From a virus (Duplodnaviria; Caudoviricetes), in IMG/VR virus record IMGVR_UViG_3300025000_000057: a DNA stretch of 64,000 nt; one strand, 5' to 3'. Below, piece after piece: positions 1 through 64,000 of the stretch. The position numbers were made by a program, and so were the translations under genes. The notes beneath the pieces were generated by a model. The model worked only from the letters and a program-made list of their open reading frames with translations, searched no databases and was not told where the DNA came from. How positions within the stretch are numbered: the first letter of the stretch is position 1; every line of letters starts with the position of its first letter.

Positions 1-23
1 TCCGACTAATGTATGTATTTTTG

Positions 24-53
24 TAGACATGTATGAATGAAACATGTTACAAT
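24..53 (+). promoter_or_regulatory. SigA-type promoter candidate
   Basis: TAGACA(24-29), 18 nt, TACAAT(48-53) with extended TG; upstream of ORF 85. Confidence 0.45.
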
Positions 54-63
54 GGACATACTA
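35..63 (+). promoter_or_regulatory. SigG-type (forespore) promoter candidate
   Basis: GAATG, 17 nt, CATACTA matches B. subtilis SigG consensus GHATR-17/18-CATNNTA. Confidence 0.55.
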
Positions 64-84
64 TGTACAACGAGGTGAATATCA

Positions 85-258
85 ATGAAAAATAGGATGT
101 TGAGTCATCTTATACAGTATGGTAGTAAAGAAGAGTTGTTAGAAGTTATTTCTGAAATAACTTCTCAATTATATAAGAAAGGTCATGAAGATGGACATAC
201 GAGTGGTTTTCAAAAAGGGTATGATTTTCGGTTAAACGAAGAAAATAAACAGGAATAA
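85..258 (+). CDS. hypothetical protein (57 aa)
   Basis: ATG after GAGGTG SD; read manually (MKNRMLSHLIQYG...), below ORF-track cutoff. Confidence 0.6.
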   Translation: MKNRMLSHLIQYGSKEELLEVISEITSQLYKKGHEDGHTSGFQKGYDFRLNEENKQE

Positions 259-283
259 TCTTACACTTTAAGGAGGAATTGTT

Positions 284-748
284 ATGTCAGAAGGACAAGA
301 GCAATATTATGTACCACCCGAACCAGGACTTATACCTGAACCTGAATCTATTCCCGCAATGATGCCGGAACCCGCATCTATGCCTGAGCTGCCGCTGCAG
401 GAAACTACGCCGCAGGAAGTCGTACCCGATACTCCAGAACGAAAAGAAAAGGCTGAACGTACTCCTCCTAAGATGTCTGTAATAGGCTTAAGAGCCCGTT
501 TAAAGAACGTCATGGATCAATCCTGCAACGCTTTATCAACTATCCAAGAATTATCAATGGATGATGAGTTCAAAGGCAAAGACGGTGCTAAGGTTACAAA
601 ACAGATAACCGGACAAGTTGTATCCACTTCCATCATGATTCCGATTATGAAGATTGTCGGGGAGTATATGCAGTTCACTCCTAAAGAGATTGGTTATGTC
701 GCCAATATCATGGCAATGGTTGCATCGAGGAGTGAAGATGATGTCTAA
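284..748 (+). CDS. hypothetical protein with Pro/Glu-rich N-terminus
   Basis: AGGAGG SD; 154 aa; PEP-rich first third. Confidence 0.7.
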   Translation: MSEGQEQYYVPPEPGLIPEPESIPAMMPEPASMPELPLQETTPQEVVPDTPERKEKAERTPPKMSVIGLRARLKNVMDQSCNALSTIQELSMDDEFKGKDGAKVTKQITGQVVSTSIMIPIMKIVGEYMQFTPKEIGYVANIMAMVASRSEDDV

Positions 749-1106
749 GATACAGATAAGACTCACCGGAGCCAGAGTTCTTGTAAAGTTATTCGAACCG
801 GAAGATAAGACAGCCTCGGGCATTATTATACCTGACTCTGCCAAACAACCTACCCTTAAAGGCACAGTAGTTAGGGTTGGGCCCGGAGTTACAACAGAGA
901 TCGGAGCTTTAGTTCCACCGTGTGTTGTCCCTGGAGATGTCGTATTGCTGCAAGCTTTTACTGGCACAATGATTAAAGAAAACGGTGAAGAGTTACTATT
1001 AATTAACGACAGAGATATCTTGTGCTGTGTAGAGCTATGTACTGTCGATAATACGACTATGGTACCGGATGACAAAGCATTAGGAATCACTTATTCCGAT
1101 TCTTAA
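738..1106 (+). CDS. groES: co-chaperonin GroES (Cpn10)
   Basis: RVLVKLFEPEDKTASGIIIPDSAKQPTLKGTVVRVGPG...GDVVL...LLINDRDIL; start moved to ATG 738/741. Confidence 0.92.
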   Translation: MMSKIQIRLTGARVLVKLFEPEDKTASGIIIPDSAKQPTLKGTVVRVGPGVTTEIGALVPPCVVPGDVVLLQAFTGTMIKENGEELLLINDRDILCCVELCTVDNTTMVPDDKALGITYSDS

Positions 1107-1148
1107 TTAATTAAGGCAAGGGTATAAAGAAACCCTTGCCTTAATTAA
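1107..1148. terminator. perfect 17-bp inverted repeat, terminator-like
   Basis: TTAATTAAGGCAAGGGT / ACCCTTGCCTTAATTAA, 8-nt loop, directly after groES stop. Confidence 0.65.
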
Positions 1149-1160
1149 TCACATAGAGAG

Positions 1161-1868
1161 GTGAATATATTGAATCAAGCTACTCAAGATAGCATTTGTA
1201 TTCAGATCAATCCGTGGGAATTTAGAGAAGCGCTTAATGCTTGTTATGCCGTATTACAACACGATCCTAAGAATATCTATAATAGTATCTTATTTATGAC
1301 CCGTGGTGAATGGATATGTCTTATCGCTTCAAATGGTAAAACAAATATGATTAGTGTAGCAGTAAAAGGCTCAAACTTAAGTAAATTACCAGGTGATATA
1401 GTCTTAAATGTAATTCCACAAGAGACTTGGGAGATAGTAGAGAATGACGAACCTGTTTATATACAGTTTAAAGATAATACTATTCAATTCTCTCAGTATC
1501 GTTGGAATTACGGTTATGTAAGCAAATTATCGATAACGGATTATCCTATACGTCCAGAACATTTCCATCAACCGGTGTCGCATTTGTTTGAAGTAGATAA
1601 AAGCTCATTTTATAATGCACAGAAAGATATGTATTTAGAATCAGACCCTATGCAAAAAAGACTTATTGAAATAGGTGCTACCAGACCAATACCTGTAATC
1701 GAATATCATGGTGCTCCTACTCCGATAAAGTTTGGGCTTTCTGCAAGAGATCTCTTAAATCTTGATAAAATACCTACAGAGAAATTACACATAGGTATCG
1801 CTGGTTCAAGAATCTTAATTACCAATGAAGATAAGACTTACAAATACCTAGTCAAGGGGCTCATATAA
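1161..1868 (+). CDS. sliding-clamp (DnaN beta-clamp-like) protein, two-domain length
   Basis: N-terminal FREALNACYAVL...IYNSILF...ICLIASNG and later 'ITDYP' resemble beta-clamp domain I; only about 232 aa. Confidence 0.45.
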   Translation: MNILNQATQDSICIQINPWEFREALNACYAVLQHDPKNIYNSILFMTRGEWICLIASNGKTNMISVAVKGSNLSKLPGDIVLNVIPQETWEIVENDEPVYIQFKDNTIQFSQYRWNYGYVSKLSITDYPIRPEHFHQPVSHLFEVDKSSFYNAQKDMYLESDPMQKRLIEIGATRPIPVIEYHGAPTPIKFGLSARDLLNLDKIPTEKLHIGIAGSRILITNEDKTYKYLVKGLI

Positions 1869-1948
1869 GAGCCCTATATGGGGAAATTTTCATATATATT
1901 TGCGGCGGTTTATATTTATATGCAAAACCTCTGGGAGTGTGAAATGAG

Positions 1949-2419
1949 GTGACTTTTCAAACTCGTACTAGATTTCATTCAGCTGAATTTAGACTTATTG
2001 TAAGCCAGATGGTCTTTGATGCGTTTATAATTCGTATGAAAGAGGTTGGTTATGCCTGTAAGAGCGAGTTCAATAATCGTGTCTATTACTTCTATGAAAG
2101 AAATCCTATAGTAGAAAAAGAAGTATTCTTGCAGATATTAAAACGCACAATGGTACAGGGTGATGATTTTATAGATTATTACGAGTTTCAATCAAACTTT
2201 TATGACGATAATGATAACAGTCCCTTGTATAATATTATCGAAGCTATGTGCGAGAAATACAATGGAACAATGATTGGTCACTATGAGTCCATATACAGCA
2301 ATCGAGGTTGGGGTATTTATATCAAAGATGGAATTCGTAACCATAAAGCTGGAGAATCATTTGAAAAACCAGTAATTCTGAATATGAACACTTCAATAAG
2401 AAAGGAGAAGGATAAGTGA
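1949..2419 (+). CDS. hypothetical protein
   Basis: 156-aa ORF, co-oriented. Confidence 0.6.
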   Translation: MTFQTRTRFHSAEFRLIVSQMVFDAFIIRMKEVGYACKSEFNNRVYYFYERNPIVEKEVFLQILKRTMVQGDDFIDYYEFQSNFYDDNDNSPLYNIIEAMCEKYNGTMIGHYESIYSNRGWGIYIKDGIRNHKAGESFEKPVILNMNTSIRKEKDK

Positions 2420-2793
2420 GATGGAGAAATGAACCAGCGACATCTAAACAAATTGACTATGCCAAATCGTTGGCCAGAAAAACCGGCGGATACGATCTTG
2501 TAGATTGGTATAAATCATATACTAAAGGTGAAATGACAGATATGATTGATCATATGAAGGAGGAACTGGGTATGATTACCGATAGTAGACCGAATGTATA
2601 TCCTGATCCGACACCTCCATACCAGCCTGTATTTCCACCAGTAACACCAGCTAATCAAAATCTTACTAATTTCGTAGGTGTACTTACAGTAACATTTTCT
2701 TGTATAGATAAGGATGAAAACCATATTAAGTTAATGAATTTATTGAAAGCAAATGGTTATAAAGTACATGCTTTCGAGATAACTGAATTATAA
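2416..2793 (+). CDS. hypothetical protein
   Basis: 125-aa ORF overlapping upstream stop (GTGA). Confidence 0.6.
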   Translation: MRWRNEPATSKQIDYAKSLARKTGGYDLVDWYKSYTKGEMTDMIDHMKEELGMITDSRPNVYPDPTPPYQPVFPPVTPANQNLTNFVGVLTVTFSCIDKDENHIKLMNLLKANGYKVHAFEITEL

Positions 2794-2878
2794 GCCATTA
2801 TTAAATGGTAGGAAGGGTGATAACAAAAGATATCCAATACTAATATGAGAGATTAATATAAGGAGGTATACATTCATT

Positions 2879-3157
2879 ATGGCAGAGAGACCAGAAAACA
2901 TTTATGTTTGTCCTGATTGTGGTGGTAAGTATAAATCGCTTAAAGGAGAAATGACGCAAAAGCATTTCGGTAAGAATATTACAGTACACAACATTCCTTT
3001 TGCGATATGTATTGGTACATCCAGGACACCAGGATGCGGCAGGCCTGCAGAAATCGTTGATGCTAGAGTATCTCGACGAGTATACGAGTTGGCTAAAGAT
3101 GCTGCTAAAGATGGTAAAGAAGAACATATTTATTACAATGAACACTATACTGATTAA
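2879..3157 (+). CDS. YgiT/MqsA-type zinc-finger protein
   Basis: CPDCGG...TVHNIPFAIC...CG pattern; AGGAGG SD. Confidence 0.6.
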   Translation: MAERPENIYVCPDCGGKYKSLKGEMTQKHFGKNITVHNIPFAICIGTSRTPGCGRPAEIVDARVSRRVYELAKDAAKDGKEEHIYYNEHYTD

Positions 3158-3686
3158 AGACGATGCGACTCCCAAGGATGAACGCAGAAAATTGAAGAAG
3201 GATCTGTGGAACAAGTATAATAAAAGATGTTATATCTGTGGGAACCTTCTTCAATTAAAGGATTGTACCATAGATCATGTAGATCCACTAAGTCGTACAG
3301 GTGAAGATGTCTCTGAAAATCGTGCTTGCTGTTGTGTTGATTGTAATGAAGAAAAGGGAGATTTACGTATAGACGAATACAAAGCTCTGATTGCTTTACT
3401 AAAGGAACTTGATGATAACTATATCTTGTATAACCTACGTGATAAGGGATTTGCTTTAGGTAATAATGATATATACGTTCCAGAACTTATACTACCAGCC
3501 TATAATTTAATCGTAGATATTAAATCAGGGTTTGATGATTCGTATATCAATATACTTAAAAGGTTCCGTGCTAAGCATTTATGCTGGCATACTGTAGTAC
3601 TAAAAGAAGGAACAACTCCTGAAGAATTCATCAACACATTAACTACAGGAGGGTTTCGTAATGCAAACATATATCTCAGTTCATAA
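3138..3686 (+). CDS. HNH endonuclease with C-terminal PD-(D/E)XK-like segment
   Basis: RCYICG...TIDHVDPLSRTG...ENRACCCVDCNEEKG; start ATG 3138. Confidence 0.85.
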   Translation: MNTILIKDDATPKDERRKLKKDLWNKYNKRCYICGNLLQLKDCTIDHVDPLSRTGEDVSENRACCCVDCNEEKGDLRIDEYKALIALLKELDDNYILYNLRDKGFALGNNDIYVPELILPAYNLIVDIKSGFDDSYINILKRFRAKHLCWHTVVLKEGTTPEEFINTLTTGGFRNANIYLSS

Positions 3687-6600
3687 TCATACTGAATATT
3701 CAAAACTTGATGGTAAAAGTAACCCCTTTAAACTGGCTCAAAAGGCCAAAGAGTATGGTATGGACGCAATAGCCATGACAGATCACAGATGTATGGACGG
3801 TATGGTTCAATTCTACAAGGCCTGTACTGATAAGAAAAAAGGTGTAGGTATTAAACCTATCATAGGGTGTGAAGTAGAGGAAACAGAAGACCGTACCATC
3901 AAGAACCGAGCAGCTCGTAAAGAGAAAGGGCATAGGAATTATCATATGATACTATTGGCTCGTAATGAAAAGGGCCATAAGAATCTAATGAACATCGTAT
4001 CCGATGCTGCTGTAAATGGTTTATTCGATAGAAAAGAGCGTACTGATTTTGATTTCATCCGGGATAATAACCTGGGAGAGGGATTGTACGCAACTACGGC
4101 ATGTGTAGGCGGACGAGTATCACGATATATTCTGGAGGGTAAGATTAATGAGGCTAAAGAAGTACTCTATCAAATGATCAATCTATTTGATCAGGTTTTC
4201 TTAGAATTACAGCCTTATAATAATCCAGAACAAACGCAGGTCAATCAAGGTAAATTACAACTTGCGAAAGAGTTGAATCTACCTCTTATAATCACCTGTG
4301 ATAGCCATTATATTACTCCAGATGAAAAGGACATCCATGATACTCTTTTATGTATGCAAACCGGTACTCTTAAGACAGATCCTAAACGATTTAGGTTTTC
4401 ACCCGGATATGACGTGCATTTGTGGAGTCCTCAAGAAATGTGGGATTATGTACAGAAAAATGGTCTTCCTATAGAATGTATTACTAATACAATAGCGATT
4501 GCTAAGAATTGCAATGTAGAATTAAAGTTCGACCAGCGTATATTACCAAACGCTCCGGTGCCGGTCGGATATACTCCTGAAAGTTATCTTACTGAAATAT
4601 GTAAGTATAGAATCTGGGATTATCTTGGCAAACGTCCACACTTGGCTAACAAAACAAATGATTATTTGGCCCGGTTAGATAAGGAGCTTAATGTTATATG
4701 TAGTAAGGGGTACGCCTCTTACTTTCTAATCTTATCAGACATAGTTAGTTTCTGTAAGAGTAAGGGTATTCCAATAGGCCCGGGTCGTGGTAGTTCGGCA
4801 GCTAGTATTGTTGCAAGGTTGTTATATATCACAGACCTTGACCCTATTGAATGGGAACTCACGTTTGAGCGCTTTTTAAATCCTGAGAGAGATTCTATGC
4901 CGGATATTGATACAGACATATGCTATTTTAGACGGGCTGAGGTAATTGAGTACTGTAAGCAAAAGTATATCCATGTCGCTCAAATTGCAAACAATCTAAC
5001 ATCAAAGCTTAGGTCAACGATTCAATCTGTCTTTAGGGTTTATGATATACCTACAAAGATTGCTACCGATATAACCAAATTGGTTCCTGCAAAGATAAAT
5101 CAGATTGACACGACCTGGGAAATGATGAAAGACATTTACGATGACCCAGCTTGTGATTTAGCTAAGAAAATTGATGACCGGGAAGTTAAAACAGTTGTCG
5201 ATAACTTCAAGAAGTTAAACGAGGAGTTAGATCAACTTCCTCCTAATATCAAACGAGATATCTTATCACTTGAGGGTATTGTCAGAGGTTCCGGTATTCA
5301 TGCAGGTGGAATACTCTTATGTGATAGACCTATTGAAGAATTTGCACCTTTGACAGCCGGTTCTAAGACAGCAATCTTACCTGTCTGTAGTCTTAATATG
5401 AAAGGTGTAGACGAGATTGGACTCCTTAAGGTTGACCTTTTAGGCAGCCGGAGTATTACAGTTATCGATCAAGCTTCTCGTGATATAGGGATAGACTGGG
5501 ATACTATAGATTTGACCGATGCTAAAGTGTGGAAGGGTTTCCAAGACGGACACTATCATGCAATCTTTCAGATGCAGGGCGGCGGGATGACTAAGACCGG
5601 TAAAGAATTGAAATTAGAGTGTTTTGATGACCTGATTAACCTATTGGCTCTGTTCCGTCCCGGCCCGCTAAAGGGAATTATCGATCCGCAAGCTGGTACC
5701 ACCATGGTACAGCAGTATACAATAAATAGGTACGACCCTAGTAAGATTGCTTATGAGCATCCAGATCTAGCACCAATCCTTAGTGCTACTAAGGGTATGT
5801 TAATCTTCCAAGAGCAACTCATGATTATAGTCCAGAAGTTCGCAGGCTATTCACTCGGCGGCGCGGATACCTGGCGCCGAGCTGTTGGTAAGAAAGATGA
5901 CAAATTGCTACAATCCTTAAGAGATGAGTTTATTAATGGTAGTTTTGAAAACACCGTAGACGCAAACGGTAAAGAGATAAAAGATGCGAATGGGAATCCG
6001 GTACCGGTTGTAGATCCATCGACAGGGTACCCAAAGATTAAGGTTCCTGGATGTGTTCGTAATGGTTACTCACCACAACTTGCTGATTACCTCTTTAAAC
6101 TAATGGAGTTTTTCTCCGGTTATGGTTTTAATAAGGCTCACAGTGCTGTTTATGCTCTAAATGCTTACCGGACTATGTACCTTAAGATATATCATGCCGT
6201 AGAATTAATGAGAGCTGCTCTATCTAGTGAATCTGATTCGCTAGAGAAAGTAACTGAGAACTTAAAAGAGTGTAAACGTCTTGGTATTAAGATATTACCG
6301 CCGGATATCAATAAATCCGATCTTAACTTTACAATAGAGGAAAATGACCAGGGGCTTAAGTGTATCAGATACGGATTATCAGCAGTAAAGATGATTGGTG
6401 AAGGACATGTTGCTAAGATAAAGGCTACCCGCCCATTTAACTTACTATCTACGTTTGCAAGTGTCGTACCTGGTAAAGGTTTCGACCGTCGCCATGTTTG
6501 TTTTCTCATTATGGCTGGAGCTTTCGATCAGTTCGATACTAATCGTTATAAACTATTGAACGAATATAACTTCGGTATCAGAAACTTTAAAGAAGCTGCC

Positions 6601-7428
6601 GTCTGTAAATACGGTGATAAATTACCTGATAAAGTAGAATCCGACCAGGCTGTACGATATATCGAGTCTACTTGGGATCGTGCTGCTGCCTTTGAATGGG
6701 AGAAAGAATTACTCGGCTCATATGTTACCGGCCACCCATACGAAAACTTACCTTATACGAAATGGGAATTTGTCGGTGATGGAGCTCCTGTAGAATACGG
6801 TGGTAGAATTACAAGGGTAAATAAGATTATCACTAAGACAAAACAAGAAGAGATGGCTTTTTTTACCCTAGAGACAGCATATGATATGCGAGACGTTACA
6901 GTATTTCCAAACGTGTGGGCCAAAGATAGTAAGAAAATCAGTGAAGGTAAATTAGTCATAGTTAGGGGTACGAAAGATTATAGTAATAATTGCGTAAAAG
7001 CTACCGAGGTTGTTGGTGCAACAAAGAGTGCATTAACCAAGGCGGCTAAGCAAACAAATAAAGTACCCATAAAGATGCCAACTATAGATCCGGATGAATT
7101 TCCTGAGACACCTATACCAGCTGATGTAAGGTTATATTCCGACGTAGATGTATGGTCGTCTGAACTACTGACCGTACCCGTACCTCCAGATTACGATCTT
7201 CAAGAACCTGGAGAGTACTATTACGAACTTCCGGAATCAAATATACCAGAGCCTATAGACGTGCCGGTACCTTTAGAATTACCAGAATTACCGGAGTATA
7301 ATACAGTAAACGTTGTGCAACAAGTAGTACCGGACATATTATTAATACAGCCTGTATTTGAATCATATATACCACAAGACCCGGATGAAGAGTTATTACA
7401 ACAGCAACTGTTTGATATGTATAGTTAG
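3661..7428 (+). CDS. dnaE: DNA polymerase III alpha subunit (DnaE-type)
   Basis: PHP HNHTEYSKLDG, GPGRGSSAAS, FERFLNPERDSMPDIDTD, YGFNKAHS, OB fold; acidic Pro-rich tail. Confidence 0.97.
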   Translation: MQTYISVHNHTEYSKLDGKSNPFKLAQKAKEYGMDAIAMTDHRCMDGMVQFYKACTDKKKGVGIKPIIGCEVEETEDRTIKNRAARKEKGHRNYHMILLARNEKGHKNLMNIVSDAAVNGLFDRKERTDFDFIRDNNLGEGLYATTACVGGRVSRYILEGKINEAKEVLYQMINLFDQVFLELQPYNNPEQTQVNQGKLQLAKELNLPLIITCDSHYITPDEKDIHDTLLCMQTGTLKTDPKRFRFSPGYDVHLWSPQEMWDYVQKNGLPIECITNTIAIAKNCNVELKFDQRILPNAPVPVGYTPESYLTEICKYRIWDYLGKRPHLANKTNDYLARLDKELNVICSKGYASYFLILSDIVSFCKSKGIPIGPGRGSSAASIVARLLYITDLDPIEWELTFERFLNPERDSMPDIDTDICYFRRAEVIEYCKQKYIHVAQIANNLTSKLRSTIQSVFRVYDIPTKIATDITKLVPAKINQIDTTWEMMKDIYDDPACDLAKKIDDREVKTVVDNFKKLNEELDQLPPNIKRDILSLEGIVRGSGIHAGGILLCDRPIEEFAPLTAGSKTAILPVCSLNMKGVDEIGLLKVDLLGSRSITVIDQASRDIGIDWDTIDLTDAKVWKGFQDGHYHAIFQMQGGGMTKTGKELKLECFDDLINLLALFRPGPLKGIIDPQAGTTMVQQYTINRYDPSKIAYEHPDLAPILSATKGMLIFQEQLMIIVQKFAGYSLGGADTWRRAVGKKDDKLLQSLRDEFINGSFENTVDANGKEIKDANGNPVPVVDPSTGYPKIKVPGCVRNGYSPQLADYLFKLMEFFSGYGFNKAHSAVYALNAYRTMYLKIYHAVELMRAALSSESDSLEKVTENLKECKRLGIKILPPDINKSDLNFTIEENDQGLKCIRYGLSAVKMIGEGHVAKIKATRPFNLLSTFASVVPGKGFDRRHVCFLIMAGAFDQFDTNRYKLLNEYNFGIRNFKEAAVCKYGDKLPDKVESDQAVRYIESTWDRAAAFEWEKELLGSYVTGHPYENLPYTKWEFVGDGAPVEYGGRITRVNKIITKTKQEEMAFFTLETAYDMRDVTVFPNVWAKDSKKISEGKLVIVRGTKDYSNNCVKATEVVGATKSALTKAAKQTNKVPIKMPTIDPDEFPETPIPADVRLYSDVDVWSSELLTVPVPPDYDLQEPGEYYYELPESNIPEPIDVPVPLELPELPEYNTVNVVQQVVPDILLIQPVFESYIPQDPDEELLQQQLFDMYS

Positions 7429-7429
7429 T

Positions 7430-7469
7430 TTACTAAGTCCGGCCTTGATAAAAAGGCCGGACTTAGTAA
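7430..7469. terminator. perfect 17-bp inverted repeat, terminator-like
   Basis: TTACTAAGTCCGGCCTT / AAGGCCGGACTTAGTAA, 6-nt loop, right after dnaE stop. Confidence 0.7.
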
Positions 7470-7506
7470 TATAAATACTCAGTTAAAGTATCTTAGGAGG
7501 GATTAA

Positions 7507-7938
7507 ATGTCTTATGCATATGGCTTAAATGGTAATGATATTGACTGGGAAGCTATTGAAAGTATGGCTGGTATTTATGAATATTGCATGGAATGTGATA
7601 AAGCCATACATGCTATCAAACAGTCTGTTAAGGATGTTCTGAACTCAAGTAATCATAAGTTCGATGATGAATCCATAGAACAGATTCTTGACCTGGTAGA
7701 AGAAAGATTTACTTTTGATAATGAATGCGAAGGTCATAGGCGTTGTTACTATTACCATTCTGGTTCTAGTTTTACGATAGCTCATATTATTGCGGCCGGT
7801 GGTATTCAGAAACTAGCCATGTGGGGTATTATCCATGATACCAATGGTAATTTTGTTAGCACCTTTGGTAAGGTACCTGATAAAATATTCACAACTGATT
7901 ATCTGGAAGAAAGAGATGAAGCTAATGAATGGTTTTAG
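7507..7938 (+). CDS. hypothetical protein
   Basis: AGGAGG SD, 143 aa. Confidence 0.7.
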   Translation: MSYAYGLNGNDIDWEAIESMAGIYEYCMECDKAIHAIKQSVKDVLNSSNHKFDDESIEQILDLVEERFTFDNECEGHRRCYYYHSGSSFTIAHIIAAGGIQKLAMWGIIHDTNGNFVSTFGKVPDKIFTTDYLEERDEANEWF

Positions 7939-8554
7939 AGCTTGGGATGTGAAAGAGAAACTTTGGATACCGGAAGAACTTGTTGCTATAGATGGTGATG
8001 GAAAGATCTATACCAGAGAAAATGAGTATGAAGATTGGATGGAAGAGGTTATCCCCATTACAATAGTTCGTCCTACTGGGTTGGAAGATATGTCTCGTCG
8101 TTCTATAGATGAGTATACAGCCCTATGCTATGAAGATACTGTGTGTATAGTTAAATGGTCTAACGAACTTGCCTGCTTTATTGTTATACTTCCCGATGGA
8201 AGTGATGAATTCCTTAATAGGATTCATGACAAAGCGTACATTATGAGCAGTATATTTGATAGACCGGAATTAATGACTCCTACTCAGAGGGAGAGGGTTA
8301 TGGGTACTAAGAACTTTAATGAAATACTATCAAAGATACCTGAAGCTGTTAAGAAAGAGATAGAACCTTACGGGATTAAGATAACCGGTTACGGTAGTCG
8401 TAGAAATAAACTGATAAGTATATCTACTGATTACTTTCCTCTCGAAGGTAATAAAAAGATGATTGAAGACCTATTATCTAAGGGATGGATAAGAAAACAT
8501 GGCTGTACTAGTAACAGTAAGAGATATCTGCGGATGACCAAGAATCTTATATAA
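7916..8554 (+). CDS. YopX-family phage protein
   Basis: FRAWDVKEKLW...PTGLEDMSRRSIDE...IVKWSNELACF matches the YopX pattern. Confidence 0.65.
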   Translation: MKLMNGFRAWDVKEKLWIPEELVAIDGDGKIYTRENEYEDWMEEVIPITIVRPTGLEDMSRRSIDEYTALCYEDTVCIVKWSNELACFIVILPDGSDEFLNRIHDKAYIMSSIFDRPELMTPTQRERVMGTKNFNEILSKIPEAVKKEIEPYGIKITGYGSRRNKLISISTDYFPLEGNKKMIEDLLSKGWIRKHGCTSNSKRYLRMTKNLI

Positions 8555-8558
8555 CCAT

Positions 8559-8588
8559 GTATAATGTGACATGTAACTGGTAACACTA
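8559..8588 (+). promoter_or_regulatory. SigF-type (forespore) promoter candidate
   Basis: GTATA, 15 nt, GGTAACACTA is an exact match to GYWTA-15-GGnrAnAnTw; spacer holds ATGTGACAT palindrome. Confidence 0.6.
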
Positions 8589-8606
8589 TAAATAAGGGGT
8601 GATGAG

Positions 8607-8810
8607 ATGAGGACATGTCGGAATTGTGGTAATACAAAAACATTTATAGCTGATGCAGTAAGTCGTAGCACTGTAATTGTAAACAGTAATGGAGAGTTTA
8701 TAGACTGGGTAAATACAGGTACCGAATTACCTAAGATTGAGGTTCCATATGCTTGTGGTGAATGTCAAAGTACAGATATTTACGATCCGGACGATCCTGT
8801 TCCGTTCTGA
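8607..8810 (+). CDS. small zinc-ribbon protein
   Basis: CRNC...CGEC; GGGGTG SD. Confidence 0.65.
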   Translation: MRTCRNCGNTKTFIADAVSRSTVIVNSNGEFIDWVNTGTELPKIEVPYACGECQSTDIYDPDDPVPF

Positions 8811-8858
8811 AAATGTTTCCGTTTTAATTATTGTGGTAGAAAACACTACCGATAGGAG

Positions 8859-9371
8859 GTGATAAATAGAATGAGAGTCGTAATAGAAATTAATCTTCCC
8901 GAAGAAAAGAATGAGTATTGCGACCTATTCAGTGAGAAACCCGTTACAGATTTTGCGAATCTAATATGTGCTCATATAAAGGTCAGCCTCGCTCGGGTAG
9001 GTGCTAGTTCATACGAGGTTAAGGAATATGAAGATGTACTTGAAAGCAACATCTCTAATATCTATAACGTCTTTGATGATGCTGGTGTAGATTGTAGACT
9101 AACAAAGATACAGGTTAAACGATTAGCTCGTAGCTTGGTTGGTAAGATTGATTATAGCTCTATAAATGAGCAAATTAGAAACTTCGTTGAAGATCGGCAT
9201 CCTGGTATCTTTGAGGAAAAATACATCATTAAATCCGATGATGGGTTTTGGAATAATGATGAAGGCTGGGTGGATGATATTAAACAAGCTACAATCTTCG
9301 ATGATGAGTTTAATTACGATTTAGTCATTGGTAATAATGTTCACTGGGTTAAGTTATCTACAATTGAATAA
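8859..9371 (+). CDS. hypothetical protein
   Basis: 170-aa ORF, GGAGG SD. Confidence 0.65.
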   Translation: MINRMRVVIEINLPEEKNEYCDLFSEKPVTDFANLICAHIKVSLARVGASSYEVKEYEDVLESNISNIYNVFDDAGVDCRLTKIQVKRLARSLVGKIDYSSINEQIRNFVEDRHPGIFEEKYIIKSDDGFWNNDEGWVDDIKQATIFDDEFNYDLVIGNNVHWVKLSTIE

Positions 9372-9386
9372 GGAACGGATGTTCGT

Positions 9387-9416
9387 GTATAATGTAGCAT
9401 GTAATTGACAACAGTA
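9387..9416 (+). promoter_or_regulatory. SigF-type promoter candidate upstream of ssb
   Basis: GTATA, 15 nt (ATGTAGCATGTAATT), GACAACAGTA. Confidence 0.5.
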
Positions 9417-9434
9417 CATACTACATAGTATAAT
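9405..9434 (+). promoter_or_regulatory. SigA promoter upstream of ssb
   Basis: TTGACA, 18 nt, TATAAT. Confidence 0.7.
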
Positions 9435-9459
9435 TAATATATCGAAGGAGGAATTTCCA

Positions 9460-10263
9460 ATGCCATTAAACAGATGTATCTTTTCAGGTTATATTTACTT
9501 TGGCCAAGACGCACAAGGCGTCAATAGAGAATTCGGTGAGTTAAAGTCCACTCCTGCTGGTAATAAGTATGTTCGTTTCTCTACTCAAGTACCTAAGTAT
9601 GGTAAGAATCCCGACGGTTCGAAGAAAGACCCGAACTGGATAGAGTGTATTGCTTGGGATAAGACCGCTGAACGCATTTGTACCGTAGCTGGTAATAATG
9701 GCGCTCTCTTATTTAGAAGAGGCCAACCAGTAGAGATTGAATGCAGATACGATCAGAATAAGTATCAGGATAATCAGGGTGGTAAGCGTGTAAGTCATGA
9801 TTTCGTAATTATGTCCATCGAGTTGCCACCGATTAGCTTTGCTCCACAACCTGCTCAACAGCAACCGGTACCTCAACAACAACAACCGTACCAACAACCT
9901 TATCAGCAACCGACTCAACAGCCTGTACAGCAGCCATACCAACAGCCGGCACAGCAACCTGTACAACAGCCGGTTCAGCAAACTCAGCAGTACCAACAAC
10001 CTTATCAGCAGCCTGCTCCGCAACCCGGTCAGCAACCTGCACAACAAACGTATCAGCAACCGGCTCAGCAGCCTTATCAACAACCCGGTCAGCAACCTGT
10101 ACAGCAAGGACAACCGGCTCAGCCGTATCAACAGCCTTATCAACAACCGGCGCAGCCTGCTCAACCGTACCAGCAACCTGCTCAACAGCCGCAAACCGCT
10201 CCTAATCCGGCTCAGCAGGGTGGTTATCCGGGTGGCCCGACAGACCCGACTTTACCGTTTTAA
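9460..10263 (+). CDS. ssb: single-stranded DNA-binding protein with long Gln/Pro-rich linker
   Basis: OB fold (YVRFS...WIECIAWDKTAE...RRGQPVEIE), C-terminal DPTLPF tip. Confidence 0.9.
   Translation: MPLNRCIFSGYIYFGQDAQGVNREFGELKSTPAGNKYVRFSTQVPKYGKNPDGSKKDPNWIECIAWDKTAERICTVAGNNGALLFRRGQPVEIECRYDQNKYQDNQGGKRVSHDFVIMSIELPPISFAPQPAQQQPVPQQQQPYQQPYQQPTQQPVQQPYQQPAQQPVQQPVQQTQQYQQPYQQPAPQPGQQPAQQTYQQPAQQPYQQPGQQPVQQGQPAQPYQQPYQQPAQPAQPYQQPAQQPQTAPNPAQQGGYPGGPTDPTLPF
9841..10218 (+). repeat. coding low-complexity tandem repeats (QQPY/QQPA/QQPV/QPGQ)
   Basis: imperfect 12-nt units such as CAACAACCTTAT / CAGCAGCCTGCT. Confidence 0.85.
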
Positions 10264-10553
10264 TGAACCCTGTAAACCAGTCTAAATCAGGACTTAACCA
10301 GATGGCTATCTACCTTTGTGAGGCTTATATACAGACAGGCCTCACAAAGGAGGATGCTAGACTAAAGGTTAGTCAGGACTTAAATGATTTATCAGAAACT
10401 TACTCAAACAATAAGCCTGTAAAGATGGACAAGTCTCGAATGTTCGACTTATTAAATACTGCCTTAAAGCAGGCGAAGGGACTTGGAATCGAAGGTATGG
10501 CTGTAAAGAATACGCTTGTAACAATTAAGGGGATGTTGGAGGCTGATAAATAG
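10263..10553 (+). CDS. hypothetical protein
   Basis: 96-aa ORF coupled to ssb (TAATG). Confidence 0.65.
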   Translation: MNPVNQSKSGLNQMAIYLCEAYIQTGLTKEDARLKVSQDLNDLSETYSNNKPVKMDKSRMFDLLNTALKQAKGLGIEGMAVKNTLVTIKGMLEADK

Positions 10554-11815
10554 TGGCTGGAAAAGAGAAAACCATAGTAGTAGCTAAAGAAGGTCAAAGT
10601 ATACTTGATGCTACTATGGATGCTATTAATAAATTAATGGGTATCGGTAGTATAATGTACCTAGGTCAGGAGAAAGCCTTACTAAGAGTTGAAGCAATAC
10701 CTACTAAATCTATGGCTTTAAACATTGCTCTTGGTATAGGCGGAGCTCCTAGAGGCAGAATTATGGAGATATACGGCCCGGAACATTCCGGTAAGACTGG
10801 TATCGCTTTAGGCATTGTCTCGGAAGCTCAAGCTCTTGCCAGAATACTCAATACCGGTAAGAAAAGTGCATATGTAGATCCAGAATGTGGTTTAGATATA
10901 GAGCTGGCGAAATTACAGGGAGTTGATATTGATAGTCTACTGTATAGCCAACCTGCAAGTGGAGAGAAAGCTCTTGCTATTGTAGAAGCTCTTGTTAAGA
11001 CTAATATGGTAGATGTCGCTGTTGTCGACTCTGTAGCAGCCCTTGTACCACAAAAAGAACTAGACGGAGAGATGGGCGATAGTCATGTCGGTTTACAGGC
11101 TCGTTTAATGAGTCAAGCAATGCGTAAACTTACAAATTTGGTTGCTAAACATAAAGTACTTGTAATCTTCATTAATCAGTTAAGAGAAAAGGTTGGCGGA
11201 TACGGCAATCCCGAGACAACCCCGGGCGGTCGTGCGTTAAAGTTCTACGCCTCTGTAAGACTTGATGTTCGAAAAGGGGAATTTGTTAAAGTTGGTACAG
11301 ATATCATTGGCCATGCTACTACCGTAAAGGTAATAAAGAATAAAGTAGCAGCTCCTCATAAGGTAGCCACATTCTCTGTTCTGTATAACGAGGGTGTTGA
11401 TTTTGCTCAAGAAGTTTACGATTTAGGTCACGATCTCTTTGTTGTACAGAAGAGCGGTAGTTGGATGACATTTATCGATCCTACTACAGGACAGCCAGAA
11501 CTTAATGGCGCGGATAATAAGCCGTATAAGGTAAACGGTACCGCTCAGCTAAGAGAAGAGTTTAAAAGAAATCCTACTTTAAAACAACTTCTCTTTGACA
11601 GAATGCAAGCTTCCTTTGCTTCAAGAATGAGTAACGTACCTATGATCGATGAAGATGAAATTCCGGAAGGTAGCGCAACAGATATTGATATAGAGATTGT
11701 TACCGGAAACGAAACCGGGCAACTAATGGAATCGCCCGAAATACAACAACTAAATCCACCTACTCATGTACCTCCTATGGAAGATTGGCCAATACCAGAA
11801 CCAGTGAGAGGATAA
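10553..11815 (+). CDS. recA: recombinase RecA
   Basis: GRIMEIYGPEHSGKT, VVDSVAALVP, ARLMSQAMRKL, FINQLREKVG, ETTPGGRALKFYASVRLD. Confidence 0.97.
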   Translation: MAGKEKTIVVAKEGQSILDATMDAINKLMGIGSIMYLGQEKALLRVEAIPTKSMALNIALGIGGAPRGRIMEIYGPEHSGKTGIALGIVSEAQALARILNTGKKSAYVDPECGLDIELAKLQGVDIDSLLYSQPASGEKALAIVEALVKTNMVDVAVVDSVAALVPQKELDGEMGDSHVGLQARLMSQAMRKLTNLVAKHKVLVIFINQLREKVGGYGNPETTPGGRALKFYASVRLDVRKGEFVKVGTDIIGHATTVKVIKNKVAAPHKVATFSVLYNEGVDFAQEVYDLGHDLFVVQKSGSWMTFIDPTTGQPELNGADNKPYKVNGTAQLREEFKRNPTLKQLLFDRMQASFASRMSNVPMIDEDEIPEGSATDIDIEIVTGNETGQLMESPEIQQLNPPTHVPPMEDWPIPEPVRG

Positions 11816-11819
11816 TATT

Positions 11820-12320
11820 ATGCGTATTCATAAAATAGTATCAGAATCTGTAGTAGATGGCCCTGGATTAAGAATAGTCATTTTCTTTCAGGGTTGTAAA
11901 CGTGATTGCCCTGGTTGTCATAATCCAGGGCTTCATGATTTCAAGAAGGGTAAGGAGGTTTCAACAAAAGAACTTATTGCAAGTATCGACCGACGCATGA
12001 ATCCACTGATACAAGGGATTACCTTATCAGGTGGAGATCCTATGTACCAGTGGAATGAAATTATAGACTTTCTGATTTACTTTAAGGAGTATTATTCTGG
12101 CAAGGATGTATGGATGTATACAGGTGCTACTTGGGAAGAGATTAAAGACATCATGACAATTAGTTTTGTTGATGTAATTGTAGATGGCCCCTATATGAAA
12201 GAGTTACATAGTAATAATGTAGCTTATAGAGGGAGTCTCAATCAACGTTTAATCAAAGTGCCGGCCAGCGTACTAAGTGGTCGAGTTGTATTATATGAAG
12301 CAGGTGAAAAAGATTGCTAA
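11820..12320 (+). CDS. nrdG: anaerobic RNR activating radical-SAM enzyme
   Basis: ESVVDGPGLR..FFQGCKRDCPGCHNP, GITLSGGDP, RGSLNQR. Confidence 0.95.
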   Translation: MRIHKIVSESVVDGPGLRIVIFFQGCKRDCPGCHNPGLHDFKKGKEVSTKELIASIDRRMNPLIQGITLSGGDPMYQWNEIIDFLIYFKEYYSGKDVWMYTGATWEEIKDIMTISFVDVIVDGPYMKELHSNNVAYRGSLNQRLIKVPASVLSGRVVLYEAGEKDC

Positions 12321-14179
12321 CTCAGTTAAATCCAGAGCAGTTACAAGCAGTTGTAGCTACGAATCAACAAGTATTAGTATTAGCCGGCGCTGGTTCCGGT
12401 AAAACCAGATGTCTAACTTTTAGGATAGCTCACTCAATTAACATGGGATTTGATCCGGGTACTATTATGGCTGTTACCTTTACAAATAAAGCCGCTAATG
12501 AAATGGTCGCTCGTCTACAGAAAATGAATGTACAGACGAATAGGATATGGGTAGGTACATTTCATGGATTATGCTGTAGGATATTACGTAAGTATGCTAA
12601 TAATATAGGCTTTAGTAGTGCATTTACCATCTACGATGCCGATGATTCTAAGGCTGTCATAAGACGTATTATGAAATCTTACGGTATGCCTACTGAATAC
12701 AATGAAATAAATGGCATTGTCGGTAAGATATCTGATTGGAAGAACAAACTTAAGAGTCCTCAATTTGTATTTAATAATTTACCGACAGATGGAACAAGAC
12801 TTAAGGCCGAGCAGATTGCCAAAGTATACTCTGATTATACCAGAGAACTTTTAGCCAACCATGCTATGGACTTTGACGATCTTATCTTAAGAACTATACA
12901 GCTATTAGAACTTGATGCACATGCGAGATACTGGGCTCATAATAAGTTCCAGCATCTACTGGTTGATGAGTATCAAGATATCAACCATTCACAGTATGTG
13001 TTAATACAAAGATTATTAAATCCAGTTGCCGCTCTGTGGGTATGTGGAGATCCGGATCAAAGTATATATGGCTGGCGCGGTGCTGATATTACAAATATCC
13101 TAAACTTTCAGCGAGATTATCCCCAGGCTCAGCTATGTAAACTTGAAAGAAACTACAGATCGACTAAGACCGTAGTTGATGCTGCAGACTTCGTAGTAGC
13201 TAATAACAAAAGTCGGCTGCCTAAGAAATCGTATACTATAAATACAGCAGGTGCCCCAATTGAGCTGGTGAAATATTACGATGAAAGAGAAGAAGCAATG
13301 GGTGTAGCTTCTAACATCGTAAGGTTAATCAGAGAGGGTAATGCGTATAACAAGATAGCTATCCTATTCCGTACTAATGCTCAATCTAAACCTGCAGAAA
13401 GAGCTTTGCTTGAGTACAATATTCCTTATACACTGGTAGGTGGGGTAAGTTTCTACCAGCGTAAAGAGATTAAAGATTTAATTGCTCATATGCAATTGAT
13501 AGCTAATCCTTTTGATAAGGATGTCTTTAAGAGAGTAGCCTTACTTCAACCGGGCGTCGGAGCTAAGATTGTTAGCCGGGTTATAGAAATAAGTAATGGT
13601 GATTTGATTGATACATGTATAAACTCACCGAACAAAAAGATAAATGAGTTCGGTTATATGGTGAAAGAACTGAAGGATATATCAGTACTATCATCTCCTT
13701 ACGAGGTGCTAAGACAGATTATAGTTAAGTCTGATTGTATTAATACTCTCTCTGCAGATAAATCTACAGGCGAAGAAAGAGTAGCCAATGTAGAAAGACT
13801 TTTAGAACTAAGTAAGGGCTATCACATGATAACAGAGTTTTTAAGTCAGGCTGCTTTATCAAGTACTAATGATAAAGACGGCCCAGGTGTAAAACTTATG
13901 ACGGTACATGGCTCTAAAGGTCTTGAGTTTGACGTTGTATTCTTAATAGGGGCTGAAGAAGGTACATTCCCACATAAGAATAGTATGAATGATTTACGTA
14001 CCCTAGAAGAAGAGCGTCGGGGTATGTACGTAGCACTTACCCGAGCAGGGAACCGACTTTTTATATCCTGGGTTAAAGAGCGCTATTTGTATGGTAATCA
14101 CGTAGAAGGTAAACTATCCAGATTTATTAAAGAAATACCAAAACACTATATCATTGCAACACAGGATGCTTGGGACTAG
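12314..14179 (+). CDS. pcrA: UvrD/PcrA SF1 helicase
   Basis: LAGAGSGKT, VTFTNKAA, LVDEYQD, GDPDQSIYGWRGA, LERNYRS, LMTVHGSKGLEF, YVALTRA. Confidence 0.95.
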   Translation: MLTQLNPEQLQAVVATNQQVLVLAGAGSGKTRCLTFRIAHSINMGFDPGTIMAVTFTNKAANEMVARLQKMNVQTNRIWVGTFHGLCCRILRKYANNIGFSSAFTIYDADDSKAVIRRIMKSYGMPTEYNEINGIVGKISDWKNKLKSPQFVFNNLPTDGTRLKAEQIAKVYSDYTRELLANHAMDFDDLILRTIQLLELDAHARYWAHNKFQHLLVDEYQDINHSQYVLIQRLLNPVAALWVCGDPDQSIYGWRGADITNILNFQRDYPQAQLCKLERNYRSTKTVVDAADFVVANNKSRLPKKSYTINTAGAPIELVKYYDEREEAMGVASNIVRLIREGNAYNKIAILFRTNAQSKPAERALLEYNIPYTLVGGVSFYQRKEIKDLIAHMQLIANPFDKDVFKRVALLQPGVGAKIVSRVIEISNGDLIDTCINSPNKKINEFGYMVKELKDISVLSSPYEVLRQIIVKSDCINTLSADKSTGEERVANVERLLELSKGYHMITEFLSQAALSSTNDKDGPGVKLMTVHGSKGLEFDVVFLIGAEEGTFPHKNSMNDLRTLEEERRGMYVALTRAGNRLFISWVKERYLYGNHVEGKLSRFIKEIPKHYIIATQDAWD

Positions 14180-14195
14180 CATCCTGTGTTGCAAT
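14153..14195. terminator. perfect 18-bp inverted repeat overlapping pcrA stop
   Basis: ATTGCAACACAGGATGCT / AGCATCCTGTGTTGCAAT, 7-nt loop. Confidence 0.65.
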
Positions 14196-14198
14196 ATG

Positions 14199-14228
14199 GT
14201 ATAATAGTATTACATGTTGGGTAGACTA
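14199..14228 (+). promoter_or_regulatory. SigF-type promoter candidate
   Basis: GTATA, 15 nt, GGGTAGACTA; overlaps an extended -10 TGgTATAAT (14200-14205). Confidence 0.5.
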
Positions 14229-14248
14229 TGTAATAAGGAGGGAACAAG

Positions 14249-14932
14249 TTGATAGAACAAATGACATCACAAAGAACGTATGAAGGACGTAACCTTTCCG
14301 CCGATTTCAAAAAGAAGTATATTATCAGTCTTAAAGGAAAAGATCACATCTTGTTTAAAGGACTGGTACAGCTTGGTCATGCCAAAGGTATGAAAGGTCT
14401 TAAAACTAAGATAGTTTATTATCCCGATCAATCTAATAATTTTACTGCTGTAGCAGAATCATGTTTGATTGATACCGATGGTAACGAGTGGTCTGATATC
14501 GGTGATGCAACGCCTGCTAACTGTAACAACATGGTAGCACCGCACTTTATCAGAATGGCAAGTACTCGTGCTAAAGCCCGGGTATTGAGAGATTTCCTTG
14601 GTATCGATATGGTATGCTTTGAAGAGTTACTATCCCCTTGGGAGCAAAAGCCACTCACGGTACTGCAAAAACAGTATATGTCAGAAATTATGACTAAGAA
14701 AGGTCTCTCTGGCGAGCAAGTACGAGCACTTAGCATAAGTCTTTGTCATAAGAATGATGCCTCTAAGCTGACTGAAGAGGATGGCTGGGATATTATTAGT
14801 CATATAGAACGGTTGCCTAATGCGTCTGCACAAACGCCGGTACCAACTCAGGAAACTACACCTGTATCGCCAATGATTAATCAAACAGCGCCACTTGAAC
14901 CGTCAATTCCTGCAATACAGGAACCTGCTTGA
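14249..14932 (+). CDS. putative Rad52/Rad22-fold single-strand annealing protein
   Basis: FTAVAES...WSDIGDATPAN...IRMASTRAKARVLRDFLGI motif; Pro/Thr/Gln-rich tail. Confidence 0.4.
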   Translation: MIEQMTSQRTYEGRNLSADFKKKYIISLKGKDHILFKGLVQLGHAKGMKGLKTKIVYYPDQSNNFTAVAESCLIDTDGNEWSDIGDATPANCNNMVAPHFIRMASTRAKARVLRDFLGIDMVCFEELLSPWEQKPLTVLQKQYMSEIMTKKGLSGEQVRALSISLCHKNDASKLTEEDGWDIISHIERLPNASAQTPVPTQETTPVSPMINQTAPLEPSIPAIQEPA

Positions 14933-15432
14933 TATATCGTATGTGGCTTTTAGCTTTTGTACTATTTTCTCTGATTACTTTCCCAAGCTACCTTTACGAA
15001 CAGCCTATTAAACATACGGTTTCGATATCGGCTCCGAAATTAATACCTGTATCGAAACCTATACAGGATGTAAAGGTTACGGAAGTTAAAACGGAGATTA
15101 GAAAAACATTTAAGGTTGTAGCTACGGCTTATACTAAAAACGATCCTGGTATGGATGGTCGTGGTATAACTAAGAATGGTACAAAAGTAAAGCCCATCGA
15201 AAAACCTGACCCGGTTACTGGATTGACTACAATAGCAGCGCATCCAAGTTTCTTGTTACCGGGTACTATTATAGTTATCCCTGCATTATCTAACTACCCG
15301 AATAAAGGACGGTTTATCGTTGAAGATACTGGTGGTGCTATTAAACGTAACAAAATAGATATTTGTTTTGCTAGTCGTGGAAAAGCTATTAAGTTTGGTA
15401 TAAGAACACTTGAAGCATATAGGGAGGAGTAA
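14929..15432 (+). CDS. 3D-domain (MltA-like) peptidoglycan-binding/lytic protein with N-terminal anchor
   Basis: VATAYT...GITKNG...TIAAHP...IVEDTGGAIKRNKIDI; hydrophobic N-terminus. Confidence 0.85.
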   Translation: MIYRMWLLAFVLFSLITFPSYLYEQPIKHTVSISAPKLIPVSKPIQDVKVTEVKTEIRKTFKVVATAYTKNDPGMDGRGITKNGTKVKPIEKPDPVTGLTTIAAHPSFLLPGTIIVIPALSNYPNKGRFIVEDTGGAIKRNKIDICFASRGKAIKFGIRTLEAYREE

Positions 15433-15436
15433 GCAT

Positions 15437-15796
15437 GTGAGTTACTACAAATATCTTGATAGCAAATTGCCAAGCTGCGGTGGATATAAACCAGAACCAA
15501 AGTTAAAGAAGTTTATAGTCACAGCGAGACCATATGAAAGAGCTGTTGATAAATTAGTACCTGGAGAATTATTCTCCGTGATGGGTACTTATGATGCTAT
15601 CGATTCTAATGCCGCTTATTTAGCTTTTCTAGACGAATACTGTAAAGATATCCGAGATGCCCAACGGTTCTATCCAGATGTATATGTAATCGAAATATCC
15701 GAAACTGCAAGTAAATATAGCTTGCATGATACCTTTGGTAAATTAGCAAAGTTTCCTAACCCGGGTTTATTTACAGAAGAAGATCGTTACTACTAA
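15437..15796 (+). CDS. hypothetical protein
   Basis: GTG after GGAGG SD. Confidence 0.6.
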   Translation: MSYYKYLDSKLPSCGGYKPEPKLKKFIVTARPYERAVDKLVPGELFSVMGTYDAIDSNAAYLAFLDEYCKDIRDAQRFYPDVYVIEISETASKYSLHDTFGKLAKFPNPGLFTEEDRYY

Positions 15797-15800
15797 GGCG

Positions 15801-18263
15801 GTGAAATGTGTGGATTTAAAAGAAATAACAAAAGATTTAACCGAACATTTACCTAGCGTAAGTGATGAGCAATTTGAAAAAGAATTAATCGAAGCTGGTA
15901 TAGAAGGGTGTCCTAATATTCAGGGACGTACTAATTTGAAGATTGGAGTTATCAATGATACTCACATCCGAGAAACTAACCCTAAATCTCGGAAGGATGA
16001 TTACATTGTAGCCCTTCTAAAGAAGTACATGGAAGTTGGAGAACTTATTCAGACCTATCAAATTGATTTACTTGTACATACAGGTGATATGTTTGACGGC
16101 CCTCGTATTGATAATGAGATCTCCGGCTTATTTGCAGGAATTATGAAAGAGTATCTCTGTCCTATGGTGGTTGTACCAGGTAATCACGATATCTTTGGTT
16201 ACAGTATGCAAAATATCAATAAAACAACACTTGGTTTATTAGCAAAAGCCGGAGTGTTTAATCTATTAACCAGAGCCACTCCTACAACCTGTAAAACTAA
16301 TGATGGACTGGTAGTATCAATTCAGGGACAGGAGTTTACACCTGATGTAGATAAGAATCCGGATAAGTATATCGTAGATATAGATCTCTCAGCACAGTAC
16401 CACGTTCTCTTTGTACATGGTAACATTCTGGATAAACCAGGGCCACCGAATATGGATTATGTATTAGCAGACGATATTCCTGCAAGTAATACTCCATATC
16501 CTGCAATCATATGTGCAGGACATTATCATCCTGGTTTTAAGACAATGCAAAGTAAGAACAATCCGTTTATCATTAACAACGGTAGTATGGGTAGAAACTC
16601 TGCCAGTGTAGATGTACAAACCAGAATACCAGGTATGACTATCCTGGAGTTTGATAAGAATGGCTGGAAAGAAAACTTCGTAGAGTTTAAATCAGCTCAA
16701 CCCGGTATAGATGTATTCGATTTTAACACCAATGTACAAAAGAAAGCTAAGAGTAATTTTCTAAGTAATTTTAGACAAAGTTTAGCTAATACTGCTAATA
16801 TTAAGCCGTATGATGTTATGAAGATCTTAAATGAAAAGGCTAGTAAGGCAGGTTGTTTAACTAAGTGTCTTAAGATGCTAAGTGATGCCGACGCATTACA
16901 TGCTCAGGTAACACAAAAGTTACAGGGATATGTAGATTGTGGTTATACCAAGCGTATTACTCGTATCGAGATCGAGAATTTCATGAGTCACAGTAATACG
17001 GTAATCGATCTTAACCCTGAAACGAATATGTTTGTCGGGCCAAGTAATAATGGCAAATCCGTTATTATAAGGTTAGTTCGCTGGGTATGCTTTGACGATC
17101 CTAAAGGTGCTGACTTTATAAAACTTGGTGAATCTAAAACCCGTGGTAAAATCTACTATGATGATGGTACCTGGATTGAACGTGAGAGAACTAGGTCGGC
17201 TGCCGGTACCTTAAAGGTTTTTGATGGCAAGCAAGTATATGACTTTACTAAGTGGGGGCATCAAATCCCAATTGAAGTACTTAACGTACACCAAATGCCG
17301 GACGTTATCTTAGCTAAAGATAAGCGTATAAACCTTTCAGTTTCCGAGCAACTTGACGCTCCATTCTTATTGTCTGAAAGTCCATCTATCCGGGCAGCTA
17401 TAATTGGTACATTAGCCGGACTTGATGCATTCGACGTAGCTATCAGAGAAAATAGTAAAGGTATTGCCGGTATACAAAAAGGTATCAAGGAAAAAGAAAA
17501 GATAGTAAGTGATTTTATAAATAAACTTGGTACGTTTACCGATCTATCTGATATGGAAACAAAGATCGCTTCGGCTACCGTCGGTATCGATGTTATCGAA
17601 GAACTTACAAATACAGTCCAAGATATAGACCAAGCAATAAAAGACTTTACAGCAATGAATACCAATATAGCTACAAGTGACGCTGAATTAAAACGTATTA
17701 AAGCTATCGATGCAGCTAAACTCTTAGTTCTACTGGATAACGCTAGTGATATAGATGTAGAAGTTGCATGGCTTAACGAAGCTCTTGACAAAAGTCTCAC
17801 CCTGAATAAATATATCCAGGGATATCAAGAAACACAAGCTTCCTTGCCTAATATAACAGGGTTACTCGATCTTATAGACCAAGGATTACCTCTTGAGGAT
17901 GATATAAAAGAGCTTACTGATTTTATATCACAGTCAGAGCATCTACAATCAGAGATGGTTCGGGTACAACAAAGTCTTAATAACATACCAAATACTAATG
18001 GACTCTCTGACTATCTATCTCTGGCCGAGCAGCTGAATCCACAGATCGAAGAGATTGATATATTTCAAAGAGATATATCTACCATCTACACTCATATTAA
18101 CACTACCAAAAGTAATCTCTCAGATACTATAACAGCATCTAAAAGAATAAGAGATACTTATACAGCTTCCCTAAGAGAAGCTAAGGTATGTGGTGAGTGT
18201 TTTAGTATCCTAGACGATGCCCGGATAGCACTAATACTTGATAATGTAACGGGGGTAAGATAA
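15801..18263 (+). CDS. SbcD/Mre11 nuclease fused to the N-terminal half of an SbcC/Rad50 ATPase
   Basis: NDTH, HTGDMFD, VPGNHD, HG, AGHYH; then IEIENFMSH, Walker A GPSNNGKS, coiled coil, CGEC zinc hook near C-terminus. Confidence 0.9.
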   Translation: MKCVDLKEITKDLTEHLPSVSDEQFEKELIEAGIEGCPNIQGRTNLKIGVINDTHIRETNPKSRKDDYIVALLKKYMEVGELIQTYQIDLLVHTGDMFDGPRIDNEISGLFAGIMKEYLCPMVVVPGNHDIFGYSMQNINKTTLGLLAKAGVFNLLTRATPTTCKTNDGLVVSIQGQEFTPDVDKNPDKYIVDIDLSAQYHVLFVHGNILDKPGPPNMDYVLADDIPASNTPYPAIICAGHYHPGFKTMQSKNNPFIINNGSMGRNSASVDVQTRIPGMTILEFDKNGWKENFVEFKSAQPGIDVFDFNTNVQKKAKSNFLSNFRQSLANTANIKPYDVMKILNEKASKAGCLTKCLKMLSDADALHAQVTQKLQGYVDCGYTKRITRIEIENFMSHSNTVIDLNPETNMFVGPSNNGKSVIIRLVRWVCFDDPKGADFIKLGESKTRGKIYYDDGTWIERERTRSAAGTLKVFDGKQVYDFTKWGHQIPIEVLNVHQMPDVILAKDKRINLSVSEQLDAPFLLSESPSIRAAIIGTLAGLDAFDVAIRENSKGIAGIQKGIKEKEKIVSDFINKLGTFTDLSDMETKIASATVGIDVIEELTNTVQDIDQAIKDFTAMNTNIATSDAELKRIKAIDAAKLLVLLDNASDIDVEVAWLNEALDKSLTLNKYIQGYQETQASLPNITGLLDLIDQGLPLEDDIKELTDFISQSEHLQSEMVRVQQSLNNIPNTNGLSDYLSLAEQLNPQIEEIDIFQRDISTIYTHINTTKSNLSDTITASKRIRDTYTASLREAKVCGECFSILDDARIALILDNVTGVR

Positions 18264-18998
18264 ATGGATAATAAAACTAGGCCGGGTGCAGTTAAACAAA
18301 TAGCTCCTCAGGTTAAACCTAGACAGATACAGCGACACGTTCGTTTTATACCTACCGAGGATGGTAATGGTGTAACCATTGAAATTGATGCAGAGAGTTT
18401 ACCATTTAATCTGCGCCGTTACGCCGCTCAGCTGGCTGGTAATTTACGAATGAGGTACCGTGATTCTCGTCTTACTAGGCAGGTAAAACGAGAAATAGAG
18501 CGCGAGGTGTGCCGTTGGATAACGAAATATAAAGATCCTGGCTTCATTAAGTGGGATGGTCAAGATAAGTTTGAACTTATTAAAACCAAGTTCCCAGTAC
18601 ACTTGCAAGATAAACTAAAGAATCTTGCAGACTTAATGAATCTTGTGTTCTATGAGTATCCAGACACCGAAGAAACCAGGCAGATTATGCTTTTGTTTAT
18701 TCAAGAATGGATTGAAACAAACTCTCTGGTATTACCTAGTGAAGTACAGAATATTCATGAAGATATTCTGACAACCATTAGGGATGAGGTTGGTGACAAT
18801 CCTATCGAAACTACAGAGACTCGTGAAAAAGTATCAGCACTTATCATGAACTTGGTAAGAAAGAAAAGGGAGGAGTTACTACATGAGCGAATCATTGAAA
18901 CAGCTAAAAGCGCAGGTACAGGAAATTCAGCTCCAAGAAGTGAGATTGACGGAGAACCTGAACAATCTGCAGAACCAGTATCAGGAACTGATCAATAG
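18264..18998 (+). CDS. hypothetical protein inside split sbcC locus
   Basis: 244-aa ORF abutting upstream stop. Confidence 0.65.
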   Translation: MDNKTRPGAVKQIAPQVKPRQIQRHVRFIPTEDGNGVTIEIDAESLPFNLRRYAAQLAGNLRMRYRDSRLTRQVKREIEREVCRWITKYKDPGFIKWDGQDKFELIKTKFPVHLQDKLKNLADLMNLVFYEYPDTEETRQIMLLFIQEWIETNSLVLPSEVQNIHEDILTTIRDEVGDNPIETTETREKVSALIMNLVRKKREELLHERIIETAKSAGTGNSAPRSEIDGEPEQSAEPVSGTDQ

Positions 18999-19467
18999 AG
19001 TATCGGCTAAGGGTTATAACTATCAAAACCTACAGGCCGAGAGAGATGAACGTATTCAGAAACGAGATCAGCTGAAGCAATATGTATCTGACGTACTGAC
19101 TGGTAAGCAGATAGAGCCTCCAGTGTTTAATACACCGGAACCCGTACAAACACCGGTAGAACAACCTGTGCAGCAAGTAGCTCAACAACTGGTAATGCAA
19201 GAACATGTACCACCGGTAATGCAAGAGTTTTGTGAAAGTGGACAGTCTTTACCCAATATTCCTATAACGGGAGAAGAGTATATGTTGCCAGAGCAACAAC
19301 ACCCAACCTTTGATAGTTTTCTTACACAAGGAGGGTCTCAGGAGAACTCACCTTTACCGGAATCCGTTGCAGGTGTATCGAGTTGGCCACTCCCGAATCT
19401 AACTCCTCCTACTGAAGGTGATTCAACCTTGCAACCTAAAAACTCTGTAATGGATTTTCCATTCTAG
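18883..19467 (+). CDS. coiled-coil protein with Pro/Gln-rich tail ending MDFPF
   Basis: heptad N-terminal about 70 aa; GGAG SD. Confidence 0.65.
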   Translation: MSESLKQLKAQVQEIQLQEVRLTENLNNLQNQYQELINRVSAKGYNYQNLQAERDERIQKRDQLKQYVSDVLTGKQIEPPVFNTPEPVQTPVEQPVQQVAQQLVMQEHVPPVMQEFCESGQSLPNIPITGEEYMLPEQQHPTFDSFLTQGGSQENSPLPESVAGVSSWPLPNLTPPTEGDSTLQPKNSVMDFPF

Positions 19468-19490
19468 AGTGTTAAAGGAGACATACGCTC

Positions 19491-20165
19491 ATGATATCTA
19501 CTATAGATTTAAAAGAGCAGCTTGAACAATTAAAAGCAAGTTACAACAGCCGTCTAGGTGAAAAGAAAGGCATTGAAGAACAGATTGTATCTCTGGATAA
19601 ATCCGTTCTTGAAGATAAGGTCTCCATTGCAGACTTTGAAGCTATAGGTCTGGTACTCCAGGATACTACCGATGAAGCTCGTAAAGTGTATTCTGATAAT
19701 CTAGCCCTTGTCGTAACAAGTGCATTACAACACACCTTTGGGCCGGATTTTAGATTAATCATTGAACATAAAGAATCTCGGGGTAAACCTGAGATACACT
19801 TCTACGTTGAGCATGAGCTGGGTAATAAGATTATCAAAAGTTCGCCTGAAAAGAGTATGGGTGGCGGCGTAGTTGATATCGTAGCATTTGCTCTACAAGT
19901 AGCTGTCAAGAAACTCTGTAAGGAACCGGCCCAAAATGGCTGTATGATTCTTGATGAGCCCGCTAAGATGGTTAGTCAGAACTTCGCTATTAAGTTAGGT
20001 CAATTCATCCAGTTTATTAGTAAGGAATTTGACATACAGATAAACGGTGTTACACATCAGCAATACTTGGCCGACCAAGCGAGTAAATGTTTTGATGTAA
20101 ATATCTATAATGGCAGTAGCGTAGTTAAAGAAAAGATACCTGTAATAGCACCGGTGGGGCCCTAA
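19491..20165 (+). CDS. C-terminal half of SbcC/Rad50 ABC-ATPase
   Basis: short coiled coil, signature SMGGGVVD..AFALQ, Walker B ILDEP, H-switch GVTHQ; no Walker A. Confidence 0.88.
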   Translation: MISTIDLKEQLEQLKASYNSRLGEKKGIEEQIVSLDKSVLEDKVSIADFEAIGLVLQDTTDEARKVYSDNLALVVTSALQHTFGPDFRLIIEHKESRGKPEIHFYVEHELGNKIIKSSPEKSMGGGVVDIVAFALQVAVKKLCKEPAQNGCMILDEPAKMVSQNFAIKLGQFIQFISKEFDIQINGVTHQQYLADQASKCFDVNIYNGSSVVKEKIPVIAPVGP

Positions 20166-20222
20166 TAAGGTAAAATTTCTATATATATTTGCAAAGAATT
20201 ATGAATAGGAGGGAAACTTTCC

Positions 20223-20375
20223 ATGGCTGACAAAGAATGTACTTGTGGTGGTAAGTGTAAAGACTCAGACTGTAAATGTAAGAAAGAGCAAATTATTATT
20301 GGCAATAATGATATGGGTAAGCTTGATGTAACCATAGGTAAAGACGGTCAACCGGTAATAAAGATTACTGATTAA
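20223..20375 (+). CDS. 50-aa Cys-rich peptide (metallothionein-like N-terminus)
   Basis: MADKECTCGGKCKDSDCKCKKEQIIIGNNDMGKLDVTIGKDGQPVIKITD; AGGAGGG SD; TAATG coupling to next gene. Confidence 0.7.
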   Translation: MADKECTCGGKCKDSDCKCKKEQIIIGNNDMGKLDVTIGKDGQPVIKITD

Positions 20376-20674
20376 TGCATCTAAAGACTATCAGTTTACC
20401 GAAGCTCAATAACCTAACTCCTACATTAGAATCAACTACCCTTAAATTAATGGAGGAGTCGGGAGAGCTTGCTCAAGCTATAGGCAAACTTCGAGGCATG
20501 AGTGGCGAGACGCCTAATAAGGAATGGTTGCAGTCTGCGGCAAAAGAGCTTTTTGATGTAGCTCAAACAGCTATATCTATGATGTTTGTACTAGAAGATC
20601 AGTACGGCATCAATATAGAAGAAGCTCGTGATACTCATATCAAAAAACTCATATCTAAAGGATATATTAAATAA
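20375..20674 (+). CDS. MazG-like nucleotide pyrophosphohydrolase
   Basis: LKLMEESGELAQAI...AKELFDVAQ. Confidence 0.8.
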   Translation: MHLKTISLPKLNNLTPTLESTTLKLMEESGELAQAIGKLRGMSGETPNKEWLQSAAKELFDVAQTAISMMFVLEDQYGINIEEARDTHIKKLISKGYIK

Positions 20675-20727
20675 ACATTCCCCGGTCTTGTGCCGGGGAT
20701 AGCCTTATACGAGGCGGAAAGGGTGAT

Positions 20728-21690
20728 ATGGATATAAATTCTATGTCTGTTAATGTACAGACAAATATTAATTGCAACTTTAAGTGCGATCATTGTTTTT
20801 ACAATTGCTCACCTAATTGTAAAGGTGTTATGACAGATGAAACAATATGGAATATTAATCGTCTTGTCTCTGAAGCTATAAGTGTATACGACGCGCCTAT
20901 ATTAGACTATAACTTCTTTGGTGGAGAACCTTTCTTAGTACCCAAAGTACTAGACCGTGCAATCGAGATTCTCTGTAGAAGGGTAAAAGATTATAATACC
21001 ATGATCTTTATTAGTACAAATGGTTCTTTTGTATTAAAGAAAGATAGACTCGAACTTGTTGTTAAACTCATGGAAACTTATCAGGAACTATTTAGTATGC
21101 GAATTAGTAATACAATCTGGCATCAAAAGTACAGGTCAAAACATATGGAAACTCTGTTACGAAACCTTGCTGAACTCTTAAATTACCCATATGAAGACGA
21201 GAAACTGGTTGAGAAATTCGGATTTGAAGAGGTACTATACTGGTTTGAAGATAATCCTTACGGTATTTTTATAGATTCAGAATTACATGGTGAGGGTATT
21301 AGCCATCTAAATCGATTACTTAAGCCACATAATGTCGCTTTACCTATTGGACGTGCGGCAAAAACCGGAGTATTTAATAGCGATTTTAGTGAAAATGCTA
21401 CTTGCTCTATATCACGAGGTGTCCAAGATATTGAACAAAATGAACTAATTTTCACAGTTCATTGGAATGGCGATATTGGCCCCTGTTGTTATGGCGGTGG
21501 CGGGGTTGTCGCAAATATAAATGAGGTACGTGATTTTGCAGATTATTTAGAAAGATATAAGAGATTTGCGGAAGTATTTGAAAAGAAGATCGGTAATCGA
21601 GCTACCTGGAGTGACTGTAAGCAGTGTAGAAACATTAACTTAAGAGGAGGACTAAAAGAATGGTCAATACAGCAAGCGACCAATCAGTAG
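20728..21690 (+). CDS. radical SAM protein with C-terminal SPASM/twitch-like Cys cluster
   Basis: CNFKCDHC, FFGGEP, ISTNG, VHWNGDIGPCC, CKQC. Confidence 0.88.
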   Translation: MDINSMSVNVQTNINCNFKCDHCFYNCSPNCKGVMTDETIWNINRLVSEAISVYDAPILDYNFFGGEPFLVPKVLDRAIEILCRRVKDYNTMIFISTNGSFVLKKDRLELVVKLMETYQELFSMRISNTIWHQKYRSKHMETLLRNLAELLNYPYEDEKLVEKFGFEEVLYWFEDNPYGIFIDSELHGEGISHLNRLLKPHNVALPIGRAAKTGVFNSDFSENATCSISRGVQDIEQNELIFTVHWNGDIGPCCYGGGGVVANINEVRDFADYLERYKRFAEVFEKKIGNRATWSDCKQCRNINLRGGLKEWSIQQATNQ

Positions 21691-22385
21691 TGAATATCGA
21701 CTTGATAAAGAATCTTACAGATAACTTTAGTCAAAGACTACTTAAGAATGGTTACAGTCAGGCTTCGGTATCTATAGGTGTCCATAAGGTAGGAGCCTTA
21801 ATGAAACACTCTTTAATAAGTGGACACGCTGCTCTTAAACAAAGATGCGATTATTGTCACATCTCTAAAGAATATGGTACTGGTATGGTATACGGATACG
21901 GCAATCCTAGTTCGCCTATCATGTTTATCGGAGAGGGCCCGGGAGAGCATGAAGATATGTTTAACTTACCATTTACAGGTATTGCTGGAGCTGCCTTAAC
22001 CATGTGGCTTGAAAAAATGCCATTAAGACGAGAGCAGGTCTATATTACAAATGTATTAAAGTGTCGTCCACTTAATAACCGAACACCCTCTACAGACGAG
22101 TGTACTACATGTATAAAAAGGTATCTGGAAGAAGAAATCAGAATGGTTAATCCTAAGATTATTGTAGCTGTAGGTGGTGTAGCTTTAAATGCGCTCCTTC
22201 CTGGCAAGAACCTTAAGATTACACAAATTCGCGGCCTTTTATGCTCTTATTGGCAGAATAATATAGAGTACAATGTTATGCCAATATATCATCCGGCGTA
22301 TGTACTCCGTAAGACCGGTGCTGATTTTACCACAGTCAATATAGATGTTTATAACGATCTACTGTTGGCGTACTCCAAGTTGTAA
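21660..22385 (+). CDS. family 4 uracil-DNA glycosylase
   Basis: FIGEGPGEHED..PFTG, YITNVLKCRP..NRTP, NPKIIVAVG, YHPAYVLR. Confidence 0.92.
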   Translation: MVNTASDQSVVNIDLIKNLTDNFSQRLLKNGYSQASVSIGVHKVGALMKHSLISGHAALKQRCDYCHISKEYGTGMVYGYGNPSSPIMFIGEGPGEHEDMFNLPFTGIAGAALTMWLEKMPLRREQVYITNVLKCRPLNNRTPSTDECTTCIKRYLEEEIRMVNPKIIVAVGGVALNALLPGKNLKITQIRGLLCSYWQNNIEYNVMPIYHPAYVLRKTGADFTTVNIDVYNDLLLAYSKL

Positions 22386-22396
22386 GGAGGAATTAC

Positions 22397-22681
22397 ATGG
22401 CTGTTATTATAGAGGGTAAGACAATTCGTGGAACTCTTAATGTAATCTTCAACAATGGTAAGAAAGGTCGGGTTCACGATGTGGGTGACGCATGGTTTCC
22501 ATTTAAACTTATCGAGGTCGACGGCCGACAATTTCATGTACGCCATTCGAATGGAGATTGGGCTGTAAAGGAATACATCAGAGATGAACTTCTCTTAGGA
22601 AAATTGGCCAATACTAACAAAGTATATGATGATAACGGTCATCCTTTGTATGATGAGACTACTATGATATTTAGGAGGTAG
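22397..22681 (+). CDS. hypothetical protein
   Basis: AGGAGG SD; 94 aa. Confidence 0.65.
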   Translation: MAVIIEGKTIRGTLNVIFNNGKKGRVHDVGDAWFPFKLIEVDGRQFHVRHSNGDWAVKEYIRDELLLGKLANTNKVYDDNGHPLYDETTMIFRR

Positions 22682-22689
22682 GGATAGTT

Positions 22690-22803
22690 ATGGAAAACAA
22701 TGCCTTTCATGTATGGATTATCATAATTACTTACGTCTTTGGTTTAATGAAAGGTGTATCAATAGTTTCATTCTATAATTTATTACATAGGAAAGGAAAG
22801 TAG
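22690..22803 (+). CDS. small membrane peptide (37 aa)
   Basis: MENNAFHVWIIIITYVFGLMKGVSIVSFYNLLHRKGK; SD upstream. Confidence 0.5.
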   Translation: MENNAFHVWIIIITYVFGLMKGVSIVSFYNLLHRKGK

Positions 22804-22808
22804 TTATT

Positions 22809-23042
22809 GTGATAAACTTAGCAATGGTATTTAACAATTGTACATGGCAACGTAAATTCAAGACACCTCCTAATGGTAGAGTAGTTGTTCGCTTTCGCGT
22901 CGGGGAAGAGTTGAGTGCGGCCCGTTATCTTGGTGGAAAATGGGAGAATACACGTAGTTTATCCCGTTCTTTATATTTGTGTAACGATTCAGAGGGGCCT
23001 CTATTATGCATAACAGAGGATAGATGTGAGAAAATACTGTGA
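22809..23042 (+). CDS. hypothetical protein
   Basis: 77-aa ORF. Confidence 0.5.
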   Translation: MINLAMVFNNCTWQRKFKTPPNGRVVVRFRVGEELSAARYLGGKWENTRSLSRSLYLCNDSEGPLLCITEDRCEKIL

Positions 23043-23195
23043 CGAGGAGGTGGTATGTAAGTGAAACCTATCAATGATTCGTCTTAGCTAAATGTACGTT
23101 TTACATACCGATATCGTAAACTTACTGTTAAGTTACTGTTAAAGGAGTGGAGTTAATTGTTACAAATTAGTACAGAGGATACTGTTATTTAATCA

Positions 23196-23765
23196 GTGTA
23201 TTCACAGGTTCCTATCGAATCTGTAGCCGTGCTTGCTAAAGAGGATCTTTATGCACAGGAATGGCTTCTTACTAAATACAACAATTTAATATGTTCCGTG
23301 GCAAAATCCTATTTCATAGCAGGTGGCACCAATGAAGATATAGTTCAAGAAGCCAGAGTCGGTTTCGTAAAAGCAATAGAGAATTACCGACCTGGCTATA
23401 ACTTCGTCATGTTTAGCAAAATGGTTATGCGTAGACAGATCTATGAAACTATCAGACATTCTAATCGCAATAAATATAAACCCTTAAATGATGCGATTAG
23501 TATGTATGATGTAGAAGGTATAGACACCTACGAAGGTAGCGTAGAACCGGAACAGGTCGTATTGACAGCTGAAGAAGATAAGATATTCAATAGACGACTC
23601 AAGGTTTTACTATCAGACCTAGAGTATCAGGTAGCTCTATGTATGATTCAGGGCATGGGTATAAATGATATAGGTGAGAAGTTGTGTAGATCTTATCGTT
23701 CTGTAGACAATACTATGCAGAGAATAAAGCACAAAATGAAACGATGGTACTACGAGGTGGTTTAA
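23196..23765 (+). CDS. sigH: SigH (Spo0H)-like RNA polymerase sigma factor
   Basis: AKSYFIAGGTNEDIVQEARVG, KYKPLNDAISM, LSDLEYQV, RSYRSVDNTMQRIKHK, collinear with B. subtilis SigH as recalled. Confidence 0.85.
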   Translation: MYSQVPIESVAVLAKEDLYAQEWLLTKYNNLICSVAKSYFIAGGTNEDIVQEARVGFVKAIENYRPGYNFVMFSKMVMRRQIYETIRHSNRNKYKPLNDAISMYDVEGIDTYEGSVEPEQVVLTAEEDKIFNRRLKVLLSDLEYQVALCMIQGMGINDIGEKLCRSYRSVDNTMQRIKHKMKRWYYEVV

Positions 23766-24499
23766 TGAAGAGAGTATTTGCTTGTGCAGATATACATGGT
23801 CATTGGTACGCTTGGAAGCTACTATTAGAAAAGGCAGGATACAACCCAAGAAACGATCTTCTAATTGTTCTTGGAGATCTTATCGACAGAGGGCCGGATT
23901 CGTATAAAACGGTACAGTTTGCCCGTGAATTAGAAAAAGAGGGAGCTAAGATTCTGATAGGAAATCATGAAGTAGCTGCACATGCATATTCAACAGGGAC
24001 TCTTGAGGAAACCATCTACTTTAAGAACTACGGTGGAAGTTCCACAGTACGTTCATATGTTGATCAGTTTGGAATAGATGCTCTTAATAAACTTGCCGAA
24101 GATTGTGATTGGTTACTTAATATGCCATTAACTTTCGAGCTAGAACATTATTTCTTCTGTCATGCCGGCTTTGATGTAAGTAAGCCATTAAACGAACAAA
24201 CAGAGGAATTTGTTTGGGGTACGAACAACTTCTTATATAAGGAGACAGGTATCCCTAAACTTGTAATATTCGGTCATAACGAAGCTATACATTTAAGAGG
24301 GGATAAACAACACCGACCTTGGATGTTTAAAGGTAAGATGTGTATCAATACAGGGGCTGACATTGGCGGATGGTTATCACTTATAGAGTTACCAAAAGGT
24401 ATTGTATACTCTACACAGTGTGTTAATACACCATTTCCAATACCAGACCCGAGCAAGATCTATCCGGGTAAGGTTATAACATACAAACTAGGCAGGTGA
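23765..24499 (+). CDS. metallophosphoesterase (lambda NinI/PPP-type Ser/Thr phosphatase)
   Basis: ADIHG, LGDLIDRGPDS, GNHE, FFCHAG, IFGH. Confidence 0.9.
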   Translation: MKRVFACADIHGHWYAWKLLLEKAGYNPRNDLLIVLGDLIDRGPDSYKTVQFARELEKEGAKILIGNHEVAAHAYSTGTLEETIYFKNYGGSSTVRSYVDQFGIDALNKLAEDCDWLLNMPLTFELEHYFFCHAGFDVSKPLNEQTEEFVWGTNNFLYKETGIPKLVIFGHNEAIHLRGDKQHRPWMFKGKMCINTGADIGGWLSLIELPKGIVYSTQCVNTPFPIPDPSKIYPGKVITYKLGR

Positions 24500-24503
24500 G
24501 AAT

Positions 24504-24788
24504 ATGAGCGATCTTATTGGTAAGGTAGTAAGTTGGACAAGTCAGACAGGTGGTAGTACTACTAAAAAGACGGGTATTGTACTTGTAATAGTACCTAAAA
24601 GAGTATCTGTCGAAAAGGTTATAGCCGACAATAAACTGGATACTTTTAGGACTAAAGCTCAAAACGTTAACCAAGTATCCGATAGGTACTTAATTAAAGT
24701 ACAGTCTCCTAGTGGTAAAACTGCTTATTACTATTTGCCTCCGGTTACTACCAAATTCATTATCGAAGGAGGGATTAAAGATGTATAG
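24504..24788 (+). CDS. hypothetical protein
   Basis: 94-aa ORF with SD. Confidence 0.6.
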   Translation: MSDLIGKVVSWTSQTGGSTTKKTGIVLVIVPKRVSVEKVIADNKLDTFRTKAQNVNQVSDRYLIKVQSPSGKTAYYYLPPVTTKFIIEGGIKDV

Positions 24789-25185
24789 ATGTACAAATGA
24801 AGATTGTAGGCAAGGCTTATACATCAAGATAGGTTCTGATACCTTTACAATAGAACCTATGAATGTCTACCCTCCCATGAAAGGACATGAAGAAATTGAG
24901 TGTCCTGTCTGTGATAATAAAGATACCGCTGATAACTGGGAGAAGTGCTTCAAAGATCCATTGCCCTTTACCTTCTTAGAAAGAGAAGGATTATGTATGT
25001 GTGGTGGAGAGATTATTCAGAATGTAAACATGCACACAGCCTTAAAGATGTCTAATACTAAAGGCTTGATACAAGATGCTAAACCACCCTTAGTTTGTGA
25101 GGATTGCGGTGCTCCGGCCGGTAAGGTATTCTCACCCGAGAATGTACCTTCAATCGAGGCTATCAAAAAATACCGGAATTTATAA
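24781..25185 (+). CDS. Cys-rich zinc-binding hypothetical protein
   Basis: CTNEDC, CPVC, CMC, CEDC; GGAGG SD. Confidence 0.6.
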   Translation: MYRCTNEDCRQGLYIKIGSDTFTIEPMNVYPPMKGHEEIECPVCDNKDTADNWEKCFKDPLPFTFLEREGLCMCGGEIIQNVNMHTALKMSNTKGLIQDAKPPLVCEDCGAPAGKVFSPENVPSIEAIKKYRNL

Positions 25186-25188
25186 CAA

Positions 25189-25551
25189 ATGAGTAAACTA
25201 AACTTACGATTAATTAAAGGCTCAGGAATTCCTGAGCCTTTGTCAGGCCCAATAGACAAACGTTACGAGATTCTGTGTTGCAAAAGGTGTGGTAATACCG
25301 GGGAGAAAGGCCCATTCGAAGGCGAGGTTGTAGTAAAACTAAGACTTAAAATTTGTAATATGAAAGATAATGGTGGTCATAAGATTACCGGTAAATATGA
25401 ACCGATTGAATACTCTTATGATAGTACTATATCTGACGAAGTAATTACTAGGTGCTTAGCATGTGGTTCGATAGAGATAGATAGGATCCCCTTGGGAGGT
25501 GGTAAGAATCGCTATAGTACCGGAAGCGTTAAAGAAAGAGATCAAAGCTAA
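25189..25551 (+). CDS. zinc-ribbon hypothetical protein
   Basis: CKRC...CLAC. Confidence 0.6.
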   Translation: MSKLNLRLIKGSGIPEPLSGPIDKRYEILCCKRCGNTGEKGPFEGEVVVKLRLKICNMKDNGGHKITGKYEPIEYSYDSTISDEVITRCLACGSIEIDRIPLGGGKNRYSTGSVKERDQS

Positions 25552-26800
25552 GAATGATATTGTCGACGTAATCAGCGAATATATGCAGCTTATCAGACAG
25601 GGTAATTTATGGGTTGGTCTTTGTCCATTCCCCCATGGCGGTACCGATAACGAGCCACACTTTGAATCTGACCCTAGTTTTACTATCTATGAGAATCAGA
25701 GTTTTTATTGCTACTCCTGTTGTAAAGGAAATAAAGAAGATGGTAATGCTGGTTCTGATGTGATAGCATTTATCATGGAGATGGAAGGGTTAGGTTATAT
25801 CGACGCTTGCCGTCACTTGGCAGAGCGGGCTGGAATTCCGTTTAGTTTAGCCAGAAACGAAGACGGGAATTTATCCGGTAAGATAAATCAGGTAACCAAT
25901 ACTAACCGGGAATTCTATATAAACCTCTGGAGTAATAACTACGAACTTGCTCAGCAGATAGCCAGGGAAAGAGGGATCGATGCTAATTGGCTACAGACAA
26001 ATGCAAGATTAGGTCTAGTCCCAGAGAATTATTATTGGGAGGTGGCCCGGGGCCGGTTTTGTATCGGTATACCAGAGATGAGTAAGGTAAAGAATCCGCG
26101 CACAATTGGGATGGCTTATAGACATCCAGACGGTCGCTCTCCTAAATGGATTAACGATAGTGGTTCGACAGCGTTTAGTAAAAGCAATACGTTATACTAC
26201 TTCCCATACGCTTATAAGCACATAAGAAAATGTAGAAGTGCTATAGTAATGGAAGGATATATGGATGTATTGTCAGCCCATTACCATACCTTAACGAATA
26301 CCGTAGGTATAATGGGTAGTCAATTTACAGACGAGCAGATGAATATCTTAAGAAAAGAAACTGATACACTTTACCTCTGGCCAGACGGTGATATTGCAGG
26401 TACGGCTATAGTAGAGAAGTCCTTACCGAAGCTATTGGAAAAGGGCTTTAAGGTTATCTGGGTTCAAACGCCAGGAAAAGATCCAGACGAGATTATGTTC
26501 GGTAAGACACCGGACGAGGTAAGATATATAATACAAAACCAGTCTATACCAGCTCTGTTGGGTATTATTCAGAAATACAAACAAGATATAGATTTAGCTG
26601 CAGGATGGACTAATCCCGACATGCTTGATATGATGCGTACAGAATGTCTTGATAAGCTAATACTACTCCTAAAGGCTATCAGACGGTCTGGAGAATTAGT
26701 ACTCTATATGGAGAAGGTAGCTAGTATATTTGGTGTAGCGTCTAATAATCTATTAGGGTTATTGAACAGCTTAGATACACATAAGGAGATGATAAAATGA
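25499..26800 (+). CDS. dnaG: DNA primase DnaG
   Basis: CHC2 finger GLCPFPH...FYCYSC, TOPRIM VMEGYMDV, WPDGDIAG, GKDPDE. Confidence 0.93.
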   Translation: MVRIAIVPEALKKEIKAKNDIVDVISEYMQLIRQGNLWVGLCPFPHGGTDNEPHFESDPSFTIYENQSFYCYSCCKGNKEDGNAGSDVIAFIMEMEGLGYIDACRHLAERAGIPFSLARNEDGNLSGKINQVTNTNREFYINLWSNNYELAQQIARERGIDANWLQTNARLGLVPENYYWEVARGRFCIGIPEMSKVKNPRTIGMAYRHPDGRSPKWINDSGSTAFSKSNTLYYFPYAYKHIRKCRSAIVMEGYMDVLSAHYHTLTNTVGIMGSQFTDEQMNILRKETDTLYLWPDGDIAGTAIVEKSLPKLLEKGFKVIWVQTPGKDPDEIMFGKTPDEVRYIIQNQSIPALLGIIQKYKQDIDLAAGWTNPDMLDMMRTECLDKLILLLKAIRRSGELVLYMEKVASIFGVASNNLLGLLNSLDTHKEMIK

Positions 26801-27249
26801 ATGAATCAACCAAGTTACCTCTTCCGGCGCCTGCCGGAGTTATATATACCTTTACTGATGCGGAACTTAAAAGTTTACTTGAGAGCTACATTAAAGAGCA
26901 AACTGGAATAGATGTAGATCTTATAGTAGACTATGATTCAGAGGTTATAAACCTTATGGTATATATCAATGGTGACGAGATTTATGATTGGGATCCGGAC
27001 GATATTTGTGGCAAAGATAAACCACTATGTCATTTAGATGAGTGGTTTATAAACGCTATGCAGATTGTGTCTAAGATATTTGGTAATACCGCTGTAGCTA
27101 CACCAATAATTTCATCCGCATCCGACTCTAACAGTAAGGACTTTGATATAGATATCATTGTACCGATAGAGGATTACAAGAACAAACTACGTTTACGGGA
27201 GGTACACAATGCCGGTATCAAAAACTCGAAAGAAACGAAAGAAGAGTAA
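26797..27249 (+). CDS. hypothetical protein
   Basis: 150-aa ORF coupled to dnaG. Confidence 0.65.
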   Translation: MNESTKLPLPAPAGVIYTFTDAELKSLLESYIKEQTGIDVDLIVDYDSEVINLMVYINGDEIYDWDPDDICGKDKPLCHLDEWFINAMQIVSKIFGNTAVATPIISSASDSNSKDFDIDIIVPIEDYKNKLRLREVHNAGIKNSKETKEE

Positions 27250-27496
27250 AGAACAATCCAAGGAGCAAGTTACCCAGGTAGAACAACCGAGACGATCATT
27301 AGGTGATATGTTACTGGAGAACTTCGGCTCCGCTAAGCCAAGGTCTATTGATTTAAAGTGTGATATGTGTAAAGTAAAGCTCGACGGTTTCTGTGCTGGT
27401 AAACCTGAGTACACTTCTTTAAAGATACTTGATTGTATGAGGACTAGAGCTTACATGACAGCGCCAATAAAGGAACGTTTGGAAGTCCTTAATTAA
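27209..27496 (+). CDS. hypothetical basic protein with CxxC motif
   Basis: MPVSKTRKKRKK; CDMC. Confidence 0.6.
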   Translation: MPVSKTRKKRKKSKEQSKEQVTQVEQPRRSLGDMLLENFGSAKPRSIDLKCDMCKVKLDGFCAGKPEYTSLKILDCMRTRAYMTAPIKERLEVLN

Positions 27497-27503
27497 TGTA
27501 CTT

Positions 27504-27530
27504 GGAGGGTAATTAATTGCCCTCCTTTAT
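27504..27530. terminator. bidirectional terminator between convergent genes
   Basis: GGAGGGTAA-TTAA-TTGCCCTCC followed by TTTAT. Confidence 0.6.
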
Positions 27531-28031
27531 AATACCTTCACCAATAATATTAATAATATCTTCGTTTAAATAATCTGCAACCTTTTGTACTAATATACGT
27601 TTTTCTTCTGGAATGTCGGAAAAGACTTTCCATTCGCGCTCTAATCTCTGAATAATCTCAAAGGGAACTTCAGCTCTTTTAGCTAGTTTAATCTGAGAGA
27701 TTCCATATATACAACGTATTAATGCAAGTTTAGAAAAGCTACGTAACGGTAACGATCGAATAGTATCATGTCTTGTCTGGGGAAATAACTTAAATACAGG
27801 TTTGCCAAGGAGGAAGGCAATCTTACCAGCTTCGTTTATAGTTGGAATAACTTTCTTATTCTCTATATTCATCCAGACAATGTGATGTATATTAGCCATT
27901 CGAGCTGCTTTTGCTTGCGAAAGATTATATGACATTCTAAACATAATCATGTCTATATTTTTCATTATATCAAGTCTTGCGTATATTTCTTTAGAGACTT
28001 TCCAGTTCTGAAAGTCATGAACTTTTGACAT
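27513..28031 (-). CDS. transcriptional regulator with two XRE-type HTH domains
   Basis: FRMSYNLSQAKAARMAN...IENKKVIPT and IRCIYGISQIKLAKRAEV...RLER. Confidence 0.75.
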   Translation of the reverse strand: MSKVHDFQNWKVSKEIYARLDIMKNIDMIMFRMSYNLSQAKAARMANIHHIVWMNIENKKVIPTINEAGKIAFLLGKPVFKLFPQTRHDTIRSLPLRSFSKLALIRCIYGISQIKLAKRAEVPFEIIQRLEREWKVFSDIPEEKRILVQKVADYLNEDIINIIGEGIIKEGN

Positions 28032-28107
28032 AATATCACCCCATTTTGTAATTCTACAATTTCATATTAATACCTTTATGGAATACTTACCAAGGGAGGT
28101 AATAGAA

Positions 28108-28872
28108 TTGACAGGTAAAGAGCTATTATTAGCTCAATTAGAACACTTTAAAAGTGATGGGAAAATAATCGAACTTGAAGATGACCAGCATTCACAAAAG
28201 GTCAAAGATACAGCTAAAAATTGCAATGTTCCAGACGAACTTATAGAAGCTTTTTATGCCTATTATAAAGACTTCTTAGACCCTTTTCTTGATAGCGATG
28301 TTTATAGCGGTGGCCCATTCGATAACGACGAAGAGGGACTCCTAGGTATCCAATCAAAACTTTGGAACTTCTTTTATCCATTAACTCAGTGTGTTATAAA
28401 GAATTATATTGGTATAAGGATGCATACAGTAATCGAACCTTCGTATGAAGATGCGAGTACAATAACAATAATCGTTAGTAACGACACGAGTTACGATGGT
28501 TTACCTTGTAGTATTGTAGCTCTTAAAGATATCCGGAAAGCTTGGCAAACTATAGCCCGTAATCCGTCCGAGTTGTACGAAGTTTTATTAAATTACTATA
28601 ACGATATGATTAAGGTTATCGATCATATTCTTGATATTAATAAATCGTATGTTGTTATTCACTTATCCGGTACTACACTAGTAAGAACTTGGACGTGTCG
28701 TGATAAGAAACTAGCTGTTGATATAGCTAAGTACATATCTACAGATATTAGTAATGATATTAACGATGAAATTTACGTAGAGAGATCTCCATTAATACAG
28801 CAAGGTAATATATTAGAATCGAAGTCGGAAAGAATATGGAGTTGGGGAGTCGGTACAGAACCTCGTGTATAA
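28108..28872 (+). CDS. hypothetical protein
   Basis: TTG start after GGGAGG SD (ORF track starts 28078). Confidence 0.65.
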   Translation: MTGKELLLAQLEHFKSDGKIIELEDDQHSQKVKDTAKNCNVPDELIEAFYAYYKDFLDPFLDSDVYSGGPFDNDEEGLLGIQSKLWNFFYPLTQCVIKNYIGIRMHTVIEPSYEDASTITIIVSNDTSYDGLPCSIVALKDIRKAWQTIARNPSELYEVLLNYYNDMIKVIDHILDINKSYVVIHLSGTTLVRTWTCRDKKLAVDIAKYISTDISNDINDEIYVERSPLIQQGNILESKSERIWSWGVGTEPRV

Positions 28873-28918
28873 TTAGCTAATATTTCTATTCTATATTACA
28901 TTATGAACTGCTGTATAT

Positions 28919-28947
28919 TCATATTGATTGACAATGTGGAATACAAT
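28919..28947 (+). promoter_or_regulatory. SigE-type (mother-cell) promoter candidate
   Basis: TCATATT, 14 nt, AATACAAT versus consensus TCATATT-14-CATACAHT. Confidence 0.5.
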
Positions 28948-28956
28948 AGTTATAAT
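28928..28956 (+). promoter_or_regulatory. SigA promoter
   Basis: perfect TTGACA-17-TATAAT. Confidence 0.8.
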
Positions 28957-28983
28957 ATATGATATGGAATAGAGGTGAAACGT

Positions 28984-29469
28984 ATGTCGACACCACCAAC
29001 ACATTATGTAAGCCAAAGAGCGCTTGATGATATAATAACCTTTCTACAGCTCAATACATGGAATCGTAAGTGTACAATGAGCTTACAAGATATTGCAGAA
29101 CGTCTCAAGTATTCCGCCACTACTCTACATAGAGCTCTCAAGAAACTCCAAGCTGACGGAGTTATTGAGATACAAAAAAGTAGTAAAGCTGCAGAACCAA
29201 GTACAATTATCTACAACGGAGAGCTTATAGATACATCATTACTAACCAAAGGTAGTCGATTATGTAATGATGTAAAAGATAACAACGAATTAACCCAGGG
29301 ACTCGTCGATCATATAAATAACTGTCATAATACAATTAAACGTTTAAAGTTAGAGCTTGATCGATACAACGAGTTACGTAGTAGGGTTATGAGCGTAACT
29401 CCTGTTAGCGATACTCTAGAGAGTATAATACTTAGCAGACCTCATAAAGATTATAGAACTATACTTTAA
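28984..29469 (+). CDS. winged-HTH transcriptional regulator with C-terminal coiled coil
   Basis: MSLQDIAERLKYSATTLHRALKKLQADGVIEI. Confidence 0.75.
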   Translation: MSTPPTHYVSQRALDDIITFLQLNTWNRKCTMSLQDIAERLKYSATTLHRALKKLQADGVIEIQKSSKAAEPSTIIYNGELIDTSLLTKGSRLCNDVKDNNELTQGLVDHINNCHNTIKRLKLELDRYNELRSRVMSVTPVSDTLESIILSRPHKDYRTIL

Positions 29470-29498
29470 AGCAACCAAAACTGGTTGCTTTTGCTTTT
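29468..29498 (+). terminator. intrinsic terminator
   Basis: AAAGCAACCA-AAAC-TGGTTGCTTT followed by TGCTTTT. Confidence 0.7.
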
Positions 29499-29565
29499 AT
29501 ATAAAGGAAATCTATATCGATATGACGGACTATCTAATTGAGTCTATAATTTAATTTATACACGA

Positions 29566-29595
29566 GTATAAAACATGTCTCGGTGAGACATACTA
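29566..29595 (+). promoter_or_regulatory. SigG-type promoter candidate
   Basis: GTATA, 18 nt, CATACTA (exact consensus). Confidence 0.6.
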
Positions 29596-29622
29596 CAACT
29601 TATAACGAAAGAAGGAATCTAA

Positions 29623-29850
29623 ATGACCCCAGAACAAGAGAAGGATGCTGCACTTTGTGAAGAGATGGATATTCGTGGCGAAAGTAAAGATTGCTTGGGA
29701 TGCTCTTGTAGCGTCTGTATAGCACAGCACCCCATTGGCCTGAGTATTACTAAGATTCATGCACTCATAGATAAAGAATTAGCCATTGTAAAGGAAACAA
29801 ATCCCCAAATGGCAGAGGGTATGCAGCGAATTAAAGAGGTATTGAAATAA
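29623..29850 (+). CDS. small Cys-rich hypothetical protein
   Basis: CLGCSCSVC; AAGGA SD. Confidence 0.6.
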   Translation: MTPEQEKDAALCEEMDIRGESKDCLGCSCSVCIAQHPIGLSITKIHALIDKELAIVKETNPQMAEGMQRIKEVLK

Positions 29851-29930
29851 TGTACCCATGTGACAGTGTTATGTTACAATGAGCAACGGGGATATATAAA
29901 AGGGTATTATGAATTAAGGAGGTCAAGTGA

Positions 29931-30521
29931 ATGACGCAAGATGAATGGAAAGCTAAAGAAAAATCGTATCAAGCGAGGGTTACCGCAATTGTTATTCCGC
30001 CTGACGTGACACCGCAGCAGATTATAGCCATCCAGGCAGAAATCGATCCCTTATATGCAGAGGCTAGAATCGATTTAGCTAAGACCAAGCGCACCTACGA
30101 TAGGGTTAAACGCGATATTAAGAACTATGAGAAAATGGTAGGTCTTAACCTCAAACAAATGGTGTCCGATCCTGCTATTCCGAAAGAGTTAAAACCATCT
30201 AATGAAAAGGAAAGAGACGCCTGGTGTATCGACTATATCAAGAGGACTCATTTGCCGGGTTATAATATCGATATTTATATTGCCATGAATATAGCAGAAG
30301 AGCGACATGTATTTATCGAGGCCGTAGTCGATATCTTAAAAGAGAAAGCTGACAGACTCATTACAGACGTCGCATGTTTAAAGATGGATGCAGAGTTATT
30401 AATGAATAGACCTGGTCGTGGTGCTGCTAATATAATAGATAACAATAACTATCCACAACCTCCTCTTGATCGTATTGAAATTCCTAATATAGTTTTGCCG
30501 GAACCTAGGCAACCGTATTAA
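29931..30521 (+). CDS. helical protein, possibly UvsY-like recombination mediator
   Basis: LYAEARIDLAK... and FIEAVVDILKEKADRL resemble the UvsY helix pattern; AGGAGG SD. Confidence 0.35.
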   Translation: MTQDEWKAKEKSYQARVTAIVIPPDVTPQQIIAIQAEIDPLYAEARIDLAKTKRTYDRVKRDIKNYEKMVGLNLKQMVSDPAIPKELKPSNEKERDAWCIDYIKRTHLPGYNIDIYIAMNIAEERHVFIEAVVDILKEKADRLITDVACLKMDAELLMNRPGRGAANIIDNNNYPQPPLDRIEIPNIVLPEPRQPY

Positions 30522-30522
30522 T

Positions 30523-31140
30523 ATGTCTGAATGCGAATTCTATGGACGTTGTTTAAGCGGGGCTAAGAATTCGTGCTACAGGTGCATGAATAAAGATCTT
30601 TTAAGATTACCTGAAGATAAGGTACGTAACCAACGTCGTAAGAAAGCCGGACACTTTAATAACTCACAAATCGCCAGGAATAATCCATCCTGGCGTAATG
30701 CCGAAACTCAAGGTACATTAACTGTAAATGCTATGCCTAGCGCCGTAGAGATGGAGGCTAAGATTAACCCCGGTTCCGGAAATCAAACACATCGTCCAGG
30801 AGATTTTCTGGATGATGTGATATTTAATGAGACTAAAGAAAGAAAACCTATAATTACAGGTGGAGGAAAGTTATCTATAACAATAGAAAAAGGATGGCTT
30901 GATAAGGCTATTGCAGAGTGTAAGGGTAGGGGCAAGTTCCCGGTAGTTAACTTCAAACTTAAAGATACAGATGATTTGTACTCATTCTCTAAATTCGATA
31001 CCATTGCAGAGATGGTTCAGATGATTAAGTATCTAAAGAATGAACTGTTTAACTCCAGGGAGCAGTTAAAGATAACAATGCGAGAACTGCAAATCCTTCG
31101 CGATACTGTCAGTATGCAACATGAGAAGGAGAGCGATTAA
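30523..31140 (+). CDS. PD-(D/E)XK Holliday-junction-resolvase-like nuclease
   Basis: NPGSGN...PGDF..D...ETKE...SITIEKGWLDK...FPVVNF. Confidence 0.65.
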   Translation: MSECEFYGRCLSGAKNSCYRCMNKDLLRLPEDKVRNQRRKKAGHFNNSQIARNNPSWRNAETQGTLTVNAMPSAVEMEAKINPGSGNQTHRPGDFLDDVIFNETKERKPIITGGGKLSITIEKGWLDKAIAECKGRGKFPVVNFKLKDTDDLYSFSKFDTIAEMVQMIKYLKNELFNSREQLKITMRELQILRDTVSMQHEKESD

Positions 31141-34100
31141 TGTGTCAACACCTTATGTACGTAAACGTGATGGTGAAACACTAGCAGAATGGTATCCTGA
31201 GAAAATTCGTATGGCAATACAGAAAGCTTTTATTGCCAGTGAGATACCTTATGAAGATCAATGTCTTACGTTATTAATAAGTAAGGTAATTGAACAATTG
31301 CCGGATGAAAAGATCATTGATATAGAAACCATCCAGGACGTTGTTGAGCAGACTCTTTGCGTCGCAGGATACTGGAAAGTATCTAGAAGATATGCCGTAT
31401 ATAGAGAACGACGAGCTGCCCTACGCGAAGGTAAGGATGATCTAATGGATGTAATCCGGGATATCGACCGAGAAGCTACAAAGGATAATGCTAATGTAGG
31501 GCCCACTATGGCTGGTAAGGTACTTCAGATATCCGAAGCCGCATCTGGGTATTTTTACGGTAAGAGAGTAATACCTCGAGAGTTTAGTGAGGCACATGAT
31601 AATGGAGACATCCATATCCATGATAAAGCTTGGTATGGCAAAGGACTCAATTGCTGTCAAATACCTTATGAGAAACTAGCTGCTCATGGATTTAATACCG
31701 GCCATGGCTTTATCCGTCCAGCCCGTAGCTTAAAGACCGCTGCTATGCATGCGAGCATAATTATCCAGGCAAATCAGAATGAGATGTACGGCGGTCAAAG
31801 TTATCCGGATTTCGATAATCAGTTCGTCGCGACCGGAATAATGGAGCAACAACGGGAGAAGATACGTCGTGATTTACGGTATGGCGTAGAACTTACAGGT
31901 AAGAACTTTAACGAATTAGATCCGGAAGCCATTGATACTCAGGTAGAAAGAATACTCGATCATAAAGGATTCCAAGCTATGGAGGCTTTAATCTATAACC
32001 TTAACACGATGCATTGCTTGCCGTATAGTCAGGAGATTTGGATATACGATACTGTCGAAGAAGAACTCTTACAGATAGCTATTGGCAAATTGGCTGAAAT
32101 CTTTGAACCCAATCGGTATCAAACTATCAGTCTTAACCATGTGACTGGTAAGGCAGAGATGAAGTATATTACAAGTGTCAGTAAGAAAGATAATAACCGT
32201 AGACTTATTACTCTTATTGACAATGAAGGTAGGAAAAATACTACTACCGATAATCATGTTACTATGTGTATGGATGACTACGGTAATGTAACTGGCAGGT
32301 TCCCAGAAACATTGAATCATGTTTTATCTCCAAGAGGTATCGATCTCCCACCGGTTAGAGGCGATATCGGTTTAGATCATTATCATTCACGAAAAGTTCA
32401 AAACTACTTAGATGATCATATTGTAGTAACTATGGAGTTTGCCAAGATAGCTGGTTATTATGTGGCTGAAGGTAGTGTAGTAGGAGGATCTCAACTCTGC
32501 TTTACAGTATGTTCTACTAATAAAGAAGATGAGTTAATCTCTCTTATGCAGCAATGTTATGGAGAGAATATTACTTATAATCGTTATCCTACACCTATCG
32601 GTAAACCGAAGGATATACGGTTTAATGTAGGTAAGGTATGGGCCGATATGTTTAAAGACAAGTTCGGCTATGACGCTTATACTAAACATATTCCTGTAGA
32701 GATCTTGTTTGCAGAAGATGAAGTACTTATATCATTCCTTAATGGGTACTTCAAATGTGACGGTAGTATTAAAGAGAACTATATTATAGCTACCACTGTA
32801 AGTAAGAGATTACGCAATGAGTTAAATCTCATGCTTTTAAGGTTGCGTGAGCTTCCTCATATAGCCGAGAGAACTACCAGTTCGAATTACGGTACATCAC
32901 TCAATTATGAGATATCTATTAGTGGAATTGCGGAGAATAGATTAGGATTAGAGTTTGGTTGTAAGGTTATGTATGAACAAAAGCATTACGACTACGAATT
33001 TCTGAAATCTCTAATCAAAGAAAACAATAAGCTAATCCAGTATAAGAAGATTAAGCCCCATGAAATAGATATATATGCTATGACAGACAAACGACTCGGG
33101 GCCGCTACTAACGTATTCCCCGTTTCTATTAATCAATGTCTTGAGTCTAACAGTGGTGATGAATACGTCTACGATTTATCTGTAGAAGATAATGAAACAT
33201 TCTTGACAGCCGAGTGTATCTTCGTTCATAACAGCAGGGGAGGGGGGCAGATCCCTTTCTCTTCTATCAACATAGGTAATGTGCAAAGTCCCGATGCTGC
33301 TAAGATCTGTGAATGGTTCTTAAGAGCTTTTAAAGCCGGTTTAGGGAATGGCGAGCAACCGATATTTCCTAACGTTTGCTTTAAGATTAAGAGCGGCGTT
33401 AATATGCATAAGTCGGATCCGTACTATCACCTATTTCGTTTGGCACAGGAAGTTTCAGCTAAACGGCTCAATCCTAGTTGGGTATTCTGCGACAGTAGTT
33501 TTAATAAAGACGGAGATATCTCTTATATGGGTTGTCGTACCCGTGTAGTAGCCGACCGTCATGGAGAATCTACTACAATTGAGAGAGGAAACGTAGGGTT
33601 TACCACAGAGAATTTACCCAGACTAGCTATAAAGGCTATGTTAAAGCATCCTGATGATACAGATGCCAGGTTAAGTTACTTCTTTGAATTGCATAATGAA
33701 GTATTAAACCTTATAGTACGGCAGCTCATGCATCGTTTTGAATATATATGTACATTAAAGGCTAAAGACTTTCCTTTCCTAATTGGTCAAGACTTATACA
33801 GGGATGCTGACAAATTAAATCCAGAAGATAGTATCTATCTAGCTGCTAGGCATGGTACACTTACACTAGGCTTTATTGGTTTAGCTGAATGTTTGAAAGT
33901 ACTTGTAGGTAAGTATCATGCTGAAAGTACAAATGCACTGGCCCTGGGTCATAAAATTATATCTTATATTCGCAAGATAGCCGATGAAGCATGCGAGAAA
34001 TACGACCTTAACTTCTCTGTTATTGCTACTCCGGCAGAAGGTTTATCGGGTAGGTTTACCAAACTTGACCGTGAAGAGTTTGGGACAATTCCCGGAGCGA

Positions 34101-34507
34101 CTGATAAGAAATACTATACAAACAGTTATCATGTACCGGTTGATTATCCTATTAGCTATTATGATAAAATAGCAATAGAGGGGCCATTCCATAAATATTG
34201 CAATGGTGGCCACATGAGTTACATTGAATTCGAAAGTATGCCGCAACACAATATCGATGCTATTGAGAATATAGTATTACACATGGCCGCTTGCGATATG
34301 GGTTACGCTGCTGTTAATTATCCAGTAGATTTGTGCAAGTCCTGTGGTACTCATAATAATATAATACCACATGGAGAACCCTGTCCTGTATGTGGAGAAA
34401 GAGATAAGATAGATAGGATTCGCAGAATAACAGGGTACATTTCAACACTTGAGCGCTTCAATGACGCAAAAGTAGCGGAAGAGACAGATCGCATACCTCA
34501 TGTGTGA
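31121..34507 (+). CDS. nrdD: class III anaerobic ribonucleotide reductase with ATP cone and intein
   Basis: VRKRDG ATP cone, AHDNGDIHIHD, QNEMYGGQS, MGCRT, IATPAEGLS, YYTNS, RRITGYI; true start probably GTG 31142. Confidence 0.96.
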   Translation: MRRRAINVSTPYVRKRDGETLAEWYPEKIRMAIQKAFIASEIPYEDQCLTLLISKVIEQLPDEKIIDIETIQDVVEQTLCVAGYWKVSRRYAVYRERRAALREGKDDLMDVIRDIDREATKDNANVGPTMAGKVLQISEAASGYFYGKRVIPREFSEAHDNGDIHIHDKAWYGKGLNCCQIPYEKLAAHGFNTGHGFIRPARSLKTAAMHASIIIQANQNEMYGGQSYPDFDNQFVATGIMEQQREKIRRDLRYGVELTGKNFNELDPEAIDTQVERILDHKGFQAMEALIYNLNTMHCLPYSQEIWIYDTVEEELLQIAIGKLAEIFEPNRYQTISLNHVTGKAEMKYITSVSKKDNNRRLITLIDNEGRKNTTTDNHVTMCMDDYGNVTGRFPETLNHVLSPRGIDLPPVRGDIGLDHYHSRKVQNYLDDHIVVTMEFAKIAGYYVAEGSVVGGSQLCFTVCSTNKEDELISLMQQCYGENITYNRYPTPIGKPKDIRFNVGKVWADMFKDKFGYDAYTKHIPVEILFAEDEVLISFLNGYFKCDGSIKENYIIATTVSKRLRNELNLMLLRLRELPHIAERTTSSNYGTSLNYEISISGIAENRLGLEFGCKVMYEQKHYDYEFLKSLIKENNKLIQYKKIKPHEIDIYAMTDKRLGAATNVFPVSINQCLESNSGDEYVYDLSVEDNETFLTAECIFVHNSRGGGQIPFSSINIGNVQSPDAAKICEWFLRAFKAGLGNGEQPIFPNVCFKIKSGVNMHKSDPYYHLFRLAQEVSAKRLNPSWVFCDSSFNKDGDISYMGCRTRVVADRHGESTTIERGNVGFTTENLPRLAIKAMLKHPDDTDARLSYFFELHNEVLNLIVRQLMHRFEYICTLKAKDFPFLIGQDLYRDADKLNPEDSIYLAARHGTLTLGFIGLAECLKVLVGKYHAESTNALALGHKIISYIRKIADEACEKYDLNFSVIATPAEGLSGRFTKLDREEFGTIPGATDKKYYTNSYHVPVDYPISYYDKIAIEGPFHKYCNGGHMSYIEFESMPQHNIDAIENIVLHMAACDMGYAAVNYPVDLCKSCGTHNNIIPHGEPCPVCGERDKIDRIRRITGYISTLERFNDAKVAEETDRIPHV
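32015..33232 (+). mobile_element. intein with LAGLIDADG homing endonuclease (406 aa) in NrdD
   Basis: NLNTMH|CLPYSQEI ... VYDLSVEDNETFLTAECIFVHN|SRGGGQ; blocks FAKIAGYYVAEGS and FLNGYFKCDGSI. Confidence 0.93.
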
Positions 34508-34757
34508 AAATAATACATGCTCTAATCAGGACACCGTGCTAGACTCGAACGAGTATGAAGTACGTGTAATGGGTTTGGATAGGTGTTGTAAGAGTTGGAA
34601 GTTAAATCCCAAGAAGATATTAAAAGATAGTAAAGGTAGAATAGTACCTCAATATACTAATGCTATAATAGCAAATTGCGGTACTTGTCTTTATTACCCT
34701 ATCCTTACTACCGTGATGAACTTGAAGTATATAAGTGAAATGGGTATTGACATGTAG
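34500..34757 (+). CDS. hypothetical protein
   Basis: 85-aa ORF coupled to nrdD. Confidence 0.55.
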   Translation: MCENNTCSNQDTVLDSNEYEVRVMGLDRCCKSWKLNPKKILKDSKGRIVPQYTNAIIANCGTCLYYPILTTVMNLKYISEMGIDM

Positions 34758-34775
34758 CATGTAACATGGTATCAT
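34747..34775 (+). promoter_or_regulatory. SigA promoter with ATGT-N-ACAT motifs in spacer
   Basis: TTGACA-17-TATCAT with TG; spacer TGTAGCATGTAACATGG. Confidence 0.7.
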
Positions 34776-34794
34776 CTCTTCATGAGGTGGTACC

Positions 34795-35136
34795 ATGAAA
34801 GCTATGACACGTCATAATCGTACAGACATGATGGTTGAGATTGAAATTCTCAAGTTCGGAATGTACGAATCGTTAGTAAAGTATCCCGGAATGTTAGACC
34901 CTGAAGGTAGGGGTTATCGAGAGATTAATACATTCCACATATATGTACTTGATCATCAAGCAATGTTATTACACAATAAAGCATTAAAGAAACTTCAGGC
35001 TGCTGGCGAGGAACTAAGAACTGTTAGTAAGGGACTCAAAGGTATATACTCTCACCTATTGGAAGAATGTCGTGACTTACCTCAACCGATAGAGTCAGAC
35101 CTTGAACCTCCAGAAGATCCTCCGCCGCCAGAGTAA
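34795..35136 (+). CDS. hypothetical protein
   Basis: GAGGTG SD; acidic Pro-rich end. Confidence 0.65.
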   Translation: MKAMTRHNRTDMMVEIEILKFGMYESLVKYPGMLDPEGRGYREINTFHIYVLDHQAMLLHNKALKKLQAAGEELRTVSKGLKGIYSHLLEECRDLPQPIESDLEPPEDPPPPE

Positions 35137-35149
35137 AGTTGGTGATACG

Positions 35150-35455
35150 ATGAGTTTTGCCAATCTTCTTAAAGAAGATATAATCGAATTTAAGACCCGA
35201 GTAAGGAATTCTTTTAGCAATAACCAATGCTCAGGTTATAGCGGGTTGTGCATAGTAGATGAAAACGGTAAAGAGCTTAAAAATAGCGTAGATTACATTA
35301 TAGATGGCGGTATTTTAACAGTAAAAGAGCATATCAATCCTATCGGTCTTATGATGCATGCTAGACTCGCACCTATGCCTCTTGAGAAACCTAGCTATGA
35401 AAAGTTTACATCTAACAATCCTGTAAAATGGTATAATAAACGACGCAGGAAGTGA
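35150..35455 (+). CDS. hypothetical protein
   Basis: ATG 35150 after GGTGA SD. Confidence 0.55.
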   Translation: MSFANLLKEDIIEFKTRVRNSFSNNQCSGYSGLCIVDENGKELKNSVDYIIDGGILTVKEHINPIGLMMHARLAPMPLEKPSYEKFTSNNPVKWYNKRRRK

Positions 35456-35706
35456 TTAGTATGAATGATACAAATAAAGTTCAGGACTTAAAGAGCATCC
35501 CTGACGTTGAAATCGAGAAAAGATTTAGCTATCATCCTCCTACGGAAGAGCAGCCTCAGAAGTATGAGGAGATTCGCGGTATGGGTAAGGCTTTCGCAGA
35601 ACTTATCAATGAATTATGTCCTGACAGCATGGATAAACGCGAAGCTATAAAGAAGATTGAAGAGGCTGTATTCTGGGCCAATGCTTCAATAGCTCGTTAT
35701 AGTTAA
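35452..35706 (+). CDS. Acb2/Tad1-hairpin-like protein (candidate immune-signal sponge)
   Basis: RFSYHPP..EQ..KYEEIR...AELINELCPDSMDKREAIKKIEEAVFWANASIAR. Confidence 0.55.
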   Translation: MISMNDTNKVQDLKSIPDVEIEKRFSYHPPTEEQPQKYEEIRGMGKAFAELINELCPDSMDKREAIKKIEEAVFWANASIARYS

Positions 35707-35710
35707 GGAA

Positions 35711-35717
35711 TGTCGAA
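35711..35717 (+). promoter_or_regulatory. Spo0A box candidate
   Basis: perfect TGTCGAA in the leader of the tRNA array. Confidence 0.35.
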
Positions 35718-35899
35718 GATGTTAATAGGTAGTGGGCTATACCGAAGGCTAAGGTATACACTGGGATATATTATACATGGCGTATAAGGTGTGGTATATC
35801 TCAATTCCAGAAGTCAACACTGTGTAATTCTACTGCAGGGGATTACTAAATCATGAGAGACTGCAATCTCTCATCTACCTATTAGCTTTTAATAATGGA

Positions 35900-35978
35900 T
35901 GTTGGCAGATGTCCAGTGCTCACAAACAATGTCCAGTGTGCCGGAGGGTGCAATCCAAGACTGGCACACTGGATGACA
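35900..35978 (+). ncRNA. tRNA-leader structured element family A, copy 1
   Basis: homologous to 36681-36760; covarying stems; ends 1 nt before tRNA-Asn. Confidence 0.65.
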
Positions 35979-35979
35979 C

Positions 35980-36054
35980 AGGGATATAGTTCAATGGTAG
36001 AACGGCGGACTGTTAATCCGTATGTTGCTGGTTCGAATCCAGCTTTCCCTGCCA
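35980..36054 (+). tRNA. tRNA-Asn(GTT)
   Basis: full cloverleaf, loop CT-GTT-AA, encoded CCA. Confidence 0.93.
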
Positions 36055-36173
36055 ATGTGGCAGCTGCAAGCGGCGCTGCTTCTTGTTCGGATAGATTCTC
36101 TAGTTTATTTATTAAAGTGGACTAGAGAATCTATCCTCAAGAAGTACACGTAGTCCACTAAATTGCAGCACAT
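36055..36173 (+). ncRNA. tRNA-leader structured element family B, copy 1
   Basis: GTGGCAGCTGCAARCGGCGC...[long hairpin]...GTACACGTAGTCCACTAAATTGCAGCA; fills the whole spacer between two tRNAs. Confidence 0.7.
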
Positions 36174-36251
36174 GTCGGTGTAGTCCAATTGGCAGAGACA
36201 TACGGTTTAAGCCCGTACCAGTGATGGGTTCAAGTCCCTCCACCGATACCA
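36174..36251 (+). tRNA. tRNA-Leu(TAA), short variable loop
   Basis: GTCGGTG/CACCGAT acceptor, TACGG-TTTAAGC-CCGTA, A73-CCA; irregular T stem. Confidence 0.7.
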
Positions 36252-36272
36252 ATAATATAAGGTGATGATATA

Positions 36273-36425
36273 ATGTCTAAGAAATCATGTTCAACTTGTT
36301 TGTATGGAAATTGCGATATAGAATTTTATGAATTAATTCCATGCATAGAATGTAATGAATTATTATTTTGGGAATTTAAAGACTTAAGTTTCTTAGATAT
36401 TGTAATACACTTTATAAATATGTAG
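36273..36425 (+). CDS. small Cys-rich protein (50 aa)
   Basis: MSKKSCSTCLYGNC...PCIEC; AAGGTGA SD; stop overlaps tRNA-Gln 5' end. Confidence 0.55.
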   Translation: MSKKSCSTCLYGNCDIEFYELIPCIECNELLFWEFKDLSFLDIVIHFINM

Positions 36426-36501
36426 GGGTGTAGCTAAGTTGGTCTAAGGCATACGGTTTTGATCCGTACATTCGTAGGTTCGAATCCTACTTCCCCTTCC
36501 A
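36424..36501 (+). tRNA. tRNA-Gln(TTG)
   Basis: TACGG-TTTTGAT-CCGTA, GTAGG-TTCGAAT-CCTAC, CCA. Confidence 0.88.
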
Positions 36502-36502
36502 T

Positions 36503-36577
36503 AACGACGCTGAGTAGAGGTAGCTTGTCAGGTTCATACCCTGAAGGTCGTGGGTTCGAATCCCTCCCCTGAAACCG
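36503..36577 (+). pseudogene. degenerate tRNA-Met(CAT)-like gene
   Basis: D, anticodon (TCAGG-TTCATAC-CCTGA) and T arms present; acceptor stem unpaired, no CCA. Confidence 0.6.
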
Positions 36578-36584
36578 TTATCAT

Positions 36585-36670
36585 GGAAGAGTGCCCGAGT
36601 GGTTAATGGGAGCAGACTGTAAATCTGCCGTGTAACAACTTCGTAGGTTCAAATCCTACCTCTTCCACCA
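36585..36670 (+). tRNA. tRNA-Tyr(GTA)
   Basis: GGAAGAG/CTCTTCC, GCAGA-CTGTAAA-TCTGC, long variable arm, CCA. Confidence 0.95.
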
Positions 36671-36680
36671 TAAGTATTAG

Positions 36681-36760
36681 AGTTGGCATATCTCTAGAGC
36701 TCACATACAATATTCAGTGTGCCCAATGGAACCCACTTAAGACTGGCACACTGAATGACT
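36681..36760 (+). ncRNA. tRNA-leader structured element family A, copy 2
   Basis: 35/42 identity with copy 1 over the 5' half; shared AAGACTGGCACACTG(G/A)ATGAC; abuts tRNA-Ser. Confidence 0.65.
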
Positions 36761-36845
36761 GGAAGGTTGACAGAGCGGTAATGTGCTTGATTGCTAATCA
36801 AAGGCCAGGGTAACACCTGCATAGGTTCAAATCCTATACCTTCCG
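36761..36845 (+). tRNA. tRNA-Ser(GCT), lacks encoded CCA
   Basis: GGAAGGT/ACCTTCC, loop TT-GCT-AA, long variable arm, G73 then CTC. Confidence 0.88.
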
Positions 36846-37308
36846 CTCTAAACTAATTGGTGGTGATTATTATTTCTAATAAATATAAAAAGATTAGAAT
36901 AAACAAAAATACCACCAATAACGAACATAGATTAGTTATGGAAGCAAAACTTGGTAGAGAGTTACTTAGTTCTGAAATTGTTCATCACAAAGATGAATGT
37001 AAAGGAAATAATGAACCTAGTAATTTAGAATTGACCACAAGAAAAGAACATAGTAGATTACATATGCTTGGTAAGAAATTACCCGAATCAACTAGAGAAA
37101 AGATGAGAAATAGACCTAGTATAAAGGGTTCTAATCATGTTAATGCAAAACTTAATGAAAAACAGGTTGTATATATTAGATGTTTACTTAGTAATGGCTA
37201 TGGTATTAGAGAATTAGGAAGATTATTTGAAATACATCACAGTGTAATATCTGATATAAAGAATCGTTTAATATGGAAACATGTATTATAAGGGCCTATA
37301 CCTTCCGC
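36833..37308 (+). mobile_element. HNH cassette flanked by 14-bp direct repeats of the tRNA-Ser 3' end
   Basis: CCTATACCTTCCGC at 36833-36846 and 37295-37308 (second followed by CA, restoring CCA). Confidence 0.75.
36857..37291 (+). CDS. HNH homing endonuclease (HNH_3-like + C-terminal HTH)
   Basis: EHRLVME..LGRELLSSEIVHHKDECKGNNEPSNLEL...EHSRLH; GSNHVNAKLNEKQV..IR; very AT-rich. Confidence 0.88.
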   Translation: MVVIIISNKYKKIRINKNTTNNEHRLVMEAKLGRELLSSEIVHHKDECKGNNEPSNLELTTRKEHSRLHMLGKKLPESTREKMRNRPSIKGSNHVNAKLNEKQVVYIRCLLSNGYGIRELGRLFEIHHSVISDIKNRLIWKHVL

Positions 37309-37323
37309 CATTTATGGAATCAT

Positions 37324-37367
37324 GGAGAGTCGCAATTTATAAGTCGATTCTCCCTCTGTCTCCGCCA
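37324..37367 (+). pseudogene. tRNA-Ser-like remnant/minihelix
   Basis: GGAGA.../TCTCC-G-CCA ends, no D or anticodon arm. Confidence 0.35.
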
Positions 37368-37450
37368 GTATTAAATTGTAGACGGTTGATATTTTAATGG
37401 CTTTAGCATACCGGAACAATTAACTAAGCGAATAAAAGCCATTGCATTAC

Positions 37451-37535
37451 GGAGGGTAGGCCAACGGTGGTAAGCTGTCTTGAAAACAGTCGAGGTGTAA
37501 AAGCCTAGCGGGTTCGACTCCTGTACCCTCCGCCA
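37451..37535 (+). tRNA. tRNA-Ser(TGA)
   Basis: GGAGGGT/ACCCTCC, GCTGT-CTTGAAA-ACAGT, long variable arm, G73-CCA. Confidence 0.9.
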
Positions 37536-37599
37536 GGGATAACTGCTGATCCCAACCACTTTATCATGTGCTCAAGGAGTTGCGACCCTTGGGCCTCCT

Positions 37600-37676
37600 C
37601 GGGATGTAGCTTAGTTTGGTAAGGCGCCTACTTTAGGAGCAGGTAACTGGGAGTTCAAATCTCTCCACCCAGACCA
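37600..37676 (+). tRNA. tRNA with Leu(TAG) anticodon on a tRNA-Pro-like body
   Basis: CGGGATG start and D arm like tRNA-Pro at 38921; loop TT-TAG-GA; short variable loop; two acceptor mismatches. Confidence 0.6.
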
Positions 37677-37693
37677 GAGGGCTTCACGCCCTG

Positions 37694-37824
37694 TAGTGGC
37701 AGCTGCAAACGGCGCGACTTTAACCAGTGATATAACTCCATAAGCTGATGTAATATATCTGCTAATATGGGTAAAGGATCTATCACGGATTAAGGTACAC
37801 GTAGTCCACTAAATTGCAGCATTA
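37694..37824 (+). ncRNA. tRNA-leader structured element family B, copy 2
   Basis: same conserved ends as copy 1, different central hairpin; ends 1 nt before tRNA-Met-like gene. Confidence 0.7.
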
Positions 37825-37825
37825 T

Positions 37826-37901
37826 CGCAGGTTGGAGCAATTGGAAGCTCGTCAGTTTCATAAACTGGAGGTTGCCGGTTCGAGTCCGGCACTCGCAACC
37901 A
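37826..37901 (+). tRNA. tRNA-Met(CAT), initiator-like
   Basis: C1:A72 mismatch, loop TT-CAT-AA, CCA; lacks the three G-C anticodon-stem pairs. Confidence 0.75.
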
Positions 37902-37913
37902 AACATTAAAGGA

Positions 37914-38216
37914 GTGATATTTATAGATACAAATAAATTTATATTTCATGTATGTACGTTTCCAGATGAACCAGATTTAATTGTAGTTACGATCAATACT
38001 AAAGAATGTTGGAATAATTATCATTATCTTACTGATAGTTATACCAAAGAAGAGTGGGATATACTTAATCCCATATTAGATGAACTTTCTTTAGTAAGTT
38101 TAGCGGATTCTTCTTTTGAATCTATGATTGATAGAGACATACCCACTCTTGTAAAATTACTTATTTCTAAAGGTTTAGAGCAAGATTCTGAGTTTAGTAA
38201 CTGGATGGAGATCTAA
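37914..38216 (+). CDS. hypothetical protein
   Basis: AAAGGAG SD; AT-rich ORF inside tRNA array. Confidence 0.55.
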   Translation: MIFIDTNKFIFHVCTFPDEPDLIVVTINTKECWNNYHYLTDSYTKEEWDILNPILDELSLVSLADSSFESMIDRDIPTLVKLLISKGLEQDSEFSNWMEI

Positions 38217-38247
38217 AGATGAGTAATAGGTTGTAACCGATCATCTT

Positions 38248-38328
38248 CCGGGTGTAGCCCAATTGGTAGAGACATACGGTTTAAGCCCGTACCAGTGATT
38301 TAGGGTTCGAATCTCTCCATCCCGACCA
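38248..38328 (+). tRNA. second, degenerate tRNA-Leu(TAA)-like copy
   Basis: 32-nt identity with 36174 copy around the anticodon; 3' end CATCCCG-A-CCA identical to tRNA-Pro; insertion before T arm. Confidence 0.5.
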
Positions 38329-38702
38329 AAAATTAATTTAGGTGATGATTTAATGAACTTTAAGGAGTGAATAATATATTCGCAAAAAGTCATTATAATT
38401 GTTCTAATAATAGTAGTGAATTAGATGGTGTATATGTATTTGTTATGTCTGGCATTGAAAAAGATATGCTCGAAGAGGCTATAGGAAATGTAAATTTCGT
38501 TCCTAAAGATGTTTAGATAGGATTTGTAATTTAAAATCTATCGGTAAAGCATTTAGAAGAATCAATAACCCGATAGAATGTAATATTTCATATACGAAAG
38601 CACTTTTACAATTATTATTACAGTTGGAAGGAATTAAAGATGACAATTAAAAGAAAATTAGTATTTGTTATAACAATGGAATTTGATATGAAACTTATTT
38701 AA

Positions 38703-38777
38703 GGGCCTTTAGCTCAATGGTAGAGCATCCGGCTCATAACCGGTTGGTTGGGAGTTCGAATCTCTTAGGGCCCACCA
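38703..38777 (+). tRNA. tRNA-Ile2/Met(CAT)
   Basis: GGGCCTT/AGGGCCC acceptor and CCGG-CTCATAA-CCGG arm typical of Firmicute Ile2. Confidence 0.85.
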
Positions 38778-38920
38778 GAGCCTTATTAATAAGGCAGGAT
38801 TGACTACACCTTGAAGTAGTTGGGTTTCGGGCTGTACCCGGCATCGATAAGTATGTCAAAACAGTACTAACTTAGTGCTTCGACACTTTGACCGGGTCTT
38901 CCTATCTCCCCGGTCATTGT

Positions 38921-38997
38921 CGGGATGTGGCCTAGCTTGGTAAGGCGCCTGTTTTGGGAACAGGAAATCGGGGGTTCAAATCCCTCCATCCCGACCA
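38921..38997 (+). tRNA. tRNA-Pro(TGG)
   Basis: CGGGATG/CATCCCG, CCTGT-TTTGGGA-ACAGG, CCA. Confidence 0.95.
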
Positions 38998-39013
38998 TAA
39001 TAATCTTTTATCC

Positions 39014-39046
39014 AAGACTGTAGTATTTTACTATAGTCTTTATTTT
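39014..39046 (+). terminator. terminator closing the tRNA array
   Basis: AAGACTGTAGTA-TTT-TACTATAGTCTT followed by TATTTT. Confidence 0.6.
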
Positions 39047-39063
39047 ATAAAGGAGGTGATACT

Positions 39064-39486
39064 ATGAAATGGGTACCAGGCCCTGTTATGCAAGACTGGC
39101 TATTTGCTCTAACATTAAAAGAGCAGACAGTTCTTTTACTAAGTCTAAGGGGGTCGGATATAGGAGCTACAGTAGAGGTTAAATCATTAACCAGGTGGAT
39201 ACGTTCTATCGTTTTAAGAAATGCGGCACCGGATAAGACATTCATGAAACGTACTTATTTTGGTAGGATAATAGATATGGCAGAGGCTAATCCTCCTGCA
39301 TTTGATATGTTATCTGTACACGTATTCGGTCATCTGATGCATGCATTTGAAATAATAGGGTACAAGCACCCGGATACCGTCGTCCGGGCAAAGGCATTAC
39401 AAGCATATTTAGATCTTTGCGAGTACATGCATGTTAATCCGGAAACCGAAGTAGAGATGTCCGCTAGACTAAGTGACGAGGTGTAA
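39064..39486 (+). CDS. hypothetical protein
   Basis: AGGAGG SD; 140 aa. Confidence 0.7.
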   Translation: MKWVPGPVMQDWLFALTLKEQTVLLLSLRGSDIGATVEVKSLTRWIRSIVLRNAAPDKTFMKRTYFGRIIDMAEANPPAFDMLSVHVFGHLMHAFEIIGYKHPDTVVRAKALQAYLDLCEYMHVNPETEVEMSARLSDEV

Positions 39487-39490
39487 TAAC

Positions 39491-39784
39491 ATGAGAGATA
39501 TAAAGGAAATAGAAGAGGACATAAGAAGTAGGCAACAATGTATTAATAAATTAAATAAAGAAATCATCGTATTTCAAAGAGAACTTCTTGAGACTAAGAC
39601 AGGTTTTAAACCTGATGATATAGTAGAAGATCGCGAAGGACGTCGTGGCGCTCTTTGTCATTGCGAAGGTTACACTCCTTCTTCTTGGTATTGGAGGAGA
39701 TTTAAAAAGGACGGAACCCTTTATAAATCTGTCGAGTATCTACCTCCGAATGTAATCTTGATAGAAAAGAAAGGACGAGAGTAG
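39491..39784 (+). CDS. hypothetical protein
   Basis: coiled-coil N-terminus; ATG 39491. Confidence 0.6.
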   Translation: MRDIKEIEEDIRSRQQCINKLNKEIIVFQRELLETKTGFKPDDIVEDREGRRGALCHCEGYTPSSWYWRRFKKDGTLYKSVEYLPPNVILIEKKGRE

Positions 39785-40645
39785 ATGTGTAAACCGTTTA
39801 TCAAATGCTTAGGAGGAAAGGGTAGTATAACAGATGAGTTAATGCAGAGAATGCCTGCAGCGTATAATAGATACGCTGAACCTTTTGTAGGTGGCGGCGC
39901 ATTATACTTTAAACTCCATTCGCTTGGTCTTATGAATGGCAAACATGCTATCTTGATAGATGGTAATAAAGACACCGCTATTTGCTACATGGCTATTAAA
40001 ACGAATCCTGGTGGTGTATTGCAAGAGATAAGGAACCTACTTGCCAGATATCCATTTAACAAGCATCCAGGCGACCATATTACCGAAGGTAACTATTACA
40101 AGGTAAGAGAATTCGATAGAGACTCTGGATGGAATCCCTCGCCAGAGGAACGGGCCGCTCGGTACATATACTTAAATAAGACTTGCTTTAATGGGTTGAG
40201 CCGCTATAATAAAAAGGGGCAATTTAACGCTCCTATAGGTAACTATAAGAATCCAATCATCTACGACTCATTACTCATTACGTCTGTAGCATCTACTCTT
40301 AAAGGACAAGTCATTATCCATGGAGACTTCGAATTGGTAGAGCCGTATATATCAGCAGGAGACTTTATATATTTCGATCCTCCATATAAGCCTATCTCTG
40401 ATACGGCAAAATTCACAGAGTACACAGACAAGGGCTTTCCTGATACAGAGCATATCAGACTTAAGAATCTAATCGATAGACTGACTGCAAAGGATGTCTT
40501 TTGTATGTGCAGTAACTCTGCACATACGGATATAAAAACATTGTTTCAAGGATATAAGATCGATACAGTACACGTACGAAGGAATGTTAACTCTAAAGGT
40601 ACCGGCCGATCTGAAGTTCCTGAATATATAATCATGAATTATTAA
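39785..40645 (+). CDS. dam: Dam-family DNA adenine methyltransferase
   Basis: KCLGGKG, YAEPFVGGGALYF, YLNKTCFNGL.RYN..GQFNAP.G, YFDPPY. Confidence 0.93.
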   Translation: MCKPFIKCLGGKGSITDELMQRMPAAYNRYAEPFVGGGALYFKLHSLGLMNGKHAILIDGNKDTAICYMAIKTNPGGVLQEIRNLLARYPFNKHPGDHITEGNYYKVREFDRDSGWNPSPEERAARYIYLNKTCFNGLSRYNKKGQFNAPIGNYKNPIIYDSLLITSVASTLKGQVIIHGDFELVEPYISAGDFIYFDPPYKPISDTAKFTEYTDKGFPDTEHIRLKNLIDRLTAKDVFCMCSNSAHTDIKTLFQGYKIDTVHVRRNVNSKGTGRSEVPEYIIMNY

Positions 40646-40659
40646 AAAGAGGTGATACT

Positions 40660-40992
40660 ATGATCGAGTACGCTATATTTATATGGACAAGATTTATCGA
40701 TCTTACCTGGTGGCAAATGATTCTATGGATATGTTATCTGTTTTACTTTGGGGTAAGGGCTCGCGATTTCTGGATAGAGACAAGAGAAGGAGGCTTAATA
40801 AAGGGATACAGGCATGTGATGTTTGGATGTGATAAATACTTCAGGGTATATCATATTTTTAGAATCGTATTTGATATACCACCGGCAATTATAGGGTTAT
40901 TCTTTCCTATACTGCGTAAGGTATTCTCGTATAAGATTTATACATTTAAGAATGATCCTAAGAATAACTTCAATAGTAATAGTGATTTATGA
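40660..40992 (+). CDS. membrane protein
   Basis: two hydrophobic segments; GAGGTG SD. Confidence 0.6.
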   Translation: MIEYAIFIWTRFIDLTWWQMILWICYLFYFGVRARDFWIETREGGLIKGYRHVMFGCDKYFRVYHIFRIVFDIPPAIIGLFFPILRKVFSYKIYTFKNDPKNNFNSNSDL

Positions 40993-41150
40993 ATAATGTA
41001 GTCGATGTGTTTAGAAATCATGAAGGATATTACATTCTTTTCAAGAGTGGTAGACTACGTAAAGCACCTAAATGGTATTACGATAGAGCTGCTGCTCACG
41101 TTAGGGAAAGACTATTTAAGCAGAGAATAAAAAGCGAAAGGAAACGGTGA
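40989..41150 (+). CDS. small basic protein (53 aa)
   Basis: MNNVVDVFRNHEG..., ATGA overlap with upstream stop. Confidence 0.5.
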   Translation: MNNVVDVFRNHEGYYILFKSGRLRKAPKWYYDRAAAHVRERLFKQRIKSERKR

Positions 41151-41172
41151 TACTAACACATGAGTAGCACTT

Positions 41173-41283
41173 ATGAATACTAAGACATGGATTATACTAA
41201 CTGTAATAGCAATTGTAACTGGATTAATAACCGGTTACTATATGTTCGATGATTTTTGGGACAATATTAAAGTTAATGAGTAA
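41173..41283 (+). CDS. small membrane peptide (36 aa)
   Basis: MNTKTWIILTVIAIVTGLITGYYMF... Confidence 0.45.
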   Translation: MNTKTWIILTVIAIVTGLITGYYMFDDFWDNIKVNE

Positions 41284-41310
41284 AGACGGGAGCAATTAAG
41301 CCCCGTCTTT
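41282..41310. terminator. bidirectional terminator at the +/- strand convergence
   Basis: AAAGACGGG...CCCGTCTTT. Confidence 0.7.
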
Positions 41311-42207
41311 CGTATTGAATAACTGTATTTTTCCTTCGGTACTACTCTCGATCCATTCGTCTGTAAATCCATTCTCGTAAGAGGTAAAGAACCAGACTAC
41401 ATTTGTTTCCGCACATAACGCAGAAAGCTCTTCAGTACGTTTCCATGTTGTTGTAGTACATAATACGATCGGGAATTGTAACTCACTGTCTTTCTGCCAA
41501 TGCCGGCTATCAAAATACAATTGATACCTGGCTATTTTCTCCTTCCACTGCTTTAAAGACATCGTTCCTCTATCGTGCTCGTAAAAGAAATGGAACCCAT
41601 CTTCTTTATTAAACCAGTACTGACAATACCCATCCGGCTCTAACCTATAATTAAGTTCATCCATTTCAAACGATACATAATTATGATGCTCTACCTTCCA
41701 CACTCCAGGGAGATGGCCCGCTACCTTAGCGTTATTGACCAGCCATTCTCTGAAGCTATTAATCTCTATAATATGGGCTAAGTAAGGTATTTGTACATCA
41801 TTCCTTTCTTTCTTCCACTTTAATTCTTTCATAGTACATCCCCACCATCCTGCTAGTATCATAGCCCCTATAACATCAAGTGTTACATACTGTGGAGAAC
41901 TCCCCTTATTTAACCCAGGGTCTACAAAGAATCGGTCAATTATATGCCACCGGTAATATTGTTTAAGCCTCCGCCTAGCTATGATGTCTGCGATCTTATT
42001 CGGGTTACCATTAGAGTCTATACCAAAGAATTCACTACCCAGGTGTCTTGGTATCACACATTTGCGGTAATATACCGCCTCCAGAACCTTCAAATCCCGG
42101 GGTTGAAGTACTCGACTTTTTAATAGCTCCTGGTATAGCCTTAAGGGATCCTCTAGGTTTATCCTTTCGTACTTTGATATTTTGCGGTTGCTTTTGAATG
42201 GTAGCAT
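41296..42207 (-). CDS. replication-relaxation (Replic_Relax-like) protein
   Basis: LQPRDLKVLEAVY...ARRRLKQY...HIIEIN...LEPDG...FFYEHDRGTMS...KIARY...FPIVL. Confidence 0.8.
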   Translation of the reverse strand: MLPFKSNRKISKYERINLEDPLRLYQELLKSRVLQPRDLKVLEAVYYRKCVIPRHLGSEFFGIDSNGNPNKIADIIARRRLKQYYRWHIIDRFFVDPGLNKGSSPQYVTLDVIGAMILAGWWGCTMKELKWKKERNDVQIPYLAHIIEINSFREWLVNNAKVAGHLPGVWKVEHHNYVSFEMDELNYRLEPDGYCQYWFNKEDGFHFFYEHDRGTMSLKQWKEKIARYQLYFDSRHWQKDSELQFPIVLCTTTTWKRTEELSALCAETNVVWFFTSYENGFTDEWIESSTEGKIQLFNTKDGA

Positions 42208-44647
42208 CTGTTACCGTATCCTCCTTGGTAGTCTTGTATCTTGCTTCTATATCTCTAAAGCACTGCATAATTGACACATGATCTCTTGTATGGAGTTTAT
42301 TAATAGTTTCAGTAACCTTTCCGTAATCCTTAAACAGTTTCCAATATAAAGGAGTATAGAAGGTGAAGGGTTCGGGTGATAATTTCTTCATCCTACAAAC
42401 TCCTTCAAGTCCTTCGTTTATATCACAAGTAAAGCTCGTCATATCCTGAGATTCAAAGCCCGGAAACATCTTGGAGATAACCGGGGCCGAAGCGTCTCCA
42501 ATATTCATAGCGACCTGTGTAAATGTATTATCAGCAATAATATCAAATATCCTATCCGGCAACTGGCTTTTAGCCTGGTGAGTTAAGATAAGACCATTAC
42601 CACATTCACGAGCCATAGCTAGGAGTCTTTCAAACTCAACAGGATCTTTAGCAAATTCCTCGAATTCGTCTAGGATAGTAACATGAGTCTCTCTGTCATT
42701 CTCGTGCCGACCATCTTTTAACCTTTTAAAGGTATCTTGCCGTATCATAGTCATTAACATAGTGGCAAAGAGCCTTTGAATTTCAGGAGTATTAGTCCCT
42801 ATATTGAGATTGATTAATACAATCTTCTTCTCATTCATAAATCTCTCCCAATTTAAAACGTTACTTCTTTGAGAGAGCATCATACGAGGTCTAGTACTTT
42901 GCATAATCTTCTCTAACTTATTAATAATCGGCTGAGCATCCGGGTCATCATAAGCATTTTTCTTCCCTACGAACTTCTTCCAGTACTCATAAACTTCTGT
43001 GTACTTCCCCTGTTGGTATAACCTCTCTAGATCTTCTAATCTTCTTCTACGATAATTACTATCAGTAAACATTCGGTATACTTCCATTATGGTACCATTC
43101 TTATCATTGACGGAAACGGCTAACACAGCCTGTCGCAGTACCTTCTGACTTCGAGCTTGAATGGATTTCTCTCCAAAGGCACTAATGAATATATCCACAA
43201 TTAGGTTTGCTAAATCATATGGTGGCATACTTACAGCCATGATATTCATTGGTATAAAGAAATCATCACTAGAGAGGTCTACGTATACGACACGCTCTCT
43301 TTCACTCTTATTTAGATACCCTATAAATCTATCCAAAGTGGTACCCTTAACATCAAAGAATGTAAGTCCGGCTTTTTTAATAACAGCAAGAGCCATGGAT
43401 ATTAACATAGTACTCTTACCAGCACCGGTACCTCCTATAATATAAGCATGTTGTCTTAGCATCTTTACATCTCTAAAGGCAAGCCATTTAGTTCTACCCC
43501 TAAATGTAGAGTATCCAAATGGTATTGCATTATCGTTAATGGCATCCCAGAATGTTTTGTATGTCAGGACTTCTTCTGGAACGGGTAGTTTCTTACTCTT
43601 GAGTCTTTCCACATAGGGTACTCTTTTATCCGGGAAGTGTACAAAATAAGCAAGTTCATTACTTGATAAAAGGTTCTCTGTTACATAAGGAGGTATCTTT
43701 CTTTTACAGAAGTTATCAATCCATTTATTCGTAGGTTTTACCTTATTTACTATAAAGCTATTACCATCACTTATTGTGGCAAAAGCGCTGGCCATAGTAG
43801 ATAAGTTACTCATAGCTACAGCATCGTTACTAGCTATGGCTATAATGCGAATATGGGTATCAAATAGTATCCCGCTGTTAATCTTATCTTTCATCTTTTT
43901 AATATCTATGTTACTGTACTTGGGTGCTGGTATATTCTTAGTACCTAGTATGTAAATTGCATTTCCTAGTGTTAGTATAGGCCCGAATACCTCTGTAATC
44001 ATCTTAAGGTTACTGTTTAATTTAAGAGGTTCGCTATGGGTTTTTGCATAGTTATTGAGATAGAATTTACCTTTCTCAATATATCTACCGGATACCGGTC
44101 TTGTTAAAATCTGTACTATCACCTCGCAACCTGATGCTAAATTTGTACCTGCGGATATTATATTAGTTACAGGGTCTCCAGGCATCTTCTCTCCACGAAT
44201 CATCTCTATATTGAAGATATAGTTCTTTGCTAATTCAAGTTCGATTGCTTTAACCGACCGCCCTTTGAATCTATCCAGAGTTAACGGATCTTTAATAGGT
44301 TTTAACTCAGCAGCTTTATGCACGGCATTTAAGGTTCGCTGCATAGTATTATCCAGTCTACGAGGGTACCATTGAATCATCTTAGCTTTATGCTCTGAGA
44401 AATGGAATTCAGTAGAGAAATGCATTGGCACCTCGCATCTACCAAGTACGCCTAAAGAATCCCAGTAATTCTTTAAGGCTTGCGCCCCTAACTCTGAATT
44501 CCTTTCGACCAATACCTGCCTTGTAACTCCGGTGGTTAATACGTCGTCCATTTGTTTTCCAACCATATAATCTCTGATAGCTTTAATGCCGGCACTGGTA
44601 GTAATAGTTGCTCCTAATACTCCTCCTATGATTAAACTTACTCCCAT
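42035..44647 (-). CDS. VirD4/TrwB-like (FtsK-HerA superfamily) coupling ATPase with N-terminal anchor
   Basis: HAYIIGGTGAGKST, FFDVKG, ILDEFEEF, ARECGNGLILTHQAKSQL. Confidence 0.88.
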   Translation of the reverse strand: MGVSLIIGGVLGATITTSAGIKAIRDYMVGKQMDDVLTTGVTRQVLVERNSELGAQALKNYWDSLGVLGRCEVPMHFSTEFHFSEHKAKMIQWYPRRLDNTMQRTLNAVHKAAELKPIKDPLTLDRFKGRSVKAIELELAKNYIFNIEMIRGEKMPGDPVTNIISAGTNLASGCEVIVQILTRPVSGRYIEKGKFYLNNYAKTHSEPLKLNSNLKMITEVFGPILTLGNAIYILGTKNIPAPKYSNIDIKKMKDKINSGILFDTHIRIIAIASNDAVAMSNLSTMASAFATISDGNSFIVNKVKPTNKWIDNFCKRKIPPYVTENLLSSNELAYFVHFPDKRVPYVERLKSKKLPVPEEVLTYKTFWDAINDNAIPFGYSTFRGRTKWLAFRDVKMLRQHAYIIGGTGAGKSTMLISMALAVIKKAGLTFFDVKGTTLDRFIGYLNKSERERVVYVDLSSDDFFIPMNIMAVSMPPYDLANLIVDIFISAFGEKSIQARSQKVLRQAVLAVSVNDKNGTIMEVYRMFTDSNYRRRRLEDLERLYQQGKYTEVYEYWKKFVGKKNAYDDPDAQPIINKLEKIMQSTRPRMMLSQRSNVLNWERFMNEKKIVLINLNIGTNTPEIQRLFATMLMTMIRQDTFKRLKDGRHENDRETHVTILDEFEEFAKDPVEFERLLAMARECGNGLILTHQAKSQLPDRIFDIIADNTFTQVAMNIGDASAPVISKMFPGFESQDMTSFTCDINEGLEGVCRMKKLSPEPFTFYTPLYWKLFKDYGKVTETINKLHTRDHVSIMQCFRDIEARYKTTKEDTVTDATIQKQPQNIKVRKDKPRGSLKAIPGAIKKSSTSTPGFEGSGGGILPQMCDTKTPG

Positions 44648-45042
44648 TAGTACATCCCCGCAAAGTCCATTACTTTATTAACAACACCTCCAGCTAAGTC
44701 ACAGATAAGTCCTACGCATACCATAGTACCAATAAAGACTAGAAGCCTAGCTACGTTGCCATAACCGATGGTAGAGGCTATGGTAGCAGTAATTCCGCCT
44801 ACAATAGCTATCAAAAGAACCTCTATAATGATAAATCCAGGGCCTCCAATTCCGAAGGTAGCGGCCGCCGCAGCAGCTTTAGTACTACCGCTTATCGCTG
44901 CCATGACAGGTGCCGGTGTTGTTAACTTTACAGCCTCTACAGCTACAAAAGCCATTGCACAGAATCTACGGAGAGATTTAAGCTCTTCAACTTTCTTCAC
45001 GTTGGGTTTAGGCTTTCTCACATTACATACTATCATTCTCAT
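44647..45042 (-). CDS. small two-TM membrane protein, SpoIIIAC-like/pilin-like
   Basis: long leader ending PAPVMA-A, then IIIEVLLIAIVGGITATIASTIGYGNVARLLVFIGTMVCVGLI. Confidence 0.6.
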   Translation of the reverse strand: MRMIVCNVRKPKPNVKKVEELKSLRRFCAMAFVAVEAVKLTTPAPVMAAISGSTKAAAAAATFGIGGPGFIIIEVLLIAIVGGITATIASTIGYGNVARLLVFIGTMVCVGLICDLAGGVVNKVMDFAGMY

Positions 45043-45043
45043 A

Positions 45044-45358
45044 TTACAGTCTCCTTTCATTTAAACTCTGTTTTACATACTCTTCTTCCTCACTGTTTTT
45101 AATCATCTGGCCCCATTCATTATGCAGCTCTACTTCTTTAACCTTCCCATCTTTAACGATAGCCCAGAAAATCTCTTTTCCTATACCACCTCTTACAATT
45201 TTCCCACGGTAATCTTCTTGCATAACCTGCACTCTCTTTAGTAAATCTCCATTTCCCTGGCTACTTGCGGGAATCTGACCACTACTAGAGCAGTGAGAGC
45301 CAAGAAAAGCTCCGACCCCTAAGATTACAACACCCTTGATAAGCCATAGCGGAATGAT
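45044..45358 (-). CDS. N-terminally anchored small protein (probable ATC start)
   Basis: frame open to 45358 adding IIPLWLIKGVVILGVGAFLG; AGGAGGTG 7 nt upstream. Confidence 0.55.
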   Translation of the reverse strand: MIPLWLIKGVVILGVGAFLGSHCSSSGQIPASSQGNGDLLKRVQVMQEDYRGKIVRGGIGKEIFWAIVKDGKVKEVELHNEWGQMIKNSEEEEYVKQSLNERRL

Positions 45359-45439
45359 AAATCAACACCTCCTATAAATATACTATAGGATACCGCTGTT
45401 CTTGCGTAGTATGAGGAACAGAGGCTACAAGATTAGTAA

Positions 45440-45486
45440 TAACGATGATTGTCAAAACGATAACGATGATACCTTTAATTAACGAT
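45440..45486. repeat. AACGAT repeat cluster upstream of relaxase operon
   Basis: TAACGATGAT at 45440 and 45461, AACGAT at 45456, TAACGAT at 45480. Confidence 0.55.
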
Positions 45487-45693
45487 TTCACTCCCCTTTT
45501 GTTCACCTCTATTTACCTCCTTGATACCTTCTTTAATCTCTTCAACCTCAGCCTGTAGTGCATCTAAGTATATGATTAACCTATTGCCGCTAGTAGCATT
45601 TATCTTGGTAGGTTTGCTACACTCTTCACGAAACTTTCGCATAGTCTTCATAGCCATGTCTAAGTTCTTTTCAAAGCATTGAATATAATCCAT
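45475..45693 (-). CDS. hypothetical protein
   Basis: AGGAGG SD; 72 aa. Confidence 0.6.
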   Translation of the reverse strand: MDYIQCFEKNLDMAMKTMRKFREECSKPTKINATSGNRLIIYLDALQAEVEEIKEGIKEVNRGEQKGSEIVN

Positions 45694-45905
45694 TTAGTTA
45701 AACCTCCTATAAGGTATTCGTTAACACATATAAGACAACAACACCGGATTAACTGGCGTCACAAAGATACACTACATCTATTCATAATAAGATCTAGACT
45801 ACCGATACCGGTTTGTTAATATATATGCTAACATAGGTTTATTTATCTAGTTTATTTTATATACCAAGTAAATAGTGCCTATAAAGAAAAGAAAACCCTC
45901 TTAAG

Positions 45906-46214
45906 TTAAGAGGGTTTTATATATTCCATGAACCTATGAGTAAACTTACTGAATTTAAGATGCCTATCCAGAGCCAGGTGAGATAGGTACCCTAAACCCA
46001 GTGGAAACGAAATAACCATTAGAATTAAAGCTACATCAATCGTATGAAGGAATCCACGATGTTTGGTAAATAACCACATTGGTAGAAACCGTCCAACATA
46101 ACTATTACGACAATCAGCATCCGGGAGAAGGCTACCGATTGCAACTAGGACAGTATCTAATCCCGATAATTTACCAAGCACGACTCCAGCAATTAAATGC
46201 GTTATTCCACTCGT
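45906..46214 (-). CDS. YdjM-like membrane metal-dependent hydrolase
   Basis: TSGITH, GSLLPDAD, HRGFLH, GYLSHLALD; frame opens at ACG 46214. Confidence 0.75.
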   Translation of the reverse strand, partial: TSGITHLIAGVVLGKLSGLDTVLVAIGSLLPDADCRNSYVGRFLPMWLFTKHRGFLHTIDVALILMVISFPLGLGYLSHLALDRHLKFSKFTHRFMEYIKPS

Positions 46215-46242
46215 CTAGCATCACCTCTCCCCCCTTGTCTAA

Positions 46243-46271
46243 TAGTATGTACTATGTGACATGGTTTATAC
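46243..46271 (-). promoter_or_regulatory. SigG-type promoter candidate
   Basis: GTATA, 17 nt, CATACTA; spacer contains ATGTCACAT palindrome. Confidence 0.6.
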
Positions 46272-46290
46272 CTATTTTCTATAAATATTA

Positions 46291-46307
46291 TACGACATTA
46301 TACGACA
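46291..46307 (-). promoter_or_regulatory. tandem Spo0A-box-like pair
   Basis: TGTCGTA-TAA-TGTCGTA; 10-bp period; each unit also embeds TATAAT. Confidence 0.45.
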
Positions 46308-46337
46308 TTTTGTGTAGGTTTAATAATATGTAATATA

Positions 46338-46376
46338 TGACATTAAATAAGCGGATTGCCCGCTTATTTAATGTCA
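46338..46376. terminator. perfect 17-bp inverted repeat overlapping FN3 gene stop
   Basis: TGACATTAAATAAGCGG / CCGCTTATTTAATGTCA, 5-nt loop. Confidence 0.65.
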
Positions 46377-46639
46377 AGCTTTGTAGGTTCTGATGTAATA
46401 CTGGTATTGCCTCTCTTATCGACTGCTGTAACAATAAAGTAATAACAGCCATAGCGTAGCTCTGGAGTTGTAAACTTAGTACTTGTAATAAGATTCTTAT
46501 TTAAGTTTGTGTACGGGCCTTCCTGCCGATTAGATACCAGTATGTTATATCCGGCTAAGTCAGTTGCTCTACTAGGCTTCCATGTTATTTCAGCACCCTG
46601 GCTATTCAAGGCTACATAAGAAGATGCAGCCGTATACAT
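46364..46639 (-). CDS. fibronectin type III domain protein
   Basis: EITWKPS..TDLAGYNI...YYFIVTAVDKRGNTS. Confidence 0.8.
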   Translation of the reverse strand: MYTAASSYVALNSQGAEITWKPSRATDLAGYNILVSNRQEGPYTNLNKNLITSTKFTTPELRYGCYYFIVTAVDKRGNTSITSEPTKLDIK

Positions 46640-48141
46640 TAGCTAAATCTCCTTATCTCCAGTATTAATATATCGCCTTTGATAAGTGGTTCGTCAAATT
46701 CGATTGTAGTAGGATTGGTCTCAGCGTAAGCTCCCCAGGGTGTTGCCTCGGTTATTGGGCTTTGCCGGCTGCCGTTTACATAGACCGCGAGTTCATTTGT
46801 ACCTACCTTATACGGAACGCCTATAGTAACCTGAAATTGCTCATCCTCTTCTATCATCATATGGTACGTGATAATTCCTAATGGCTCGTTCCAGATATGA
46901 TAGGTAGGCGCTTCTTCTTCTACGGTTATTACATCTGCTATAAATTCATTACTAAACTCTCCACTAGTAAGTACCTTGAATTTAATAGTACCAATTACCG
47001 TCGAGGGAATGAATAATGATATCTCCGTATCAGACCAGTACTCTGTAGCTACAGGAGTATTATTAATAAAGATTGTCCCAGATTCGCCAAAGTTAACACC
47101 AAAGACAGTCGTTACCTGTCTTTGAATAGGTTTTATCGGACTGGTAGATCTTATTTCAGGGTTCGGGGATATTACTAAGCTGTGTGGAAGACTTACTAAT
47201 CCATCACATTCGACAATAACCTGTTGAGTACCGGTAAAGTTGGCTGGCGGAACTACTCTAACCCTGTCTGGAGGTATCCATTCCAAGACCATCAATGGTA
47301 CTCCATTGATGGTGACATTACCATGGTCTAAGAAGCCATTTCCAATGAGAGTAAACTCTCTACCTTGTAAAACCTTGACCGGCTCGTGACTTATAATCTC
47401 AGGACTAGAATGAATCTGGAAATTATAGTACTCAGAAGTTACTCCGCTCAGTGTAGTAACTTTAACAGTAGCTTGTCCTCTTGCTACCGATGGTAGATTT
47501 ATTCTTATACTACTGTCTGACCAATAAGTAGGTGTAAGTTCTATATCGTTTACATAAATCTTACCCATCTGTGCTCTAAAGTTTACACCGTTAATAGTCA
47601 TTTCCTGTCCCGCAACTGGATTTAGAATTCCGTTAATCACAGGATACATCTTAATCCAGAGTAGATAGGCAGAACTCTTTAATGTAAATTGTTGAACAAT
47701 AACTTCGGCATATTCTGAGATACTGTTAGGTAATAGACACTCTATACGAGTATCCATCCAAGTAACTAATTGAGCTGGTCTACCTCCGATGTAAACGGCT
47801 CCAGTATCGTTACCAAAACCTTGCCCATAGATAGCTATATAGCTATCTTCGTCCGGTTCAATTGGATCGATCCTGTTTATAATTGGATTATTACCGACTG
47901 CCGCTATATTAACAACGACCGAGTTACTGTAGCCAACTTCTGTCTTAACTATAAAGGACATCGATTGGTCTATAAACCGTGAAGGTATAGTAAGTATTAT
48001 CTTATTATCTGCCCATGAATCGTAAGAAGTCTCATAGCCATTGATGTATACCATTCCGGATGCGCCAAAACCCGTACCGGTAATCGTAGCTATATCACCA
48101 CTGGTTAATGTTTGTGGAGAGACATATGATATATTAGGCAT
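46639..48141 (-). CDS. virion protein with five IPT/TIG (Ig-like) repeats
   Basis: repeated P.I....P...G....I.G.GFG / W(S/A)D..I motifs. Confidence 0.8.
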   Translation of the reverse strand: MPNISYVSPQTLTSGDIATITGTGFGASGMVYINGYETSYDSWADNKIILTIPSRFIDQSMSFIVKTEVGYSNSVVVNIAAVGNNPIINRIDPIEPDEDSYIAIYGQGFGNDTGAVYIGGRPAQLVTWMDTRIECLLPNSISEYAEVIVQQFTLKSSAYLLWIKMYPVINGILNPVAGQEMTINGVNFRAQMGKIYVNDIELTPTYWSDSSIRINLPSVARGQATVKVTTLSGVTSEYYNFQIHSSPEIISHEPVKVLQGREFTLIGNGFLDHGNVTINGVPLMVLEWIPPDRVRVVPPANFTGTQQVIVECDGLVSLPHSLVISPNPEIRSTSPIKPIQRQVTTVFGVNFGESGTIFINNTPVATEYWSDTEISLFIPSTVIGTIKFKVLTSGEFSNEFIADVITVEEEAPTYHIWNEPLGIITYHMMIEEDEQFQVTIGVPYKVGTNELAVYVNGSRQSPITEATPWGAYAETNPTTIEFDEPLIKGDILILEIRRFS

Positions 48142-48147
48142 TATAAT

Positions 48148-48504
48148 TTAACCACCAAGAATTGTACCTTTATATATTTGTTCTCCTGGCGCTTCATGAA
48201 ATACGCAAAGGGTTACCTCCGCATTTGCAGGTAATAGTATACCCCTGTCTGCAATATAAGCATTTCTCATATTAGGATGAACTTGCTGAGCGTACCATGG
48301 ATTGCTATCATCGAATGTTTGATTTGGAAAGTTAGCATCCCACCATTGAGGTGTTAGGTTTCTAACATACATTCTAAATTCAGCAGACCAGCTACCTGTC
48401 GCATTAAAGCCTATTAGGTAACGTACGCCGTCAGCTATCCATTTGCTAATAATGGTTTCTTGTTCTGGTTGAACAATTGTACCTTTATTATTTCTGGCAA
48501 GCAT
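48148..48504 (-). CDS. hypothetical (probably structural) protein
   Basis: 118-aa ORF in operon. Confidence 0.6.
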   Translation of the reverse strand: MLARNNKGTIVQPEQETIISKWIADGVRYLIGFNATGSWSAEFRMYVRNLTPQWWDANFPNQTFDDSNPWYAQQVHPNMRNAYIADRGILLPANAEVTLCVFHEAPGEQIYKGTILGG

Positions 48505-48506
48505 GA

Positions 48507-48935
48507 CTATTCCCCTTTCAACGGCGACGGTACAGTAATACCCACTCTCCTTAGTCTCCTTAATAAGGACTCTAAGTTAAGGGGCATATCGTAACGTATT
48601 CTGATTAGCTTAATACCACGTTCATTACAAACTTTATTCTTGATCTTGTCACATCGTTTCTGATGTTCAAATGCGTCGATTGAAGAATGAAAGTACGTTG
48701 AATATTGAACATGTTGCCGACCATCAACTTCGATAGCCAACTTTAACTCAGGATAGTACCTATCTAATTGCATAGGACTACCATGGGGGCTTTTAAGCCA
48801 TGAATAAAACCCGTTATCTATGGCTATTAAATTTGGCAATATCTTATTAAACAGCATCATTACTTTCCACTCGCGTTTAGAGTTGTAAGGGCCCTTGCTG
48901 TTTCTGGGTTTTACTTTCGGTTTACCTTTATTCAT
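48507..48935 (-). CDS. DUF559/Vsr-like endonuclease
   Basis: MQLDRYYPELKLAIEVDGRQH...DKIKNKVC.ERGIKLIRI. Confidence 0.8.
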   Translation of the reverse strand: MNKGKPKVKPRNSKGPYNSKREWKVMMLFNKILPNLIAIDNGFYSWLKSPHGSPMQLDRYYPELKLAIEVDGRQHVQYSTYFHSSIDAFEHQKRCDKIKNKVCNERGIKLIRIRYDMPLNLESLLRRLRRVGITVPSPLKGE

Positions 48936-49704
48936 GGTCGGAGTGTCCTTTAATATATGTTTTGGCAGCTAAACGTTTCCGATTTATAGTAGCTCTACAC
49001 AGGCCCAGTGTATTTGCTATCTTCTGATCTGACATCTCGTAGATGTAGTATAACTGCAAGATTCGTCTATCCAGGGGATTAAACTTTAAATAAGCTTCTT
49101 CACATGTAAATCCGCAAATCCAGTTTTCATCTATTTCACTTGTGAGTTCAGTTTGTTTACATCGACCCTGCTTGTATATTAAGTTATCGATGAAGTCCTG
49201 GTTATCAAGTTCTTCATCTGTATAATTAAAGTTCGTTAGTTCGTTAGCGAAAGCTGAAGGATCTGTAATTAACTTTTGCAGGTGCCTATGTACGTAATAG
49301 TGAAATGATTTCTGCACATAGGTATGAAAGCAGTAAACCCCATCGTCCCGTAACTTATACCTATTGGCCATTTCGAGTAAGATACAAACAAGTTCATTGT
49401 ACACTTCTTCTTTTTCATTATTCTTGAATATGTTTTGTATCCAGGATGCACGTTTAAGGATCTCTTCAACAACATCCTTGTACTTGTAATAGCCGTGTAA
49501 TCGTTTCAGTACGTAAGGTTTTTTGATATATAAACCTACATATGAACGAAGAGATGTGTCAGATATATCGAGCCGGCCATATTTGATGAGGTTTATAAAC
49601 TTCATGATAAAACCTTCAAAATGTCTAACGATTTCATTAGCCGCATCATTATCTCCGTCTCGATATCGCCTGACCAGATCATCTAACTCTTTGTATTCAA
49701 GCAA
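48928..49704 (-). CDS. sigma-70 family RNA polymerase sigma factor
   Basis: LVRRYRDGDNDAANEIV; region 4 DRRILQLYYIYEMSDQKIANTLGLCRATINRKR. Confidence 0.75.
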   Translation of the reverse strand: MLEYKELDDLVRRYRDGDNDAANEIVRHFEGFIMKFINLIKYGRLDISDTSLRSYVGLYIKKPYVLKRLHGYYKYKDVVEEILKRASWIQNIFKNNEKEEVYNELVCILLEMANRYKLRDDGVYCFHTYVQKSFHYYVHRHLQKLITDPSAFANELTNFNYTDEELDNQDFIDNLIYKQGRCKQTELTSEIDENWICGFTCEEAYLKFNPLDRRILQLYYIYEMSDQKIANTLGLCRATINRKRLAAKTYIKGHSDHE

Positions 49705-49709
49705 TTAGA

Positions 49710-50255
49710 TTAGGCCTCTTTGATTGATGTAGGTATTATATTGTAGGTATATAAACCCGCCACTGCATCTGCCATATCATCTTGCTTAGGAGCCCGTTTC
49801 TTTCCGATATACTCCGGTATAATATGTTTTAATACAACTGGTTGGTTCTTAAATATATCAACGACCTTCAACATTACTTCTTCTTTCTCCGCATGTTTAA
49901 ATCCTGTAATTGTAAATTTGATTTGTCCGTTTTCAAATGTACCGACCCTGATGTTATTAAGTCCGGCTGCGAGCTGTATAACTCCGTCAGCCTTACCCAT
50001 AGAGAGTGCGTTCTTTACACTAGTACTCTTGCCGAGAAATTTCTCTTCCATTATCATATACTCTACCTGGAACTCCTTGATTAAAGTGTCAACACGGTTA
50101 AAGATATGACTTAATCTCTTTTCTAGAGGATGTTTACTATTAGTTGTCACTCTTTCGATATACATGATATTTGGAAGATGTGTATTGAACTCGCACTGGC
50201 CAATAGCGATTCCGCTAGAGGTCAAACTACCGTCTACAAACATAACTATAGACAT
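49710..50255 (-). CDS. ruvC: RuvC-like Holliday junction resolvase
   Basis: FVDGSLTSSGIA, MIMEE, IKFTITGFKHAEKEEV, DDMADAVA. Confidence 0.85.
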   Translation of the reverse strand: MSIVMFVDGSLTSSGIAIGQCEFNTHLPNIMYIERVTTNSKHPLEKRLSHIFNRVDTLIKEFQVEYMIMEEKFLGKSTSVKNALSMGKADGVIQLAAGLNNIRVGTFENGQIKFTITGFKHAEKEEVMLKVVDIFKNQPVVLKHIIPEYIGKKRAPKQDDMADAVAGLYTYNIIPTSIKEA

Positions 50256-50259
50256 CGAT

Positions 50260-50847
50260 CTACCCCCATTCTTTAAGATTGGTAGGCAGTGTCTCGTCAA
50301 GCGCATCGGATACATTGTGACCAATACTCATTTCCAGCATCTTAGTTACTATTTGAGTATGCAATGATTCTAACTTTTCTGCCTTGGTATTACTATATGC
50401 AGCATGAAGTTTTCCATGAGAGTTGGTTAATGTTACTACTTCAGCTTCTATTACTTTAGAAGTACGTTTAGCTAGATCGCCGGCTAGTGTAGTATCTAAT
50501 GTATTTCCTTCTCTTGAATAATGTTTCCAACCTCGGGCTAATACAGTACGTGTTAACCGGCTATGTTCTTGTTCGATACTCTCCTGAGTCCATCCTTCAG
50601 GAGCTCCCTCTTTGTGCCATTTATGAAGTTTCTCATGGCTCGCTAAAGCCTCTATCATATTTCCAGCAGGTACTTTAAGTATATTATTAGTCGATTCAGT
50701 AACGGTGGACGACTCTCGAACGGAATCTTCAATACGTTCCTGAGCATCCCATTGTTCTTTTAAGTCAGGATCGAGAATTTCAAGTTTACCATCATCTGAT
50801 TCTTTAAATACAGGTTGGCCCGTACGGGCGTTTCTAAATGTAATCAT
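50260..50847 (-). CDS. hypothetical protein
   Basis: GGAGG SD; 195 aa. Confidence 0.65.
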   Translation of the reverse strand: MITFRNARTGQPVFKESDDGKLEILDPDLKEQWDAQERIEDSVRESSTVTESTNNILKVPAGNMIEALASHEKLHKWHKEGAPEGWTQESIEQEHSRLTRTVLARGWKHYSREGNTLDTTLAGDLAKRTSKVIEAEVVTLTNSHGKLHAAYSNTKAEKLESLHTQIVTKMLEMSIGHNVSDALDETLPTNLKEWG

Positions 50848-50856
50848 GTAGTCCTC

Positions 50857-51621
50857 CTAAAACCACTGTTTTCTTAGACAGTGTAATCGGTACGAGCAGG
50901 TATGACACTGACCACCCAGGTTAGGTACAATTAATTCATGTTTGATAGCTTTTTCGAAGTTATCCAGTATCTTAACCAGTCGTTTGTAATCTTCTGTACC
51001 TCTGGTACTTTTATATATAGCACCAGTATCTAAATACAGGTATTGGACATAGCTCTCCTTTGTCTTAAGAAGGTACCTTAAGGCAAAGGAAGCCGCTGTC
51101 AATTCTACATCGTGCTTTAATTGCGTTTGTTCGGCTCTACGCTTAGACATTCTGACATCAATAAGTTCGACTTCTTCATCGACAATTCTAACCAGTTCTA
51201 TCAATCCTGATACGGTGTGGCGACCCAATGGAACGGTGTAGGTTTGTCCTACCAGTATGGGAACACCTGGCTTCTCTTTATATTGCTCCCTTAATCTAAG
51301 GCCTATATCCAGCCCTTGCCGTTCCTTAAAACGAGGATTATATGTTATCTTATTACCATTCGAGTATAAGTGTGAAAGGATCTGTTGCATACTTCTGCCG
51401 GGACACCATATTCTACCCCAAGCTTGCTTTACATGATAGCCAGATGGGTAATAGTTATTCTGTACCTGATTAAATAAGTAGTAGAATAACTGATGTATAG
51501 CCTGATTAAATACCTCATGTACCATGAATCTCTTTTGGGGTATTAGATTGTCTTTGTATTTGAGCTTCCACATTAGAGGACATTGCATATAAGTATTAAG
51601 CTCTTTAATATCTACAACCAA
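50857..51621 (-). CDS. Cas4/RecB-like PD-(D/E)XK protein, degenerate active site
   Basis: YMQCP...SGLIELV...IDVRMS...CHTCSYRLHC. Confidence 0.7.
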   Translation of the reverse strand: MVVDIKELNTYMQCPLMWKLKYKDNLIPQKRFMVHEVFNQAIHQLFYYLFNQVQNNYYPSGYHVKQAWGRIWCPGRSMQQILSHLYSNGNKITYNPRFKERQGLDIGLRLREQYKEKPGVPILVGQTYTVPLGRHTVSGLIELVRIVDEEVELIDVRMSKRRAEQTQLKHDVELTAASFALRYLLKTKESYVQYLYLDTGAIYKSTRGTEDYKRLVKILDNFEKAIKHELIVPNLGGQCHTCSYRLHCLRKQWF

Positions 51622-51636
51622 TTGTGACTACCTACT

Positions 51637-51924
51637 TTACTGACAAGTTACGCAGCGCATAAAGATTTCTTCTATCTGCTCTCTAACCTCTTCTACCGTA
51701 TTCTTGGTATTTAACTCGTAGGAAAGTTGTTCGGGATTTTTACTCCGTACTGGCATTTCCTTAACAGTATATAATACCTCTGAAACATTATACTTTTGTA
51801 TCAATGTTTCAATTATTTGTGTTACGGTTATAGAGGTTATGTTGGCAGCTTTATTTACAAAGATAAATGCATTCTTATTAGCCATCGTTAAATGAAACGC
51901 ATGAATATTATTTAGACTGTTCAA
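51637..51924 (-). CDS. hypothetical protein
   Basis: 95-aa ORF. Confidence 0.5.
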   Translation of the reverse strand: MNSLNNIHAFHLTMANKNAFIFVNKAANITSITVTQIIETLIQKYNVSEVLYTVKEMPVRSKNPEQLSYELNTKNTVEEVREQIEEIFMRCVTCQ

Positions 51925-52092
51925 TCTTTCTTACCTTCTTTCGGATCTTATTTACCTTATTACGTACGATTGATGTAGCTTTACCCTTTGTTAATTCGTC
52001 ACAATCTCTCCCGGATAGTGCTTTAACAAATGCCATTTGAACCGGCGTAGCGGGTCTTTCTTTCCAGTTACCCATTATCATGGTAATCGCTA

Positions 52093-52479
52093 TCAGAATG
52101 ATAAACCGAAGGTATTAGAGTCTGGTAATCTCTTAGCTTCCCGTCGTTTTATCTCTTCTTGTGCAGCTTTTCTGTGCCGATCGGGATCCATTCCGGTTGA
52201 GAGGTCGAGGGTAGCTCCAATCGCTTCGTCACATGCATCATGTAATAAGTTTTTATACTGGTAAGCTCTCCGTTTAGGATCTTTACTAAAATCGTTAGTT
52301 CGAATTGGCTTACCGCAAGCTTGACATATAAGCTCACCTGGCTTAGAAGGAACCTTTTTAGGTGGTACAAAATCTATAGTTTGAGAATAGTCTATACCAG
52401 GCACTTCATTTACACCAGCATTAATCTTAGGGATATTTACCTTTCCCTTAAATTCTTCCCTGGCTCTCATTTTGTTCAT
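52093..52479 (-). CDS. hypothetical protein with CxxC...H..C motif
   Basis: CQACGK...LHDAC. Confidence 0.55.
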   Translation of the reverse strand: MNKMRAREEFKGKVNIPKINAGVNEVPGIDYSQTIDFVPPKKVPSKPGELICQACGKPIRTNDFSKDPKRRAYQYKNLLHDACDEAIGATLDLSTGMDPDRHRKAAQEEIKRREAKRLPDSNTFGLSF

Positions 52480-52744
52480 CTCCTTTCTTCTTACCCTCGT
52501 TAATACTGGGTAAGAAATGCATTAATCTGTGCCGTTGATTCTCTCGTCTAATCATAAAGTTGCGAGCTCGCTCATCATGTCCACATATAGGAACCTGGCA
52601 ATTTCCACACTTGATGAACAGATGACTGGCCTTAACTTTACATTTATAACAGATTTCACACGGTTGGTAGCGAGTACAACCCGCTTCTTCAACCTTTTGT
52701 CTGTAGTAATCCTTTCTACTACTCCATTCGTTTAATTGGGACAT
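52448..52744 (-). CDS. Cys/His-rich hypothetical protein
   Basis: CEICYKC...CGNC...CGH. Confidence 0.6.
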   Translation of the reverse strand: MSQLNEWSSRKDYYRQKVEEAGCTRYQPCEICYKCKVKASHLFIKCGNCQVPICGHDERARNFMIRRENQRHRLMHFLPSINEGKKKGDEQNESQGRI

Positions 52745-53010
52745 ACTTTGACATCCTTTCTATACCTGTAAGTAGGCCATCCTTTCGGATAACACCGTCT
52801 AACAATTCGTTGACCAAGTAATCGTTGAATTACATGGACGGCATTTACAAAATCTCTAGCTTCATCAGGATGTTGACGATCCATCTCCCAGAAAGCTGCC
52901 ATACATTGATTAAGACCATCCATACAGTTCTGTTCCAGCTCGGTAAGACCAAGCTCATTAACGGATTCCGGTATTGGTAGATCGGCTTTTCTCTTTTCCA
53001 ACCCCTCCAT
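52732..53010 (-). CDS. hypothetical protein
   Basis: ATG 53010 after GGAGG SD. Confidence 0.6.
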   Translation of the reverse strand: MEGLEKRKADLPIPESVNELGLTELEQNCMDGLNQCMAAFWEMDRQHPDEARDFVNAVHVIQRLLGQRIVRRCYPKGWPTYRYRKDVKVCPN

Positions 53011-53020
53011 TGTAAACCTC

Positions 53021-54133
53021 CTAATGATCTGTGTTATAAACCGCCTGAGTATAAATAGCCGTTCTAGCTGCATTAGCTTCTTCGAAGTAAGCCATCTCTG
53101 GATACATCTCAAAGAACAATCTGCCCTTATAACTATTATACTTGTTCTTATCGACCTTAACTTCGTATACAGGTTGTTTCTCTACTACACCCTTTCTCTC
53201 CCAATAACAAGCTGCGGCTTCTCCCTTAAGACCTACTTCGTTGTAACAAACAAGGATACTTTTAGCTTCATACTTAATCTTAACAGTCTCCCGAATATCC
53301 TCTTTGGTAGGTCTCTTATAGTTATTTAGTTTACGAAGCTCCGCTGTACATATTATAGGAATGCCAAGAGTGTTTGCCAAATCCGATACCGTTTGAGCAA
53401 TGTAATCATATTTGTTTTTATCATTGCCTACGACCATAGTATTGGCAGTTGTTAAATCATGAAAGTTATCTATAATAACTACTAACTTAAGAGGAGTGCT
53501 CTGGCTCTTTAATTTGATACACATCCTCTTAATTTCGTCAGTAATATCTTCTATATCTGTACCAAAAGCAGTAGAATCAACGGCTCTATATCTCCAAGCG
53601 GCTTGTTTCAACATTTCAATACCATGAAATACTCTGGTATATAAAATAGGATGAGAGTCTTTATAGGCGTTAGGATTACTTACAGCATTAATCAGTACTT
53701 TATTAGCCGCCGCCAGTATTCTGGCAAGCTTGTCCTTTAGAGGATCGTCTAGTGAAAAAGAAAGAACATATGCGTCAGGGTTGTTATTGTATATGTTCCA
53801 TTCTAACATAGATAGCCAGGACGACTTCCCGATATTACTATCACCTGCGACTACATGAAAGCCCGCTTGTAGTTTATTTAGTGCTTTATTTAGTCCACTC
53901 CATCCGGTATCAAACCCGTGATTATCTGATTGTATCTCTTTGGTAAACTGATCTATGGAATTCAACTGTTCTGCTACATAATCGGGCATATTAACGGTCT
54001 GATTAGATTCGCCTAATATAGGTCTCTCTCTATAATCTGCTGCACATGTTGAGTTTTCCTCTATTATATCTGGTATTTCATCAGGGATGTTACATATCTC
54101 TTCCTGATAACAGTATTCCGGTTCCCTATCCAT
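53021..54133 (-). CDS. DnaB-like replicative helicase (RecA-like domain, no canonical N-terminal domain)
   Basis: GFDTGWSGLN, VAGDSNIGKSS, FSLDD, IIDNFH, TAELRK, RPTKEDIRET. Confidence 0.85.
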   Translation of the reverse strand: MDREPEYCYQEEICNIPDEIPDIIEENSTCAADYRERPILGESNQTVNMPDYVAEQLNSIDQFTKEIQSDNHGFDTGWSGLNKALNKLQAGFHVVAGDSNIGKSSWLSMLEWNIYNNNPDAYVLSFSLDDPLKDKLARILAAANKVLINAVSNPNAYKDSHPILYTRVFHGIEMLKQAAWRYRAVDSTAFGTDIEDITDEIKRMCIKLKSQSTPLKLVVIIDNFHDLTTANTMVVGNDKNKYDYIAQTVSDLANTLGIPIICTAELRKLNNYKRPTKEDIRETVKIKYEAKSILVCYNEVGLKGEAAACYWERKGVVEKQPVYEVKVDKNKYNSYKGRLFFEMYPEMAYFEEANAARTAIYTQAVYNTDH

Positions 54134-55196
54134 GCTTATTTACCTGTCCTTTCTTTCGACGTGATGCAAACTTACATTTTGTAGGTTCGCATTCTGATAG
54201 AGCGATCATAGACCCACAACCCCAAGTTTTATTTGTCGTATACGCCGACCGAACCGTGCTTAGAAGCTCAGAGGCTGGTAGACTTGGCACACAGCATTTG
54301 TTATTCCAATCGTTCATTAAATCACAAGTCTCGTCATAAGGTTTACCAAACTGTTTAAAGAAGTTAGCCAGGGCAGCAGCGCTATTATTCCGCCGACCTT
54401 CTGCTATCTGGAAGTTTAGTATATTATCTACACAAGGAGGAACGAATTTCAGTCGACGGCCCGGTGCGTCATCTATTCGGTTAGGTTTAAAATCCTTAAT
54501 CAACTGACTAACCTTCTTGATAGCTTTAGCTACCGGAGCTGGATTCTTTATTTCTATCTTTCTCATCGTACTGGCTAATTCTTTTACCTCTATAAGACTT
54601 TTTGATACGACTTCTTGGTAAGTTAATGGTACTTTGTAAAACCCGCTGTCCTCGTGTCTGCTGTTTATTAATCGCCATAATCTCACCCTATCGTATATTC
54701 TAGTATCAAGCGTATCGTTAGGACAATATGTCTTAACTTCCATGACCATCTGTTTAAAGATTTCATTTAGATACTCATGAGGCTTATACCCTATACATTC
54801 GGCATGAATTAATAAACTTATACCCTTCTTACCGGAGAAATAAAAGCGTATCTGTTCCGTCATGATTCCATAGAATACATCATAAACGGATACGGCATGC
54901 CGTACATCCTCTACTACTTTTCTCCAACCTGCTTCAGCTATGTATGGATCGGGATTGATAAGATCTTTATTGTCAAAATCGTTGTAGAAGAAGTCTGCCC
55001 ATAACTCACCTTTCTGGTCTCCTTGCTTATACCTATAGGCGGTGGTATAGATTCCGACATTTCCGTGCATTTGCCTAAATTCTTCAATCTTGTCTATCGT
55101 GAGTATTATATTACGATGAAACCGGTTTCGTGGTAGTGCTACTCCCCCTTCTATCCAGAGGAATTCTTGGCTTATAGACAACACTAAGGCCTCCAT
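54126..55196 (-). CDS. archaeo-eukaryotic primase (Prim-Pol) with PriCT-1-like domain
   Basis: FYNDFD, FYFSGKKGISL, IYDRVRLWRLINSRH, PPCV...GRRNNSAAALA. Confidence 0.75.
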   Translation of the reverse strand: MEALVLSISQEFLWIEGGVALPRNRFHRNIILTIDKIEEFRQMHGNVGIYTTAYRYKQGDQKGELWADFFYNDFDNKDLINPDPYIAEAGWRKVVEDVRHAVSVYDVFYGIMTEQIRFYFSGKKGISLLIHAECIGYKPHEYLNEIFKQMVMEVKTYCPNDTLDTRIYDRVRLWRLINSRHEDSGFYKVPLTYQEVVSKSLIEVKELASTMRKIEIKNPAPVAKAIKKVSQLIKDFKPNRIDDAPGRRLKFVPPCVDNILNFQIAEGRRNNSAAALANFFKQFGKPYDETCDLMNDWNNKCCVPSLPASELLSTVRSAYTTNKTWGCGSMIALSECEPTKCKFASRRKKGQVNKHG

Positions 55197-55836
55197 TCTC
55201 TGTCAATTCAGTAAGTCTTGTCTGCATTAATTCCATGGCTTCTCTGGAATAGTCCTGAATAACCAATGGAGTATTGGGCTCTAGAATTTCACCAGCTATC
55301 ATCTTGTTAACTATAGTGTCGATCATATATAATACATGATCTATACCATAACCTTTAACAAGTATATTAAATACAGACATATATCTTGATATTTGATTAT
55401 TCCGTATCGGCTTTACAACCCAATTGTAGTAAGAAATAAGCTCTTCTATAGTATAACTAGCTCTTGGTTCCATGTAATAATCCTGTTGTTCGTACTTAAT
55501 CTCACCAGTGTTAATATCTACATCGATTACGGGAGCTGCCGCAAATACGCGAAGCTGAGAGTGAGTATAAACCGTACCAGGATAGAGTATGTTTTGTTTG
55601 TTGCGTTTAAGTTTATAAAAGAAGGCCAGGAGGTTTCCCTGCTCGGGTTCAACTCCTGGCGTTTTGGCGGCCGCTTGTGATATATGAGATATCATTTCAT
55701 CAGCAGTCCATCCATCTTTCAATAAGCTCCAGAATATATTGTATATATTGACTTTATCTTTATCCGTTATAGGCTTATTTAAGGGATAAAGATCTGTAAA
55801 GTATTTATACACAAGGTCGTATATTGAAAGTTTCAT
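55111..55836 (-). CDS. hypothetical protein
   Basis: 241-aa ORF. Confidence 0.65.
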   Translation of the reverse strand: MKLSIYDLVYKYFTDLYPLNKPITDKDKVNIYNIFWSLLKDGWTADEMISHISQAAAKTPGVEPEQGNLLAFFYKLKRNKQNILYPGTVYTHSQLRVFAAAPVIDVDINTGEIKYEQQDYYMEPRASYTIEELISYYNWVVKPIRNNQISRYMSVFNILVKGYGIDHVLYMIDTIVNKMIAGEILEPNTPLVIQDYSREAMELMQTRLTELTENGGLSVVYKPRIPLDRRGSSTTTKPVSS

Positions 55837-56151
55837 CTAATTATCTTCATCTACAATACCGAATAACAACATAGCGTCTTTAAGAGCAGATAGCTTAGCT
55901 TGATATACATTCGCTCCGGTACCAATACCATCCCTAAAGCCCATACCATCAATGAATAACCTTACTTGTAGTACGTATTCCCGTTCATCTAAGGTTGTCC
56001 CAGTATCGATAATGGAAAGACACCATTTATGATTGAACAAAGAGTTTAGCTCGTCCACTTCAGGAACGTTAGATAATAGTGTCTTTTTGATACTTTCACG
56101 GATTTGTCCATCTCTCATAAGACTTAATCCTGTTGCAATTGTACTTTCCAT
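55837..56151 (-). CDS. Rad52/Rad22-family-like small protein
   Basis: LNSLFNHKW...VRLFIDG..FRDGIG...AKLSALKDAMLLFGI. Confidence 0.55.
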   Translation of the reverse strand: MESTIATGLSLMRDGQIRESIKKTLLSNVPEVDELNSLFNHKWCLSIIDTGTTLDEREYVLQVRLFIDGMGFRDGIGTGANVYQAKLSALKDAMLLFGIVDEDN

Positions 56152-56180
56152 AATTACACTCCTTTGCGCTCTTTAATGCA

Positions 56181-56209
56181 ATTATACCACCTTGAATTTC
56201 ATTTTGCAA
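56181..56209 (-). promoter_or_regulatory. SigA promoter of the primase/helicase operon
   Basis: TTGCAA-17-TATAAT with TG. Confidence 0.75.
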
Positions 56210-56236
56210 CACGTATTTGCCAAAAGGGATTACATA

Positions 56237-56929
56237 TTACATAATCCTTATGATAGAAAATGTGGATAATTTCCGTAGATTGTTGTGCATGACAAATTCC
56301 GTAGTACGTAACGTATCCCATAAATAATCAATAAGTTTATCACCAAACTGTATCCATTCATTAATGAGTTCGTTTCTTTTGTCAGAGTTTGTTTTAACAT
56401 TAGCTATGTGCTCTGATACTTCAGCATAATCAAAGGCTAATTCTGACAATGTTGAAAGCGTCTTTTCCATATCGATAGTACTGTTAGGATTTATTTTTTT
56501 ACAAATCATGATTACTTCTGCGATAGCCTCTTGTAATTCGGCTAAATGATGATTCATAATATCGGTTCTTTCCGTACCACCCATATATCCATAACTCTGT
56601 GCTGCTCTTAAGAAAGATGTAAGACTTAACTTTATTTCATTATTAGTACGAGTTCTAGTAATGCGTTTAATAAGTTCCTGGCGTAATATGTTACCTACAC
56701 CGAGTCCACACCACATTACTATCCATCCGATTCCTAGAGCGATAAGTGTCGATATCGATACGGCATCTGATTTACCGGCAATTATAGTTGATAGATTAAT
56801 TAAGATAAAAACAAGAGTAGATACCCAGAATTCATTGGTAATCGTATTATCATTATCGTCCATAAATAGACCAATTAAAAGCCCCATTACAAACTGCACC
56901 GGTACTACCATTAGAATTGGTGTAAACAT
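56237..56929 (-). CDS. membrane protein with C-terminal helical domain
   Basis: three hydrophobic N-terminal segments; GGAGG SD. Confidence 0.6.
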   Translation of the reverse strand: MFTPILMVVPVQFVMGLLIGLFMDDNDNTITNEFWVSTLVFILINLSTIIAGKSDAVSISTLIALGIGWIVMWCGLGVGNILRQELIKRITRTRTNNEIKLSLTSFLRAAQSYGYMGGTERTDIMNHHLAELQEAIAEVIMICKKINPNSTIDMEKTLSTLSELAFDYAEVSEHIANVKTNSDKRNELINEWIQFGDKLIDYLWDTLRTTEFVMHNNLRKLSTFSIIRIM

Positions 56930-56940
56930 CGTAACGCCTC

Positions 56941-57501
56941 CTAAATTGTTGGTTCGTTAGAACCGTATTGCGTATCGCCAGAAGGTGAATTGTAATTACG
57001 ATCTTGTACAATAGGGCCACCAAGATCATTCAGCTCCCTTTCCAACCGTCTAAGTTCTTTGATTTTATCCATATTGTTTTTTAGATTTTGTATACGTTGA
57101 TCTAATACCACAGGATCTATATAGTCAGGAGATTGTTCAACTTCTCCTGATTCAATCTTGGAAAGTCTATTATCCAAGATTCCTGGTATAGCTATGCCCC
57201 ATTTTGTACTTATTCTCTTAAGAAGATCGATAGCCTCTCTTGCTGCCAAACCTATTACTACAAGATATTGTGTACTTTTCCACCCCATAGCTGCGGTAAT
57301 ACCTGCAGCATCCATACGATTTGCTATCATAATAAAAACTAGGTAAGCAAATGCAGCTTTGAGTGATTCTTCTAATATAGGTTTTACAGTTTTCGTATCG
57401 ATAATTTTAGATATTGTGTTAATAATTATTATACCGGCAAAAGACAACATAGTAACATCGATAGGGCCAATACAAAAATTAACGATTGTGCCTGGGTTCA
57501 T
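56941..57501 (-). CDS. phage holin (family 4-like)
   Basis: TM pattern then AREAIDLLKRISTKWGIAIPGIL..RL. Confidence 0.65.
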   Translation of the reverse strand: MNPGTIVNFCIGPIDVTMLSFAGIIIINTISKIIDTKTVKPILEESLKAAFAYLVFIMIANRMDAAGITAAMGWKSTQYLVVIGLAAREAIDLLKRISTKWGIAIPGILDNRLSKIESGEVEQSPDYIDPVVLDQRIQNLKNNMDKIKELRRLERELNDLGGPIVQDRNYNSPSGDTQYGSNEPTI

Positions 57502-57521
57502 TAAAAACCCTCCCTAACGTC

Positions 57522-58721
57522 TTAAGGCACTCCAGTAATACTATAGTCAAGCTCCACCGCTTCTAATGCAGGGATTGCTTTATTATTCGGATCTGCATTA
57601 AGACTAGCCTTAATGATTATATTGTTACTATTAACGTAGATAGGTAGTGTATTACGTGTAAAGATCAGATTACCCTGATCATCAACCTCGTATATAGCAT
57701 AATTAAATACACTACGTTTCTCAGTCGTAGTATCTGTTAAGGCTCCGGCGTTGGCAAATAGCGGTGTGATGGTATTAATCGCCCTACGGCCACTTCCTTT
57801 AAGCTCTATGGGGATTAAAAGATCACCATTTTCAGTTTTGTAATTCGCGCTATATACTCCAATACGCTTGGCGCCTAAGTAAAACTGTTTGTTCTCACCT
57901 TCGATAATGAAGTTACGCTGCTTGAAAGTAATACGAAGTTGTTTGATAGCTATCGATGCAAAGTATAAAACCATATCCTTAGCATTACTCATAGGCACAA
58001 ATCCGGGTATAACATTCCAGCTGCCATCAACGTTATATTCTATGTTTGCGATATCTACCATGCCGCATGGGTACGGAGCTATATTTATCATATTAACATT
58101 CCTATTTGTAATTATCTCTTCAGGTAAATCTATAATAACCTGAGCAGATACGGAAGGAATATATTCACTAGCTCTTTTAGTAACCTTGCGTCTCCAAAAT
58201 GCGAAACCACCTTTTATAGAATCGAATATATTTGTGTCTTTGATTATCGCATTGTCTGCCGGTGGATCTACTACAGCATTTAAAACATTTGGTAGTATAA
58301 TCTCTCCGGTAAAAGTATCGGTTAGGTATAATTTAGATACGGGTGATCCGGTTGAAGAGATTGTCACCAAGTTGTGATGTCTATCTGTCGAAGCTGGTGT
58401 TTTAGAAGTTTCGTCCGGTAACATATCCTTTGCCATGACGAACTGTTTTATAGCATTATTAAGACTCGCTTTCTCTATCTCCATTTCCCTAATTAGACGG
58501 TCTTGTTCAGCCAGTTTCATCTGAATAAACACGTCAGTAACTCTGTTTGTTTCAATAGCAAAGTTAAGATCTTCTTCTAACTTATTTGCTATATTATACA
58601 AGTTTGAAATATCAAAGAAAGTACGTCTTGTGAATTTGTTATAATCCTCGCTTTTAGCCTCGCCTCTAAAAGGCTTCTCTTCTCTTGGTGTAGCGGGTAC
58701 TCCAGAATTCATATCATTCAC
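57522..58721 (-). CDS. putative virion structural protein (paralog family)
   Basis: GEAKSEDYN-x8-DISNLY motif, coiled coil, beta-rich C-terminus. Confidence 0.6.
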   Translation of the reverse strand: MNDMNSGVPATPREEKPFRGEAKSEDYNKFTRRTFFDISNLYNIANKLEEDLNFAIETNRVTDVFIQMKLAEQDRLIREMEIEKASLNNAIKQFVMAKDMLPDETSKTPASTDRHHNLVTISSTGSPVSKLYLTDTFTGEIILPNVLNAVVDPPADNAIIKDTNIFDSIKGGFAFWRRKVTKRASEYIPSVSAQVIIDLPEEIITNRNVNMINIAPYPCGMVDIANIEYNVDGSWNVIPGFVPMSNAKDMVLYFASIAIKQLRITFKQRNFIIEGENKQFYLGAKRIGVYSANYKTENGDLLIPIELKGSGRRAINTITPLFANAGALTDTTTEKRSVFNYAIYEVDDQGNLIFTRNTLPIYVNSNNIIIKASLNADPNNKAIPALEAVELDYSITGVP

Positions 58722-58936
58722 CTCAGTATATTACATCTTTTAGAATCTTCATCAATTTCATTCATAACTTCCTGCACCGGTAATAAGAGTTTCTTTATCT
58801 CATCACTAAAAGAGTCAAACCTCTTTTTCAATAAGTCGATACTAATAGCGACACTTGTAATATCGCTATTAAACTTCTTACTTTCTATTGGCCCGGCCTT
58901 ACGCATACTGGTTCGTACCATACTTGGATAGTTCAT
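58718..58936 (-). CDS. short member of the same paralog family
   Basis: GPIESKKFN-x8-SIDLL. Confidence 0.55.
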   Translation of the reverse strand: MNYPSMVRTSMRKAGPIESKKFNSDITSVAISIDLLKKRFDSFSDEIKKLLLPVQEVMNEIDEDSKRCNILR

Positions 58937-58944
58937 TTCTTCAC

Positions 58945-60888
58945 CTACTTCGTTAAGAGCTTATACCCTAACAGATGACACGTTACCTCTTCGGCTAAAT
59001 GGGTACGTTCCAGTATCGACATCATTCTAAACCCAAGTAGTTCATCATCTGTATCCAGGTACTTATAACTGTAGGAGAATCTACACCCCTGCTTATATAA
59101 GTCCCTATCTATTGGGTTAAAGTTAACCAAGACGAAGTATTTATCATCCTTTTTTAGAAGGGCGAACTTATTATTATCGTCAAGGTTTGTATTACAGGTT
59201 AAATCGTGAACGGATATCATCTGCATGGGCCAATAGTTAGCAAAGATAGTATCGGAAAGAACTTCAAGACCTAGTTTATGTCTGAATTCATTTCCTGTCT
59301 CATAAGCGGTTATAAAGAATTCTATTTTATTCCATTCTTTGTTGAACTTTAACGGATATTTTCCGGATACAGGTTGAATTCTGGTAGAGTTAACATATAG
59401 TGAGAATTTACCACCGGTCATATTAGGCATTACACTAGTTGGTGTCAAGTCAGAGGTACAGTAGATATAGGTAGTTAAACGATATAGATTGCCTGCGGAT
59501 AATGCAAGAGCAACTCTGTCGGTATCTATTACACGTTTATCTACCTTGATAGCGTATTTCCAATCCGCAACAGTTGGAATATAATCTGCGTTTATATTAT
59601 TAGGTAATGGTATACTTTCCACCGACCACATACGTTCTCCAGCTCGCACATCTATAATATTTGCAAATGGTATATGGTTGATAATACCAATGGTATAATA
59701 TTTAATACCAAAGTTCTCTAAGATGCTTATGCCGTAATAATCATCTCCGGGGGCAAACAGGCCAAAATCTTCATCTACGTTATCAAATACGTAAGAGGTA
59801 TCTTTCTTTATTTCAAACCAGTCAAACGGAGCGTTTTTATACTCTAATGATAAATAATACCGGATATTGGTTTGAGGTGGTACAATTTCATCAACTTTAA
59901 GTAGAATTTCATTTATTCTATCAAGTGGAAATTTCTTGGTTACCATATAAGCCTTGTCCTGAAATTGTACAGCCTTGATACATAAATGTTTGATAGCAAA
60001 AGTGTATCCCTTTTCTATATCGGGCGTATCTTTAGTTAGGATAATCGTTAGTTTGTCTATACTTTTGGAGTTCATTTCCCAAGCTAGAAAATCACCGAAG
60101 GAGATTGTATTTGTACTCTGATCTACAGTATTAATTTCCACCTTAACGTTGCCAATATTCTCGTATTCTAGTTCTATACAATTAGTCATGACCGGCTCTT
60201 TAAGTTCTACATTAATGGTAAGTACGGCATTTTCCTCACCATCTATATTTAAAACACACTGCCATGTATCGTTAATACTATCGGAAAGAATGTTCTTTAT
60301 GTCTCCGTATTGTTCAAGCACTCCATTCCCACTTACTCTGATATAAGCATCTATCATATCGAACTTAGCAGGCAATCCTGCTAATCGCGGTAAACGAATG
60401 CTACTACGTTTTAAATCGACCATGGCATTAGTCGAAGGTAATCCTTGAGCATCATTACCAATGGTTTCAACATTGTCAAAGCTTATGAAGCTATCTGTAA
60501 ACCCTCTGATATTTGGATTGTCTAATTGCTCTTCTAATATAGCGCACTTAAGATTTAGCTCTTTAATCAATTGATTAAGTCTGTCTCTTTCATGGCTATA
60601 ATATATTGAAAGGGCCATTAACTGTTGGCCCTGAGCTTTTGTTTCATTAAAAAGAGTTGATAAATCCCATAGAATTTCCCGAAGTTGTTTATTCCACTGT
60701 GTGGCGTCAGATACTTCATCCGGAATTAACTTAATAGGATCGAAGAATGGTAGACCTAATACTTTCTTTCCTTTAATCCTAGTAGCCAGAGTTTGAACTC
60801 TGGTTGTAAGAGGCTGAATACCATTCTTTAAAATGGTCATGTAAGCTTCCTTAGTGATCATTTGCTGTTGCTGATTATACACGCTCAT
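58945..60888 (-). CDS. putative virion structural protein (paralog family)
   Basis: SDATQWN-x8-DLSTLF, coiled coil, discoidin-like region. Confidence 0.6.
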   Translation of the reverse strand: MSVYNQQQQMITKEAYMTILKNGIQPLTTRVQTLATRIKGKKVLGLPFFDPIKLIPDEVSDATQWNKQLREILWDLSTLFNETKAQGQQLMALSIYYSHERDRLNQLIKELNLKCAILEEQLDNPNIRGFTDSFISFDNVETIGNDAQGLPSTNAMVDLKRSSIRLPRLAGLPAKFDMIDAYIRVSGNGVLEQYGDIKNILSDSINDTWQCVLNIDGEENAVLTINVELKEPVMTNCIELEYENIGNVKVEINTVDQSTNTISFGDFLAWEMNSKSIDKLTIILTKDTPDIEKGYTFAIKHLCIKAVQFQDKAYMVTKKFPLDRINEILLKVDEIVPPQTNIRYYLSLEYKNAPFDWFEIKKDTSYVFDNVDEDFGLFAPGDDYYGISILENFGIKYYTIGIINHIPFANIIDVRAGERMWSVESIPLPNNINADYIPTVADWKYAIKVDKRVIDTDRVALALSAGNLYRLTTYIYCTSDLTPTSVMPNMTGGKFSLYVNSTRIQPVSGKYPLKFNKEWNKIEFFITAYETGNEFRHKLGLEVLSDTIFANYWPMQMISVHDLTCNTNLDDNNKFALLKKDDKYFVLVNFNPIDRDLYKQGCRFSYSYKYLDTDDELLGFRMMSILERTHLAEEVTCHLLGYKLLTK

Positions 60889-60890
60889 GG

Positions 60891-62630
60891 TTATACGCTC
60901 CTTGAGGTAACTTTTAAGTTATACTCAGTTACTAGTGGTGTATAGAAGTCTGCATCATCTAGTTCTGCAACTTCTGGTCTTTGTAGTTCTACCTTTACCC
61001 TTACTTTATAGATAGGTTCGGAACTATCTATATAACCTACGTTATCAAGTCTTGCTTCAAGTGGGGTATTTGTGTTGATTAAGTAGAGTTTTTTTAAGTT
61101 CGTACCAATAGTACTAGTAGGATATATTCGGTGCCAATTAGCAGCATCGTCAATAGAGATATAAAACCTAACCCAGTCACTGGTACCAAACTGTGGTGGT
61201 ATTTGTATATTAGCCTCGATAGCTATTTCATTAATAGGATTCTTAGCTGGCCATATATCGCTAATAAATGTTGAAGTAGACTTGAACCTATAGTTAGCTA
61301 GGAGTATTTCCCTTAAACCTAATTGATACCTGGTAGCTTTAATAGCTTCGAGGTATATCTCAAGACCGTCCGACGATACACTAAATAGATTGTTCTTAAT
61401 CTCTTGTTCTTCGAAGATGGTCTCCTTTGTATATACGAGCCAGTCAACACCCCTAGTTCGCGGATTATATTTAACACCAAGATTTCCTACACTAGGCATT
61501 GGCCCTAGAACCCTTAATCTCGATTCTTCTACACTACCGAATTGATTACCCTTTCTTTCACCTGGCTCTATAAAAGCCCAATGACCGGCCAATATAGAAT
61601 ATCCATGAGATTGTCTTAATCTTAAGAGTACTCTTTTAACCTTTTGCCGAGGTATTAGAAAAACTGTATCGTTATTTAGCATCTCATCTTTGGTAATTAC
61701 AGACTTAAGCCCCTTACCATCGTCTAGTATTAAGTACTCTACAACAGGAGCTATAGCTCCCTTATCTGCCGGAATAAACGGTACGATACTTACCCAGTTA
61801 ACTAGTTGTGCTATGCGAGGCTCTAATATTATTTCTATAATTAGATCTCCGCTATCGACCCATGATATTCCTTCTATATAATCAAGCCCAAGACCAAGTA
61901 TATCTTGGCGTACACTATCACTGATATTAAACTTTTCAATCTCAAACCATGTATCCGTGTTACCATCCATTGCATCAGCTAAATTAATATGAAGACCGTC
62001 TTCACCATAGAACTTGTACTTATTATCAATGGCTCGTACTTGATGTGTATTACCAGGCAAACCATTACAATCCACGACACTAATATCGAGATCCTCTAAT
62101 ATAGAACTGTCTTCGGTAGCTAATGTTAAAACGCCAGCCCGTATATTAATTTCTGCCGGCGTATCTTTAACTATTGAGATATCGTAGTTATCAGTACTAG
62201 CAAACGTTTCTTTGAATATTTCGACCATGTTGGAATACTCTTTAGCCCTTGTGGATAGGGTAGCTACCCTATTATTGAGAGTCTTAATCTTTCCTTGGAT
62301 ATTACTCCGTTGTATCTCTATATTCTTGAACTCTACAATGATAGCTTTTGCAAGATTACCTAACTCGCTATACAGTGAACTAAGGTCTTCAATTGCCTCT
62401 TCTATCATCATATTGTAATCGGAAGAGATAGGAGCGCCCTTAGCTTCTCTTATTGTAAAAGAGGGTTTATCCATAGTTAGATAGATATTCTGCAACGCTT
62501 CGTGTAACTTGTAATATAATTCTATAGGACTTTGAATACTTCCATTACGAACCTCTTGCTGGAGAGGTATTAGGTGAAGTTTCATGCGTTCTTCTAGTAT
62601 CTTAGTCTTAGTAGACAATAGTATAGACAT
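60891..62630 (-). CDS. putative virion structural protein (paralog family)
   Basis: GAPISSDYN-x8-DLSSLY, coiled coil, AMDGNTDTW. Confidence 0.6.
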   Translation of the reverse strand: MSILLSTKTKILEERMKLHLIPLQQEVRNGSIQSPIELYYKLHEALQNIYLTMDKPSFTIREAKGAPISSDYNMMIEEAIEDLSSLYSELGNLAKAIIVEFKNIEIQRSNIQGKIKTLNNRVATLSTRAKEYSNMVEIFKETFASTDNYDISIVKDTPAEINIRAGVLTLATEDSSILEDLDISVVDCNGLPGNTHQVRAIDNKYKFYGEDGLHINLADAMDGNTDTWFEIEKFNISDSVRQDILGLGLDYIEGISWVDSGDLIIEIILEPRIAQLVNWVSIVPFIPADKGAIAPVVEYLILDDGKGLKSVITKDEMLNNDTVFLIPRQKVKRVLLRLRQSHGYSILAGHWAFIEPGERKGNQFGSVEESRLRVLGPMPSVGNLGVKYNPRTRGVDWLVYTKETIFEEQEIKNNLFSVSSDGLEIYLEAIKATRYQLGLREILLANYRFKSTSTFISDIWPAKNPINEIAIEANIQIPPQFGTSDWVRFYISIDDAANWHRIYPTSTIGTNLKKLYLINTNTPLEARLDNVGYIDSSEPIYKVRVKVELQRPEVAELDDADFYTPLVTEYNLKVTSRSV

Positions 62631-62641
62631 TAAAACTCCTC

Positions 62642-64000
62642 CTATTTTATAATCTTGGTAAGTAACATGTAATCTTGCATAATAGGTGTAACACCAAACT
62701 GATCAGGCACAATCCGTCTTAGTATAGCCTTAACTCGCAGTGTATCTATCAGATATGAATAGTTGACCGTAACGGTAATGTCCTTAGCTAATACGGTATT
62801 AAATTGCATTTCGTTACCATAGATACAGTACTGATAATTCTGCCCCGCGAATTGCTCAAGTTCTATATTGCCTGTGAAATAATCTGTCTTATTTTCTAAC
62901 CGCACGGCGGTTTCGCTATTAAGAGGTTGTGTAATCGTCTCGCCCGTTGCTAATTTAATAGTAACTACAACCGGTATTAGTTCGCCGGATAGAATGCTAG
63001 GATTCCAATCCTCTGGCAATTTATATAGGATCTCTTTATCGATAAAATGATACTTTGATAAATGAATCTTACCTGCATTATCGGTACCGTTAAACACCTG
63101 GGTAATGGTTTCATTATTTAAATCAAACTTAACTATCTTCGCCTCTTCGGTAGGAACATAATCCACTGTGTAAATAGTTCCAAATTTCCAATCATTGATG
63201 ATGATAATATCATTGTTAATCATATACTCATTCTGTCCAAGAGGTAGACCATTACCCTTAACGGTAATAATACGGTCGTACTTTGCTACTGTCTTAGCTC
63301 CAAACACTTGCTGTCCTCTTATTAAATAAGTCTTCATGATAAGGAGTTCGTTGTAAATGGTATCAATATTGAGTGGCACAATAGGGTAGAACTCATTATC
63401 CGGGTCTCCAATGTAATACTCTATATTAGCAAGTTTAAATCTTTTAAGTTGATCGTTTAGATAAATAGGTATTTTCTCACTTACAGCGATACTTACTTCC
63501 CTTATTACCCCACCCAGGGATATGGGACTTGATACATATACAGCACTCATTGCAAACTGATTGTACTTTACGCCGATATCAAACATACCGAATTCGTACT
63601 GATATTTAACTACAGGAACTCTGGTATCTTCTGTATCGGCTTTAAGAATCTTATCTATATCATTTTGTATCTCACTTGTAGCTTTTAAGAATGCCATTAT
63701 ACCCGGCATCTCTTCACAGATAGTTTCATAATTTGCAAAGTTTAACGTAGCGGGACTAGGTATGATGCTAACAGGAGTTAATAAGTTTCTTTCCTTAATC
63801 TTATCCCTGCTCGATAATATAATGTCTCGTTCTATATAGTGTCTTTGATTTAATATAATCCAGAATTTCTTAACAACGATATCCGGGAATGTATATACAT
63901 GTAAATCCTTGGTAGATACATTACGCAGATCTTCAATAGCCTGAAATGGCGAAACAAGACTAATCGGTTGCTCGTTAGGATTATCAGAACTAAACGCCAT
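62642..64000 (-). CDS. putative virion structural protein (probably 5'-truncated by window edge)
   Basis: beta-rich ORF open to the window end. Confidence 0.55.
   Translation of the reverse strand: MAFSSDNPNEQPISLVSPFQAIEDLRNVSTKDLHVYTFPDIVVKKFWIILNQRHYIERDIILSSRDKIKERNLLTPVSIIPSPATLNFANYETICEEMPGIMAFLKATSEIQNDIDKILKADTEDTRVPVVKYQYEFGMFDIGVKYNQFAMSAVYVSSPISLGGVIREVSIAVSEKIPIYLNDQLKRFKLANIEYYIGDPDNEFYPIVPLNIDTIYNELLIMKTYLIRGQQVFGAKTVAKYDRIITVKGNGLPLGQNEYMINNDIIIINDWKFGTIYTVDYVPTEEAKIVKFDLNNETITQVFNGTDNAGKIHLSKYHFIDKEILYKLPEDWNPSILSGELIPVVVTIKLATGETITQPLNSETAVRLENKTDYFTGNIELEQFAGQNYQYCIYGNEMQFNTVLAKDITVTVNYSYLIDTLRVKAILRRIVPDQFGVTPIMQDYMLLTKIIK

Follow-up and report, generated by a model that had tools for sequence, protein, structure and literature searches.

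A re-partitioned SbcCD locus in a tailed phage genome, with the nuclease fused to the Rad50 N-half and the C-half encoded separately

The locus and its genes

The window, a 64,000-nucleotide stretch of tailed-phage DNA (IMG/VR record IMGVR_UViG_3300025000_000057), carries four ORFs that the first-pass annotation had read as SbcCD redistributed between genes, and all four are present where it placed them. Their features are as follows.

15801..18263, plus strand: fusion gene of the SbcD/Mre11 nuclease and the Rad50/SbcC N-half, 820 aa from GTG 15801
15936..16847, plus strand: SbcD/Mre11 phosphoesterase domain, aa 46-349 (Pfam Metallophos, family profile, five motifs)
16848..16952, plus strand: linker of ~35 residues from the C-terminal helical region of the nuclease to the ATPase N-lobe (HMM-match limits, sequence)
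16953..17420, plus strand: Rad50 N-lobe, aa 385-540 (AAA_23, AlphaFold2 fold matches, profile against PDB)
17421..18188, plus strand: one-way helical arm, aa 541-796 (AlphaFold2 secondary structure, pLDDT)
18189..18260, plus strand: predicted zinc hook CGEC (aa 797-800) and 20-residue tail with a short helix, to the chain end
18264..18998, plus strand: orphan ORF, 244 aa, outside the conserved set
18883..19467, plus strand: H protein, core aa 1-75 (nt 18883-19107) and Q/P-rich tail (nt 19108-19464) (H profile)
19491..20165, plus strand: Rad50 C-half, 224 aa, a 66-residue helix (nt 19491-19688) and then the C-lobe (phrog_15167, alignment, PDB Rad50 matches)

The gene set is tightly coupled, with no internal terminator found within the locus, ORFs 18264 and 18883 overlap by 116 nt, and the phage neighbours are genes for DnaE, SSB, RecA and UvrD/PcrA. 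The start of the fusion gene is ambiguous between GTG 15801 (820 aa), GTG 15810 (817 aa) and TTG 15936 (775 aa), with the two later starts possible because relatives start at the first nuclease strand.

That the 820-aa ORF joins Mre11/SbcD motifs to a Walker A, a long arm and a CGEC motif is borne out by motifs, Pfam and AlphaFold2 alike. Pfam Metallophos covers aa 46-244 and the five metal-binding motifs (DxH, GD, GNHD/E, H, GHxH) are intact as D53xH55, G95D96, G127NHD130, H206 and G240HYH243, all invariant or nearly so in 29 relatives (H55 in at least 90%). As a single sequence the nuclease domain has no match in PDB, but the family profile finds P. furiosus Mre11 as its best match (E 5e-14), with T. 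maritima Mre11 and E. coli SbcD matched too.

The ATPase N-lobe is matched by Pfam AAA_23 over aa 388-597, with Walker A as GPSNNGKS (413-420) and a Q-loop at Q517 that is invariant in 44 relatives. The N-half profile matches Rad50 in PDB (E 2e-17) and the AlphaFold2 model of the lobe resembles Rad50/SMC N-lobes (9a9j_A, Foldseek E 1e-8; 5f3w_B, Z 11.1, rmsd 2.5 over 120 residues). In the same kind of model the arm is 256 aa long, with its helix broken every ~48-50 residues (aa 578-581, 635-637, ~675-694 and 728-734), and Pro/Gly breaks recur periodically in 96 arms. The arm model has a pTM of 0.44, at which its three-dimensional arrangement is not reliable, and in a structure search it superposes only on single long helices with very large rmsd. 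CGEC lies 20 residues before the C-terminus of the fusion protein, its Cys pair are the sole invariant arm residues in 44 relatives, and the C-terminus of the N-half profile resembles crystallised Rad50 hooks (6zff, E 4e-6; 1l8d, E 2e-5). From its sequence CGEC is thus the predicted CxxC zinc hook of Rad50 type.

The remaining ATPase motifs had been assigned to ORF 19491, and the alignment together with profile matches to the Rad50 C-lobe upholds this. After a helix of ~66 aa come SMGGG (122-126), LDEP (154-157, Walker B/D-loop) and TH (188-189, H-loop); SMGGG is signature-like, with a family consensus of SRGGG, a variant of SGG. The protein matches phrog_15167, its profile matches the Rad50 C fragments of PDB with E values of 2e-14 to 1e-9, and profile positions 29-213 align end to end with 3qkr_B 4-178.

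ORF 18883 has a strong SD 7 nt upstream and encodes ~75 aa of N-terminal helical sequence and then a tail of 119 aa, rich in Q and P, that ends in MDFPF. Its core is helix-turn-helix-like and belongs to a conserved helical family of ~76 residues, here called H. Against the window the H profile has ORF 18883 as its top match (E 9e-6), a match over aa 1-54 only and of a kind whose scores are inflated by coiled-coil composition; BLASTP finds the H proteins of loci L032 and L035 (E 6e-5), and the ORF holds the position that H genes have in all relatives. H lies between or beside the N- and C-halves at 111 loci, and at 100 of these 111, all with N, H and C, the gap from H to C is at most 30 nt or the genes overlap. 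In some Symbiobacteriaceae genomes just a stop and one codon separate the two, and in one genome (L076) they are naturally fused, with no H-C fusion seen among the best 150 C-half representatives. BLASTP of the intervening ORFs against gp6 and gp7 of the Bacillus phage 0305phi8-36 gives no similarity, the likeness of H to gp7 being seen only through the family profile. Profile, gene position and helical content support ORF 18883 as a probable conserved extra subunit.

Conservation of the split and readings of the locus

It is apparent that the division of the ATPase is not peculiar to this jumbo phage. The N- and C-halves are separate genes in every relative examined, SbcD is adjacent or fused to them in all complete loci, and nuclease, N-half, H and C-half are always encoded together. 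The CxxC lies 4-44 residues from the C-terminus in the N-halves examined (more than 100 relatives), a set with one N ORF lacking CxxC, two with a CxxC more distant from the terminus, and some ORFs omitted as short or truncated. A split at the hook is common to thousands of proteins at 25-40% identity. Stand-alone C-halves number 2,325 cluster representatives at E<=1e-10 and 3,431 at E<=1e-3; the best 150 of the 3,431 are all 167-285 aa, long proteins score only 37-47 bits against the profile, and no close unsplit relative was found among the C-half profile matches.

Gene order varies, with SbcD between N and C at L009, C before N at L048 and unrelated insertions elsewhere. The halves are also split in phages phBC6A51 and vB_BboS-125, and on Bacillota chromosomes these four genes are flanked by recA (recA-recX) and rny. 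Fusion of SbcD to the N-half marks a 0305phi8-36-like lineage of jumbo phages, which fits a single origin. The gene structure of the window itself was recovered on 9-12 independent contigs (NCBI, JGI, ENA, Logan).

The first-pass annotation had allowed that such an architecture might be both common and already characterised; with thousands of relatives it is common, but no paper describing it was found. A full-text literature search for a split Rad50 layout, with most subscription journals outside its scope, gave no description, and the genome papers of 0305phi8-36 do not discuss the split. The locus is a real variant of the known Mre11-Rad50 machine, in a layout for which no published description was found.

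The ATPase motifs are complementary, with Walker A and Q-loop on one chain and signature-like motif, Walker B and H-loop on the other. Together with the constant company of SbcD and the separate genes in every relative, this favours the proposal of a re-partitioned MR-type complex. We put at about 0.8 the probability that the locus encodes a working MR complex (of the SbcCD, T4 gp47/gp46 type) for DNA-end processing, made as three polypeptides. Of the three to four subunits first suggested, three are seen here and four where SbcD is a separate gene, but the fourth is not ORF 18264, which has no relatives in related loci and so stands outside the core.

ORF 18264 has no family match in Pfam, PHROGs, NCBIfam or PADLOC and no relative in ~130 related loci, and its Atlas model is poor, with no obvious long coil. 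The slot that it holds differs by lineage, being filled by gp6 in 0305phi8-36, by BC1853, by an AP2-domain gene or by nothing (L005-L008). The exact protein is present on 12 contigs, and it is classed on its sequence as an orphan. At L016 the gene in the slot looks DnaE-type by eye.

If ORF 18264 were a fourth, structural subunit, supplying for example the missing return strand of the arm, this would suit its place between N-half and H and its 244 residues, which come close to the arm length. It would also suit a start that follows the fusion-gene TAA immediately, in frame with that gene and behind a G-rich SD. Such a role is nevertheless improbable for a protein without relatives or family match, in a slot whose occupant changes and with a model that shows no long coil.

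Equally doubtful is a Rad50-like system of another kind, whether a segregation ATPase or an ATPase-nuclease for defence or counter-defence, like Lamassu, Gabija or OLD. GenBank names do read 'chromosome segregation ATPase', there are weak N-terminal P-loop matches to AriA, LmuB, GajA and Old and a partial match to the TrlF family, and the small helical partner is reminiscent of kleisin-like subunits in SMC-type systems. However, the defence-family matches cover ~45 residues around Walker A or fall far under cut-offs, with mostly the P-loop region alone matched by the defence ATPase models and the AriA match (E 2e-10) running over a gapped stretch. Each of the three domains, zinc hook included, has Rad50 or Mre11 as its top profile or fold match, an Mre11-type nuclease always adjoins or is fused, and the locus lies among genes for replication and recombination in phage and beside recA-recX/rny in bacteria. 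No effector partners of Lamassu, Gabija, OLD or PARIS were seen near the locus.

It is far less probable still that recoding, as read-through or frameshift, or trans-splicing of the proteins restores a single canonical chain. The fusion gene, ORF 18264 and the C-half share one reading frame, and the single stop and codon between H and C in Symbiobacteriaceae would suit read-through, but H in the window is read in another frame, every gene comes with a start and an SD of its own, and no intein domain was found at the locus. The variable gene order (L009, L048, insertions) rules out a common mechanism of rejoining. A decaying, fragmented SbcC gene or a frameshift or assembly artefact, the danger that had been flagged for this locus, is suggested by the unusual layout alone and is already refuted by the conserved split, with catalytic motifs all intact and identical proteins in independent assemblies.

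Proposed assembly and the geometry of the arm

In an MR complex of three polypeptides the first subunit, DN, would consist of the SbcD nuclease, the N-lobe of Rad50 and a helical arm that runs one way and ends in the CxxC hook; the second, H, would be a small two-helix protein; and the third, C, would be the 66-residue helix with the Rad50 C-lobe. The ABC ATPase head would form in trans from N-lobe and C-lobe, and the nuclease would be tethered covalently and not solely through Rad50-binding helices. Two DN chains may be joined by one zinc ion between their terminal CxxC pairs. Neither chain carries a return strand for its distal arm, and the two distal arms are probably paired. The complex would most likely serve recombination-dependent replication, by resecting ends and opening hairpins with ATP.

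ORF 18883 had been thought able to supply part of the returning helix. The H profile and gene position agree with a conserved helical subunit, but the place suggested for it is another. In the AlphaFold2 model of the L076 H-C fusion (pLDDT 92.8, pTM 0.71) H runs antiparallel along the C-half helix, in a single chain built from an input alignment without H rows, by a method prone to packing neighbouring amphipathic helices against each other regardless of any pairing in nature. This single structural hint would place H at the arm base against the C-half helix, which differs from a return strand for the long arm. Whether H is a free copy of the N-arm repeat unit was also considered and rejected, as the H profile scored no better on 44 arms than on shuffled arms.

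Among relatives the arm ranges from 113 to ~350 (353) residues in steps of ~48, without correlation to the helices of H and the C-half, which are constant (r 0.15). An arm that varies while these helices do not cannot be folded back over its full length in the textbook manner. The intramolecular antiparallel coiled coil with an apex hook by which Rad50/SbcC is recognised is not found here, the C-half helix having just 66 residues. Length bookkeeping gives no single geometry that suits all arms: a full return strand made of H, the N-tail and the C-helix fits only arms of ~160 residues and does not work for L076, with an arm of 113 residues, or for the frequent lengths of 254 and 301 residues. 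For a fold-back at the midpoint of the N-arm, the Pro/Gly proxy over 44 arms was too noisy to discriminate.

A bolder and tentative reading, which we hold rather less probable than its opposite, is that this is a new SMC-type arm. It would be a one-way, single-chain rod of ~48-residue helical modules with the hook at the chain end and no intramolecular return strand; two such arms would pair and be closed by the terminal zinc site, with H and C-half forming a short hairpin apart from them, as a clamp on the head. In many Bacillota this machine would then be a chromosomal, recA-linked repair system, besides being a phage enzyme.

Comparison with known systems

In the textbook view of Rad50/SbcC a single chain doubles back to build the long arm of the ATPase, and this arm underlies models of DNA tethering and gating. 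A large natural family with the chain cut after the hook, a stub of return strand, a conserved small extra subunit and a stepped arm is a direct natural experiment on what arm and hook have to do. The question is testable, as the subunits are small, look soluble and can be expressed one by one, a cultured relative exists in 0305phi8-36 and many Bacillota have a cellular version beside recA.

The nearest described genome is that of Bacillus phage 0305phi8-36 (EF583821), where gp8 is the same SbcD-N fusion (32% identity over 88%), gp7 is H and gp5 the C-half (40.6% identity), with one unrelated extra gene in the gap as in the window. The extra gene of 0305phi8-36 (gp6) comes after H, that of the window before H, and in the window H also has the 119-residue tail. 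Gp8 is annotated 'DNA repair exo subunit 2', gp7 'hypothetical' and gp5 'chromosome segregation ATPase'; C-halves (the latter name or 'ATPase') and H ('hypothetical') deserve names as MR subunits.

Mre11 has Rad50-binding helices and kleisins have N-terminal helices on SMC necks, both short helical elements that pack at the base of a coiled coil. H would resemble these in its modelled place at the arm base, without a link in sequence or fold, and unlike them it is encoded right before the C-half, to which it can be fused.

In crystallography, two-chain Rad50 heads (1f2t, 1ii8, 3qkr A+B) form an active head from N and C fragments with short coiled-coil stubs. Those constructs were engineered and have neither arm nor hook, whereas here the split is natural and the N piece keeps both.

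With E. coli SbcCD, T4 gp46/gp47 and archaeal Mre11-Rad50, such as that of P. furiosus, the locus shares the five-motif phosphoesterase, the ABC head motifs, a CxxC hook on a long helical arm, and adjacent nuclease and ATPase genes in a recombination setting. It differs from these systems in that the ATPase chain breaks off 20 residues past the hook, the arm lacks its descending half except for 66 residues on the C-half, the arm changes by steps of ~48 residues with its partner strands unchanged, a third protein, H, is conserved, and the nuclease is fused ahead of the ATPase N-lobe.

The fused nuclease gene and its partner half

The window is part of an uncultivated phage contig of ~220 kb, a distant relative of Bacillus phage 0305phi8-36. 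The first-pass annotation had described an SbcCD enzyme split over four ORFs here, and all four were confirmed as described:

15801-18263, + strand, 820 aa: DN, SbcD/Mre11 nuclease fused to the Rad50/SbcC N-half
DN aa 46-244: phosphoesterase domain, calcineurin-type (Pfam Metallophos)
DN aa 388-597: Rad50/SbcC N-terminal domain (AAA_23)
18264-18998, + strand, 244 aa: orphan ORF, in the same frame as and directly after the DN TAA, overlapping the H gene by 116 nt
18883-19467, + strand: H, small helical protein
19108-19464, + strand: Q/P-rich tail of H, 119 residues, ending MDFPF
19491-20165, + strand, 224 aa: C, Rad50 C-half

That Mre11/SbcD motifs, a Walker A and a CGEC are joined in the 820-aa product is borne out by its Pfam domains and motifs, and its PHROG matches carry the names 'exonuclease', 'SbcD-like' and 'SbcC-like'. 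All five Mre11 motifs are intact (D53xH55, G95D96, G127NHD130, H206 and G240HYH243), with four invariant in the 29 relatives compared and H55 present in at least 90%. The top match of the nuclease-domain profile in the PDB is the Mre11 of P. furiosus (E 5e-14), with T. maritima Mre11 and E. coli SbcD next. Nuclease and ATPase are joined end to end: a whole SbcD, its C-terminal helical region included, leads through ~35 residues into the first N-lobe strand. The ATPase part has a Walker A (GPSNNGKS, 413-420), a Q-loop glutamine (Q517) and a helical arm from ~aa 541 to 796 that leads to the CGEC of the hook (797-800), with the stop 20 residues later. An NCBIfam model, 'TrlF family AAA-like ATPase', also matches DN aa 383-788 over profile positions 287-696 of 944 (E 3e-11, 43 bits against a cut-off of 350), which may represent another family with a domain fused ahead of a Rad50-like ATPase.

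The first 45 residues of DN (15801-15935) are found in no relative, the relatives beginning at the first nuclease strand, and other gene calls give a protein of 817 aa. The real start may be the TTG at 15936 or the GTG at 15810, with the TTG, which has AGGGA upstream, a plausible true start.

Walker A is absent from the 224 aa of C, where a helix of ~66 residues is followed by SMGGG (122-126), LDEP (154-157) and TH (188-189), the signature, Walker B and H-switch that had been placed on this ORF. The C family profile aligns nearly end to end with crystal fragments of the Rad50 C-lobe (3qkr_B residues 4-178; 3aux, E 2e-14). As the Walker A and Q-loop lie on DN, and SMGGG, LDEP, TH and the match to the Rad50 C-lobe on C, the ATPase part of DN and C are, by their intact motifs, complementary halves of one ABC ATPase.

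Conservation of the cut and the origin of the fusion

A frameshift or assembly artefact would also produce a split gene, as the first-pass annotation had recognised. The split in the window is neither an artefact nor a dead gene: phage 0305phi8-36 shares the layout (gp8, fused nuclease and N-half, 769 aa; gp7, H, 92 aa; gp6, 238 aa; gp5, C-half, 236 aa), and independent sources supply 9-12 contigs that carry exactly the proteins of the window. The ATPase of prophage phBC6A51 and that of phage vB_BboS-125 are split alike, with SbcD as a separate gene. The proposed search for synteny finds the split recurring across 42 loci from IMG/VR and 80 from species-representative bacterial genomes, the latter being the best 80 of 337 pattern-selected matches and nearly all from Bacillota.

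Throughout the family the chain is cut after the hook. The N-halves examined have a CxxC, nearly always CPxC, 4-44 residues before the C-terminus, the exceptions being one ORF with no CxxC and two in which it is farther from the end. The only invariant positions in an alignment of 44 N-halves are the two hook cysteines and the Q-loop glutamine, and the last 60 positions of the N-half profile match crystals of the Rad50 zinc hook (6zff, E 4e-6; 1l8d, E 2e-5). A word-based search with the C-half profile matched 3,431 proteins at E<=1e-3, of which 2,325 pass E<=1e-10, and every one of the best 150 is 167-285 aa long. Short proteins score 120-390 bits and those longer than 435 aa 37-47 bits at most, and thus no close unsplit relative was found among the 1.84 billion cluster representatives searched.

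In most relatives SbcD (D) is a gene separate from the ATPase N-half (N), with the order D-N-H-C in 59 of the 80 bacterial loci and N-H-C-D or D-x-N-H-C on many phage contigs. Fusion of D ahead of N is confined, among the loci compared, to the window, 0305phi8-36 and ten further IMG/VR loci (L010, L011, L013, L019-L022, L027, L037, L040); the fused IMG/VR loci are mostly on contigs of 117-218 kb, and the database proteins P0002-P0005 and P0007 are fused too. A tree of the ATPase part, from a quick maximum-likelihood search and with long branches, places the 11 fused proteins on one side of a branch (SH-aLRT 92), requiring one change, which fits the fusion having arisen once.

Most of the bacterial loci are not prophages. 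The genes of Melghirimyces, Orenia and Peptoniphilus follow, by Pfam, the order cinA-recA-(recX)-[sbcD-N-H-C]-rny-ymdB, a housekeeping string. Such chromosomal sbcD-N-H-C strings lie at:

L053, 580-8417
L059, 54-9416
L130, 154-5597

BLAST places RecA near 59 and RNase Y near 60 of the best 80 of the 337 loci; where both flanks are complete, one or other is found in 56 of 59 and neither in 3. With sbcD-N-H-C inside a recA...rny string in chromosomes of Bacillota, the split enzyme also has a cellular form, linked to recA.

The arm, H and the slot between the halves

AlphaFold2, run on DN aa 385-820 with 44 relatives (mean pLDDT 83, pTM 0.44), gives a Rad50-like N-lobe (Foldseek 9a9j_A, E 1e-8; 5f3w_B, Z 11.1, rmsd 2.5 Å over 120 residues). 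Counting aa 385 as residue 1, the predicted arm helices are 157-193, 198-250, 254-343, with a dip in confidence at 291-310, and 351-410, followed by the hook loop (411-421) and a short helix (422-433); from these limits the arm of the window is predicted to break every ~48-50 residues. Arm length is likewise sharply quantised among 96 distinct N-halves, in steps of ~47-48 residues, and Pro/Gly breaks recur ~66, 110, 157, 205, 260 and 300 residues ahead of the hook.

Arm length, from lobe to CxxC, in 96 distinct N-halves among loci L004-L131
113 residues: 1 (L076, outside the 96)
160 residues: 1
202-204 residues: 4
221 residues: 1 (off the steps)
243-262 residues, mode 254: 27
297-304 residues, mode 301: 55
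347-353 residues: 8

The elements that might pair with the arm are constant, with medians of 76 residues for the H core, 68 for the C-half helix and 17 for the tail after the hook, and do not correlate with the length of the arm (r 0.15). Summed, they could pair with no more than ~160 arm residues, and except in the shortest members the arm runs 45-195 residues beyond that. Rad50 and SMC arms are defined by an antiparallel coiled coil that one chain forms with itself along the full length; as most arms are longer than the constant parts can cover, such an arrangement is excluded for most of the hook-split family.

H is a protein of ~75-86 residues encoded between or beside the ATPase halves in the loci, consisting of a helix of ~40 residues, a turn (G-[VY]-x-P-x-x-L) and a helix of ~30. 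One iteration of its profile recovered an H gene in the loci first scored without one, L042 being the exception with a non-significant match (E 0.12). The top match in the window is ORF 18883-19467 (aa 1-54, E 9e-6, such E-values being inflated by coiled-coil composition), which also matches the H proteins of two other loci, L032 and L035, by BLASTP (E 6e-5) and has a strong Shine-Dalgarno 7 nt ahead of its ATG. H ends no more than 30 nt from the start of C, or overlaps it, in 100 of the 111 loci with N, H and C. Of the two intervening ORFs that the first-pass annotation had counted in, ORF 18883 stands as a member of this conserved family by profile and BLASTP, while ORF 18264 has no relative in the related loci.

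In a metagenome-assembled genome of Symbiobacteriaceae (L076, 4779-5648), the locus with the shortest arm seen and an N-half of 306 aa, H and C are one protein of 289 residues, with the H profile matching aa 3-64 (E 7e-11) and the C profile aa 78-287. In its relatives H and C are in frame, one stop and one codon apart. The fusion is probably natural, although a sequencing error in L076 might have produced it. Its AlphaFold2 model, a confident one (pLDDT 92.8, pTM 0.71), has helices at 2-47, 51-68 and 74-157, then the C-lobe.

Structural matches of the L076 fusion model (Z; rmsd / residues)
Residues 1 to ~130, IpaB 3u0c_B: Z 9.9; 1.9 Å / 100
Residues 1 to ~130, FliJ 3ajw: Z 9.1; 2.4 Å / 120
Residues 1 to ~130, P. 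furiosus Rad50 hook rod 6zff: Z 9.2; 3.6 Å / 114
Whole model, Smc head with coiled coil 5xei: Z 11.5; 5.2 Å / 270

The first three are antiparallel helical hairpins, and the superposition on 5xei puts H in the position of the ascending helix, these matches coming from a model whose alignment was without H rows and from a method that tends to pair neighbouring amphipathic helices anyway. They are the best available hint that H may fold back along the C-half helix, and such a hairpin fits the equal, constant lengths and the adjacency of H and the C helix.

ORF 18264 has no family match and no relative among ~130 related loci, and its Atlas model is poor. A long reading frame in AT-rich DNA, coupling to the preceding stop and an exact copy of the protein on 12 contigs make it probably a real gene. 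It does not belong to the conserved machine. Its place is taken by a different, unrelated gene in each lineage or is empty, and the gap between N and H has the look of a slot that takes up passenger or mobile genes. In L016 (2036-5542) the gap holds an ORF of 1,168 aa whose start resembles, by eye, a PHP-domain DnaE-type polymerase, and in vB_BboS-125 (L003, 2176-2748) an annotated AP2-domain gene.

The end of the H tail looks, in sequence, like an SSB-type C-terminal tip, and such a tip could bring the nuclease complex to whatever recognises the tail of SSB. The SSB of the window (9460-10263), whose linker is Q/P-rich, has TLPF as its last residues, and DPVPF closes a 67-aa ORF upstream of it (8607-8810). 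The C-termini of H in some loci of the fused lineage are EDVPF (L010), NMPF (L013), ALSF (L011) or, in gp7 of 0305phi8-36, acidic runs.

Proposed working and known systems

The genes for D, N, H and C keep together, those of the window are tightly coupled with no internal terminator found within the DN-H-C set, and the neighbours are DnaE, SSB, RecA, a UvrD/PcrA helicase, MazG and UDG. DN, with its N-lobe, and C, with its C-lobe, would form the ATP-binding head in trans, a natural counterpart of the engineered two-chain Rad50 heads that form such a head from chains A and B (e.g. 1f2t, 1ii8, 3qkr). The covalent link would hold the nuclease, probably with help from the nuclease's C-terminal helices, and H would clamp the C-half helix at the arm's base. 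One zinc ion could be shared by two DN chains via their terminal CxxC pairs, and the distal modules of the two arms, being without a partner, may pair with one another. The complex would resect or open DNA ends for recombination-dependent replication, as T4 gp46/gp47 does.

The first-pass annotation had allowed that this architecture might be both common and already characterised. Common it is, with 3,431 matches to the C-half, although no description of a hook-split Rad50 was found by full-text search of a library with few of the subscription journals. The comparative-genomics paper on 0305phi8-36 has only a 'DNA repair exonuclease' label on a map, and a survey of jumbo phages takes SbcC and SbcD as ordinary.

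By motifs, fold and partner, DN/H/C is a Mre11-Rad50/SbcCD machine. It differs from Rad50 in being without the defining single folded-back chain, and in adding a subunit, H.

Follow-up and report, generated by a model that had tools for sequence, protein, structure and literature searches.

A two-copy element at tRNA 5' ends in a large groundwater phage: a tentative promoter and leader-hairpin cassette

The phage and its tRNA array

The window analyzed here, a stretch of DNA of 64 kb, is part of a phage genome of ca. 219.5 kb recovered from Rifle-type groundwater and sediment metagenomes; DNA identical to the window is found in an NCBI contig of 219,483 bp and also in ENA and Logan contigs. 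The genes of this phage include those for a DnaE-type polymerase, a UvsX-like recombinase, virion proteins, an intein-bearing NrdD, and an Acb2/Tad1-like protein, and there is a tmRNA island in the 40 kb upstream of the window. Close relatives of the phage were found neither in INPHARED nor in IMG/VR. Given that the best cellular relatives of its NrdD belong to the Desulfotomaculia and the Peptococcaceae, the host is probably a member of the Bacillota.

Between positions 35980 and 38997, the window carries an array of 11 tRNA genes, as detected by ARAGORN, and in addition a partial tRNA-like match, all of them on the + strand. The nearest gene upstream of the array is acb2, with its stop at 35706, and a terminator-like hairpin with a T run, which we read as the putative end of the array's transcription unit, closes it. 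Immediately before two of the tRNA genes lie the copies of a repeated sequence of 80 nt, referred to here as family A. The features are as follows.

35900 to 35979, + strand: family A copy 1, at the head of the tRNA array and directly 5' of tRNA-Asn (alignment, pattern uniqueness, covariance model R1 score of 101 bits)
35980 to 36054, + strand: tRNA-Asn(GUU), preceded by copy 1 (ARAGORN; Rfam, 73.7 bits)
36681 to 36760, + strand: family A copy 2, starting 10 nt after tRNA-Tyr and abutting tRNA-Ser(GCU) (alignment, pattern uniqueness, R1 score of 105 bits)
36761 to 36846, + strand: tRNA-Ser(GCU), preceded by copy 2 (ARAGORN; Rfam, 55.3 bits)
39014 to 39050, + strand: intrinsic-terminator-like hairpin and T run, after tRNA-Pro (terminator scan)

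The array also contains a second family of repeated spacers (family B), which has a conserved frame and a swappable apex, as family A does. An HNH endonuclease gene and duplications of tRNA ends mark the array as recombinationally active.

Conservation between the two copies

The two copies are 88% identical over 80 columns (84% when the flanks are included), and a degenerate 30-mer of the 5' half of the element has exactly two sites in the 64 kb, with 0.00 expected from shuffled sequences. The two related copies of ca. 80 nt described in a first-pass annotation of this DNA were thus borne out, as was their location at tRNA 5' ends, the boundaries drawn there lying 1 nt (Asn) and 0 nt (Ser) before +1. 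The conserved ATGAC ends 2 nt before +1 of tRNA-Asn and 1 nt before +1 of tRNA-Ser(GCU). Each copy was identical between contigs from two independent studies, so that no population variation was available. Family A is a real, uncatalogued element that exists in two copies and is confined to one phage.

Segments invariant between the copies include GCTCACA in the 5' half (within the spacer of the promoter-like site described below), the stem core, the AAGACT of the loop, and the ATGAC at the 3' end. In the 5' 15 columns of the loop, 10 positions differ, which is the level expected by chance. The differing positions amount to 8 of 34 in the 5' half versus 2 of 31 in the stem core and 3' tail (one-sided P value of ca. 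0.06). The first-pass annotation regarded the single-stranded part, i.e., the 5' half, as more conserved than the loop; this holds for the loop, but the stem and 3' tail are more conserved still.

These figures bear on whether selection has acted on the repeat. A neutral or near-neutral spacer of 80 nt could have been duplicated recently, by recombination between tRNA flanks or by repair driven by a homing endonuclease, and its loop replaced later. The existence of only two copies in a single genome, the HNH endonuclease gene and tRNA-end duplications of this array, and a substitution heterogeneity that is only marginal (P values of 0.06 to 0.09) are consistent with such an origin. We nevertheless consider it unlikely, because a loop at chance level (10/15 positions differing) flanked by an identical stem fits better with selection or a precise apical swap and because both substitutions in the stem keep the pairing. 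A protein-coding origin of the pattern was also considered, since four differences in the spacer are exactly 3 nt apart and would be synonymous or conservative in one - strand frame. Reading the sequence ruled it out, as that frame is interrupted by a TGA and the space between the tRNAs is too short for an open reading frame.

A long hairpin in front of two tRNAs

Both copies fold into a long hairpin that ends 3 to 5 nt before the corresponding tRNA.

35930 to 35975, + strand: copy 1 hairpin, with a 13-bp stem (35930 to 35942 paired with 35963 to 35975) and a 20-nt loop in which the 3' six bases, AAGACT, are conserved
36711 to 36757, + strand: copy 2 hairpin, with a 13-bp stem (36711 to 36723 paired with 36745 to 36757) and a 21-nt loop ending in AAGACT

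The minimum free energy of the 50 nt upstream of the tRNA was -27.5 kcal/mol for copy 1 and -18.8 kcal/mol for copy 2, within the lowest 0.1% and 0.5% of the window background, respectively. Fold z-scores were modest on the + strand (-2.9 and -1.9), with values of -0.8 and -1.25 on the - strand. All 16 of the proposed pairs (those of the long stem and of a 3-bp terminal helix) form in both copies, and pairing falls to 25 to 40% when the partners are slid. Two stems had been put forward in the first-pass annotation on the strength of compensatory changes. The long stem of 13 bp stands, while in place of the terminal helix RNAalifold favors a small 5' hairpin, which shows no covariation itself. 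The changes are real: in the long stem, C-G is replaced by U-A (columns 34/74) and G.U by A-U (columns 32/76), and the terminal pair of the 3-bp helix changes from U-A to A-U (columns 1/80). With two sequences, however, the covariation is not significant, and a shuffle control was uninformative at this sample size (n = 2), 130 of 500 shuffles attaining the observed values.

Hairpins of this kind are not limited to family A. Defining a stable leader hairpin as one within the lowest 5% of the window-wide 50-nt folding energies, we found such hairpins, ending 0 to 5 nt before +1, ahead of 4 of the array's 12 tRNA or tRNA-like genes (binomial P value of 0.002). Given this excess, together with the like design of family B, the hairpin likely has a role at the RNA level within the pre-tRNA leader, irrespective of any promoter function of the 5' half.

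A broader version of this idea would assign the entire element to RNA. The whole 80 nt would be transcribed within one long pre-tRNA and would act purely as an RNA-level cis-element or as a small stable RNA, made up of the long hairpin and a conserved 5' segment of 27 nt and, in the second case, released by tRNA punctuation. As a cis-element, it might guide or insulate cuts by RNase P or RNase E, prevent misfolding between tRNAs, or cap the 3' end of the upstream fragment. Several observations point this way: the complete pairing in both copies, with two double compensatory changes and a single one; the better folding of the + strand than of the - strand; an apical loop that has been swapped over a stem base that was kept, as in many functional RNAs; the stable hairpins at four tRNAs of the array; the conserved-frame, swappable-apex design of the neighboring family B; and a conservation that is highest in the stem and 3' tail. 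On the other hand, two sequences give no significant covariation, the collections searched (see below) yielded no homologue, and the 27-nt segment is left without a supported partner, since its pairing with its own tRNA was no better than that of shuffles and no antisense target was found for it in the window. We regard a purely RNA-level element as the main alternative to the cassette favored below, though a somewhat unlikely one. Were it true, the leaders of this array, with four strong hairpins and two repeated spacer families, would bear on pre-tRNA maturation. The tRNA cluster of phage T4 encodes stable RNAs (species 1 and 2, rnaC/rnaD) of ca. 120 to 140 nt, which are single copy and freed by the tRNA-processing machinery. 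A small RNA released from family A would resemble them as a structured non-tRNA RNA encoded within a phage tRNA cluster, but they are longer, single copy, and unrelated in sequence.

Searches for known families and homologues

Rfam matched only tRNAs, both at the gathering score and, across positions 35600 to 39100, at an E value of ≤10 with permissive filters. The models for the hammerhead, twister, twister-sister, pistol, hatchet, hairpin, HDV-like, glmS, and VS ribozymes gave no match at an E value of ≤10. This agrees with the first-pass annotation, in which no riboswitch or ribozyme core had been recognized. On inspection, a sigma54 promoter, H/ACA or C/D boxes, a cloverleaf, and a hammerhead core were also discarded for lack of a fitting spacing or core.

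R1, a covariance model of the two copies, recovered them at 101 to 105 bits in the window, the next + strand match being at 14 bits, and found no further copy. There was no third copy in ca. 92 kb of the phage, and R1 gave no copy in the 40 kb upstream of the window, including the tmRNA island. The same was true of 151 genomes from the class to which a Desulfotomaculum genome belongs (the group in which the host likely falls) and of five of the largest IMG/VR records with relatives of Acb2, relatives that are scattered.

Along similar lines, sequence patterns retrieved no homologue. In IMG/VR, a 15-mer and a gapped pattern of 19 bases gave at most chance matches, a 17-base pattern gave 71 in metagenome contigs, and an 18-base pattern gave 7 in genome contigs (one genome per prokaryotic species), all without hairpin or tRNA context. 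With blastn (word size of 11), neither copy matched anything among 50,697 phage records, and no RNA-seq run containing the phage was found. These searches used exact patterns, 11-mers, or limited sequence sets and could miss distant homologues. The neighborhood of the element was followed as well. Homologues of a flanking 140-amino-acid open reading frame were at most 56% identical and had no tRNA arrays nearby; a query with the NrdD C terminus retrieved no relative from IMG/VR; and the best NrdD relative (75%) belongs to an unrelated phage of 85 kb, in 32 kb of which neither tRNAs nor, with R1, family A-like sites were found. An open reading frame within the array led only to a strain fragment 99.67% identical that does not include the family A region. 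Within the reach of these searches, the covariance-model search and covariation check proposed in the first-pass annotation went against a structured RNA family, as neither independent, tRNA-linked homologues nor covariation above background appeared.

That annotation had offered three functions, a cis-acting tRNA-processing element, a ribozyme, or an independent small RNA. A cis-acting element of the pre-tRNA leader is plausible. A self-cleaving ribozyme, or a hairpin cleaved with the guidance of a protein, that makes the tRNA 5' end without RNase P is suggested by the way the element abuts tRNA +1 and by the theta ribozymes that are known to flank phage tRNAs (PMC10879173). These minimal HDV-like ribozymes, with the HDV double-pseudoknot fold, lie 3' of tRNAs in Caudoviricetes, cleave ≤5 nt from the tRNA 3' end, and have been proposed to act in tRNA end maturation (PMC10879173). 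The likeness is that of a small structured element immediately beside Caudoviricetes tRNA genes. However, family A is located 5' of the tRNA, copy 1 has no upstream tRNA, copy 2 starts 10 nt after tRNA-Tyr (beyond the 5 nt allowed for G1 of P1), and no HDV-type model matches. More generally, no Rfam ribozyme model matches even at an E value of ≤10, inspection revealed no pseudoknot or conserved junction core, and there is no family from which a catalytic core could be deduced. Moreover, known small ribozymes would leave a tRNA 5'-OH, and in most known classes the cleavage site is located at or close to the 5' end of the ribozyme and not at its 3' end. Cleavage of this kind is very improbable. 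Somewhat less so, but still doubtful, is the wider proposal that family A, and perhaps family B and the remaining leader hairpins with it, represents a new tRNA 5'-leader RNA that sets or protects the 5' end without ordinary RNase P recognition, either cleaving itself at its 3' end or recruiting a hairpin-specific nuclease.

A promoter-like 5' half

The conserved half that had been described as single stranded reads as a sigma70/sigmaA-type promoter match, a resemblance overlooked in the first-pass annotation.

35902 to 35930, + strand: copy 1 promoter-like site, TTGGCA (35902 to 35907), 17-bp spacer, AACAAT (35925 to 35930); 9 of 12 positions match
36683 to 36711, + strand: copy 2 promoter-like site, TTGGCA (36683 to 36688), 17-bp spacer, TACAAT (36706 to 36711); 10 of 12 positions match

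Both copies have hexamers close to TTGACA and TATAAT, the optimal spacing of 17 bp (within the range of 16 to 18 bp), and the critical positions A2 and T6 of the -10 element, and their -35 hexamers are identical. Most of the substitutions within the 5' half are in the spacer (a single one of the 12 hexamer positions differs versus 7 of 22 elsewhere), a difference that is not significant. The matches are short of the consensus (9 to 10 of 12 positions), with a -10 hexamer that begins with A in copy 1 and without a TG extension. Sites matching at ≥10 of 12 positions numbered 39 on both strands of the 64 kb, which gives a chance of ca. 0.016 of finding one within the ca. 52 start positions of the element. 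In this AT-rich region, promoter-like matches were overall no more frequent than in shuffles (20 found versus 18.1 expected). Copy 1 outranks every other promoter-like site in the interval from the acb2 stop (35706) to the first tRNA. Judged from sequence, this phage clearly uses promoters of the sigma70/sigmaA type: two perfect 12/12 sites (9405 and 28928) and a TG-extended site with 11/12 matches (34747) each precede a Shine-Dalgarno sequence and ATG by 15 to 30 nt.

The predicted transcription starts, at ca. 35936 to 35938 in copy 1 and ca. 36717 to 36719 in copy 2, both lie inside the 5' arm of the hairpin. Transcripts beginning 5 to 7 nt after the -10 hexamer are predicted to fold into a hairpin at their very 5' end, where no base is left unpaired (-18.2 and -12.6 kcal/mol), that is, a stem of at least 8 bp first, then 6 to 8 unpaired nucleotides, and then the tRNA.

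The overlap of an inverted repeat with a predicted start could also reflect a site read in DNA, either an operator placed on the start site of the promoter or, on the - strand, an antisense terminator formed by the hairpin and a T-rich tract. For an operator, the inverted repeats are of 11 to 12 bp, with centers 31 to 32 bp apart (three helical turns, as counted from the arm coordinates) and thus on the same helix face, and the half-site sequences are invariant instead of covarying; in addition, a gene for a winged-helix regulator (28975 to 29469) lies under a perfect promoter. Yet the spacer differs by 1 bp between the copies, and the conservation of AAGACT on one side only is asymmetric for a dimer site. 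For the terminator, the - strand scan flagged a terminator-like site at 35945 to 35932, although such matches are at background level (4 found versus 3.0 expected) and no - strand gene runs into the array. Since, furthermore, G.U pairs lengthen the stem on the + strand only, we consider a DNA-level site quite improbable. A boxA/nut-like antitermination signal (GCUCACAAACAA beside the hairpin) was rejected too; a boxA consensus matches 46 sites of the window at equal stringency and is not distinctive.

A possible promoter and leader-hairpin cassette

Taken together, these features lead us to favor, tentatively, a regulatory cassette private to this phage, present in two copies and composed of a host-type promoter and a leader hairpin. 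Its 5' half would be a sigma70/sigmaA promoter (-35 TTGGCA, 17-bp spacer, -10 TACAAT or AACAAT), and its 3' half would encode a stable stem-loop extending from the predicted start to 3 to 5 nt before the tRNA. Transcription of the entire tRNA array would begin at copy 1, with copy 2 strengthening that of the part from tRNA-Ser(GCU) on. A leader of ca. 43 nt would precede the tRNA in the primary transcript, its 5' end locked in the hairpin, until RNase P cuts at tRNA +1 and the leader is discarded. Given that the 5' half reads as a promoter and that no relatives were found, such a cassette is more probable than a new ribozyme, and no RNA-family evidence competes with it.

A promoter leaves part of the conservation unexplained: it accounts neither for the invariant spacer segment GCTCACA, the invariant AAGACT of the loop, and the ATGAC at the 3' end nor for a stem and 3' tail that are better conserved than the half with the hexamers. 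The compensatory pair at columns 34/74 is upstream of the predicted start and would need a read-through RNA. Transcripts reading through from upstream could form the full hairpin of 13 bp, which would explain a compensatory change just upstream of the start.

The protection that a 5' hairpin might confer on the leader has parallels in the E. coli ompA 5' untranslated region and the B. subtilis aprE leader, 5'-terminal stem-loops that stabilize mRNAs. The transcripts predicted for family A would likewise have a hairpin at the extreme 5' end and no unpaired 5' nucleotides. The difference is that mRNAs are protected in those cases, whereas the family A leader would be removed by RNase P, and any benefit would be transient. 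If the promoter and leader-hairpin cassette is real, a huge phage splits a tRNA array of 3 kb into separately driven units by means of a reusable cassette, something that would help annotation and would cause little surprise.

The nearest described counterpart of family A is the PeSL (promoter-early stem-loop) of T4-like phages, a repeated intergenic cassette that combines a sigma70-type promoter with N17 spacing and a stem-loop (PMC4122927, PMC2839356). In PeSLs, a stem-loop serving as terminator is located just upstream of the promoter, a Shine-Dalgarno sequence and a start codon form the end of the cassette, and many copies flank ORFan genes (PMC4122927, PMC2839356). In contrast, the stem-loop of family A is downstream of the -10 hexamer, the element ends at tRNA +1 instead of at a Shine-Dalgarno sequence and start codon, and there are two copies only, not many copies flanking variable open reading frames. 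What both have in common is a sigma70-type promoter (in family A, a match to one) and a stem-loop within one short, repeated intergenic motif, in a large phage genome and in copies similar enough to recombine.

Predicted structure ahead of the tRNA array

The features below, in and around the array of tRNA genes (+ strand), are listed by window position, together with one from L190, the sequence of the same phage upstream of the window.

Features in and around the tRNA array
31121-34507, NrdD gene with an intein carrying a LAGLIDADG domain
35452-35706, gene for a protein with an Acb2/Tad1 hairpin domain, the final gene ahead of the array
35707-35899, spacer of 193 nt separating family A copy 1 from the acb2-like gene
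35908-35917 (copy 1) and 36689-36698 (copy 2), substitutions in the spacer of the putative promoter in family A
36055-36173, family B copy in the gap between tRNA-Asn and tRNA-Leu
36273-36425, 50-aa Cys-rich ORF (CxxC...CxxC pattern) inside the array
36512-36566, partial tRNA match (Rfam, 36.4 bits, model positions 10-63), within 36502-36584
36857-37291, HNH endonuclease gene (Pfam HNH_3)
37550-37599, stable leader hairpin before tRNA-Leu(UAG)
37677-37825, family B copy in the gap between tRNA-Leu(UAG) and tRNA-Met
38200-38247, stable leader hairpin before the second tRNA-Leu(UAA)
38870-38920, stable leader hairpin before tRNA-Pro
L190 3580-4161, phage-encoded tmRNA (Rfam RF00023, 59 bits)

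The 193-nt spacer had a predicted multibranched fold (z, -3.0), with a closing helix of 12 bp (ca. 35721-35732 with 35877-35888) and CTTTTAATAAT directly after it. This predicted fold may belong to a further structured RNA, or it may be an atypical terminator preceding the array. The product of the adjacent acb2-like gene is a candidate sponge against cyclic-nucleotide defense signals.

Leader hairpins and repeated spacers within the array

The hairpins before tRNA-Leu(UAG), the second tRNA-Leu(UAA), and tRNA-Pro were mutually unrelated, each stopping 0 to 5 nt short of +1, and having a leader hairpin seems to be a general design feature in this array. In family A, the 80-nt element preceding tRNA-Asn and tRNA-Ser(GCU), the spacer part of the putative promoter carried four substitutions at exact 3-nt intervals (alignment columns 9, 12, 15, and 18). 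All four were synonymous or conservative in one frame of the - strand, the same frame containing an in-frame TGA, and their spacing is probably a coincidence.

A second repeated spacer family, family B, was also found in the array. Its termini were invariant between the two copies (start GTGGCAGCTGCAA, finish GTACACGTAGTCCACTAAATTGCAGCA), its internal hairpin was wholly dissimilar between them, and its TGGCAG opening was shared with family A copy 1.

The partial tRNA match between tRNA-Gln and tRNA-Tyr, for which there was no ARAGORN call, represents a tRNA-like element that is atypical or truncated. The stop codon of the Cys-rich ORF overlapped the first bases of tRNA-Gln. The window was identical across 10.4 kb to the NCBI contig version GCA_902725955.1, apart from 22 nt of the tRNA-Pro D-arm region (38926-38947) missing from the latter, probably through assembly collapse between the tRNA-Leu(UAG) and tRNA-Pro genes, which are 82% similar.

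The 3' end of tRNA-Ser(GCU) was the insertion point of the HNH endonuclease gene (region 36833-37310). The 14-nt tRNA end CCTATACCTTCCGC was present twice, at 36833 and 37295, and because only the distal copy runs into CCA, the tRNA-Ser(GCU) gene itself no longer encodes CCA. In ENA, one of the assemblies of this phage breaks off precisely at this repeat.

Upstream tmRNA and a possible clue to the host

The tmRNA lay outside the window, ca. 22 to 23 kb before its start, in an ORF-poor stretch in which ARAGORN called no tRNA. In the groundwater sequencing runs X1 and X3, we detected a tRNA-Ser of another organism that was ca. 91% identical to the phage tRNA-Ser(GCU) (36766-36836), with unrelated upstream sequence. 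This far more abundant organism, with a contig depth of 115 to 297 versus ca. 25 for the phage in the same samples, may be a clue to the phage host.

Follow-up and report, generated by a model that had tools for sequence, protein, structure and literature searches.

A repeated structured spacer element in the tRNA array of an uncultivated groundwater phage

An uncultivated groundwater phage of 219 kb carries an array of 11 tRNA genes on the + strand, and two spacers within this array hold copies of a structured element, here termed family B, which lie on the same strand as the tRNAs. Copy 1 occupies, as the first-pass annotation had claimed, the exact gap that separates the CCA of tRNA-Asn from G1 of tRNA-Leu(taa), placed by ARAGORN at 35980-36054 and 36174-36251, respectively. 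Copy 2 is located between tRNA-Leu(tag) (end at 37676) and tRNA-Met (start at 37826); a 17-nt hairpin adjoins it on the 5' side and a single U on the 3' side, and in both copies position -1 of the downstream tRNA is a U. The flanking tRNA genes encode CCA. Every spacer of the array possesses a stable hairpin that ends 0-5 nt 5' of the next tRNA, several also contain a small post-CCA hairpin, and in other spacers the same layout is built from unrelated sequences. The array harbours an HNH endonuclease insertion and nrdD contains an intein. The neighbouring ORFs lack RNA-related domains and there is no nuclease gene close by. All public runs containing the sequence are DNA, all with the identical phage, and reads mapped onto the element revealed no variants. 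The features are listed in Table 1.

Table 1. Positions of the two copies of family B, their parts and the adjacent hairpins
Feature	Position	Strand	Remarks
Family B copy 1, 119 nt	36055..36173	+	fills the CCA-to-G1 spacer between tRNA-Asn and tRNA-Leu(taa); covariance model score 138 bits
Copy 1 conserved 5' block	36057..36076	+	GUGG of candidate pseudoknot, CA linker, 5' strands of P2, P2a and P3
Copy 1 5' strands	P2 36063-36069; P2a 36070-36071; P3 36073-36075	+	
Copy 1 variable arm	36077..36143	+	near-perfect hairpin; 16-bp exact inverted repeat 36089-36104/36121-36136
Copy 1 conserved 3' block	36144..36170	+	3' strands of P3, P2a and P2, and 8-nt loop
Copy 1 3' strands	P3 36149-36151; P2a 36153-36154; P2 36163-36169	+	
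Copy 1 8-nt loop CCACUAAA	36155-36162	+	
Small hairpin, AGGGC/GCCCU stem	37677..37693	+	between the CCA of tRNA-Leu(tag) and copy 2
Family B copy 2, 131 nt	37694..37824	+	17 nt past tRNA-Leu(tag), 1 nt short of tRNA-Met; covariance model score 153 bits
Copy 2 conserved 5' block	37696..37715	+	37709 is A (G in copy 1), with a U partner in both
Copy 2 variable arm	37716..37794	+	irregular hairpin
Copy 2 conserved 3' block	37795..37821	+	loop CCACUAAA 37806-37813, P2 3' strand 37814-37820
Comparable post-CCA hairpins after two other tRNAs	37536-37553; 38780-38795		

Family B is genuine: a structured element that recurs on the strand of the tRNAs. It had been described initially as two copies with common ends around an exchangeable hairpin, and this description holds: a 20-nt and a 27-nt block are identical between the copies at 46 of 47 positions, whereas the interiors that they enclose (67-79 nt) share 52% identity, compared with 49 +/- 3% in shuffled sequences (p = 0.17). 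In the window, that is, the whole 64-kb stretch of DNA analysed, the 5' block, GTGGCAGCTGCAARCGGCGC, is found at 36057 and 37696 only and the 3' block, GTACACGTAGTCCACTAAATTGCAGCA, at 36144 and 37795 only, even with three mismatches allowed; the number of block matches expected from shuffles is 0, and no third copy was detected in the window at up to 5 mismatches in 20 or 7 in 27. The arms form mostly continuous helices of 25-30 bp whose sequences are unrelated, except for a short AUCUAUC stretch, and the arm sequence of copy 1 does not recur in the window. As the blocks are nearly invariant, the interiors are at chance level and the closest tRNA paralogues of the array are only 82% identical, the core is under sequence selection. 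Such strict conservation beside a free-running arm suggests that the core serves as a platform recognised by a protein or another RNA, rather than as mere filler. A functionless spacer, the two copies of which are alike only as a result of recent duplication, would sit comfortably with the presence of just two copies in a single genome and the lack of homologues, but recent duplication should have kept the interiors alike, and these are at chance identity between flanking blocks that are 98% identical; the copies diverge in P1 and in their outer flanks as well. This origin is improbable.

The MFE folds of both copies (z = -8.7 and -3.2) share a core hairpin, composed of P2 (7 bp, GCUGCAA/UUGCAGC, a pairing already recognised in the first-pass annotation), P2a (2 bp) and P3 (3 bp), from which the variable arm extends, and the same core was recovered by RNAalifold. 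Each copy folds better as the + strand than as the - strand, by 2.6-5.8 kcal/mol, and the fold is retained in precursor folds. All 21 core pairs are formed in both copies, compared with 20-44% when the partners are slid, and the observed values were attained by 59 of 500 shuffles in a control for pairing. The sole difference within the blocks converts a G.U pair into an A-U pair; G.U pairs and a pair-keeping G-to-A change work only in the + RNA. GGCA and CCACUAAA are mostly unpaired in the ensemble. The proposed covariation of the closing stem, P1 (4 bp), stands in so far as AUGU/ACAU in copy 1 is replaced by UAGU/AUUA in copy 2, with two double changes, but enforcing this stem costs +0.7 and +2.8 kcal/mol, so P1 is weak and thermodynamically marginal. 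With only two copies and no homologue, covariation lends the structure very little support. A 9-bp alternative pairing of AGUGGACUA with UAGUCCACU, also reported previously, is indeed available to copy 1 and is absent from copy 2.

An additional complementarity, GUGG/CCAC, is invariant between the copies and lengthened to UAGUGG/CCACUA in copy 2. It is plausible that these strands close an H-type pseudoknot, as the modelled geometry is sensible, with the 7-bp P2 spanned by a 2-nt CA linker and a second linker, UAAA, that is rich in A. In common with the H-type pseudoknots of frameshifting signals and riboswitches, the predicted structure would possess a stem 1 of 4-6 bp and a 2-nt loop 1 that crosses a 7-bp stem 2, whilst the UAAA loop 3 might run along the minor groove of stem 1. 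In contrast to these pseudoknots, family B carries a 90-nt helical domain at the stem 2/stem 1 junction, has no coding or riboswitch context, and its pairing, being invariant, is without covariation support.

Family B fits no known RNA family. The first-pass annotation had allowed for identity with a known Rfam motif, but lax scans of Rfam 15 identified no ribozyme, tRNA or riboswitch match in either copy; when each copy was run through cmscan by itself with E values up to 10, the output was only miRNA and snoRNA hairpin noise far under gathering scores, and the self-cleaving classes hammerhead, hairpin, HDV, twister, twister-sister, pistol, hatchet, VS and glmS were all unmatched. T-box, Y RNA and 6S identities were rejected for want of an Rfam match. 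ARAGORN and RF00005 called the flanking tRNAs and none within family B, and a tRNA or tRNA-like identity was rejected, as neither a cloverleaf nor a tRNA model matched inside the element. Its tRNA likeness is limited to local similarity with the 5' parts of tRNAs: the 5' block can be aligned to tRNA-Pro over the 5' part of the latter, at p about 0.01 before correction for 12 tRNAs. A short sequence, GUAGUCCA, is common to the 3' block and the downstream tRNA-Leu. The copies have no ORF in common, and a coding reading was rejected on this ground.

Homologues beyond the two copies, on which the proposal of a new class had been made to depend, were sought with sequence patterns and a covariance model in viral, metagenome, genome and phage collections, and none were found. 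In IMG/VR, six exact or composite patterns gave zero matches or matches without the second block, and a 17-mer scan of JGI metagenomes and GTDB genomes gave chance matches only, none with the 5' block. Against GenBank phages, blastn yielded only tRNA or chance matches; for copy 1, compared with 50,697 phage records, these were chance matches only, none of them in a T4-like record. With filters off, the covariance model recovered the two known copies and nothing more in the window; it produced one chance match, in an AT-rich coding stretch, among 155 Bacillota and other genomes, and nothing in Moorella phage MTATph1, in Bacillus phage 0305phi8-36 or in the loci retrieved by neighbour and pattern searches. 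Searches with neighbouring proteins (the downstream 140-aa ORF, NrdD, the DUF87 ATPase and the 99-aa ORF embedded in the array) returned either the same phage with identical family B or relatives without tRNAs beside those genes. The lack of a homologue is no disproof of a function; it does, however, take away the comparative evidence on which a new ribozyme class would have to rest.

The element could also act at the level of DNA, as a target for recombination or a homing nuclease, a cassette boundary or a phage-specific promoter, or it could be a relic of tRNA 5' fragments homogenised by gene conversion. The HNH insertion in the array, the intein in nrdD and the arm of copy 1, which is a perfect 16-bp DNA palindrome, would suit the former, and the local alignment to tRNA-Pro, at its uncorrected p, together with the stretch shared with tRNA-Leu, would suit the latter. 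Two sites in 64 kb are, however, too few for a general promoter, and no sigma-70 or sigma-54 promoter or intrinsic terminator was called inside either copy, so that these identities were rejected; an attC- or MITE-like element was likewise rejected, given that there are no target-site duplications and no additional copies. The complementarity of the blocks, their G.U pairs and the pair-preserving G/A change indicate RNA instead, and gene conversion of two short tracts that skipped the interior would be contrived. Explanations of this type are unlikely.

Building upon the observed repeat, the common fold with its strand bias and the absence of a known family, we favour, with a probability of roughly 45%, the interpretation that family B is a spacer RNA co-transcribed with the tRNAs and freed from their precursor by RNase P and 3'-end maturation. 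Co-transcription is favoured by the location of both copies in the array and on the tRNA strand, with no terminator-like site separating either from its tRNAs. In such a transcript, the non-coding spacer would fold separately into the long irregular hairpin P2-P2a-P3-variable arm, with its conserved 47-nt core displaying the mostly unpaired GGCA and CCACUAAA and able to close the H-type pseudoknot. RNase P cleavage at the 5' end of the downstream tRNA would set one end, and 3' maturation of the upstream tRNA, whether endo- or exonucleolytic, would free the other. Ordinary host tRNA processing could thus yield a presumably stable RNA of 120-150 nt, which might then have a trans-acting or processing-related role.

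Alternatively, the spacer may serve only in cis, as a self-folding module that insulates the tRNAs and keeps them folding correctly, with the core or arm providing an RNase III/Y/J-type site and the excised RNA having no later function. The arms, at 25-30 bp, have the length of RNase III-like substrates, the fold survives in the precursor, and stable hairpins close upstream of the next tRNA, in several cases with a post-CCA hairpin, are common to all spacers of the array. Against this, 47 invariant nucleotides are unnecessary for insulation alone, unrelated sequences give the same layout in the other spacers, and the neighbourhood contains no nuclease gene. This alternative is unlikely.

The first-pass annotation had raised the prospect of a new self-cleaving class, in part because theta ribozymes, which are HDV-like, are located at the 3' ends of phage tRNAs (PMC10879173). 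According to this model, a small ribozyme with a pseudoknotted core (P1 or the pseudoknot, P2 and CUAAA) and a dispensable long arm would separate the tRNAs of the array. The setting matches that of the theta ribozymes, with copy 1 beginning exactly past CCA on the 3' side of a phage tRNA, and small ribozymes typically combine a conserved core with a peripheral stem that is free to vary. The possible crossing of the short 5'-terminal GUGG:CCAC helix with the 3'-terminal P2, coupled with a C-U-A-A-A immediately before UUGCAGC, the last 3' strand, in both copies (C36158 and C37809), mirrors J4/2-P2 of drz-Mtgn-1; this C-U-A-A-A had been correctly noted. In HDV-like and theta ribozymes the catalytic C opens J4/2 and is followed by N-A-A and then the 3' strand of P2, but C36158/C37809 is at the same time the terminal base of the putative P1 strand. 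The highly stable fold of copy 1, set directly against CCA, would impede exonucleolytic trimming of the tRNA-Asn 3' end; this speaks against the favoured interpretation and makes a self-cutting spacer attractive.

Despite these likenesses, an HDV-like fold was rejected. An HDV-type P1 could be formed only by GUGG:CCAC in copy 1 (4 bp) and by UAGUGG:CCACUA in copy 2 (6 bp), with G-C or U-A rather than G.U as the first pair, compared with ~7 bp and a G.U at the cleavage site in HDV and theta ribozymes. Between the P2 5' strand and the P1 3' strand, where those ribozymes have a 3-bp P3 with an L3 of 5-10 nt, there is an extended helix of ~80-90 nt, and P1.1 is absent; the lack of L3 and P1.1 had been anticipated and was confirmed by direct reading and by a permissive HDV descriptor, which recovered the drz-Mtgn-1 control and found no arrangement common to both copies. 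No Rfam ribozyme family, HDV-type or other, matches at E up to 10. The cleavage site of HDV-like and theta ribozymes is expected within +/-5 nt of the tRNA 3' end; copy 1 begins at CCA+1 and copy 2 17 nt past CCA. Copy 2 is set off from its upstream tRNA by the 17-nt hairpin, so a cut at its 5' edge would not create a tRNA 3' end. The tRNAs here encode CCA, compared with only 4.5% of theta-associated tRNAs (PMC10879173). There are no homologues in which putative catalytic nucleotides could be seen to be kept across divergence, and the prior for an orphan structured RNA being a ribozyme is low. Nothing points to self-cleavage, P1 is marginal, and the idea of a self-cleaving class is very improbable. 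The same slim odds apply to its broader form, in which family B would found a new class of pseudoknotted RNAs of huge Firmicute phages that cleave themselves or process tRNAs independently of RNase P, with an active site formed by the CUAAA loop and the GGCA bulge and a dispensable long arm.

A processed spacer RNA would have counterparts elsewhere. The 3'ETS-leuZ of E. coli is a regulatory spacer RNA of a tRNA operon (an ETS sponge), and the genes for RNAC and RNAD of phage T4 are situated beside the T4 tRNA genes. The T4 RNAs (species 1 and 2) are of unknown function (PMC9697503). Like these non-tRNA RNAs of roughly 100-140 nt, which are encoded with tRNAs and presumed to be freed from tRNA transcripts by the enzymes of tRNA processing, family B is a non-tRNA element of ~100-150 nt within a phage tRNA cluster and on the tRNA strand, and its setting may be regarded as comparable to that of RNAC and RNAD. 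It differs from them in having no sequence similarity, as judged from the blastn comparison of copy 1, in its two copies, which keep the core and exchange the arm, and in being known from DNA only. The non-tRNA content of phage tRNA clusters has been poorly understood since RNAC and RNAD were described, and if family B is solely a processed spacer it would add one more orphan RNA to it; were it catalytic, a new class of ribozyme would be established, and phages would be seen for a second time, independently, to carry a tRNA-processing RNA of their own. The contrast between the invariant 47-nt core and the unconstrained arm argues for a sequence-specific partner and makes family B a small target well suited to pull-down or cleavage assays. 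The parallel initially drawn between its GGCA and that of family A is partly apt, but the UUGGCA of family A lies in the loop of a hairpin and occupies the same position as a sigma-70-like -35 hexamer.

Family B, a structured element lying between tRNA genes, is a real, orphan RNA element in the tRNA array of a huge phage. Its two copies are conserved at their ends, a 20-nt 5' block and a 27-nt 3' block, which are identical at 46/47 positions, whilst the enclosed interiors (67 and 79 nt) align with 52% identity, the level of shuffled sequences (49 +/- 3%, p = 0.17). The swapped interior described in the first-pass annotation is therefore borne out, as is, from the tRNA boundaries, its placement of copy 1. 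Even the best-matching pair of tRNA paralogues in the array is only 82% identical. Taken together, these identities rule out a recent plain duplication and argue that the blocks are selected for their primary sequence. Each block occurs exactly twice in the 64 kb even when up to 3 mismatches are allowed (0 expected). Relaxing the match to <=5/20 or <=7/27 mismatches brought no third, degenerate copy to light in the window, and an unfiltered covariance-model search of it returned only the two copies. The arms do not recur as dispersed repeats, the two copies share no ORF, and neither a sigma-70-like promoter nor an intrinsic terminator was called inside them. As a weak lead, the element may have been built from tRNA fragments because both blocks show similarity to tRNAs, the 5' block to the 5' part of tRNA-Pro and the 3' block through GUAGUCCA, which is also present in the downstream tRNA-Leu (p ~0.01-0.04 for block/tRNA similarities, uncorrected for 12 tRNAs); this likeness bears on origin and says nothing on function.

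Features of the tRNA array and its surroundings
Feature	Position	Strand	Remarks
nrdD	31121-34507		1128 aa; intein with LAGLIDADG domain
84-aa ORF	35452-35706		Just upstream of array; Acb2/Tad1 hairpin domain match, E = 1e-20
Structured non-coding stretch	35721-35886		Upstream of family A; two hairpin loops with ACUGCA
Family A, two copies	35897-35979; 36671-36760		73% identical
Family B copy 1	36055-36173	+	Exactly fills spacer from CCA of tRNA-Asn to G1 of tRNA-Leu
Partial tRNA-model match	36512-36566		Between tRNA-Gln and tRNA-Tyr; 36 bits, model positions 10-63, CAU anticodon region
HNH_3 endonuclease gene	36833-37310		Directly after tRNA-Ser(gct)
tRNA-Ser(tga)	37451-37531	+	40.6 bits on tRNA-Sec model, under its gathering score of 47
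Post-CCA hairpins	37536-37553; 37677-37693; 38780-38795		5-6 bp, starting G(A/G)G, directly after CCA of three tRNAs
tRNA-Leu(tag)	37600-37676	+	
Family B copy 2	37694-37824	+	Behind tRNA-Leu(tag) and a 17-nt hairpin; ends one U short of tRNA-Met
Structured non-coding spacer	38778-38920		143 nt, ahead of tRNA-Pro; z = -2.6
tRNA-Pro(tgg)	38921-38997	+	

Minimum-energy folds give both copies the same architecture, composed of P2 (7 bp, the previously proposed pairing of GCTGCAA with TTGCAGC), P2a (2 bp), a G/A 1x1 loop, P3 (3 bp) and the long variable arm. P2 is preceded by a GGCA bulge, and its 3' strand by an 8-nt loop, CCACUAAA; both of these elements are predominantly unpaired in the predicted ensemble. 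The same core is returned independently by RNAalifold. Fold z-scores of -8.7 and -3.2 were obtained for the two copies, each of which folds better as the + strand than as the - strand. All 21 of the modelled pairs form in both copies, compared with 20-44% when partners are slid, the shuffle control for pairing being weak with two sequences (59/500). The sole difference within the blocks, G36070 versus A37709, lies opposite U in both copies; because this G.U to A-U change preserves pairing, and other G.U pairs are present, the modelled fold points to an element acting as + strand RNA. Covariation of the closing stem, P1, holds in part, as two double changes separate the copies but enforcing the helix costs +0.7 and +2.8 kcal/mol. 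P1 also competes with a candidate GUGG:CCAC pseudoknot (duplex -3.5 kcal/mol; in copy 2, 6 bp and -6.4), predicted to have textbook H-type geometry, in which a loop of 2 nt spans a 7-bp stem and a further loop is the A-rich UAAA. This pairing is invariant between the copies and thus lacks covariation. The alternative pairing proposed for copy 1 is present there, with 9 bp, but has no counterpart in copy 2.

When each copy was scanned by itself against Rfam 15 with lax settings (E up to 10), the output was miRNA/snoRNA hairpin noise only, and ribozymes, tRNA, T-box, Y RNA and 6S were all without a match, in keeping with the first-pass annotation's view of the element as novel. Minimal HDV-like theta ribozymes process phage tRNA 3' ends, and most theta-associated tRNAs have no encoded CCA (PMC10879173). 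Family B resembles one of these, drz-Mtgn-1, in its crossing topology and in a C-U-A-A-A ahead of the last helix. Nevertheless, its membership of the theta class fails because P1 is too short and has no G.U pair, P3/L3 and P1.1 are missing (L3 and P1.1 as originally noted), copy 2 does not adjoin a tRNA end, the array tRNAs encode CCA, and a permissive HDV-like descriptor, although it recovers the drz-Mtgn-1 control, yields no arrangement that the two copies share. A functional analogy with theta ribozymes is possible; that the element forms a new self-cleaving class is very improbable. In the best-supported mechanism the element would instead be a spacer RNA freed by tRNA processing: it would be transcribed together with the array tRNAs, RNase P would release it at the downstream tRNA (both copies have U at -1), 3'-end maturation would free its other end, and the invariant pseudoknot-capable core would provide a recognition platform. 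This setting is comparable to that of T4 RNAC/RNAD. Both of these T4 RNAs still have no known function (PMC9697503).

Six motif patterns yielded no IMG/VR match with both blocks, one 17-mer gave chance matches only among 241 million metagenome records and 185,579 species genomes, and blastn of 50,697 phage records found no relative. Homologues beyond the two copies did not emerge from a covariance model built from family B, which returned one chance match across 155 genomes, two related jumbo phages and all fetched loci. Relatives reached via four neighbouring proteins were either the same phage with an identical element or lacked tRNAs at the syntenic position. Public reads contained identical DNA only, and no RNA run containing the element was found among them.

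The window is part of a ~219-kb uncultivated phage genome from groundwater and sediment metagenomes; GCA_902725955.1 (NCBI, 219,483 bp) and several ENA, JGI and Logan contigs carry identical proteins and DNA. Encoded genes include a DnaE-type polymerase, UvsX, SbcCD, a primase and an intein-bearing NrdD, and among cultured phages the closest are Moorella phage MTATph1 and Bacillus phage 0305phi8-36 (polymerase identity ~35%). The nearest relatives of NrdD are one 75%-identical phage protein (726 aa, without intein), one 60% match and then, at ~55%, mostly Desulfotomaculum-type Firmicutes, so a Firmicute host is likely. The array holds 11 tRNAs in 3.3 kb, all on the + strand, between a replication module (+ strand) and a structural module (- strand); small ORFs and a gene for an HNH endonuclease are scattered among the tRNAs. 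Acb2/Tad1 and HNH are the sole domains found in ORFs neighbouring family B; the Acb2/Tad1 protein is likely a sponge for cyclic-nucleotide defence signals. The tRNA-Ser(gct) 3' end (ataccttccgc) recurs beyond the HNH_3 gene, there followed by CCA.

Family A, a different two-copy element of the array, contains TTGGCA-17 nt-(A/T)ACAAT, a sigma-70-like -35/-10 pair that occurs nowhere in the window outside the two copies (0.08 expected); a 13-14-bp hairpin comes next and ends 3-5 nt ahead of a tRNA. Family A may combine a promoter with a leader hairpin rather than act as a ribozyme; neither copy matched Rfam (copy 1 scanned, copy 2 via region scan only). The partial tRNA-model match, not called by ARAGORN, is a degenerate or unusual tRNA. 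The 82% identity between tRNA-Leu(tag) and tRNA-Pro(tgg) suggests that a Pro-type body has switched its anticodon, and the post-CCA hairpins may represent a shared 3'-processing or protection signal.
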